Shown here: piece after piece, positions 1 to 32,000 of the stretch
Layout of the letters: each line of letters starts with the position of its first letter
Numbering within the stretch: the first letter of the stretch is position 1
NCBI RefSeq assembly: GCF_019976755.1
Contig: NZ_AP023441.1
Span: forward strand, 3,678,919-3,710,918
Source of the DNA: Nostoc sp. MS1
GTDB lineage: Bacteria > Cyanobacteriota > Cyanobacteriia > Cyanobacteriales > Nostocaceae
Direction: 5' to 3'
DNA length: 32,000 nucleotides
Program-made: the position numbers and the translations under genes
The notes under the pieces: generated by a model
What the model saw: only the letters and a program-made list of their open reading frames with translations
Databases searched by the model: none
Told to the model about the DNA's origin: nothing

Positions 1-529
1 AATATTTCTGCGTACTCTGCTTCAAATTTTGACCAAGGTATCATGTTCGCCATGATTACCCATCGGTTATCTGACGCTAGTTTTCCCCCAAAGGGTAGTT
101 CAAAGTTTTCTGCTGCTTTTTCTTGCTTTTGCGCTCTTCGATACATTTTAACGCAACTTGCTACAAGGATTTTTACTTATCTTACCCTTTTTCTTTTCAC
201 CTTATTTTTCTTTCCTGACCCTGAAACTCTTCATTCTGCTATCTTTCGCCCTTATTCAGCCAGCCCTAATTAAAAAAACATTTTTAAGTATTATTGCTAA
301 TATCTTAATATAAATTAATGCTTTAAAATTTACTACAGATATTAAAAAACTCGTAAAGTTTCGGGAAAAGTAACCATATTATTTGTTTACATGCTGCATA
401 CTTGAATAATCAAAAAACAAATAATTGTTTTAGCTAATTAAACATAACTAAAAATCTAAATGTTATAAATTCTCTTATTTATAAAACTGCTCTGCAATCA
501 AAAAATATAGTTCTTATCCACTTACTTTC

Positions 530-1780
530 ATGAATATCAATTCAACTAAAGAATTACTAACAGTTCCCACTGGCTCATTACAAGTTGCTGATATACCTCC
601 TAATAGCGTAGAGTTAAATCATCAAGAGCAAGATATATATTTTTCCTTAATAATCCCTACCTATAAAGAGCGGGATAATATTGAAAATGTTGTAAAAATC
701 TTGAGTCAAACCCTAGATGAATTTATCCCAGGAGATTATGAATTAATTGTTGTGGATGATGATAGCCCTGATATGACTTGGGAAGTTGCCCAAGCCTTGA
801 CAGAAGAATATCCCCAGTTAAGAGTCATGCGACGACAACAAGAAAGGGGATTATCTTCCGCAGTAGTTAGGGGGTGGCAAGTCGCTAGAGGAGGCATTCT
901 TGGGGTAATTGATGGAGATTTGCAACATCCTCCAGAAGTATTGACCGAACTATTGAAGAAAATGTCCCAAGGCGCAGATTTGGCATTAGCCAGCCGTCAT
1001 GTAGATGGTGGTGGTGTTAGTAGTTGGAGTGTAGTCAGACGCTTCTTATCTCGTGGCGCTCAAGTTTTGGGTTTGCTCATTTTACCTGGAGTGTTGGGCA
1101 GAGTTTCCGACCCGATGAGTGGCTATTTTATGGTGCGTCGTAGCAGCATAGTTGGGGCGGTACTCAATCCTGTAGGCTACAAAATTCTGTTAGAGGTAAT
1201 TGGGCGGGGTAATATTGGAAATATTGCCGAAGTCGGTTATGTATTCTGCGAACGGCAACAGGGTGAAAGTAAAGTTACCTGGAAGCAGTATATAGACTAT
1301 ATCCATCACCTAGTACGTTTGCGTTTATCTACTGGGCGTGTAGGTCGAGTTAAGGCAAAAATTAATTTCCCTCTAGATCGATTCTTGCGTTTTGCCTTGG
1401 TGGGATTGAGTGGCGTATTTGTAGATATGGGACTGCTTTACTTACTCAGTGACCCCTCAACCTTGGCTTTACCTCTAACTCGCAGCAAAATTATTTCCGG
1501 TGAAATCGCTATTTTCAATAATTTCTTATGGAACGATGCCTGGACGTTTGCTGATGTAACCACTAGACAGCAAGAATGGCATCAAAGGCTGAAGCGATTT
1601 GTCAAGTTCAACGTGATTTGTTTGGCGGGGTTGGTGTTGAATGTTATGGTTTTGAACCTAGTATTTAATTTCCTGATTCCTAACCGCTATGTTGCTAACC
1701 TGATTGCGATCGCCGTTGCTACTATTTGGAATTTCTGGGTTAACCTCAAACTTAGCTGGCGTGTAACTGATGTGAAATAG
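530..1780 (+). CDS. Family 2 glycosyltransferase (polyprenyl-phosphate sugar synthase, DPM1/ArnC-like) fused to a C-terminal GtrA-like membrane domain
   Basis: 416-aa ORF. GT2 motifs are present: IIPTYKERDNIE, VVDDDSPD and the DXD-type DGDLQHPP. The C-terminal ~130 aa has four hydrophobic helices and ends WNFWVNLKLSWR, which is typical of the GtrA family. Confidence 0.85.
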   Translation: MNINSTKELLTVPTGSLQVADIPPNSVELNHQEQDIYFSLIIPTYKERDNIENVVKILSQTLDEFIPGDYELIVVDDDSPDMTWEVAQALTEEYPQLRVMRRQQERGLSSAVVRGWQVARGGILGVIDGDLQHPPEVLTELLKKMSQGADLALASRHVDGGGVSSWSVVRRFLSRGAQVLGLLILPGVLGRVSDPMSGYFMVRRSSIVGAVLNPVGYKILLEVIGRGNIGNIAEVGYVFCERQQGESKVTWKQYIDYIHHLVRLRLSTGRVGRVKAKINFPLDRFLRFALVGLSGVFVDMGLLYLLSDPSTLALPLTRSKIISGEIAIFNNFLWNDAWTFADVTTRQQEWHQRLKRFVKFNVICLAGLVLNVMVLNLVFNFLIPNRYVANLIAIAVATIWNFWVNLKLSWRVTDVK

Positions 1781-1848
1781 TTGGCTCGGTCTAATATATA
1801 CAAGTTGGTGTATTCTCACGCTGGGCTTCTCCCAAGGAATAGATTGGT

Positions 1849-3519
1849 TTGTATAATTGGCACTCTACCGCTTCTTCTCGTTGGTTACATCCTCTACTCT
1901 TACTCGGCTGGTTTATCATCGGTCTAGGCTTACGTTTTACCAACTTGACAGCCAAGCCCCCGTGGACTGATGAATTTGCCACTTTAGTGTTTAGTTTGGG
2001 GAATAGTTTTTTATCAGTACCTCTAAATCAGGCGATCGCACCTGATATTCTCCTCCAACCCCTACAACCAAACCCAGCCGCTACTATTGGGGATGTGATT
2101 CACATCATGATTACCCAGGACAACCATCCACCACTGTATTTTGTGCTGGCGCATTTGTGGATGAACTTGTTCCCCAATCAAGAAAAATACGTTTCGCTGT
2201 TTGCGGCGCGTTCACTTCCTGCTTTACTAGGTGCAGTTTCCATTCCTCTATCCTATGGCTTAGGTAGGTTAGCTTTTCGTTCCCGCTTAGTGGGACACCT
2301 AGCAGCAGCTATGATGGCTGTTTCACCTTACGCAATTTATTTAGCCCAAGAAGCACGCCATTACACATTTGCCATAATCTGGGTAATTGCCTCCTTATCT
2401 TGCTTAGTCATTGCCACACGCCACCTGCAAAACCGGACATTATTACCACTTTGGTTAATCATCTCTTGGGTGGGGATTAATGCTTTAGGCATCGCTACAC
2501 ATTTTTTCTTTACTCTGACACTCTGTGCAGAAGCCTTAGTTTTGATATTTTTAGCTTGGCAACAGTCCCAACAAGCAAAAACTTTAGTCTTTCTTTCCTC
2601 CGTTTGGTGGCGCATTTATGCCGTTGCTTTGGGGACAGCCATAGCTGGTTTAGTTTGGCTACCGAGTTTTTTAGAAAATCCCTATCGTAGTAGTTTAACA
2701 GAGTGGATTCAAACCGATGGCATTAGCTTAAGCTTGCTCAACCCATTTTTTCAGCTTTTCGCTGCCTGGGTAACGATGATCGTGCTACTACCAGTAGAAT
2801 CGGCACAGCTAGCAGTAGTGATAGTTTCCGGTTTAATAATGCTAATTTTCGCTATTTGGGCAACACCGATTTTGGTGCGTGGCTATAAATTTCAACTACA
2901 GCAACCCCAAGCTAGTCTGTCAACTCAATTATTGACTGGAGTAGTATTAGGAGCGATCGCTTTATTTTTCATTTTGACTTATATTTTTGGTATAGATATT
3001 ACCAGGGGCGCTCGTTACAACTTTATCTATTTCCCGGCTGTAATCATTCTTGTAGGTGCTAGTTTAGCGGTCTGTTGGCATACTTCCCAAAAAGCCGTAG
3101 CGTTAATTTGGCTGATGGGATTAGTCAGTGCTATCACTGTCGTTAGCAATTTAGGTTATCAAAAATACTACCGTCCTGACTTGTTAGTCCCGATCATTCA
3201 ACAAAATTCTCAAGTTCCGGTTCTCATCGCCACAACCCACAAAACCTTAGTCCAAACTGGGGAAATGATGGGTATTGCTAGAGAGTTGAAACCTTCTGCC
3301 CAAACTACTACCCAGTTTCTCCTAGCACATCAAGAACAAGACCCTAATACCTCTACAGTAGCCTTAGAAAATACATTGCAACAGCTACAACGACCTTTTG
3401 ATGTTTGGTTAGTCAACTTCCATGCACCCATAGCCGAAGCAGCCAAAAAATGCGTAGCTCAAACAAAACCCTTATCAGATGTAGATGGCTATGAGTATAA
3501 AGTTTATCAGTGTAGATAA
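1849..3519 (+). CDS. GT-C fold integral membrane glycosyltransferase (family 39 / ArnT / PMT_2-like)
   Basis: 556-aa ORF that is polytopic, with more than 10 hydrophobic segments. It has an N-terminal RFxxL...PPWTDEF loop and a DNHPPLYF motif typical of ArnT/PMT-type enzymes. It lies 68 nt downstream of the GT2-GtrA gene on the same strand. Confidence 0.75.
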   Translation: MYNWHSTASSRWLHPLLLLGWFIIGLGLRFTNLTAKPPWTDEFATLVFSLGNSFLSVPLNQAIAPDILLQPLQPNPAATIGDVIHIMITQDNHPPLYFVLAHLWMNLFPNQEKYVSLFAARSLPALLGAVSIPLSYGLGRLAFRSRLVGHLAAAMMAVSPYAIYLAQEARHYTFAIIWVIASLSCLVIATRHLQNRTLLPLWLIISWVGINALGIATHFFFTLTLCAEALVLIFLAWQQSQQAKTLVFLSSVWWRIYAVALGTAIAGLVWLPSFLENPYRSSLTEWIQTDGISLSLLNPFFQLFAAWVTMIVLLPVESAQLAVVIVSGLIMLIFAIWATPILVRGYKFQLQQPQASLSTQLLTGVVLGAIALFFILTYIFGIDITRGARYNFIYFPAVIILVGASLAVCWHTSQKAVALIWLMGLVSAITVVSNLGYQKYYRPDLLVPIIQQNSQVPVLIATTHKTLVQTGEMMGIARELKPSAQTTTQFLLAHQEQDPNTSTVALENTLQQLQRPFDVWLVNFHAPIAEAAKKCVAQTKPLSDVDGYEYKVYQCR

Positions 3520-3584
3520 ATTTTTTAGTCATTCTCTGTGTCTCCGTGCCTCCGTGGTTCAATAAATTATTTTTTTACCACAGA

Positions 3585-3603
3585 GCCACAGAAGTGGCTT
3601 TTA
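3585..3603 (+). terminator. Candidate intrinsic terminator after the GT-C gene
   Basis: GCCAC-agaa-GTGGC stem-loop followed by TTTTA. An imperfect larger hairpin precedes it (cctccgtggt 3549-3558 pairing with accacagag 3577-3585). Confidence 0.4.
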
Positions 3604-4081
3604 GGCTATAAGCTAAATAAACTTCAACTGCGTTGTTTACAACCTAAAAATCAGAGAAATTTTTCGCTAAAATTCGTTATTATATATTTCTGCTGTGTAA
3701 AAGATTAAGTAAATTGGGAATCTCCCGAACTTTCGGCCAATAGGTCTGAAATTTTCAGATTATTATCCTGTCGTTTGAGAGTCCCCAAGAAAGTGAATTA
3801 CTACTACTGCTAGTAAGCAAAATAACGCTTACATCACGCGATCGCTTCTAACTAAAGTAATAAATTCTTAAGAAAATCGAAAAAGTCACTTAAATTCAAG
3901 TGTCAAAAACAGAAGTTGGTTAAATTATTTACTTAAAATTACACGAGTACTACGGTTTTTGGCGCTATCGTCTTGCTATGTAGTATGTGTGTAACTGTAA
4001 GCAGTAGTTTACATAGCTTAAAAAAGCGTTGATGATTATAAATACTTGTATGAATGTAACTTCTGCTTGTTTATTACTCAA

Positions 4082-6241
4082 ATGGGCGATATTAAAACAC
4101 TAATTATCGACAACTACGACTCTTACACCTTTAATCTCTACCAGATGATTGCAGAAGTTAACGGAGAGTTTCCCTTAGTTGTTCGTAATGACCAATTAGA
4201 CTGGCATGAGTTGAAACAACAAGTTTTTGATAATATAGTTATTTCTCCCGGCCCTGGTCGTCCAGAAAAACCTAAAGATTTTGGTGTTTGTCAAGATATA
4301 CTAAAAAAATATCTAGACGTTCCTATATTGGGTGTTTGCCTTGGTCATCAAGGAATAGGACATTATTATGGTGGCAAGATAATTCACGCACCAGAACCTA
4401 AACATGGTCGATTGAGTCAGGTTTACCATAATAATTGTGATTTATTTCAAGATATCCCTTCACCATTCCGTGTAGTCCGTTATCATTCCTTACTAGTTGC
4501 GGAAGAATTGCCCTGTTGTTTAGAAAAAGTGGCTTGGACTGAAGAAGGTTTAGTGATGGGGTTGCGACATCGCCATTTGCCATTATGGGGTGTGCAGTTC
4601 CACCCAGAATCTATTTGTAGTGAGTATGGATATCAATTACTGCAAAACTTTAAAAGGATTACGGAAATATCACTCAAGCAAAATGGTAAATATTGCTCAA
4701 CATCTGCAAGAAAACTTTTTTCGATTCCTCATACTCCGCCACAACCGCCAGAGTTTACTATTTGTAGTCGCAAACTAGATTATTTTCCCAATACTGAACA
4801 GGCGTTTGTGCATCTTTTTGGCGAAGATCCTCATGCTTTTTGGCTCGATAGTAGCCGAGTAGAAGCAGGATTATCGCGTTTCTCCTTCATGGGAGGAAGT
4901 GGAGGATCAAATAGTTTACTAATCCGTTACCGTACACAATCCCAAGAACTGATTGTGACACAATCGGGGAAAGTGACACGCACCCACGAAAGTATTTTTG
5001 ATTATCTCAAACGGGAAATTAATCGGCGACGTTGCCAGTCTGAGGAGTTACCTTTTGACTTCAACTGTGGGTTTGTGGGCTATTTTGGCTATGAACTTAA
5101 GGCTGAGTGCGGCGCAGAGTTAGTACATACTTCATCTGTTCCCGATGCTATCTTGCTTTTAGCCGATCGCCTAATTGCGTTTGACCATCAAGAGCAAACT
5201 ACTTACTTAGTTTACCTGACTCCCATAGGCGAAACAGCATCAGCCCCAGCTTGGTTTGATCTGATGGAGAAACGTCTTTTGACACTTCCTCCCTTACCTC
5301 CTTTTGAGGGTGCTACATCCCAGCCTGTAACCTTCCGTTTAAGTCGGTCGTATCAAACATATAAAAATGATATCTACAGGTGTTTACAAGAAATTCGTGA
5401 AGGGGAAACTTACCAAGTCTGTCTGACAAATCACCTACACACGGATACTACACCTGATCCTTTAACATTTTATCGTCGCTTACGCCAAATTAACCCGGCT
5501 CCTTACTCGGCTTTTCTCCGCTTTGGTGATATTGCGATCGCCTGTTCTTCTCCAGAGCGATTTCTGCAAATTGATCGTCAAGGTTGGGTAGAAACCAAGC
5601 CAATCAAGGGTACTGTCCGCCGTGGCAAAACTCCCGAAGAAGATTTTTTATTGTGTGAAAGTTTGCGTAACTCGGAAAAAGAGCGAGCCGAAAACTTGAT
5701 GATTGTTGATTTATTACGTAACGATTTGGGACGAGTTTGTCAGGTAGGGAGTATCCATGTTCCCAAATTAATGGATGTAGAAAGTTATGCCACAGTGCAT
5801 CAACTTGTCAGCACTATCCGGGGTTTATTATCGCCTCACATGGATGCTACTGATTGTATTCGGATGGCTTTTCCCGGTGGTTCAATGACGGGTGCGCCGA
5901 AGTTGAGAACTATGGAAATTATCGATCAACTCGAACAAGAAGCACGGGGAGTTTATTCAGGTGCGATCGGTTTTTTGGGTTTGAATGGTGCAGCAGACTT
6001 AAATATAGTCATTCGTACCGCCGTACTTACACTAGAACAAACATCTATTGGTATAGGCGGTGGAATTGTCGCTCTCTCCGATGTGGAGATGGAGTTTCAA
6101 GAAACTATCCTCAAAGCCAATGCTTTAATTGCGGCGATGCTGTTGACTGTTCATGGAGAGTTTCATCCCAGCCTTTATCGCATACTAGGAATGCCAGCAA
6201 CAGCTAATAACCAACCAAAAAAAGTCCTCAACGAAGTTTAG
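4082..6241 (+). CDS. pabAB: Bifunctional aminodeoxychorismate synthase (fused glutamine amidotransferase PabA and chorismate-binding PabB)
   Basis: The N-terminal class I GATase shows GVCLGHQ (catalytic Cys) and FHPES. The C-terminal chorismate-utilising domain shows PIKGT (the lysine characteristic of PabB), AENLMIVDLLRND, FPGGSMTGAPK and GVYSGAIG. GATase-first domain order fits ADC synthase rather than a TrpE-TrpG fusion. The ORF opens at 4046, but ATG 4082 (MGDIKTLIIDNYDS) is the more likely start. Confidence 0.85.
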   Translation: MGDIKTLIIDNYDSYTFNLYQMIAEVNGEFPLVVRNDQLDWHELKQQVFDNIVISPGPGRPEKPKDFGVCQDILKKYLDVPILGVCLGHQGIGHYYGGKIIHAPEPKHGRLSQVYHNNCDLFQDIPSPFRVVRYHSLLVAEELPCCLEKVAWTEEGLVMGLRHRHLPLWGVQFHPESICSEYGYQLLQNFKRITEISLKQNGKYCSTSARKLFSIPHTPPQPPEFTICSRKLDYFPNTEQAFVHLFGEDPHAFWLDSSRVEAGLSRFSFMGGSGGSNSLLIRYRTQSQELIVTQSGKVTRTHESIFDYLKREINRRRCQSEELPFDFNCGFVGYFGYELKAECGAELVHTSSVPDAILLLADRLIAFDHQEQTTYLVYLTPIGETASAPAWFDLMEKRLLTLPPLPPFEGATSQPVTFRLSRSYQTYKNDIYRCLQEIREGETYQVCLTNHLHTDTTPDPLTFYRRLRQINPAPYSAFLRFGDIAIACSSPERFLQIDRQGWVETKPIKGTVRRGKTPEEDFLLCESLRNSEKERAENLMIVDLLRNDLGRVCQVGSIHVPKLMDVESYATVHQLVSTIRGLLSPHMDATDCIRMAFPGGSMTGAPKLRTMEIIDQLEQEARGVYSGAIGFLGLNGAADLNIVIRTAVLTLEQTSIGIGGGIVALSDVEMEFQETILKANALIAAMLLTVHGEFHPSLYRILGMPATANNQPKKVLNEV

Positions 6242-6261
6242 GAAATTGATTTTGAGAAAGT

Positions 6262-7251
6262 ATGCCAATTTATGTTTACTGGGGTGAAGATGATTTTGCG
6301 ATCGCCAAAGCTGTAACCACATTGCGCGATCGCGTTCTTGATCCCCTGTGGATAAGTTTTAACTACACTACTTTTTCCCCAGAAGATAGCGACGCACCTA
6401 TCCAAGCACTAAATCAAATCATGACTCCGACTTTTGGTGCTGGGGGACGGTTGGTTTGGTTGATGAATACTAACCTATTACAGAATTGTCCAGAGAATGT
6501 GTTGGCGGAACTGTCGCGTACCTTGTCTGTAATTCCCGAAAATTCCTTTTTATTGCTTACCAGCCGCAATAAACCAGATGAACGCCTAAAATCGACAAAA
6601 TTACTCAAGCAATTTACTACTGAGTTTCGGGAATTTCCCCTCATTCCCCCTTGGAAGACAGAGTTACTAATCCAAGGTGTGAATCAAGCTGCTCAAACTG
6701 TGGGAGTGAAGCTGACACCAAAATCGGCGGAACTTATTGCTGAGGCTGTAGGCAATGATACACGCCTGCTTTACAATGAAATGGAGAAATTACGCCTGTA
6801 TGCTGAGGATAGCGATCGCCCTATCCAAGAAGATACTGTTACTCGCTTAGTGAGAAATACCACCCAAAATAGCTTACAGCTAGCCGCAGCTATTAGGGTT
6901 GGTGATACAGCTAAAGCATTAACTATCTTGGCTGATCTCATCAATGCAGCCGAACCAGAATTGCGGATAATTGCCACCTTAATTGGACAATTTCGCACTT
7001 GGTTATGGGTAAAGCTGATGATGGAAAGTGGTGAACGCAATCCGCAAGCGATCGCCCAAGCTGCTGAGATTGGCAATCCTAAACGCATCTATTTTCTTCA
7101 GCAAGAGGTTCAATCTCTGTCTGTAGCGCAACTAATTTCTTGTTTACCATTATTACTAGAGCTAGAGGTGAGCCTCAAGCAAAGCCGTCCAGAAATATCA
7201 ATATTGCAAATTAAAATCATCGAACTTTGTCAAGTATGCCGACGTATCTAA
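6262..7251 (+). CDS. holA: DNA polymerase III delta subunit
   Basis: 329-aa ORF starting 20 nt after the pabAB stop. It has an N-terminal YVYWGEDDF motif, and its size and helical C-terminal half match HolA as I remember it. This is a motif-level call only. Confidence 0.72.
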   Translation: MPIYVYWGEDDFAIAKAVTTLRDRVLDPLWISFNYTTFSPEDSDAPIQALNQIMTPTFGAGGRLVWLMNTNLLQNCPENVLAELSRTLSVIPENSFLLLTSRNKPDERLKSTKLLKQFTTEFREFPLIPPWKTELLIQGVNQAAQTVGVKLTPKSAELIAEAVGNDTRLLYNEMEKLRLYAEDSDRPIQEDTVTRLVRNTTQNSLQLAAAIRVGDTAKALTILADLINAAEPELRIIATLIGQFRTWLWVKLMMESGERNPQAIAQAAEIGNPKRIYFLQQEVQSLSVAQLISCLPLLLELEVSLKQSRPEISILQIKIIELCQVCRRI

Positions 7252-7351
7252 AAAAATCTTTTGTGAATTGCTGTAATTGATTGGAACTTCTACCTGGCAA
7301 AATAATTCAGAGTCATTAATATAACTTTACTGTCTGTCTGTGTCATACCTT

Positions 7352-7822
7352 ATGAAGATTATGTCTCATACTTTTACCCAAACTAGTATGCAAAAAATAC
7401 TGGCTAAAACTTTGTTTTTTAGCATTTCCGCCAGTGCTAGTTTACTTGTTAGTACTGGAAACTTGAAAGCTAATGCTCAGAATCAATCGTTTAATAATAA
7501 CGAGATTACTAGCTACGCACAAGCTGTATTAGCAATGGAGCCAGAACGACAACAAGCATTTGGAGAAATTAAGAAAATAGTTGGCAATGGAGAAGTTCCC
7601 CAAATTGTTTGTAGTGAACCTAATAGTCTGAATAATTTACCTGGTAGGGCTAGAGATATTGCTGTCAATTACTGTAATCATTCGCAAAAAATAGTTAGTG
7701 ATTACGGTCTAACTCCTGATAAATTTAATAGAATGACTGTGGAAATCCAAAGTAACGCAGACCTAAAGCAACAGGTTTATAACGCACTCATCCGTCTCCA
7801 GAAAAACACCAACTCCCAATAG
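7352..7822 (+). CDS. Secreted DUF4168-like protein
   Basis: It carries a signal peptide (MQKILAKTLFFSISASASLLVSTGNLKANA). The mature part has the two-helix repeat pattern seen in DUF4168 proteins (ITSYAQAVLAMEPERQQAF... and GLTPDKFNRMTVEIQSNADLKQQV). The start is ambiguous: GTG 7340, or ATG 7352, 7361 or 7388. Confidence 0.6.
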   Translation: MKIMSHTFTQTSMQKILAKTLFFSISASASLLVSTGNLKANAQNQSFNNNEITSYAQAVLAMEPERQQAFGEIKKIVGNGEVPQIVCSEPNSLNNLPGRARDIAVNYCNHSQKIVSDYGLTPDKFNRMTVEIQSNADLKQQVYNALIRLQKNTNSQ

Positions 7823-8532
7823 TGAAAATCTTTACTTTATTTTGCCTAACTCATTAAGAATAAACAGGCTGTTAATATTATGGGTTTATGGTTGCTTTCT
7901 GCCATATCACTTGCTACTTTTTTATCTGCGTCAAGTCATGAGATATAAAATTTAAACTTATTTTATATTTTCTTTATAAAGTTGAATTGCATTGAGAAAA
8001 GAGTCAAGCACGCCAGTAAGTGAGCGATACCCAAATACTACATATATATGAAAAGTTTTAGCAGGGAAAAGCCTGTAATATTAAGACTAATATTTGATTT
8101 CTGTTCATGTAACGTGGGGTAGCTATGAGAACTCAGTACCCTTTGATTCCTTATTTACCTGTTCCTTCTCTACGAATACTTGTAACCATCGTCAAAAAAT
8201 TCCGGAACTATCACGGATGTTCCTGTAAAAAGTGGTATATTACAAGCATTTTCATAGACAATTGGATTTAATTCTCTTGAAAGAGTAATTTTTTCCAATA
8301 AGCTGTAATACTGATGTTGTAGTTTATATAACTGCAAGCAAATACTGCTATGTAATAAGACAATCGTATCAAGTGATATTTTAGCTTATTAGAATATCAC
8401 CTATATTTGTTGTAGCTCATTTTCGGCTAATGAACTACTAAAAATTTTAATATTTACTAGCGAAGCATATTGTAGTAAATCAATAAAATAAAAACTGTAA
8501 TTTTATACGCATTTTTAAGGAGAAAACTATCT

Positions 8533-8808
8533 ATGGCGAATCTTAGTCCTACTCAAACCAACAAACAATTATTAGCTGGTTACTGCGGTATTATTTTTGG
8601 CGGTTTTGGTATTCATAAGTTTATTTTAGGTTATGCCATTGAAGGGTTCATCATGTTGGTGATTACACTGGTAGGTGGAACTTTTTCCTACGGCATTACT
8701 TTGTTAATTATGCAGCTCATAGGATTAATTGAAGGCATGATCTACCTCAACAAAACCCCGGAAGAATTTGTCAATACATATATAGTAAATAAGCAGAGTT
8801 GGTTTTAA
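8533..8808 (+). CDS. TM2 domain-containing small membrane protein
   Basis: 91-aa ORF with a good Shine-Dalgarno sequence (AAGGAG) upstream. It has two hydrophobic helices carrying GGFGIHKFILGY and LIEGMIYL, which resemble the TM2 domain signature. Confidence 0.65.
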   Translation: MANLSPTQTNKQLLAGYCGIIFGGFGIHKFILGYAIEGFIMLVITLVGGTFSYGITLLIMQLIGLIEGMIYLNKTPEEFVNTYIVNKQSWF

Positions 8809-8811
8809 TTT

Positions 8812-8846
8812 AGTCATTAGTCAACAGTCAACAGTCAACAGTTATT
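8812..8846. repeat. STRR heptamer tract (AGTCAAC = CAACAGT family), 3 perfect and 2 degenerate units
   Basis: Direct reading gives agtcatt agtcaac agtcaac agtcaac agttatt, immediately after the TM2 gene stop. Confidence 0.9.
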
Positions 8847-8855
8847 CTCCCTCAT

Positions 8856-9029
8856 ATGCTGAAACGTAAACACCTGATTTGGTTTGTGTGCTTATTGATG
8901 GGTATTGGTTATTTCAGTGCTATGTCTAACTGGGAAATTCACTATTTCTGGAAAAGCCTGATTGCCTTTATGCCATTTCAGATAGCAGCGATTACCTACG
9001 TAAATGCAACACGTTGGAGTCGTAGTTAA
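8856..9029 (+). CDS. Possible 57-aa small membrane protein (below the ORF-track cutoff)
   Basis: ATG 8856 to TAA 9027-9029 translates as MLKRKHLIWFVCLLMGIGYFSAMSNWEIHYFWKSLIAFMPFQIAAITYVNATRWSRS, which has two hydrophobic stretches. There is no clear ribosome-binding site. Confidence 0.3.
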   Translation: MLKRKHLIWFVCLLMGIGYFSAMSNWEIHYFWKSLIAFMPFQIAAITYVNATRWSRS

Positions 9030-9123
9030 CACCACTGCCTACTAATGCCAGGCTAATCTTAATAAAATTAATGGTATTGACAATCAGTCATATTTCCAAA
9101 TTTCGCCTACGCTCGAAATAGAG

Positions 9124-9146
9124 ACGTTTGATAACAAACGTATAAT
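9124..9146 (+). promoter_or_regulatory. Palindrome ACGTTTG-ATAA-CAAACGT abutting a TATAAT -10 hexamer upstream of the copper ATPase
   Basis: The 7-4-7 perfect inverted repeat is at 9124-9141 and TATAAT is at 9141-9146, 27 nt before ATG 9173. Confidence 0.35.
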
Positions 9147-9172
9147 CTTCGTAGCGGATCTCAACACTTGCC

Positions 9173-11611
9173 ATGCAACTTGTGCCAAAAACTCAGCTTA
9201 ACCCAGAACCAACCCCCCCATTAGAGAAAATTATTCTGGATGTTGGCGGGATGAAGTGTGCTGGGTGTGTAAATGCAGTAGAGCGACAGCTTACCCAACA
9301 GTCAGGGGTAAAAAGTGCCTGTGTGAATCTAGCTACAGAGGTAGCGGTGGTGGAGTCTGAAGTTGGCGCGGTAGATCCAGATATGCTGGCACAGCGACTA
9401 ACAAAAGCTGGATTTCCTAGCCAGCCCCGCAAGCCTAGAGATCAAGCAGGTGAATCAACTCTAGAAGATTCAGCACAAAGACAGCGCCAACAGATGCAAG
9501 CGGCATTTCGGCAGTTAATCATTGCTGGGGTGCTATTAGTCTTTTCTGGAATTGGTCACTTAGGCAATCTTGGCGGCTCAATTCCCGTATTAAATAACAT
9601 CTGGTTCCACTTTGGATTAGCAACGGTAGCAATATTAATTCCTGGCCGTCCTATTGTGGTTGATGGGTGGTTAGGATGGCGACGTAATGCGCCAAATATG
9701 AATACCTTGATAGGATTGGGAACACTCACAGCCTATACAACCAGTGTAGTGGCTTTGTTTTTTCCCCAAATGGGTTGGGAGTGCTTCTTTGACGAACCAG
9801 TAATGATGCTGGGCTTTATTCTATTGGGCAGGACATTAGAACAACAAGCAAGAGGTAAGGCGGCTGCGGCATTTAGACAACTGCTGGCACTACAACCACA
9901 AGTAGCAAGATTGATTGCTAATCCAGATGCCGAGAAGATGGGATTGGGAGCAAATACTGTAGAAATCCCAGCCGAGCAAGTAAAGGTGGGAGAATGGTTG
10001 CAAGTTCTGCCAGGAGACAAAATCCCTGTTGATGGTGAAGTGAGTTTCGGGCAGACAACGGTGGATGAGTCGATGTTGACTGGGGAAGCTGTACCAGTAA
10101 TTAAGCAACCAGGAGATACAGTAACAGCAGGGACAATTAACCAATCAGGTGCGATCGCTATCAAAGCCACCCGTACAGGCAATGATACCACCCTCGCCCA
10201 CATTGTCGCCCTAGTAGAAGCTGCCCAAACCCGCAAAGCCCCAATTCAAAAATTAGCCGACACAGCCGCAGGCTACTTTACCTACGCCATCCTCACCGCA
10301 TCTCTATTAACATTCATCTTCTGGTACTTCTTCGGCACACACATCTGGCCAGATGTCGTCATGTCCGGCGGTGGTATGCCAATGATGAGCCATACTGCCC
10401 ACTCCCCACTCCCTACTCCCCACTCCCCCCTCCTTGTTAGTTTAAAACTAGCGATCGCCGTCATGGTCGTTGCTTGTCCCTGTGCTTTAGGACTAGCCAC
10501 ACCCACAGCCATACTTGTAGGTACTGGCATAGGTGCAGAACGCGGTTTATTAATCAAAGGCGGCGATGTCTTAGAAAGAGTACATCAGCTAGATACCATA
10601 GTTTTCGATAAAACCGGCACTCTCACCACAGGTAATGCAGTCGTTACCGATTGCGTTGTTTTGGCAGAAGGCAGTGGTGAATTATTATCTCCCTCATCTC
10701 CCCCCACTCCCCACTCCCCACTCCCCACTCCCTACTCTCTCCTCCAACTAGCCGCAGCAGTCGAAAGCGGCACACACCACCCCTTAGCTAAAGCCATTCA
10801 GCAAACGGCAAAACAACAAAAGCTATCAATTCCTGAAGCTGTGGATTTCCATACTGAGCCAGGAATGGGTGTTTCTGCTGTGGTGGATGGTGAAACTGTG
10901 CTGTTGGGTAATTGGGATTGGTTAAGTTGGCATGGTATTACTTTAAGTGAAACAGCCCAACAGGCAGCGCAAAAGTTAGCCACGGATGGTAAAACTGTGG
11001 TTGGTGTAGCAGTTCGAGAGACTTTAGCCGGACTGATTGGTGTGCAAGATACCATTAGACCAGATGCTCAAGCTACAGTAGAGAAATTGCGGCAGATGGG
11101 CTTGCGGGTGGTGCTATTAAGTGGCGATCGCACCGAAGCTGCCAATGCCATAGCGCAACAACTAGGTATTGATAGCGCTGATGTAGTCGCAGGGGTTCCG
11201 CCAGCGAAAAAAGCTGCATTTATTGAAGAACTACAAACAAAAGCTGCTAAAGTAGCGATGGTTGGGGATGGTATAAATGATGCCCCGGCTTTATCGCAAG
11301 CAGATGTGGGGATCGCTTTACACTCAGGTACAGATGTGGCGATGGAAACTGCACAGATCGTCTTGATGCGCGATCGCATTGGCGATGTTGTGGAATCGAT
11401 TCAGTTGAGCCGCGCCACCTTCAACAAAATCCGGCAGAATTTGTTCTGGGCATTTGCGTATAACACCCTTGGTATCCCCCTCGCAGCAGGTGTTTTACTT
11501 CCCAACCTTGGCTTTGTGCTGAATCCTTCTGGTGCGGCTGCGTTGATGGCATTTAGTTCAGTGAGTGTAGTCACTAACTCTTTGTTATTACGGCGGTTAG
11601 CTCATCGTTAA
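9173..11611 (+). CDS. Copper-translocating P1B-type ATPase (CtaA/PacS/CopA class)
   Basis: It has an N-terminal HMA domain with GMKCAGCV. Further motifs are TGEAVPV, transmembrane CPC (VACPCALGLATP), DKTGTLT, the HP motif (SGTHHPLAKAI) and GDGINDAPAL. Length is 812 aa. Confidence 0.92.
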   Translation: MQLVPKTQLNPEPTPPLEKIILDVGGMKCAGCVNAVERQLTQQSGVKSACVNLATEVAVVESEVGAVDPDMLAQRLTKAGFPSQPRKPRDQAGESTLEDSAQRQRQQMQAAFRQLIIAGVLLVFSGIGHLGNLGGSIPVLNNIWFHFGLATVAILIPGRPIVVDGWLGWRRNAPNMNTLIGLGTLTAYTTSVVALFFPQMGWECFFDEPVMMLGFILLGRTLEQQARGKAAAAFRQLLALQPQVARLIANPDAEKMGLGANTVEIPAEQVKVGEWLQVLPGDKIPVDGEVSFGQTTVDESMLTGEAVPVIKQPGDTVTAGTINQSGAIAIKATRTGNDTTLAHIVALVEAAQTRKAPIQKLADTAAGYFTYAILTASLLTFIFWYFFGTHIWPDVVMSGGGMPMMSHTAHSPLPTPHSPLLVSLKLAIAVMVVACPCALGLATPTAILVGTGIGAERGLLIKGGDVLERVHQLDTIVFDKTGTLTTGNAVVTDCVVLAEGSGELLSPSSPPTPHSPLPTPYSLLQLAAAVESGTHHPLAKAIQQTAKQQKLSIPEAVDFHTEPGMGVSAVVDGETVLLGNWDWLSWHGITLSETAQQAAQKLATDGKTVVGVAVRETLAGLIGVQDTIRPDAQATVEKLRQMGLRVVLLSGDRTEAANAIAQQLGIDSADVVAGVPPAKKAAFIEELQTKAAKVAMVGDGINDAPALSQADVGIALHSGTDVAMETAQIVLMRDRIGDVVESIQLSRATFNKIRQNLFWAFAYNTLGIPLAAGVLLPNLGFVLNPSGAAALMAFSSVSVVTNSLLLRRLAHR
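10398..10432. repeat. Heptamer tract CCCACTC x5 (one CCTACTC and one CCCCCTC variant) inside the ATPase CDS
   Basis: Direct reading. The tract encodes HSPLPTPHSPL, in the loop just before the CPC helix. Confidence 0.85.
10703..10737. repeat. Heptamer tract CCCACTC x5 (last unit CCTACTC) inside the ATPase CDS, preceded by tctccctcatctcc
   Basis: Direct reading. The tract encodes PTPHSPLPTPYS, between DKTGT and the HP motif. Confidence 0.85.
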
Positions 11612-11642
11612 TCTGGTAACAAAATTAAGAACCTCTCTCCAA

Positions 11643-11723
11643 CCTCTCCCCGACGCGGGGAGAGGCTTAAAAGTATGATTGGTACTTGGCAAATTGTTAG
11701 CCCCTTCTCTACAAGGGAAGGGG
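11643..11723 (+). terminator. Two GC-rich hairpins downstream of the ATPase (possible terminator and/or dispersed hairpin repeats)
   Basis: CCTCTCCCC-gacgc-GGGGAGAGG lies at 11643-11665 and CCCCTTC(tc)-tacaa-(gg)GAAGGGG at 11701-11723. Neither has a strong U-tract. Confidence 0.35.
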
Positions 11724-11807
11724 TTGGGGTTAGGTTTCTGACTCGACGTTATTTAATGCGCTAAACTGTGGTACATAAGTATAAACTCGTAATATTATTA
11801 TTAACTT

Positions 11808-12266
11808 ATGGAACCAGTAACCTTAACAGCCGTAGGAACTGCGATCGCTACTATAGTTTTAACTAAGGCTTTAGAAAGAACAGGCGAAATGCTGGGGGAA
11901 GCTGCATTAGAAAAAAGTAACGAGTTAATCGCACAGCTACGCCAGAAAAATAAGCTGCCCTTGTTAGCGAATACGTCACAGGAAAACACACAGCAGGCGT
12001 TAGATTATGGTCAAGCTGTGTTGGAGTTGAAAGCCGCAGCCGATACAGACACTGAAATTGCTCAATCAGTACGGGAAGTAGAAGCAACAATCAATCAAGA
12101 TCAGTCCCAGAGTGCTGAGAAAATTCAAAAATTAGCCGCAGAAATTCAAGCGCAGCCATCAATTGTTAATAACTTTGCCAAGTTAGCAGAAAGTATCCAA
12201 GCTGAAAAAGGGTCAATGGTTGCCCAACAAATCATAATTAATAATCCGCAAAACACATACAACTGA
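11808..12266 (+). CDS. 152-aa all-helical protein with a hydrophobic N-terminal helix; likely the detached N-terminal (effector-position) domain of the downstream NLR-like gene
   Basis: The ORF runs from an ATG to TGA 12264-12266, in the same frame as the ORF at 12336-14924. The sequence starts MEPVTLTAVGTAIATIVLTKALE and ends in the Q/N-rich QQIIINNPQNTYN. Confidence 0.55.
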   Translation: MEPVTLTAVGTAIATIVLTKALERTGEMLGEAALEKSNELIAQLRQKNKLPLLANTSQENTQQALDYGQAVLELKAAADTDTEIAQSVREVEATINQDQSQSAEKIQKLAAEIQAQPSIVNNFAKLAESIQAEKGSMVAQQIIINNPQNTYN

Positions 12267-12335
12267 CTACAGTCGCCTGAACAGGAACGGGTAAAGTCAA
12301 ATCCTGAAATACCGCAAAATTTACCCCTGAGTGGG

Positions 12336-14924
12336 GTGGTGAAATTTGTAGGACGTGATGAAGAACTGCAAGAACTCCATGAACTTTTGCAGGAAAATAA
12401 CCAAGTGCTGACTGAGCGTAGTCGAAGTGTAGCCATTGCAGCTATTTTGGGAATGGGTGGACTGGGTAAAACAGAACTCGCCTTGCAATATGCCATGACT
12501 CAGCGCGAAAACTACAAAGGTGGACTGTGCTGGTTACAGGCGAAAGCTGGGGATGTGGGGGTTCAAGTGGTGCGGTTTGCCAGAACTCAGCTTGATTTAA
12601 ACCCACCAGAAGAATTTGATTTACCTGCACAAGTACAATACTGCTGGCGGAATTGGCGTGAGGGTAATGTGCTGCTGGTGGTGGATGATGTTACAGATTA
12701 CCAGCAAATTAAACTTTACTTACAGGGTGTATCTTCCCGATTTAAAGTGTTGATGACTACCCGCAAAAAGTTAGGTGCAGCTATCAAGCAATTATCTTTG
12801 GATATATTACAACCAGATGCAGCCTTGGAGTTTTTACAGTCTTTGCTGGCAGAAACACCAGAGCGAATTGAGAGAGAATTAGATGTAGCAAATCAATTGT
12901 GCGAATGGCTGGGGTATTTGCCTTTGGGTTTAGAGTTGGTGGGGCGATATCTGGCGCGAAAACCGGATTTATCCCTATTGAAAATGATGGGGCGATTAAA
13001 GGAAAAGCGACTAGAACAACCTGCACTTGTCAAGCCAGAAGCCGATATGAGAGAACAAAGGGGAGTGCAAGCCGCCTTTGAGTTGAGTTGGCAAGAATTA
13101 GCAGAGGATGACAAACAATTAGACTGTGTACTCAGTTTATTTGCAGCAGCGCCCATACCCTGGAAATTAGTAGAACAGTGCTTACCAGAGAAAGATAAGG
13201 ATGAGTTAGAAGAAATTCGGGATGATAAATTATTGAATCTGCATCTACTCCAGCGCAAAGGTGAAGAAATTTATCAACTGCATCCCCTACTGCGGGAATT
13301 TTTCCAATCTAAGCTTACAGATTTAGAGCAGATAGAGGAATTTAAGGAATGGTTTTGTCAGGTAATGGTAGCAGTTGCCCAAGAAATTCCTGAGACTCCT
13401 ACCCTTGAGGAAATCAACGCTGTTTCCCTTGCAATACCACACATAGCTGAAGTAGCAAACAATCTCATTCAATACGTTAGTGATGAATATTTAACTTGGC
13501 CTTTTATCGGCTTGAGTCGTTTCTATCAAGGACAAGGGTTATATACCCAAGCCGAACCTTGGAATCAACAGTGTTTATCAACTGTACAAAACCGCTTTGG
13601 AGACAATCATCCCTCAGTCGCCACTAGCCTCAACAACTTGGCTGAACTCTACGATTATCAAGGAAAATACGACCAAGCCGAACCCCTGTTACTCCAAGCT
13701 TTAGAACTCAGACAACGCCTGCTGGGAGACAATCATCTTGATGTCGCAGCCAGCCTCAACTGCTTGGCGGGACTCTACTATTCCCAAGGAAAATACGACC
13801 AAGCCGAACCCCTGTTACTCCAAGCTTTAGAACTCAGACAACGCCTGCTGGGAGACAATCATCTTGATGTCGCAGCCAGCCTCAACTGCTTGGCGGGACT
13901 CTACTATTCCCAAGGAAAGTACGACCAAGCCGAACCCCTGTTACTCCAAGCTTTAGAACTCCTTCAACGCCTGCTGGGAGACAATCATCCCGATGTCGCT
14001 ACTAGCCTCAACAACTTGGCTGAACTCTACAATTCCCAAGGAAAGTACGACCAAGCCGAACCTATGTTTCTCCAAGCTTTAGAACTTGATAAACGCCTGC
14101 TGGGAGACAATCATCCTTCAATCGCCACTAGCCTCAACAACTTGGCATATCTCTACAAATCCCAAGGAAAGTACGACCAAGCCGAACCCCTGTTTCTTCA
14201 AGCTTTAGAACTCCATCAACGCTTGCTGGGAGACAATCATCCTCTTGTCGCCACTAGCCTCAACAACTTGGCATATCTCTACGATTCTCAAGGAAAGTAC
14301 GACCAAGCCGAACCCCTGTTTCTCCAAGCTTTAGAACTCAGACAACGCCTGCTGGGAGACAATCATCCCGATGTCGCTACTAGCCTCAACAACTTGGCAT
14401 TACTCTACAATTCCCAAGGAAAGTACGACCAAGCCGAACCCCTGTTACTCCAAGCTTTAGAACTCCTTCAACGCTCGCTGGGAGACAATCATCCCCTTGT
14501 CGCCTCTAGCCTCAACAACTTGGCATATCTCTACAATTCCCAAGGAAAGTACGACCAAGCCGAACCTATGTTTCTCCAAGCTTTAGAACTCCATCAACGC
14601 CTGCTGGGAGACAATCATCCCCTTGTCGCCTCTAGCCTCAACAACTTGGCATATCTCTACAATTCCCAAGGAAAGTACGACCAAGCCGAACCTCTGTTAC
14701 TCCAAACTTTAGAACTCAGACAACGCCTGCTGGGAGACAATCATCCCGATGTCGCTACTAGCCTCAACAACTTGGCATTACTCTACAATTCCCAAGGAAA
14801 GTACGACCAAGCCGAACCTCTGTTACTCCAAGCTTTGAATATTTTAGAGCGAAGTTTAGGAGCGAATCATCCTCATACTGTGAGTGTGCGTGAAAATTTA
14901 GCACTTTTACGCGATTCTCTCTAA
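12336..14924 (+). CDS. NLR-like STAND NTPase: NB-ARC domain plus about eleven TPR (TPR_10/12-type) repeats
   Basis: Motifs present are FVGRDEEL, Walker A GMGGLGKT, Walker B LLVVDDV, MTTR and GYLPLGLELVG (GLPL-like). These are followed by 42-aa units AEPLxLQALELxQRLLGDNHPxVAxSLNNLAxLYxSQGKYDQ. The track start is a GTG with no clear ribosome-binding site, and the frame stays open back to the TGA at 12264. Confidence 0.85.
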   Translation: MVKFVGRDEELQELHELLQENNQVLTERSRSVAIAAILGMGGLGKTELALQYAMTQRENYKGGLCWLQAKAGDVGVQVVRFARTQLDLNPPEEFDLPAQVQYCWRNWREGNVLLVVDDVTDYQQIKLYLQGVSSRFKVLMTTRKKLGAAIKQLSLDILQPDAALEFLQSLLAETPERIERELDVANQLCEWLGYLPLGLELVGRYLARKPDLSLLKMMGRLKEKRLEQPALVKPEADMREQRGVQAAFELSWQELAEDDKQLDCVLSLFAAAPIPWKLVEQCLPEKDKDELEEIRDDKLLNLHLLQRKGEEIYQLHPLLREFFQSKLTDLEQIEEFKEWFCQVMVAVAQEIPETPTLEEINAVSLAIPHIAEVANNLIQYVSDEYLTWPFIGLSRFYQGQGLYTQAEPWNQQCLSTVQNRFGDNHPSVATSLNNLAELYDYQGKYDQAEPLLLQALELRQRLLGDNHLDVAASLNCLAGLYYSQGKYDQAEPLLLQALELRQRLLGDNHLDVAASLNCLAGLYYSQGKYDQAEPLLLQALELLQRLLGDNHPDVATSLNNLAELYNSQGKYDQAEPMFLQALELDKRLLGDNHPSIATSLNNLAYLYKSQGKYDQAEPLFLQALELHQRLLGDNHPLVATSLNNLAYLYDSQGKYDQAEPLFLQALELRQRLLGDNHPDVATSLNNLALLYNSQGKYDQAEPLLLQALELLQRSLGDNHPLVASSLNNLAYLYNSQGKYDQAEPMFLQALELHQRLLGDNHPLVASSLNNLAYLYNSQGKYDQAEPLLLQTLELRQRLLGDNHPDVATSLNNLALLYNSQGKYDQAEPLLLQALNILERSLGANHPHTVSVRENLALLRDSL
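13551..14921 (+). repeat. Tandem 126-bp coding repeats (TPR units) with very high nucleotide identity
   Basis: Units start at 13551, 13677, 13803, 13929, 14055, 14181, 14307, 14433, 14559, 14685 and 14811. Units 13677-13802 and 13803-13928 differ at a single base (ggaaaatac versus ggaaagtac). Confidence 0.9.
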
Positions 14925-14970
14925 TGAGAACACGAAAATTTACCTTCCCAACCTCATCACTCTAGTTTTT

Positions 14971-15200
14971 ATCTCCAAGTTTCCTGTTTTGAACTCAAAG
15001 TTTTATGTTCAGAACCCGAACTTTTGTGTTGCAAACGAGAATGTTCCTATTTCCAACTAAAGTACTCTTGTTTTTAGTGAGAACGTTCTTGTTCTAAACG
15101 AGAATGTTTCTGTTGCAAACGAGAACGTTCCTGTTTCCAGTGAGAATGTTCTTGCGGCAAAGGAGAATCTTCTAGTTCTGAGGTCGAATGATGGTGTAGA
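14971..15200. repeat. Array of about 11 degenerate direct repeats in strict 21-bp phase, core gAGAAYGTTCYTGTT
   Basis: The core GAGAA(C/T)(G/C)TTC recurs at 15037, 15079, 15100, 15121, 15142 and 15163. Spacings are 42 bp for the first pair (a degenerate unit sits in phase at 15058) and 21 bp for the rest. Degenerate units lie in phase at 14974, 14995, 15016, 15058 and 15184. AGAACGTTCT is itself a palindrome. Confidence 0.8.
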
Positions 15201-15468
15201 AGAAGCATAATCAAGTAAATTCACAGGCGATATGTGGGGTATGATGATTTTGTTTTGAGGGTGGCGATCGCACTAAACAACATCCACACAGCATAAACAC
15301 TTACGCTCATCACACAAATACCAATGATGCTCCGCCCACAGGAGGCGATCGCTAATAAGGTCATTGTGCAGAGTATAATTAGCTAGCTCCAACGGAGGCG
15401 ATACCCACGGTAAACTATGCTAACGCTGGTGTAGAAAAAATCAGCTACGATAAATCAAAGCAACTTGG

Positions 15469-15936
15469 ATGAATCCAACTTCAATCGACTGTGGCATAGA
15501 TGTATCAATGACAGCAGAAACTCATGAAAGTCATTTACTAATTCTTGAAGACGATCAAGGTCGTAAAGAATTTTCTCTGGATAAACCTTTATACTCTATT
15601 GGTAGAGATAAAGAGTCTAATATTCGTCTAGTATCTCAATTTGTCTCCCGTCGCCATGCTACATTAGTGCGACTGCCAAAAGACAATAATAGTTATTATT
15701 ATCGAATAGTTGATGGTGATGGTAAAGGTAAACCGAGTTCTAATGGCTTGATGATTAACGGACGCAAACTCCCCGCCCACGATTTAAAGAACGAAGACGA
15801 GATAGTTTTTGGGCCAAAAGTACGCGCTATCTACTATCTATTAAAGAATACTCAACGCTCAGGACAAACAGATGCTAGTGAATATGACATAACACTTATA
15901 AATCCTGGTATGACTGAGGATTTAGAGGAAATCTAA
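15469..15936 (+). CDS. FHA domain-containing protein
   Basis: 155-aa ORF with an FHA signature: YSIGRDKESNIRLVSQFVSRRHATLV ... SSNGLMINGRKL ... DEIVFG. An alternative start is ATG 15511 (MTAETHE). Confidence 0.85.
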   Translation: MNPTSIDCGIDVSMTAETHESHLLILEDDQGRKEFSLDKPLYSIGRDKESNIRLVSQFVSRRHATLVRLPKDNNSYYYRIVDGDGKGKPSSNGLMINGRKLPAHDLKNEDEIVFGPKVRAIYYLLKNTQRSGQTDASEYDITLINPGMTEDLEEI

Positions 15937-16065
15937 AAGGTAATTGGTAATTGTAAAAAACGATTTAATTGCCAATTTTTTATTACTAATTACTGAATAA
16001 ATCAACTATATCTTAAGTAATTAGCCAAACTTGATATTCAATCCCAAACCCAGTAAGTAATGAAG

Positions 16066-16109
16066 AAGACGTGATATCACAGTAATAGTAATGTGAGTTA
16101 TCACGTCTT
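16066..16109. terminator. Bidirectional stem-loop between convergent genes
   Basis: A perfect 11-bp stem pairs AAGACGTGATA (16066-16076) with TATCACGTCTT (16099-16109). The loop is 22 nt and a T-run follows on the + strand. Confidence 0.5.
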
Positions 16110-16134
16110 TTGCTGAAACTAAGTAAAGTTTTAC

Positions 16135-16452
16135 TTACTCAAAATCGCCTCTACTTTTTCTGATTTGCTTACGGCTGGCGGTAAAGTCATCATCTTGAGT
16201 GTGAATATTGGCTTTTTGCTTCCTCCGGTCTTTGTTACCGAAATAAGGTTGAGAAGCTTCATAGTGGTCTAGTCTGCGTTGCTTATTACTAAAATAAGGT
16301 CTTGAAAGTTCTACTTTGTGATTTTTCTCTGCATAATAACCACCGGCTTCTACAGGAGTAGTAGGTAAGGTAATTAGCCAGATTATCCCAGCTAAAATTA
16401 ATAACCCAACTTTACAGGATAATTGCTTTACAACATCCTTGAGTTCCAACAT
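16135..16452 (-). CDS. Small hypothetical protein with an N-terminal signal/anchor and an internal duplicated motif
   Basis: 105-aa ORF with a hydrophobic segment (VGLLILAGIIWLITL). Two related motifs are present: SRPYFSNKQRRLDHYE and SQPYFGNKDRRKQKAN. I recognise no family. Confidence 0.5.
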   Translation of the reverse strand: MLELKDVVKQLSCKVGLLILAGIIWLITLPTTPVEAGGYYAEKNHKVELSRPYFSNKQRRLDHYEASQPYFGNKDRRKQKANIHTQDDDFTASRKQIRKSRGDFE

Positions 16453-16562
16453 TGAATAAATTTCCTTGTAACTCTTCGACTACTGCTTGAATGTTAAGTA
16501 TTCTTACTTGAGTCAACGTCTTCCTCTAGGTTGGTTGGATGTATGTAAAAAGTAGTGCTGAG

Positions 16563-17645
16563 TTAAGCTATTGTCACATCTGGCGATAAATAAACATCCT
16601 GAATAGCGTGGAACAATTTCACACCTTCTTCAAAAGGACGCTGGAAAGCTTTTCTGCCAGAAATTAGGCCTGTACCACCAGCCCGTTTGTTAATGACTGC
16701 GGTACGAACTGCTTCGGCGAAATCATTTTTACCAGATGCACCACCAGAGTTAATTAAACCTGCGCGTCCGCAATAGCAATTGAGAACTTGATAACGAGTC
16801 AAATCGATGGGGTGGTCGGTGGTTAATTCGGTATACACTTTTTCATGAGTTTTACCGTAACTCTTACCTGTTGCTTTGGCTACTGCACCATAACCATTAT
16901 TGTTTTCAGGTAATTTTTGTTTGATGATGTCGGCTTCAATTGTCACACCCAAATGATTTGCTTGTCCGGTGAGGTCAGCCGCAAGGTGATAATCTTTATC
17001 GCCTTTAAAGGCGTTGTTGCGCAGATAACACCACAGAATTGTCACCAGTCCTAATTCATGGGCGCGTTTAAAAGCCCGGCTGATTTCTTGAATTTGTCTG
17101 GTGGAATGTTCTGAACCAAAATAAATTGTCGCGCCAACAGCTACAGCCCCTAAATTCCAAGCTTGTTCCACATCAGCAAACAATATTTGGTCAAATTGAT
17201 TAGGGAAGGTTAACAATTCATTGTGGTTGAGTTTAGCAATGAAAGGAATTTTGTGAGCATATTTACGCGAAACACTACCTAAAACTCCTAAAGTACTGGC
17301 GACAGCATTACAACCACCTGCTATTGCTAAACGGATGATATTTTCTGGGTCAAAGTAAATAGGGTTGGGTGCAAAAGAAGCCCCGGCTGAATGTTCAATA
17401 CCTTGGTCTACGGGCAGAATCGAAAGATAGCCAGTGTATGCCAAACGACCTGTAGAATAGAGTTGTTGGAGATTCCGCAAGACTTGAGGGCTGCGATCGC
17501 TATTCAACCAAACTCGATCAACAAAATCCGGCCCTGGTAAATGTAACAAATCTTGAGGCACTTTGGCTTTGTAAGTCAGCAGTTCTTCTGCTTCATTTCC
17601 TAAAAATGATTCGATAGAACTAGACTCTAAAAGGGTGGTAGACAT
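16563..17645 (-). CDS. fbaB: Class I fructose-bisphosphate aldolase (FbaB/DhnA type)
   Basis: 360-aa ORF that is colinear with E. coli FbaB as I remember it. Shared motifs are [56 protein letters not shown] and [19 protein letters not shown], and it ends in ..TIA. Confidence 0.9.
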
Positions 17646-17661
17646 AAGACTTCCTTAAATC

Positions 17662-17689
17662 TTGACTATTGACTGTTGACTGTTGACCA
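17662..17689. repeat. STRR heptamer tract TTGACTG x4 (reverse complement of the CAACAGT family)
   Basis: Direct reading gives ttgacta ttgactg ttgactg ttgacca, between the fbaB start and the stop of the neighbouring gene. Confidence 0.9.
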
Positions 17690-17692
17690 ATT

Positions 17693-19015
17693 CTATTTAA
17701 ATCCTTTATTTACTTGCTTTTGCCCTTTACCTTTTGGCTTAGATTTGTGAACTTCTGCCACTGCTTCTTGAAATAATTCATGCAGATGTACAGGTACACT
17801 AGCACTTTCCGGTAAATATGGCTCAAGAGGTTTATTGAACTCTTGCAAAAGTGTATCTAAATCACTGTTAATGTCAAAATTTGGTCGTTGCAGCACAGTC
17901 TGTAAAACTTTTTCTAATGAATTAGAATACTGTTTGGCTAAACGATACCAAATGAAAGCACTAATACTTTTATCTTCCAGATAATGACGAACTAGTTTTT
18001 CAGCACCCTCAATACTTTGCCAATCTTTTGTTAATAACAAAGATTGAAATTTACTATATGTTGGTAAAAATGTTTGTCCCCAACGTGGATGAGAGATGGC
18101 TGTTAATTGTGCGGCGTTCTTGAGTTCCGCAGGTAAATCAATTTTTGGCGTTACCATTTTAGTTTTGCCGCTTTCGTTCTTCAATATCTGCGAAGCCACC
18201 TTGGGGTCTATACCCATTTCATCAATCACAGTTTGAATTTCTTCCTGCGCTCCTGTGGCTGTTAATTCAGCCAAATATTTTATTTTATCAATCCCTAATT
18301 CTTCTAAACGTTTATTAGTAATTAACTCTTGAAATGCTGCAAGTTCTTTATTTAGTTTATAGCCAGGTAAGGTAATTTCATCACTGCCAAAAAAGTCTAT
18401 AAAATATTGATGATATTGATATACGGAATCCCAAGCTGCTTCTAGTAAATCTGGAGCATCACTGTAAAGGTGATTTTTATAGGTTTCTTTAAAATTACCA
18501 ATAGCTACAGCTAGTTTTGGTTTACCTAATTTACCCATCATTGTAAATGGACCTGTGAATGTCCAATAATTATTAGTAACAGGAGAAATACGAGTTAGAA
18601 GAATTTCCCCAACTTTCAGTCGAGAAGTTGCTTGCAATGTTTGGGAATTATTGGGTTTGACTAAATAGGACTTATTCGTTAACCAATTCAATAATTCTAG
18701 ACCATCAGTGAAAATCTGACTAATAGCAAATAAACCGATAAAACTATGATGCCAAGTTTTCAGTAAATTGCGATCGCTCTCTTGTAAATCTGGATGACTG
18801 GCGATAAATAAATCTAGGGGAGACTCATTACCAACTTTCCCTTCAGTCAGGAAACTGTCAATTGTTAAGTCTTGTTGTGTGTTATCACCGCTACCACGCC
18901 GTAATTGTTGGGCTGCAAAGGTTTCCAGCGCTTGGGCTAACTCTCCCTCTGCATCAAGCACAAAATCTACTAATGCTTGCTTGAGGAAGTGCGATCGCTC
19001 TAATATCTCATCCAC
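17693..19015 (-). CDS. Hypothetical protein, 440 aa, soluble, with a lysine-rich C-terminal tail
   Basis: This is a long uninterrupted ORF with ordinary amino-acid composition and a GTG start. I recognise no family motif. Confidence 0.65.
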   Translation of the reverse strand: MDEILERSHFLKQALVDFVLDAEGELAQALETFAAQQLRRGSGDNTQQDLTIDSFLTEGKVGNESPLDLFIASHPDLQESDRNLLKTWHHSFIGLFAISQIFTDGLELLNWLTNKSYLVKPNNSQTLQATSRLKVGEILLTRISPVTNNYWTFTGPFTMMGKLGKPKLAVAIGNFKETYKNHLYSDAPDLLEAAWDSVYQYHQYFIDFFGSDEITLPGYKLNKELAAFQELITNKRLEELGIDKIKYLAELTATGAQEEIQTVIDEMGIDPKVASQILKNESGKTKMVTPKIDLPAELKNAAQLTAISHPRWGQTFLPTYSKFQSLLLTKDWQSIEGAEKLVRHYLEDKSISAFIWYRLAKQYSNSLEKVLQTVLQRPNFDINSDLDTLLQEFNKPLEPYLPESASVPVHLHELFQEAVAEVHKSKPKGKGQKQVNKGFK

Positions 19016-19421
19016 AGGCGTATCTCTTGGTACAACATTTGTAGATTAAGACCTTACACACCACGATAGCATCTGGCAGTAGCTAGATTTGTGCAAGAAA
19101 ATCAGCTATCAATAAGATGAGAATTAATACTCAGGCATCGACTAAAATAGCATGACAATTTTATCTAAAAATTTTCAATACTCCCAAAGTGATAATTATT
19201 TTAATAATGAGTATTTTTTCTCAATTTTGAACAAAGACATCGGTTAGCCTCAAATACACTTCTTTCAAACTTGACGCATTAACAATAGTGATTTTACAGC
19301 CCAAAGCCTGATTTATACTGAGTTCTTTTTAATAAATTCGCAATTTGTTACGAAAAAATACGATTCTACAAAATTTTTATTTATGACATACTTTAAAAAA
19401 TACTAAATTTTACATGTTACG

Positions 19422-19982
19422 ATGTTACCTTTTATCATAACAATCGTTATTTTGATATTTATTATATTTATTTATTTTTATAACAGGTTAATTTATAAAA
19501 AAAATCAAGTTAATAATGCTTTTTCCACAGTTGATGTAATTCTGCAAAAAAGAAGTGACTTAATACCTAATCTTGTGTCATTAGCCCAGATATATATGCA
19601 GTTTGAACAGACAACATTAGTAGAAATTAGCCGACTCAGAATTAGAGCTAATTCAAAAAGAATAACTAACAATGAACGAGTTATTTTAGAAGATCAAATT
19701 TCTCGAACACTTAATAAATTTATTTTAGCATTAGAAGCTTATCCAGAGTTAAAAGCTAGTGAGCATTTCCTCCAATTACAATACTCATTAACTGAAGTTG
19801 AAGAACAACTTAGTGCAGCCAGAAGATTTTATAACAGTGCAGTAACTGAATATAACAATGCAGTGGAAATGTTACCGACAAAATTTATAGCTTCATGGCT
19901 TAATTATCAATTAAAAGAACCATTTCGAGCTAATCTATCGGCAATTAATAAAATAAATATGCAGTTAAATACAAACTTATAA
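19422..19982 (+). CDS. LemA family protein
   Basis: 186-aa ORF with an N-terminal TM helix followed by YNRLI..KNQVNNAFSTVDVILQKRSDLIPNLV and AARRFYNSAVTEYNNAVEMLP, which are the classic LemA motifs. Confidence 0.85.
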   Translation: MLPFIITIVILIFIIFIYFYNRLIYKKNQVNNAFSTVDVILQKRSDLIPNLVSLAQIYMQFEQTTLVEISRLRIRANSKRITNNERVILEDQISRTLNKFILALEAYPELKASEHFLQLQYSLTEVEEQLSAARRFYNSAVTEYNNAVEMLPTKFIASWLNYQLKEPFRANLSAINKINMQLNTNL

Positions 19983-19984
19983 AT

Positions 19985-21991
19985 ATGCAGGAATTAAATA
20001 CTTGGCAACCAAAAGAATTATTAGAGGCTATAAACCATTTATTAGAATATCAAAACTATAGTTTAGCATTTCAATGTTTAGAAAATGTTTTTCAAAAAAC
20101 AGAACCAAACACTAAAGAATATTTATATGCACAAGTATTGCTAATAGATACATATCTCCACAGTGGTCAATTTCAAAATGCAATTAACTTATGTCAAGAG
20201 TTAATTAATAGCGAACATCAAACAACCCAAATATTAGCCCAGTTTTATCTTAATCGAGTATCTACAGATATCAGGATTACGAAAACTAAAAACGAGACAG
20301 CATCAACACAAATTGCACTAAATCAAGCAGAAGCTGTTCAACTCATCAATACTGGATATCAAGCTTTGACGCAAAAACAGTATCTAGAAGCAATTAAAGC
20401 ATTAGAAAAATTTTGTCAAAATGCTTCTAAGAATACAAAACAATACTTACAAGCACATCAATGGTTAGTTAAAGCATATCAAGAAAATGGGCAAATTGAT
20501 GATGCGATCGCTCTTTGTCAAAAACTGCTATTACATGAATATGAAAGCATCCGCAAATGGGCAAGAAAATTATTGTATACAGAATTATTTATAGATAATT
20601 TTACTATTAATACACTAATTACAACCTCTAACTTAGAACTTCAGCCACAGCCAAAAGTTACTAAAACTATAGAAGAAGAAACAGTTACTAAGAGATTTAT
20701 ACCAAAAACCTTAAACGAATTTAAGGATTTCTGTCAAAAGCATCTATTACCTGAACTAAAAACATTTGAAACTAGAAGAAAACAAGTTTTATTTTCTATA
20801 CTTATATCTCACGTAATTTTTTTGACAGCTTTTACTTTCCTATTAAAAGGGTATCCGGTTGTTTTTGCTTATCTTACAGAAAATATTCTGATTATTTACT
20901 ATGGCACAAAAAATGTAAATATACCTATTACATTTATAGTTTTATTATTTAACTACTTGATATTATTTTTAATATTATTTTGGCTTTGGATAATGTTTTA
21001 TAGTGCATCGTTGGAAACATTATCAAGAGATTTTAAATTTAAAATCTCCGAGAATATATTTACTTTTGTTAATCAAGATAAAAATTTAACATACATCAGA
21101 GCATCTTTACCACAAGACATTCGAGATACGCTATATGCTTTTCAACACAGTCAACTTTTTCAAGGAATCATCAGACCAAATAAAATTAGACAAACCGATT
21201 ATATCAGTGGCAAATTTAAGGGTGTGAATATTTGTTTTTCCTATATTCGTGCAGAGTTAGAAGTTGAACACTCTTGGACAAAATATTTTGACCTTACATC
21301 TTTCGCCAGTTTCCAAGAAGCAGAAATTATTAATTTTGATTCATTTGGAGGGTTCATATTCTCTTGTTTGCGTTTAATATGTTTTTTAACTATTATATTG
21401 CCTTTTACAGTCTACATAGTTCTGCTAATTTTTAGGATTATCAAAATCATTCCTTATCTCTTTGGTAGTATTCTTCAAGGAAAAAGCCTCGATTACAAAA
21501 AATTTGAATCTGAAGTTTTAAAAAATCAACTCACGCGGACAAGTTTAGTGTTCAAGGGTTTTCTATTTCGTGCTAAGTTTAATAAAACTAGCCAAGCAGC
21601 TATCATTGTTCAACCTAAATTGATAAATGCTAATCCTCACTCACTTAATCATTTGAAAAGGCAGATAGTTAAGTTGGAAGATCCAGAATTTGCTAAATAT
21701 TTTAATGTTTATAGTGATGATCAACTAGAAGCCAGATACATATTATCTCCTAGTTTAATGGAGAAACTGGTTACTTTACGTAAGCAGAAAAATAGAAATA
21801 TTTATATTTCATTTATAGATAATATGATATACATTGCTATTGAACACGCAGTAGAAGACGATGAACTCGAACCAAACCTATTTAAAAGTATGTTAAGGTT
21901 TAGCCCTCTAAAAAATTATTTTGAAACGCTGAACTTTGTTTTAACAACAGTGGACGAGTTAAACCTTGATAAATATATTTGGCAAGATTAA
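19985..21991 (+). CDS. Membrane protein: N-terminal TPR-like region, TM segments, C-terminal DUF3137-like domain
   Basis: 668-aa ORF starting 2 nt after the lemA stop. The C-terminal FNVYSDDQLEARYILSPSLMEKLVTL resembles DUF3137, a family I remember as often adjacent to LemA. Hydrophobic blocks lie near residues 265-335 and 455-500. Confidence 0.65.
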   Translation: MQELNTWQPKELLEAINHLLEYQNYSLAFQCLENVFQKTEPNTKEYLYAQVLLIDTYLHSGQFQNAINLCQELINSEHQTTQILAQFYLNRVSTDIRITKTKNETASTQIALNQAEAVQLINTGYQALTQKQYLEAIKALEKFCQNASKNTKQYLQAHQWLVKAYQENGQIDDAIALCQKLLLHEYESIRKWARKLLYTELFIDNFTINTLITTSNLELQPQPKVTKTIEEETVTKRFIPKTLNEFKDFCQKHLLPELKTFETRRKQVLFSILISHVIFLTAFTFLLKGYPVVFAYLTENILIIYYGTKNVNIPITFIVLLFNYLILFLILFWLWIMFYSASLETLSRDFKFKISENIFTFVNQDKNLTYIRASLPQDIRDTLYAFQHSQLFQGIIRPNKIRQTDYISGKFKGVNICFSYIRAELEVEHSWTKYFDLTSFASFQEAEIINFDSFGGFIFSCLRLICFLTIILPFTVYIVLLIFRIIKIIPYLFGSILQGKSLDYKKFESEVLKNQLTRTSLVFKGFLFRAKFNKTSQAAIIVQPKLINANPHSLNHLKRQIVKLEDPEFAKYFNVYSDDQLEARYILSPSLMEKLVTLRKQKNRNIYISFIDNMIYIAIEHAVEDDELEPNLFKSMLRFSPLKNYFETLNFVLTTVDELNLDKYIWQD

Positions 21992-21995
21992 TAAT

Positions 21996-23837
21996 TTATA
22001 TACCTTCTTGATATTGCGCTAACAACTTTGGTAGGTAATCATATCCATCTACGCCAATAATGGCAATTATTCTACTTCGGCTTTGTTGGAGTAAATTTTG
22101 AAAAGATTCAACTCCAATTTGTCCCTGTAAAATAGTCAACAACCCTGCTGGTTGTCTCCACTCATTAGAAGCAATTTGTTCCAATAAATACATTCCTAGA
22201 GAACCCGTGTAAACAGCTTTCTCCAAATTTAGTAATTGATAGTAAGCTTCTCCTAAATAAGCTAAATTTCGTCCTTGGAGATACAAATCACCAGAAATCT
22301 GTGCCGTTTTAAAACCATCCTCAAGATATTTAATCGCATCTTGCGGTTGATTAATTACTAAATATGCAATACCCAAGCTACTAACACATAAAGCCTTACT
22401 TTGAATATCGCCTGATCTCTCTGATAACTGTAAACCTTGCTCTAAATAATTAATCGCCATTTCATAGGTTTCTGGTTCTACTTGTTCCAGCTTCTGCGCC
22501 TGCATCACTTCGCTGTAACCTAAATTTACTAGGGCGTTAGTCTCTCCAGTACGATCGCCTGCTTGCCTACTCAACATTAATGCTCTTTGACTATAATTTA
22601 TCGCCTCGGCAAAATCTTGCTCCTGCACATAGGTACGGCTGAGGTGATTGAGATTGGCAATTTCACAAGCGCGATCGCCTGCATTCCTGGCTATTTCCAA
22701 TGCTTGCTGATGAAACCGAATCGAACGTTGATATTGTCCCAATGCACGCTGCGAATAACCTAAAAGCGTCAAAATTCGCGCCTTTTCTTGCGTTCCCTCA
22801 ACTCTGCTTAATGGTTCATCTAAATAATCTAAAGCATCCCGTAAATAGCTACCGGAAAACGAGGCGAAAATTCCACCGTATAGAGGAAAATAGGGACGCT
22901 GGGTGAAAGTACGCAGGATTTGCAACATAATTTGTGATGAGCCATTGCTGTACTCGGCTTTACCGCCAAAAGCACTGGCTAACTGACTCCACAACACAGC
23001 AAAAGTTAAAAAAGTAGAAATCGATAGTTTAGAACCAGCTTGGATATTATAAGTTTGTTGGTCAAACCAGTTCACTAATCCCCGTTGCAAATACTGGAAA
23101 ATCAGTGCTATTTCCACCCAATCAGCCAGAGTAATATTGCTATGCTGTTCTACAAATGGTACAACCGATTGTTCTACAGCTAGGCTACGAAATAAAGCTT
23201 GGGGTATCTCACTATTAACTTTTTTTGCCCAAGTCGCCCAAGGACCGCTTTCCCCTGGTACACCACCAAACCCTAGCGCCTGATTTTGCTCATACATCCA
23301 ACTTACCAAGCTGTCTTGCAATCTCTGCCAACTTGCTAAACCACGGTTAATCCCTTGTGATATCTGCTCAACCTCTGGAGCAAACTGAGCAAACTGTTGT
23401 AATGATTTGGCTAATTGCTGGAGTTGTGGCGAAGTGAAAGGATGCTTGAGATTGGGATCAATAAGCCGTAAAAATGTACCTAATCGCTCATCGGCTGAAG
23501 CTGTGGTGATTTCTCGCGCTGCTTGGGCGATCGCTTCTATTACCTTATTTTGTTCTGCATATCTTTGCCATTGACTTTGGATCGTCTTAAGCGCCCGTAA
23601 ACTCCGGTTTGCCCTAGCCTTTTTCAACTCATCTTTTTCCCCATCCACCTGAGCCTGGATAGCAGTAGTACGATCGCTTAACACTAACTCAAACACTTCC
23701 CCCGTCCCAGCCAATATACTCTTTTGCAGCATTTGGTATACCATCTCCACGGAACTAATTTTTCCCTGGAGAGTCAGCTGCACAATTTCATCAATTAAGG
23801 CAAGGTAGCGATCGCGCAATGGCAATGAGTCAGACAC
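21996..23837 (-). CDS. TPR repeat protein with an uncharacterised ~330-aa N-terminal domain
   Basis: 613-aa ORF. The C-terminal half has repeated A..Y..AL.i....GD...E...L..LG motifs. Confidence 0.75.
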   Translation of the reverse strand: MSDSLPLRDRYLALIDEIVQLTLQGKISSVEMVYQMLQKSILAGTGEVFELVLSDRTTAIQAQVDGEKDELKKARANRSLRALKTIQSQWQRYAEQNKVIEAIAQAAREITTASADERLGTFLRLIDPNLKHPFTSPQLQQLAKSLQQFAQFAPEVEQISQGINRGLASWQRLQDSLVSWMYEQNQALGFGGVPGESGPWATWAKKVNSEIPQALFRSLAVEQSVVPFVEQHSNITLADWVEIALIFQYLQRGLVNWFDQQTYNIQAGSKLSISTFLTFAVLWSQLASAFGGKAEYSNGSSQIMLQILRTFTQRPYFPLYGGIFASFSGSYLRDALDYLDEPLSRVEGTQEKARILTLLGYSQRALGQYQRSIRFHQQALEIARNAGDRACEIANLNHLSRTYVQEQDFAEAINYSQRALMLSRQAGDRTGETNALVNLGYSEVMQAQKLEQVEPETYEMAINYLEQGLQLSERSGDIQSKALCVSSLGIAYLVINQPQDAIKYLEDGFKTAQISGDLYLQGRNLAYLGEAYYQLLNLEKAVYTGSLGMYLLEQIASNEWRQPAGLLTILQGQIGVESFQNLLQQSRSRIIAIIGVDGYDYLPKLLAQYQEGI

Positions 23838-23880
23838 TTTAGCTAATAGAGAACGTTACGTCAACTTTTATTCTAGTGTA

Positions 23881-23969
23881 GGGAGTGGGAGATGGGGGAG
23901 ATGAGGGAGATGAGGGAGAATAACTTTTGACTAACGACTAATGACTAATGACTAATGACTAATGACTAA
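23881..23969. repeat. Composite short tandem repeats: GAGATGAGG-type 9-mers x3, then TGACTAA heptamers x6
   Basis: Direct reading gives gggagtgggagatgggggagatgagggagatgagggaga (23881-23918) and tgactaa cgactaa tgactaa x4 (23928-23969). Confidence 0.9.
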
Positions 23970-23973
23970 ACAA

Positions 23974-24750
23974 TTACCTTACCAATTGGGCGGCAGAATT
24001 GAAAAATTGCCGACACAATCCTTTGGTAATTAACACCGTGGTTAACAAATTAGCAATAGCCACCATGAAGATAATTAAAATCTCATAGGATACAGCGTCA
24101 AGAGTACTAACTCCAGCAAGTAACTGTCCGGTGGTAATTCCGGGGATGGCTACCATCCCTACAAGCATCATTTGATTGAGAGTAGGAAGCAATGCGGATC
24201 TAATCGCCTCTCTGCGGTACTGGCTGACTGCTTGTGCTGGCGTTGCGCCTAAACTCAAGTGAGTTTCTATTTCTATAGGAAAAGTGTTTACGGAATTGAC
24301 AAGCCGTTCACCTGCGATCGCGGCTGCATTCATCGCATTCCCTATTACCATACCTGCTAGGGGGATTACATAGCGCGGTTCATACCATCTATCTGGTTGA
24401 ATGATGAGGAAAGTTGTGTAAAGCACTGTCAGGGCAGTACTGACAAAAATTGAACCCCATACCAAAGGTAATACATAAGGGATTTTCTGACTAATGCGAT
24501 TTCGGGCGACAATCGCCGTAATTGTCAACATGATCCCTAAAATTGCCAAAACTGCCAAAGGGGTATCTAAAGCAAAAATGAAGTCTAAAATATACCCCAA
24601 AACCAATAACTGTAGGATAGTTCTACCAGTAGCGATCGCTAAATTCAACTCCAATCCCAATCTTTCCCATGCCGATAAACCAATAGCAATCGCCATCAAT
24701 CCCACAGCCATACCCAAATCAGCCAAGTCTAACTTAATTAAATCCTGCAT
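23974..24750 (-). CDS. fetB: UPF0014 / FetB-like ABC-type permease (putative iron export permease)
   Basis: It is polytopic, with LSLGATPAQA and PGITTGQLLAG motifs matching E. coli FetB (YbbM) as I remember it. The ORF track starts at TTG 24756, but ATG 24750-24748 (MQDLIKL) is more likely. No FetA-like ATPase gene is adjacent. Confidence 0.78.
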   Translation of the reverse strand: MQDLIKLDLADLGMAVGLMAIAIGLSAWERLGLELNLAIATGRTILQLLVLGYILDFIFALDTPLAVLAILGIMLTITAIVARNRISQKIPYVLPLVWGSIFVSTALTVLYTTFLIIQPDRWYEPRYVIPLAGMVIGNAMNAAAIAGERLVNSVNTFPIEIETHLSLGATPAQAVSQYRREAIRSALLPTLNQMMLVGMVAIPGITTGQLLAGVSTLDAVSYEILIIFMVAIANLLTTVLITKGLCRQFFNSAAQLVR

Positions 24751-24841
24751 AGTCAATAGTCCATAGTCAATAGTCCATAGTCCACAGTCAATAGCCCATA
24801 ACTGTTTTGGCCAATTACGAATTACAAATTACAAATTACCA
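24751..24841. repeat. Two adjacent heptamer tracts: AGTCMAT x8, then AATTACR x4
   Basis: Direct reading gives agtcaat agtccat agtcaat agtccat agtccac agtcaat agcccat (24751-24799), then aattacg aattaca aattaca aattacc (24814-24841). Confidence 0.9.
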
Positions 24842-25038
24842 CCCTATGTCAGTTGCAGAACAGGCACTCATAACTCACCAATAATCTCAATCTTACCCAT
24901 AGAATTATTTCAGTAATAATCCTTGTTTGATGCGTATCTAGAGCGACAACATTTTAAAATTTCTTGAAAGAAAAATTTCTACAGTCAAAATTGACAGTTG
25001 AAATGTATTCTGTGTATCTCCAGACAAAATGAAAACTC

Positions 25039-26187
25039 ATGATCCAAAGCCTAAGTTCGATCCCAGCCTTTGATATTAAGCAGCAATATACTTCCATAGA
25101 AGCCGAAGTGAGTACAGCCGTTGTAGAAGTGCTGGCTTCTGGTCGTTATATTGGCGGCCCGCCAGTGGAAAGTTTTGAGCGACAGTTTGCTGCTTATCAT
25201 GGCGTGACTGATTGCGTAGCTTGTAATTCTGGTACAGATGCCCTATTTTTAGCCTTACGCGCTTTAGGAATTGGTGCAGGTGATGAAGTAATCACCACGC
25301 CCTTTACTTTTGTGGCTACGGCTGAAGTAATTAGCGCAGTAGGTGCAAAGCCAGTATTTGTTGATATCGATGAGACAACATTTAACCTCGATCTACAACA
25401 AGTAGAAGCGGCGATTACCCTCAAAACCAAAGCAATTATCCCAGTGCATCTGTTCGGACTGCCTGTAGATATGACAACGCTAATGGCGATCGCCGAGGCT
25501 CATAATGTAGCAGTAATTGAAGACTGCGCTCAATCCACAGGCGCAAGTTGGGATGGAAAGAAAGTTGGTAGTATTGGTCATATTGGTTGCTTTAGTTTCT
25601 ACCCCACCAAGAATTTAGGTGCTTGTGGTGATGGGGGAGCAATTACAACTAATGATCCTGAAATTGCTGCTAAGGTACGGATCATCAAGGAACATGGACA
25701 AAGACACCGTTATCAATATGAGGAAATAGGTGTTAATAGCCGCTTAGATGTAATTCAGGCAGTAATTTTACAGATTAAGTTACGTTATCTTGATACTTGG
25801 AATCAGCAAAGACAAGCGATCGCTGCCTATTACCAAAAATTCCTCAGTCAAATTCCGGGTATCATTGTCCCACAAGAATTAGCTGGTGGCGTTAGCGTCT
25901 GGAATCAATATACTATTCGCGTTATTACAGAAGGACGCAACGGTACAAGCGCCGCACATAGAGAAACAGTACGTAACAGCTTGCAAGAAAAGAAAGTAGG
26001 TTCAATGATTTACTATCCCTACCCTCTGCATTTGCAACCAGTTTATCAATATCTTGGTTACAAGCCAGGACAATTACCAGTTGCCGAACAAGCCTGTAAT
26101 GAAGTTTTATCCTTACCCATGTTCCCCGAACTAACAACCCAACAGCAAGAGCAAGTTATCTATGCGTTGAAGGATATTCTTTGTTAG
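25039..26187 (+). CDS. DegT/DnrJ/EryC1/StrS family PLP-dependent sugar aminotransferase
   Basis: 382-aa ORF with the motifs GRYIGGP, NSGTDALFLALRALGIGAGDEVITTPFTFVAT, HLFG and FSFYPTKNLGACGDGGA (PLP lysine). Confidence 0.9.
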   Translation: MIQSLSSIPAFDIKQQYTSIEAEVSTAVVEVLASGRYIGGPPVESFERQFAAYHGVTDCVACNSGTDALFLALRALGIGAGDEVITTPFTFVATAEVISAVGAKPVFVDIDETTFNLDLQQVEAAITLKTKAIIPVHLFGLPVDMTTLMAIAEAHNVAVIEDCAQSTGASWDGKKVGSIGHIGCFSFYPTKNLGACGDGGAITTNDPEIAAKVRIIKEHGQRHRYQYEEIGVNSRLDVIQAVILQIKLRYLDTWNQQRQAIAAYYQKFLSQIPGIIVPQELAGGVSVWNQYTIRVITEGRNGTSAAHRETVRNSLQEKKVGSMIYYPYPLHLQPVYQYLGYKPGQLPVAEQACNEVLSLPMFPELTTQQQEQVIYALKDILC

Positions 26188-26275
26188 GGGAGTAGGGAGT
26201 AGGGAGTAGGGAGTAGGAAAAGAGTTTTAGATGTTCTCCCTCAATCTCCCTCATCTCCCTGATCCCCCTCATCCC
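26188..26275. repeat. Composite short tandem repeats: GGGAGTA heptamers x4, spacer, then TCTCCCTCA-type 9-mers x4
   Basis: The heptamers begin directly after the TAG stop at 26185-26187. The 9-mers are the reverse complement of those at 23888-23918. Confidence 0.9.
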
Positions 26276-26278
26276 TAA

Positions 26279-27022
26279 CTAGACGATTACACGATCAACG
26301 GTTCCCAAAGCTTCTACTAAGCCGCGTACAGCCGCAATCATAGCTACTTCACTATTGAGTTGGTTGATGGCAGAACCGACACCAACACCAGCAGCACCAG
26401 CCGCGATCGCCAACGGTGCGGTAACGTTAGAAATGCCGGAAGCACACAATACTGGTACTGACACAGCACGAGAAATTTCATAAGCTGCGGCCAAGGTGGG
26501 GGCAGCTTTTTCAATTAACCCCAAGCTTCCGGGGTGGGTAGGCTGGCTGCTAGTACCGCCTTCAGTTTGGATAATATCTGCTCCAGCCTTAACTAGTTCT
26601 TCGGCTAACTGTACCTGTTGATCTAGTTTGAGAATGTGGGGAACAGTCACAGATAGGGTAATTTCTGCTAACGAAGCACGGGTTTGTTTTGTTAACGCTA
26701 GGACTTCTTCAGCCTCAAATCTGCGTCCTTGAGCGTAGAAAGAATCGAAGTTACCAATTTCAATTAAATCTGCACCAGCCTCTACTGCTAAGACAAATTT
26801 TTCTGGTTCTACTGCTGAGACACAAACTGGTAGAGTGATCAATCTTTTAACTAGCTGAACCAAATCAGCATCGGCGGCGATATCTACAAAAGTTGCACCA
26901 CCCAGTTCAGCAGCTTTTACAATAGCTGCGACGTGATTAGCGTCAAAGTTGTTCAAACCGCTAATTACTTTCAGTACGCGGTGGTTGGTGAATGCACGTT
27001 GCAGTGTCGAAGGCATTGCCAT
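26279..27022 (-). CDS. Ycf23-like DUF561 (TIM-barrel) protein
   Basis: 247-aa ORF. The N-terminal LKVISGLNNFD motif and alternating beta-alpha pattern are typical of cyanobacterial and plastid Ycf23. Confidence 0.78.
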   Translation of the reverse strand: MAMPSTLQRAFTNHRVLKVISGLNNFDANHVAAIVKAAELGGATFVDIAADADLVQLVKRLITLPVCVSAVEPEKFVLAVEAGADLIEIGNFDSFYAQGRRFEAEEVLALTKQTRASLAEITLSVTVPHILKLDQQVQLAEELVKAGADIIQTEGGTSSQPTHPGSLGLIEKAAPTLAAAYEISRAVSVPVLCASGISNVTAPLAIAAGAAGVGVGSAINQLNSEVAMIAAVRGLVEALGTVDRVIV

Positions 27023-27173
27023 AATTATTCTGTTGAAGCTACGAAAATTAGGTTTATTTTACCGCCCCTCAGATGACGACAGCACTAAATTTATCTAAAA
27101 AAGAGTGGGCGATCGCCACCGCAAGAAGTACCATAACATTCAAATCGGCGATTTTATCTGAGCATTTTTACCA

Positions 27174-27605
27174 ATGACTATTTATTTCTACACAACTGGC
27201 GAACAATACGGTTGTTTTTCTAACTTTTCATCTCACGGATTTGTATTAGATGATTTGTATTGGTTCACCAGTGAACATTACTTTCAATCCCAAAAGTTTT
27301 TAGGCACACCTCATGTAGAACAGATTCGTTTAGTAAAATCACCAAAAGAAGCTGCCAAAATGGGACGAGAGAGAACTCGCCCTTTACGTCCAGATTGGTC
27401 AGAAGTTAAAGACGATATCATGCGGAAGGCGGTGTTACGCAAATTTGCAACTCATGCTGATATTAAGGAAATTCTGCTGTCAACTGGCGATGAAGAAATT
27501 GTTGAGAACTCTCCCATCGATTACTACTGGGGTTGTGGAGCCGATGGTAGTGGTAAAAATATGTTAGGCATAATTTTGATGGAAACTCGTGAAATATTAC
27601 GCTAA
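27174..27605 (+). CDS. NADAR (DUF1768, YbiA-like) family protein
   Basis: 143-aa ORF with the motifs YGCFSNFS, SEHYFQSQKF and DYYWGCGADGSGKNMLGIILMETR. Confidence 0.8.
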   Translation: MTIYFYTTGEQYGCFSNFSSHGFVLDDLYWFTSEHYFQSQKFLGTPHVEQIRLVKSPKEAAKMGRERTRPLRPDWSEVKDDIMRKAVLRKFATHADIKEILLSTGDEEIVENSPIDYYWGCGADGSGKNMLGIILMETREILR

Positions 27606-27858
27606 ATTAAAAATGTTAAAGTTAAATAATATACCAGTAATTTTGAAGTTTCCAATCATTGTAGAGGCTGATAATTAAGTGATATAATGATTTCATAGCA
27701 CGAAGATAGTCTATTCTCCATTACAGTGGTAGTAAAAGTTACTAATCTTCGGTTAACACATTCTTAATTTCTGCTCCATATGCTGGCTCACATACACAAG
27801 CATATTCTTTTGGAGTACCTTGAGAATATGAGTCTCTATATTTAGGAGTAGAGCAATT

Positions 27859-28170
27859 ATGTTTTCAACAAAAGAGCAAAAAAGATATTGTAAATGGTTT
27901 TGGGATGAAACCCTTGGGGGAGAGTTCGATACTTGGGGAACTAGTACCTACTTTATGGAAGTAACGCAGGTAGGGAATGATTTATGTCCTACCCGACAAA
28001 TAGAGGTTTACGAAAATGGTAATGTCTTATCCTATGATGACAACCATTTTGCTGATAATTACGGGATGTTGTGTGATAAACCTTTAAATAAAGCAGATTT
28101 ACAAGAATTTGGCATTACAAAGGCAGAATTTGAACAAATTTGGAATACAAAAACACCAATAAATAGATGA
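27859..28170 (+). CDS. Small hypothetical protein (possibly DUF6881-like)
   Basis: 103-aa ORF with a GGAG ribosome-binding site about 10 nt upstream (taggagtagagcaattATG). The pattern RQIEVYENGNVLSYDD...ITKAEFEQIWN resembles what I remember of DUF6881, but the assignment is weak. Confidence 0.5.
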   Translation: MFSTKEQKRYCKWFWDETLGGEFDTWGTSTYFMEVTQVGNDLCPTRQIEVYENGNVLSYDDNHFADNYGMLCDKPLNKADLQEFGITKAEFEQIWNTKTPINR

Positions 28171-28204
28171 CCCTGATAAGGTGAAGCTAATCACTATGAT
28201 GCTT

Positions 28205-28873
28205 CTAGCTAGGGGAAGTCCAACTGCGTTTAGCAGTCCAATGGCGATCGCTTGACTGATAAATCTGCACACCCACCAACCCTGCTGTTATAATCAATTG
28301 ACCAACCTCCTCTAAAGTCAGGGCAGCATGGAGGGAGTCACGAAATAATTTTTTTTGATAATCGTCGTATTCGTCACCAATAGTAGATACTAAAGCATCC
28401 ATAGTTACTTCATCTTCCGGCCGGAATAAGTCACGGATAAAAATGCCGCCATGAGGTTTACAGACGCGCTTGATTTCTGAGAAGAAAGGTAAAGGATCAG
28501 GTAAGTGATGAACTAGGCTATTAGAGATAACTAAATCAAACATTCCATCTTCATAAGGTAAACGTTTCGCATCCACCAGTTCCAAACGCAAGCGTTCTTG
28601 CAACCCAGCTTGCTGGACATGCTGTGCTGCAATTTGCAGCATATTTTCAGCCATATCAATTGCTATTAAATGCCACTGAGGCTTTTTCTGACATATTAAA
28701 ACCGGAATACGACCAGGGCCAGTACCCACATCCAAAACTAAACCCTGTCCTTGTGGCCCGAAAGTTATAGCTTCTTCAGCAAAAGCATTATTTATTTCAG
28801 TAAAGTCCATTGCATCGTATTCACTAGCTTCTTCCCAGCTATCCATCACTTCCGGCTCTAATTGTCTTTCCAT
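28205..28873 (-). CDS. Class I SAM-dependent methyltransferase
   Basis: 222-aa ORF with motif I VLDVGTGPGRIP, post-I IAIDMAENML and FDLVISNSLVHHL. Confidence 0.85.
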   Translation of the reverse strand: MERQLEPEVMDSWEEASEYDAMDFTEINNAFAEEAITFGPQGQGLVLDVGTGPGRIPVLICQKKPQWHLIAIDMAENMLQIAAQHVQQAGLQERLRLELVDAKRLPYEDGMFDLVISNSLVHHLPDPLPFFSEIKRVCKPHGGIFIRDLFRPEDEVTMDALVSTIGDEYDDYQKKLFRDSLHAALTLEEVGQLIITAGLVGVQIYQSSDRHWTAKRSWTSPS

Positions 28874-29030
28874 TGCTAATTCCTACATACACCTGGCATA
28901 AGTCAAAATTAGCAAGAAAAAGGAAACTAGAGCTAGAGATTATTATTAGGTATTCATTGCACCAATATTGAAACAACCTGGGAATTTTGGGGAACACTAA
29001 AGATGTCATCCCAGCTAACAGGAATGGTCA

Positions 29031-30113
29031 ATGTCACACGGTGAAGGGAACAACAACACTAACAACAGAGTTCCTGCGCAAGTTGCCAAATACTTAAAAC
29101 AGGTAAAGCGCAACACAATTACCCATGAGTTTGGCCAAGGCGTGCCGAAAGAATTACTGACTTCCCAAGAAAACGATAACCATTCATCAGAAGCAGCCAA
29201 GTTACTACGGCAAGGAATGCAACAGCAGCAAGCTGGGGATTTGATAGCAGCCATCAAGTCTTTAGAACAATCTTTAGAGATGTTTCAGTTAGCTGGGAAT
29301 ACACAACAGCAACAACAAGTCCTTTCTTTACTGGCATTAATAGCTTACACCTCTGGAGACTATAGAAGCGTTATTTCTTACTGTCAAAAGTGCTTATCTA
29401 TCAAAGATAAACCAGACCTAACAGTCAAAATGCAGGTATTGTCTCATATAGGTAATGCTTACCGCCATCTCAACGACCATAACAAAGCTAGTGAATTTCT
29501 TGAAGCCTGTTTGCAACTAACTCAACAGTTACAAGATAAGCGTAGTCAGGTAGCAGCCTTAAATAATTTAGGATTGGTATACAAAGCCTCTGGTAATTTT
29601 ACTCAAGCGATAGAGTATCAAGAGCAAAGCCTGAAAATTGTCCAAGAACTCAAAGATAACTGGGGAATAGAACAGGTTTTGAAAAATTTGGGCAATACTT
29701 GGTATGCTTTGGACAACTACCCAAAAGCGATCGCCTACTACGAAAAATGTGTCAAAATCTCACTTAGCCTCAATAATCCTCGTAGTGCGGCTCAAGTATT
29801 AAAAAATTTAGGGAATGCTTGCTATGCAATAGGTGATTATGCCAAAGCAATTAAATATTATGAAAAACGTTTGCAATTAGCTAGAGAACTCAAAGATCAG
29901 CGTAGTGAAGAACAATCTCTTGGTACTTTAGGAGTTGCTTGTGAAGCTCTAGGAGACCACAGCAAAGCCATAATATATTATGAAGCACGCTTGTTGTTAG
30001 CTAGAAGCCTTAAAGACAAGCGGATTGAAGAACAAGCTCTCGCTAGCCTTAAAATTGCCTGCTATGCGTTAGGAGATTACGCCAAAGCAATGCAATATCA
30101 ACAAGGGACGTAA
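29031..30113 (+). CDS. TPR repeat protein
   Basis: 360-aa ORF with about seven 40-aa units of the form NLGNAYYALGDYAKAIxYYEKxLxLAxELKDxRxE. Confidence 0.8.
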   Translation: MSHGEGNNNTNNRVPAQVAKYLKQVKRNTITHEFGQGVPKELLTSQENDNHSSEAAKLLRQGMQQQQAGDLIAAIKSLEQSLEMFQLAGNTQQQQQVLSLLALIAYTSGDYRSVISYCQKCLSIKDKPDLTVKMQVLSHIGNAYRHLNDHNKASEFLEACLQLTQQLQDKRSQVAALNNLGLVYKASGNFTQAIEYQEQSLKIVQELKDNWGIEQVLKNLGNTWYALDNYPKAIAYYEKCVKISLSLNNPRSAAQVLKNLGNACYAIGDYAKAIKYYEKRLQLARELKDQRSEEQSLGTLGVACEALGDHSKAIIYYEARLLLARSLKDKRIEEQALASLKIACYALGDYAKAMQYQQGT

Positions 30114-30189
30114 ATAATTACTAATTCGTAACGATGCTCCGCCCCGCTACGCTAACGTAATTCGTAATTAAAGAGGGTATAGCAAAATA

Positions 30190-30211
30190 CCCGACTTATG
30201 AAAAAATCGGG
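30190..30211. terminator. Weak stem-loop between convergent genes
   Basis: The stem pairs CCCGAcTT with AAaTCGGG (5 GC-rich pairs plus 2 AT pairs). It is flanked by A/T-rich sequence on both sides. Confidence 0.3.
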
Positions 30212-30240
30212 CATTTATAATCTATGCTTTTACCGTTTAA

Positions 30241-30681
30241 TTACTTGTTAAAAGCGTCTTTGATGTTATCAATAGTACGCTCAACGGCATTGAGGTTGTT
30301 GTCTACTGCTCTTTCTGTACGCGCAGCATCTTCGTCGGCTCTTCTTTGAATGCGAGACGCATCTTTGTTAGCTTTGCGCTCTACAGCACTACCAGTTTCG
30401 TCTGCATCATTGACACGGTTAGCATTTGATCTAGCTGCATCTTTAACTGTAGATTTTGTGTCGCGGATGAACTCTTTGGATTTTTCGCGTAAACCTTCGG
30501 TAGCGTCAGAAGAGGCGATTAAATATGTAGAGGTTCCAGCCATCGCTGAGGTATTAGCGAAAAATGTACCTTGCCAAACGAAAGCGATCGCAGATAAACA
30601 AAATACGGCTGTAGCTATCCAACGTCCTAAACCTGAGAACTTTTTCATAAAATTATTCAGTTCCATAGAATCATTAAGCAT
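30241..30681 (-). CDS. Hypothetical membrane-anchored or secreted protein with a highly charged helical C-terminal region
   Basis: 146-aa ORF with a hydrophobic segment (WIATAVFCLSAIAFVW) followed by K/R/D/E/A-rich repeats (ERKANKDASRIQRRADEDAARTERAV). The start may instead be ATG 30648 (MKKFSGLG). Confidence 0.55.
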   Translation of the reverse strand: MLNDSMELNNFMKKFSGLGRWIATAVFCLSAIAFVWQGTFFANTSAMAGTSTYLIASSDATEGLREKSKEFIRDTKSTVKDAARSNANRVNDADETGSAVERKANKDASRIQRRADEDAARTERAVDNNLNAVERTIDNIKDAFNK

Positions 30682-30957
30682 TCTATTTTTACTGTATCTA
30701 GCTCATCAGCCATATCGTTCTCTAGGCTGAGGTTTGATTGTCAAAAGTGATTAGATAAAATCGCTCTTTTAATAGATTGATTGAATAAACTCGATATTTT
30801 AAATTAGTTTTATTTACAGATTTTAATATATATAAACCTATAAGTTTTTTTATGTATAAATTTAAGTAACTCTATAGTTATAAATATAGGGTAGGCATAA
30901 TGCCCACCCTAAAAAATAGAGAATTTCCTTTGAGAAAATCTCCATGTCAAAACAGAA

Positions 30958-32000
30958 TTAACCTACAGTAGATGGTTGCTTCTGAAAGTAAGCTTCTATT
31001 ACTCTTTCTGCAATTTGACGACCAGTTAAGCCTAATTCTGCCTTAGATTCTTCTGGAGTAGCGTGTTCCACCAACACATCAGGAATACCGATGCGCTTGA
31101 TAGGAACTAAAACATCAGCATCTAATAAGGCTTCTGCAACTGCGGAACCAAAGCCGCCCATGACACACCCTTCTTCGAGGGTGACGACTTTGCCGATTTT
31201 CTTAGCCAAAGGCAGAATTAATTCTGTGTCCAAGGGTTTCACAAACCGAGCATTAATTACAGTTGCTTCAATGCCATGTTCACTGAGAATTTCCGCCGCC
31301 TGCATACTGGGGTAAACCATTGTGCCGTAGCCAATGAGTAACACATCGTCACCGTTGCGGAGAATTTCGCCTTTACCGATTTCCAAAGGTTCCCAACCTT
31401 CTTCCATCAGAGGGACACCATAGCCATTACCGCGAGGGAAACGCATAGCGATCGCACCATCGGTATAGTTAATACCAGTGACTATCATGCTTTGGAGTTC
31501 GGCTTCGTCTTTAGGAGCCATCAGCACAATGTTGGGAATGCAGCGCAGATAGGCAATATCATACATACCTTGATGGGTGGGGCCATCAGAACCCACAATG
31601 CCAGCCCGATCCAAACAGAAAAATACTGGTAAATTTTGGATACAGACATCATGGATAATTTGGTCGTATGCCCGTTGCAAGAAAGTAGAGTAGATGGCGG
31701 CGACGGGACGCATCCCTTCAGTCGCCAACCCCGCAGCTAGAGTGACAGCGTGTTGTTCAGCGATACCCACATCAATATATTGATTGGGCAGTTTGGCTTG
31801 CAACTTATCTAAACCTGTTCCTGTCGCCATAGCCGCAGTAATCCCGATAATTTTCGGGTTTTGTTCGGCAAGCTTCACTAGGGTATGAGAGAAGACTTTG
31901 GCATAGGAAGGAGGTTTGGGTTTGCTGGAAGGAATTGCTTTACCAGTTGTCAGATTAAAAGGAGTTTGGGCGTGATAGCCTACTTGGTCTTTTTCGGCGA
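30958..32000 (-). CDS. dxs: 1-deoxy-D-xylulose-5-phosphate synthase, C-terminal part; the gene continues beyond the window end
   Basis: The ORF stays open to position 32000. The upstream translation reads [46 protein letters not shown]. It is followed by [38 protein letters not shown] and the C-terminal transketolase-like domain. Confidence 0.92.

Follow-up and report, generated by a model that had tools for sequence, protein, structure and literature searches.

Within the 32,000-nucleotide stretch of Nostoc sp. MS1 DNA analyzed in this study (hereafter the window), two open reading frames follow each other on the plus strand (Table 1). ORF1 (11808-12266) starts with ATG and encodes 152 aa. 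It lies in the same frame as an NB-ARC/TPR ORF (12336-14924), and only one TGA, with C at 12267, and 23 sense codons (12267-12335) separate the two. From a tandem GTG GTG at 12336 and 12339 the frame is open to 14924. A preliminary description of this DNA had already proposed the common frame with its single TGA and a joined product of about 1038 aa, and our reading of the sequence confirmed both (152 + 1 + 885 codons). It was also correct that the stretch from the TGA up to Walker A contains no ATG, since the first ATG past the stop is codon 63 and encodes the M within GMGGLGKT. The statement that the GTG lacks a Shine-Dalgarno sequence stands only in the sense that a GGAGG-type sequence is absent, the sequence at this site being CCCCTGAGTGGG. 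Neither a promoter-like nor a plus-strand terminator-like site was found between the two ORFs.

Table 1. Features of the locus, with positions given in the numbering of the window.
Feature	Position	Strand	Basis
ORF1, 152 aa, Bell-like all-helical effector domain and disordered tail	11808..12263	+	sequence reading, AF2 model
ORF1 C-terminal tail AEKGSMVAQQIIINNPQNTYN, Q/N/I-rich, candidate amyloid-signalling (BASS-like) motif	12204..12263	+	composition, disorder
In-frame UGA and +4 C, proposed leaky (readthrough) stop	12264..12267	+	conservation
8-nt spacer CUACAGUC, stop codon to hairpin	12267..12274	+	alignment A2
Hairpin S1 with 8-nt loop AACAGGAA	12275..12292	+	RNAalifold, covariation
Candidate pseudoknot stem S2	12282..12306	+	pairing counts, permutations
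Linker of 23 codons past the stop, LQSPEQERVKSNPEIPQNLPLSG, coding only upon UGA readthrough	12267..12335	+	dN/dS, indels, stop counts
NB-ARC/TPR STAND NTPase, annotated from GTG	12336..14924	+	Pfam, exact match BCL36699.1
Walker A GMGGLGKT	12450-12473	+	translation
TPR array	13599-14836	+	tandem repeat

The downstream ORF encodes a STAND NTPase of the NB-ARC clade with a TPR sensor, and from the GTG onwards it matches BCL36699.1 of Nostoc sp. MS1 exactly. Pfam NB-ARC (PF00931) scored 57.8 bits (cut-off 23.5, E 1.3e-15), a Walker B motif LLVVDDV is visible in the translation besides Walker A, and Pfam detected 11 TPR_12 and 11 TPR_10 stretches. In the repeat array a 126-nt unit recurs 9.8 times with 90% identity. 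The tripartite order of N-terminal domain, NB-ARC and TPR expected for the joined product was thus borne out. Membership in Avs-type defence, which had also been suggested, found no backing: among the window proteins the PADLOC-DB models of Avs and the other named anti-phage systems had no specific match, the hits being PDLC01169, a generic TPR model, and weak partial ones.

ORF1 begins with a hydrophobic helix (MEPVTLTAVGTAIATIVLTKALE) carrying E at position 2 (MEP...). The AF2 model (pLDDT 70) is all-helical with six helices, the first of which spans residues 6-25, and the tail (residues 134-152) is disordered. As described in the literature, a Bell domain is helical and ~100-140 aa long, its N-terminal helix is hydrophobic, and its second or third residue is acidic (bioRxiv 10.1101/2020.01.06.895854; 10.1101/2024.11.07.622273). 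ORF1 has the size, the hydrophobic N-terminal helix and the acidic residue at position 2, and we refer to it as Bell-like, a homology proposed from shared features and not from a profile match. No family match was obtained for ORF1 in Pfam, NCBIfam, PADLOC or the PDB; a Foldseek search against the PDB gave weak Bcl-2 and Rx-CC helical bundles at a best E of 2.4, and a PDB sequence profile search returned nothing significant. RCJ37669, a homologue of the same family (locus L065), is absent from the supplements of the Bell paper (Dyrka/Saupe), as is RCJ33357, that paper's own Nostoc Bell example. The ORF1 family comprises 161 homologues and 336 cluster representatives; among the 120 homologues and 150 representatives listed, lengths ranged from 43 to 213 aa, save for three long representatives. 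BASS motifs are described in the literature as stretches of about 25 aa with a high content of Q, N, G, V and I. The composition of the ORF1 tail fits this description, which makes it a candidate amyloid motif, and it resembles NNQGNFNITYN at the N-terminus of a relative, the NLR P0289. Two tail types occur in the family. The type ending in …NTYN is paired with NB-ARC and also with NACHT partners.

To place the stop codon in an evolutionary context, we compared 79 homologous loci from other cyanobacterial genomes, whose ORF1 is 56-94% identical to that of the window. The junction stop was TGA in 79/79 loci, never TGG or another sense codon, and it was followed by C in 78/79. Among 265 other long ORFs of the same loci TGA ends 29% and TGA-C 3.4%, and the conservation at the junction is far beyond chance expectation. 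The codon after the UGA was CUA in 39, CUG in 29, CCA in three, UUG in one and CUC in one of 73 distinct sequences. The TGA junction was found in Nostoc, Calothrix, Scytonema, Nodularia, Brasilonema, Limnofasciculus and other genera, in about 68 metagenome contigs and in the syntenic orthologue on a PCC 7120-type chromosome. In 75/79 loci the frame past the stop is open and leads to a STAND NTPase (NB-ARC-TPR, NACHT-HEAT and others); it runs for 426-1308 codons, or as far as the sequence reaches on short contigs. In the other four loci the same arrangement has decayed, with the RNA element described below retained. Among these 79 loci ORF1 does not occur as a gene unlinked to such NTPases, in line with the fusion proposed earlier. 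The notion of an N-terminal domain that had been cut off does not agree with these data. Stop identity and 3' context are kept across diverged homologues, which is one mark of readthrough, and judging from this conservation the stop at 12264 is an old, selected feature.

A second mark is a coding signature in frame past the stop, and the 23 codons ahead of the GTG, which the preliminary description had suspected to be coding, carry it. Beyond the RNA element the NB-ARC-type linker showed a dN/dS of 0.33, compared with 0.20-0.24 in the flanking coding sequence, and the NACHT-type linker (codon 15 to Walker A) a value of 0.30, bona fide coding parts giving 0.20-0.28. Across 52 loci the linker contains no stops in frame 0, as opposed to 128 in frame +1 and 58 in frame +2, and its indels are whole codons. 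These patterns indicate purifying selection at the protein level on the linker ahead of the GTG. Moreover, P0285, P0295, P0276 and P0283 carry other N-terminal domains joined straight to the same xPxNLPLSGVVKFVGR linker. Some paralogues lack start codons: L051, L063 and L066, all NACHT-type, have no ATG, GTG or TTG from the TGA to Walker A, L071 has its first such codon only past Walker A, and the GTG is absent in L053, L056, L057 and L061. Most NB-ARC-type loci, that of the window among them, have kept the GTG GTG (Val-Val).

The RNA element past the stop, which the preliminary description does not mention, is the strongest evidence for readthrough. The spacer between UGA and hairpin is invariant at 8 nt, with no gaps before column 31 of alignment A2. 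In stem S1, which RNAalifold predicted independently, GCCUG (12275-12279) pairs with CGGGU (12288-12292) over 5 bp. These positions pair in 97.8% of cells, compared with 84.6 +/- 1.0% after shuffling (0/500) and 6-39% with a slid partner, and since the sequences are related the shuffle statistics overstate their independence. Three of the five pairs show compensatory changes on both sides, and 280/280 cells pair in an independent metagenome set. All five pairs are formed in 65/73 sequences; when synonymous codons were randomised, a mean of 2.1 sequences did so. Synonymous change is suppressed over post-stop codons 1-13/14, the divergence being 0.26 (versus 0.6-0.8) and 0.12 (versus about 0.95). 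S1 thus provides a further mark of readthrough, conserved RNA structure within a few nucleotides past the stop. In the window two of the five S1 pairs are G-U, the hairpin is short, and this sequence alone folds no better than its shuffles (z = 0.04). A second stem, S2, is plausible, though not established. Here the loop sequence CAGGA (12282-12286) could pair with UCCUG (12302-12306), the A-rich connector AAAGUCAAA (12293-12301) separating S1 from the 3' arm. According to our own script its 4-bp core pairs in 95% of cells compared with 23-65% for slid partners, and 0/2000 permutations scored as high; the pair types include GGGA/UCCC, GAGA/UCUC, CAGGA/UCCUG and GGGAG/CUCCC. For the metagenome set the shuffle test did not reach significance; part of S2 is predetermined there by the search pattern.

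The same junction of UGA, hairpin and linker is reused in different proteins. It joins Bell-like ORFs to NB-ARC-TPR, NACHT-HEAT-NCC-H, NB-ARC with a phycobilisome-like domain and a TIR protein, and a metagenome scan with the DNA motif alone found it behind alpha/beta-hydrolase and TIR effector ORFs. Tandem copies of the arrangement exist. P0242 is a natural stop-free fusion of the Bell-like domain and tail to NACHT. As P0242 and the relatives with other N-terminal domains on the same linker show, an effector-NTPase fusion is viable as a protein.

Four explanations had been offered for the interrupted frame: regulated readthrough, a genuine split into two genes, a recent pseudogenising nonsense mutation and a sequencing error. 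Nothing but the bare presence of an in-frame stop speaks for the last two, and we dismiss them with near certainty, as they are refuted by the TGA in all 79 independent assemblies, in the metagenome contigs and in the PCC 7120-type orthologue. The conservation of both stop and hairpin in every related locus examined argues for programmed readthrough instead. If the locus were split, the UGA would terminate translation and the NLR would start independently or re-initiate at the GTG (12336/12339) or its equivalent, with the RNA element governing translational coupling or mRNA stability. Consistent with this, ORF1 is called as its own gene in nearly all relatives, annotators begin the NLR at the GTG retained in most NB-ARC-type loci (BCL36699.1), and canonical Bell/NLR pairs are collinear, closely spaced and probably co-transcribed genes. 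The stand-alone calling of ORF1 is the part of the split that holds; as for the NLR part, the shared frame, the coding character of the linker and the lack of start codons in some paralogues show that it does not stand alone. Coupling requires neither a common frame nor an open linker, both of which are present in 75/79 loci, and selection acts on the linker upstream of the very GTG at which the NLR would begin, a codon that some loci lack altogether. Nor would coupling be expected to hold the stop and the +4 base to the rarest and weakest context. We consider this explanation unlikely. Nevertheless, the GTG GTG of NB-ARC-type loci may serve as an independent or re-initiation start, so that some effector-free NLR may be made.

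It is more improbable still that the in-frame layout is a relic and the element a recombination joint for swapping effectors and sensors, an RNase site or a protein-binding site, the NTPases being translated otherwise or mostly inactive. Module exchange is suggested by the linkage of different effectors to different NTPases and by the …NTYN tail with both NB-ARC and NACHT, and the tandem copies would also fit. However, base pairing preserved by covariation points to a single-stranded nucleic-acid structure and not to plain homology, purifying selection acts on the downstream ORFs, which are long and intact, and a relic frame would decay at a dS of 0.6-1.0. We attach even less weight to recoding by dedicated machinery, in which a SECIS-like hairpin would direct selenocysteine to the UGA or a suppressor tRNA specific to the lineage would read it. 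The bacterial SECIS layout likewise consists of a conserved UGA with a conserved hairpin close behind, but Rfam, SECIS included, gave no match at E up to 10, the stem has just 5 bp and the UGA falls in a linker between domains and not within a redox centre. No homologue with Cys at the UGA position was found, the one stop-free fusion found (P0242) having Ser, and no tRNA gene was found in the window.

Regulated readthrough is the best supported of the explanations, and on comparative evidence we consider it probable that the two ORFs are translated as one unit, interrupted by a programmed leaky UGA, and yield much free effector and little effector-NLR fusion. From 11808, ribosomes would synthesise 152 aa, comprising a Bell-like helical domain for membrane targeting and a Q/N-rich tail, and most of these ribosomes would stop at the UGA. 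UGA-C is the weakest termination context in bacteria, and the hairpin or small H-type pseudoknot 8 nt past the stop would sit at the mRNA entrance of a ribosome with the UGA in its A site. Together, weak context and structure may lead a minority of ribosomes to insert an amino acid, most likely Trp via tRNA-Trp, and to go on in frame to a 1038-aa effector-linker-NB-ARC-TPR protein. The ratio of free effector to effector-tagged sensor would thereby be fixed and high, following the logic of retroviral Gag and Gag-Pol. Once the TPR sensor is triggered, the NTPase is predicted to oligomerise and to cluster the N-terminal copies of effector and tail, which could then activate or template the free effector pool for membrane attack and cell death, as abortive defence or programmed cell death.

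The closest relatives of this arrangement are the Bell/BASS effector and NLR pairs of filamentous bacteria (Dyrka et al., bioRxiv 10.1101/2020.01.06.895854; Bab/Agp, bioRxiv 10.1101/2024.11.07.622273). Like ORF1, their effectors are small helical proteins (about 100-150 aa) with a MEP... start and a Q/N/G-rich C-terminal tail, and their genes directly precede, in collinear order, those of NB-ARC or NACHT NLRs. Such pairs are common in Nostocaceae, and TIR or other effectors can replace Bell (bioRxiv 10.1101/2020.01.06.895854; 10.1101/2024.11.07.622273). Neither of these papers mentions stop codons or readthrough. In canonical Bell/BASS pairs the amyloid motif occurs twice, at the effector C-terminus and the NLR N-terminus, and the two genes are translated independently and often overlap. 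In contrast, the NLR ORF studied here has no copy of the motif, and the two ORFs are always in frame, split by UGA-C and structured RNA. No counterpart of the ORF1 tail (…MVAQQIIINNPQNTYN) was found in the linker LQSPEQERVKSNPEIPQNLPLSG or at the NB-ARC start, so that the locus does not form a canonical BASS pair. Only through readthrough would the NLR gain the motif, together with the whole effector.

The architecture of the predicted readthrough product, a membrane-targeting helical domain followed by a STAND NTPase and a repeat sensor, resembles that of the all-in-one NLRs Avs2 and bNACHT02/11/23 with their N-terminal Bell/HeLo-like 'MEPIS' helix, and the arrangement of free effector and NLR parallels fungal HET-S/NWD2. 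However, Avs2 and bNACHT proteins are uninterrupted polypeptides and HET-S/NWD2 are two separate genes, whereas the window locus is split by UGA. As for the recoding itself, MuLV gag-pol combines a leaky UAG, an 8-nt spacer and a pseudoknot to give an abundant short and a rare C-terminally extended product at a fixed ratio. MuLV differs in being eukaryotic and viral and in using UAG and a larger pseudoknot; in this bacterial chromosome the stop is UGA, S1 has 5 bp and the candidate S2 4-6 bp. On bacterial ribosomes, phage Qbeta produces its A1 protein by readthrough of the coat UGA, for which we know of no stimulatory 3' structure. In prfB (RF2) a UGA-C context makes recoding, in this case a +1 frameshift, sensitive to the RF2 level. 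Both cases share with our proposal that bacterial ribosomes bypass a weak-context UGA for a minor functional product. Neither is a cellular immune gene, and prfB is a matter of frameshifting and not of readthrough.

Programmed stop-codon readthrough is rare in bacteria and, to our knowledge, no RNA structure that stimulates it has been demonstrated for bacterial ribosomes, except SECIS for selenocysteine. In the literature searched, a readthrough arrangement of this kind was not described. It is an evenly balanced question whether the element is a portable cassette of filamentous cyanobacteria, consisting of UGA-C, an 8-nt spacer and a small pseudoknot inside a conserved LxSxExExxKxNP linker and causing readthrough at a set frequency. 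Entire NLR-type immune or cell-death families would rely on it to draw from one message both the tagged sensor and the free effector, be it Bell-like, TIR or lipase-like, in each case carrying an amyloid-type tail. If this is true, the stoichiometry of effector and sensor would be fixed and the templating motif would be identical on both partners. The cassette would then be the first RNA structure known to stimulate readthrough in cellular genes of bacteria, and a way to achieve amyloid signalling with one gene.

In the window, the 152-aa open reading frame ORF1 and the gene of the NB-ARC/TPR STAND NTPase (NLR) lie in the same reading frame with a single TGA between them, as the preliminary description had proposed. 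The ORF that begins at the first GTG is identical to BCL36699.1 (NSMS1_31460), which RefSeq names 'tetratricopeptide repeat protein'. Its NB-ARC module and the roughly eleven TPR units proposed earlier were both recovered with Pfam (NB-ARC, E 1.3e-15; eleven TPR_12 units 3' of it). The TPR array comprises 9.8 copies of a 126-nt repeat with 90% identity, and two 42-aa units are identical. This sensor repeat is strongly homogenised, much like the rapidly evolving repeat sensors known from NLRs of fungi and bacteria. Directly 5' of Walker A we observed a 24-nt in-frame insert that is absent in most orthologues and occupies the same site in the homologous loci L005 and L013. An 18-nt core of it also occurs at unrelated sites in L014 (2082) and L062 (1744, minus strand), so that it looks like a small dispersed Nostocales repeat placed within a coding region. 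The intergenic stretch past the NLR gene contains degenerate tandem repeats. Upstream of ORF1, a strong terminator-like hairpin follows the gene of a Cu-type P-type ATPase, so that ORF1 probably has a separate transcript; no sequence 5' of 11808 matched a promoter consensus.

Features of the ORF1-NLR locus in the window
Feature	Position	Strand	Remark
Cu-type P-type ATPase gene	9173-11611		upstream of ORF1
Terminator-like hairpin	11697-11727		14 pairs; between ATPase gene and ORF1
ORF1	ATG 11808 to TGA 12264-12266	+	next base C
Covariance model match	12252-12321		80.8 bits
Possible outer helix	12264-12268 with 12295-12299		UGACU (stop included)/AGUYA
Post-stop linker	23 sense codons LQSPEQERVKSNPEIPQNLPLSG	+	ORF1 frame
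Hairpin S1	12275-12279 with 12288-12292	+	RNAalifold; 5 bp, begins exactly 8 nt past the UGA
GTG GTG	12336 and 12339	+	after linker; frame then open to 14924
In-frame insert	12408-12431		24 nt, CTGACTGAGCGTAGTCGAAGTGTA; peptide LTERSRSV
Walker A	12450-12473		NB-ARC module
TPR array	13599-14836		126-nt repeat
Intergenic tandem repeats	14965-15167		periods 21 and 42 nt, GTTTTGAACTCAAAGTTTTAT-like, 67-76% matches

The stop codon itself is conserved. Through the ORF1 family alignment, 79 loci were fetched from at least 280 confirmed loci in species-representative cyanobacterial genomes, including Nostoc, Calothrix, Scytonema, Nodularia, Brasilonema, Aetokthonos, Limnofasciculus and other genera. 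All 79 carry TGA at the junction and 78 carry TGA-C. This TGA closes the ORF1 homologue (56-94% identical) of 75 loci, and the frame after it is open for 426-1308 codons or to the end of the contig. The other four (L034, L043, L049 and L079) are decayed copies in which ORF1 or the downstream frame is broken and the TGA-C and the RNA element stand at the canonical place. TGA-C is among the rarest stop contexts in these loci, as the 265 other long ORFs end with TGA in 29% and with TGA-C in 3.4% of cases. The codon after the UGA is CUA in 39, CUG in 29, CCA in 3, and UUG and CUC in one each of the 73 distinct sequences. Synonymous sites near the stop have diverged by 0.6-1.0 substitutions per site, and since at such a divergence TAA or TAG would have replaced a stop under no constraint, the stop is ancient and selected. 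Its retention in 79/79 loci rules out both the sequencing error and the recent nonsense mutation that had been considered before. Moreover, no close relative with a sense codon replacing the TGA was found among 50 matches.

Comparison of 52 loci with an NB-ARC and 22 loci with a NACHT NTPase downstream of the UGA (NB-ARC type and NACHT type) indicates that the sequence past the stop is translated. In the NB-ARC type, the linker beyond the RNA element showed a dN/dS of 0.33, and in the NACHT type a value of 0.30 was obtained from codon 15 to Walker A, compared with 0.20-0.28 in the adjoining NTPase and ORF1 regions. Differences in linker length are whole codons in every case. Stops in frames 0, +1 and +2 numbered 0, 128 and 58 in the first 75 nt past the UGA of the NB-ARC type, and 0, 123 and 256 in the first 330 nt of the NACHT type. 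In L051, L063 and L066 no ATG, GTG or TTG occurs from the TGA to Walker A (codon 113), the first one being found at codon 139-147, and in L071 the first start codon is located past Walker A. Four further loci (L053, L056, L057 and L061) do not have the GTG that annotators take as the start in the window. Where start codons are missing in this way, an intact NTPase could be made only by translation through the stop. Four proteins retrieved with the junction query (P0285, P0295, P0276 and P0283) have other N-terminal domains joined directly to the same xPxNLPLSGVVKFVGR linker. Besides, when 1.84 billion cluster representatives were searched with an ORF1 profile, 336 matches were obtained, with only three long proteins among the best 150. 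One of these three, the distant relative P0242, is the sole true fusion and connects a Bell-like domain and tail to NACHT without a stop. Therefore, the fusion architecture is viable.

Directly after the stop, nucleotide conservation exceeds what protein coding explains. In an alignment of positions -12 to +63 around the stop (A2, 73 distinct sequences), TCG, GTA and AAG are the only codons used at the Ser, Val and Lys positions, respectively. Post-stop codons 1-13/14 have a synonymous divergence of 0.26 in the NB-ARC type and 0.12 in the NACHT type versus 0.6-0.98 elsewhere. The predicted hairpin S1 occurs with G-U 54 and G-C 19 at pair 1, C-G 53, U-A 19 and U-G 1 at pair 2, C-G 73 at pair 3, C-G 31, U-A 25, U-G 12, G-C 1 and 4 unpaired at pair 4, and G-C 56, C-G 13 and 4 unpaired at pair 5. 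Thus, 97.8% of cells are paired, compared with 84.6 +/- 1.0 after shuffling (0/500) and 6-39% with the partner slid. All five pairs are present in 65/73 sequences; synonymous-codon randomisation that kept the peptide gave a mean of 2.1/73 and a maximum of 9. A second, independent set comprised 56 further sequences from metagenomes. Here, 280/280 cells pair, where the search pattern constrained part of the hairpin but not pairs 3-5, and new arm combinations were seen (GCCGG/CCGGC, GTCTG/CAGAC and GCCCG/CGGGC). The purine-rich S1 loop may additionally form pairs with pyrimidines located 8-9 nt (AAAGUYAA) past the 3' arm. This candidate stem S2 reads CAGGA/UCCUG in the window and GGGA/UCCC, GAGA/UCUC, GGGAG/CUCCC or GGGGAU/AUCCCC outside it. 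In the genome set its 4-bp core is paired in 95% of cells versus 23-65% when slid, with one pair alternating between G-C and A-U and no mismatch; in the metagenome set it was not significant (138/500 shuffles do as well). S1 and S2 would form an H-type pseudoknot, in which S2 is a candidate with moderate support. A possible outer helix that includes the stop (A2 columns 13-17 with 47-51) is conserved and paired in 98% but shows no compensatory change in A2. In ribosome-free mRNA such pairing might mask the stop codon; alternatively, it may be a coincidence, given that coding alone forces the Y of AGUYA, as TAA or TGA would be stops there.

The window RNA folded alone was no better than shuffles (z = 0.04), and the putative structure is visible only by comparison. 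A covariance model built from A2 found exactly one copy in the window; the other loci likewise have a single copy, except for L057 and L068, where a second one is present. In each of these two loci, two complete effector-UGA-NLR units stand in tandem within about 5-6 kb (L057, 2206-2278 and 7174-7249; L068, 192-267 and 6409-6484), which indicates local duplication of such systems. The SD-like sequence of the loop was rejected as a start signal: the only nearby ATG, found in the NACHT type, is out of frame and meets a stop after four codons, and this ATG is absent in NB-ARC-type loci. TadA-type A-to-I editing of the UGA was likewise dismissed, judging from the motif, as the context is UGACU and not UACG.

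Taken as a whole, the comparative evidence for programmed readthrough of the UGA is strong, although it comes from sequences. Translational coupling, or initiation of the NLR independently at the GTG, accounts neither for the shared frame and the coding linker nor for the missing start codons and the selected weak stop. Decoding of the UGA as selenocysteine is unlikely. The selenocysteine trait was not detected in Cyanobacteria (PMC1794560), no Cys homologue was found at the UGA position, and the site lies within a linker. In addition, an Rfam search of 11700-12700 with E up to 10 gave chance-level matches only and none at the element, SECIS included. The element may nevertheless have another role, for example in recombination, as an additional function: one and the same ORF1 tail type is seen with NB-ARC as well as with NACHT partners, a pattern that points to an exchange of modules.

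Under programmed readthrough, most ribosomes would stop at the UGA and release free effector, and a minority would continue into an effector-linker-NLR fusion with the predicted junction peptide ...GSMVAQQIIINNPQNTYN-X-LQSPEQER in the window, where X is expected to be Trp. The free ORF1 product would have near 17 kDa and the 1038-aa fusion a predicted mass of about 117 kDa. Readthrough would be aided by the weak UGA-C context and by a structure that, with the UGA in the A site, lies at the entrance for the mRNA. The effector would then be in fixed excess over a sensor that carries the identical effector and tail. Activation might lead to oligomerisation, which would nucleate or activate the free effector pool and result in membrane damage and cell death. 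The effector:sensor ratio could also follow the translation state, because decoding of UGA-C depends on RF2.

The presumed effector is a member of a small-protein family that is well conserved (161 homologues; the 120 listed have 89-199 aa) without a family match in Pfam, NCBIfam or PADLOC. The exact ORF1 protein was not found in a collection of 15 billion proteins that contains the NLR of the same strain, and ORF1 seems to be unannotated, or given another start, in Nostoc sp. MS1. Bell domains were described as domains of ~100-140 aa with a hydrophobic N-terminal helix and an acidic residue at position 2 or 3, which have a collinear NLR neighbour, are abundant in Nostocaceae and are related to fungal HeLo, the plant CC domain and the MLKL four-helix bundle (bioRxiv 10.1101/2020.01.06.895854; 10.1101/2024.11.07.622273). 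The same preprints report an N-terminal 'MEPIS' motif common to Avs2 and some bNACHT proteins. ORF1 matches this description in its N-terminus (MEPVTLTAVGTAIATIVLTKALE), in its all-helical AlphaFold model (six helices, pLDDT 70), in which residues 134-152 form a disordered tail, and in its position directly upstream of an NLR in a filamentous cyanobacterium. The model gave no significant match to the PDB with Foldseek, nor did a profile search of PDB sequences, and we call ORF1 Bell-like on the basis of these shared features and not of profile or fold homology. The ORF1 homologue of L065 (RCJ37669), the Nostoc Bell protein that the Bell/BASS paper gives as an example (RCJ33357) and the tail strings were absent from the supplements of that paper. 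In the published Bell/BASS systems, the effector and the NLR are translated separately and a C-terminal amyloid motif of the effector (BASS, ~25 aa, Q/N/G/V/I-rich) is repeated at the NLR N-terminus. The ORF1 tail has a BASS-type composition and resembles the N-terminal motif of the related NLR P0289; unlike the published pairs, however, the window NLR ORF has no copy of it.

The junction also behaves like a portable module. Past the UGA and the hairpin, the linker follows the consensus L-x-S-[PS]-x-x-E-x-[VT]-K-x-[NT]-P and leads into NB-ARC-TPR in the window and into NACHT-HEAT-NCC-H, with or without NCAB1, in other loci. In L071 (6436-8421) it leads into NB-ARC-DUF7779 without TPR, whose C-terminal domain resembles phycobilisome proteins (globin fold; PF00502, E 1.9e-36) and is an unusual candidate for a sensor. 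A distant member (L080, 1374-2474; L081) has a short TIR_2 protein and no NTPase in frame past the UGA and hairpin, where readthrough would fuse a Bell-like domain to TIR. When metagenome contigs were scanned with the DNA motif only, 72 stretches were obtained, of which ~68 repeat the junction arrangement, mostly with upstream ORFs of the ORF1 family. The upstream ORF is an alpha/beta-hydrolase (serine esterase, DUF676/PGAP1 type) in L094, L111, L117, L127 and L131 and a TIR domain in L113, each with a short Q/N/T/G-rich tail right before the UGA. The in-frame continuation is NB-ARC in L094, L111 and L113, NACHT-type in L117 and a P-loop in L127; the contig of L131 stops 29 codons past the UGA, short of any downstream protein. 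The cassette is not restricted to the Bell-like family.

Programmed stop-codon readthrough is well known from viruses and eukaryotes. Among bacteria, we know of it only from phage Qbeta and a few isolated genes, and SECIS is the only stimulatory RNA structure known to us there. The finding brings together programmed readthrough and signalling pairs of effector and NLR, each of a known kind. Full-text literature on readthrough together with cyanobacteria, NLR, NACHT, Bell or defence systems gave nothing describing such a junction, and nothing relevant was found on an opal suppressor tRNA in Anabaena. Stop codons and readthrough are unmentioned in the Bell/BASS preprints (bioRxiv 10.1101/2020.01.06.895854; 10.1101/2024.11.07.622273), in conflict-system papers of one group (PMC7159879, PMC8195603) and in a 2026 paper on bacterial pattern-recognition STAND receptors (PMC13581612).

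The full readthrough signature is present in every examined member of a family with at least 280 cyanobacterial loci, and in metagenome contigs, and these loci lie in immune or cell-death systems of the NLR type, on which research is very active at present. PCC 7120 is a tractable model, and because the Nostoc/Anabaena PCC 7120-type chromosome CP183817.1 has a syntenic orthologue with the same junction (L158, 4562265-4572723), the question is directly testable. If readthrough occurs, the loci would need re-annotation, as their present entries consist of a 'hypothetical protein' and a separate 'tetratricopeptide repeat protein' whose start is arbitrary. It would also mean that a structure 3' of a stop codon can act on bacterial ribosomes, and it would explain how a toxic sensor is kept scarce and its effector abundant.
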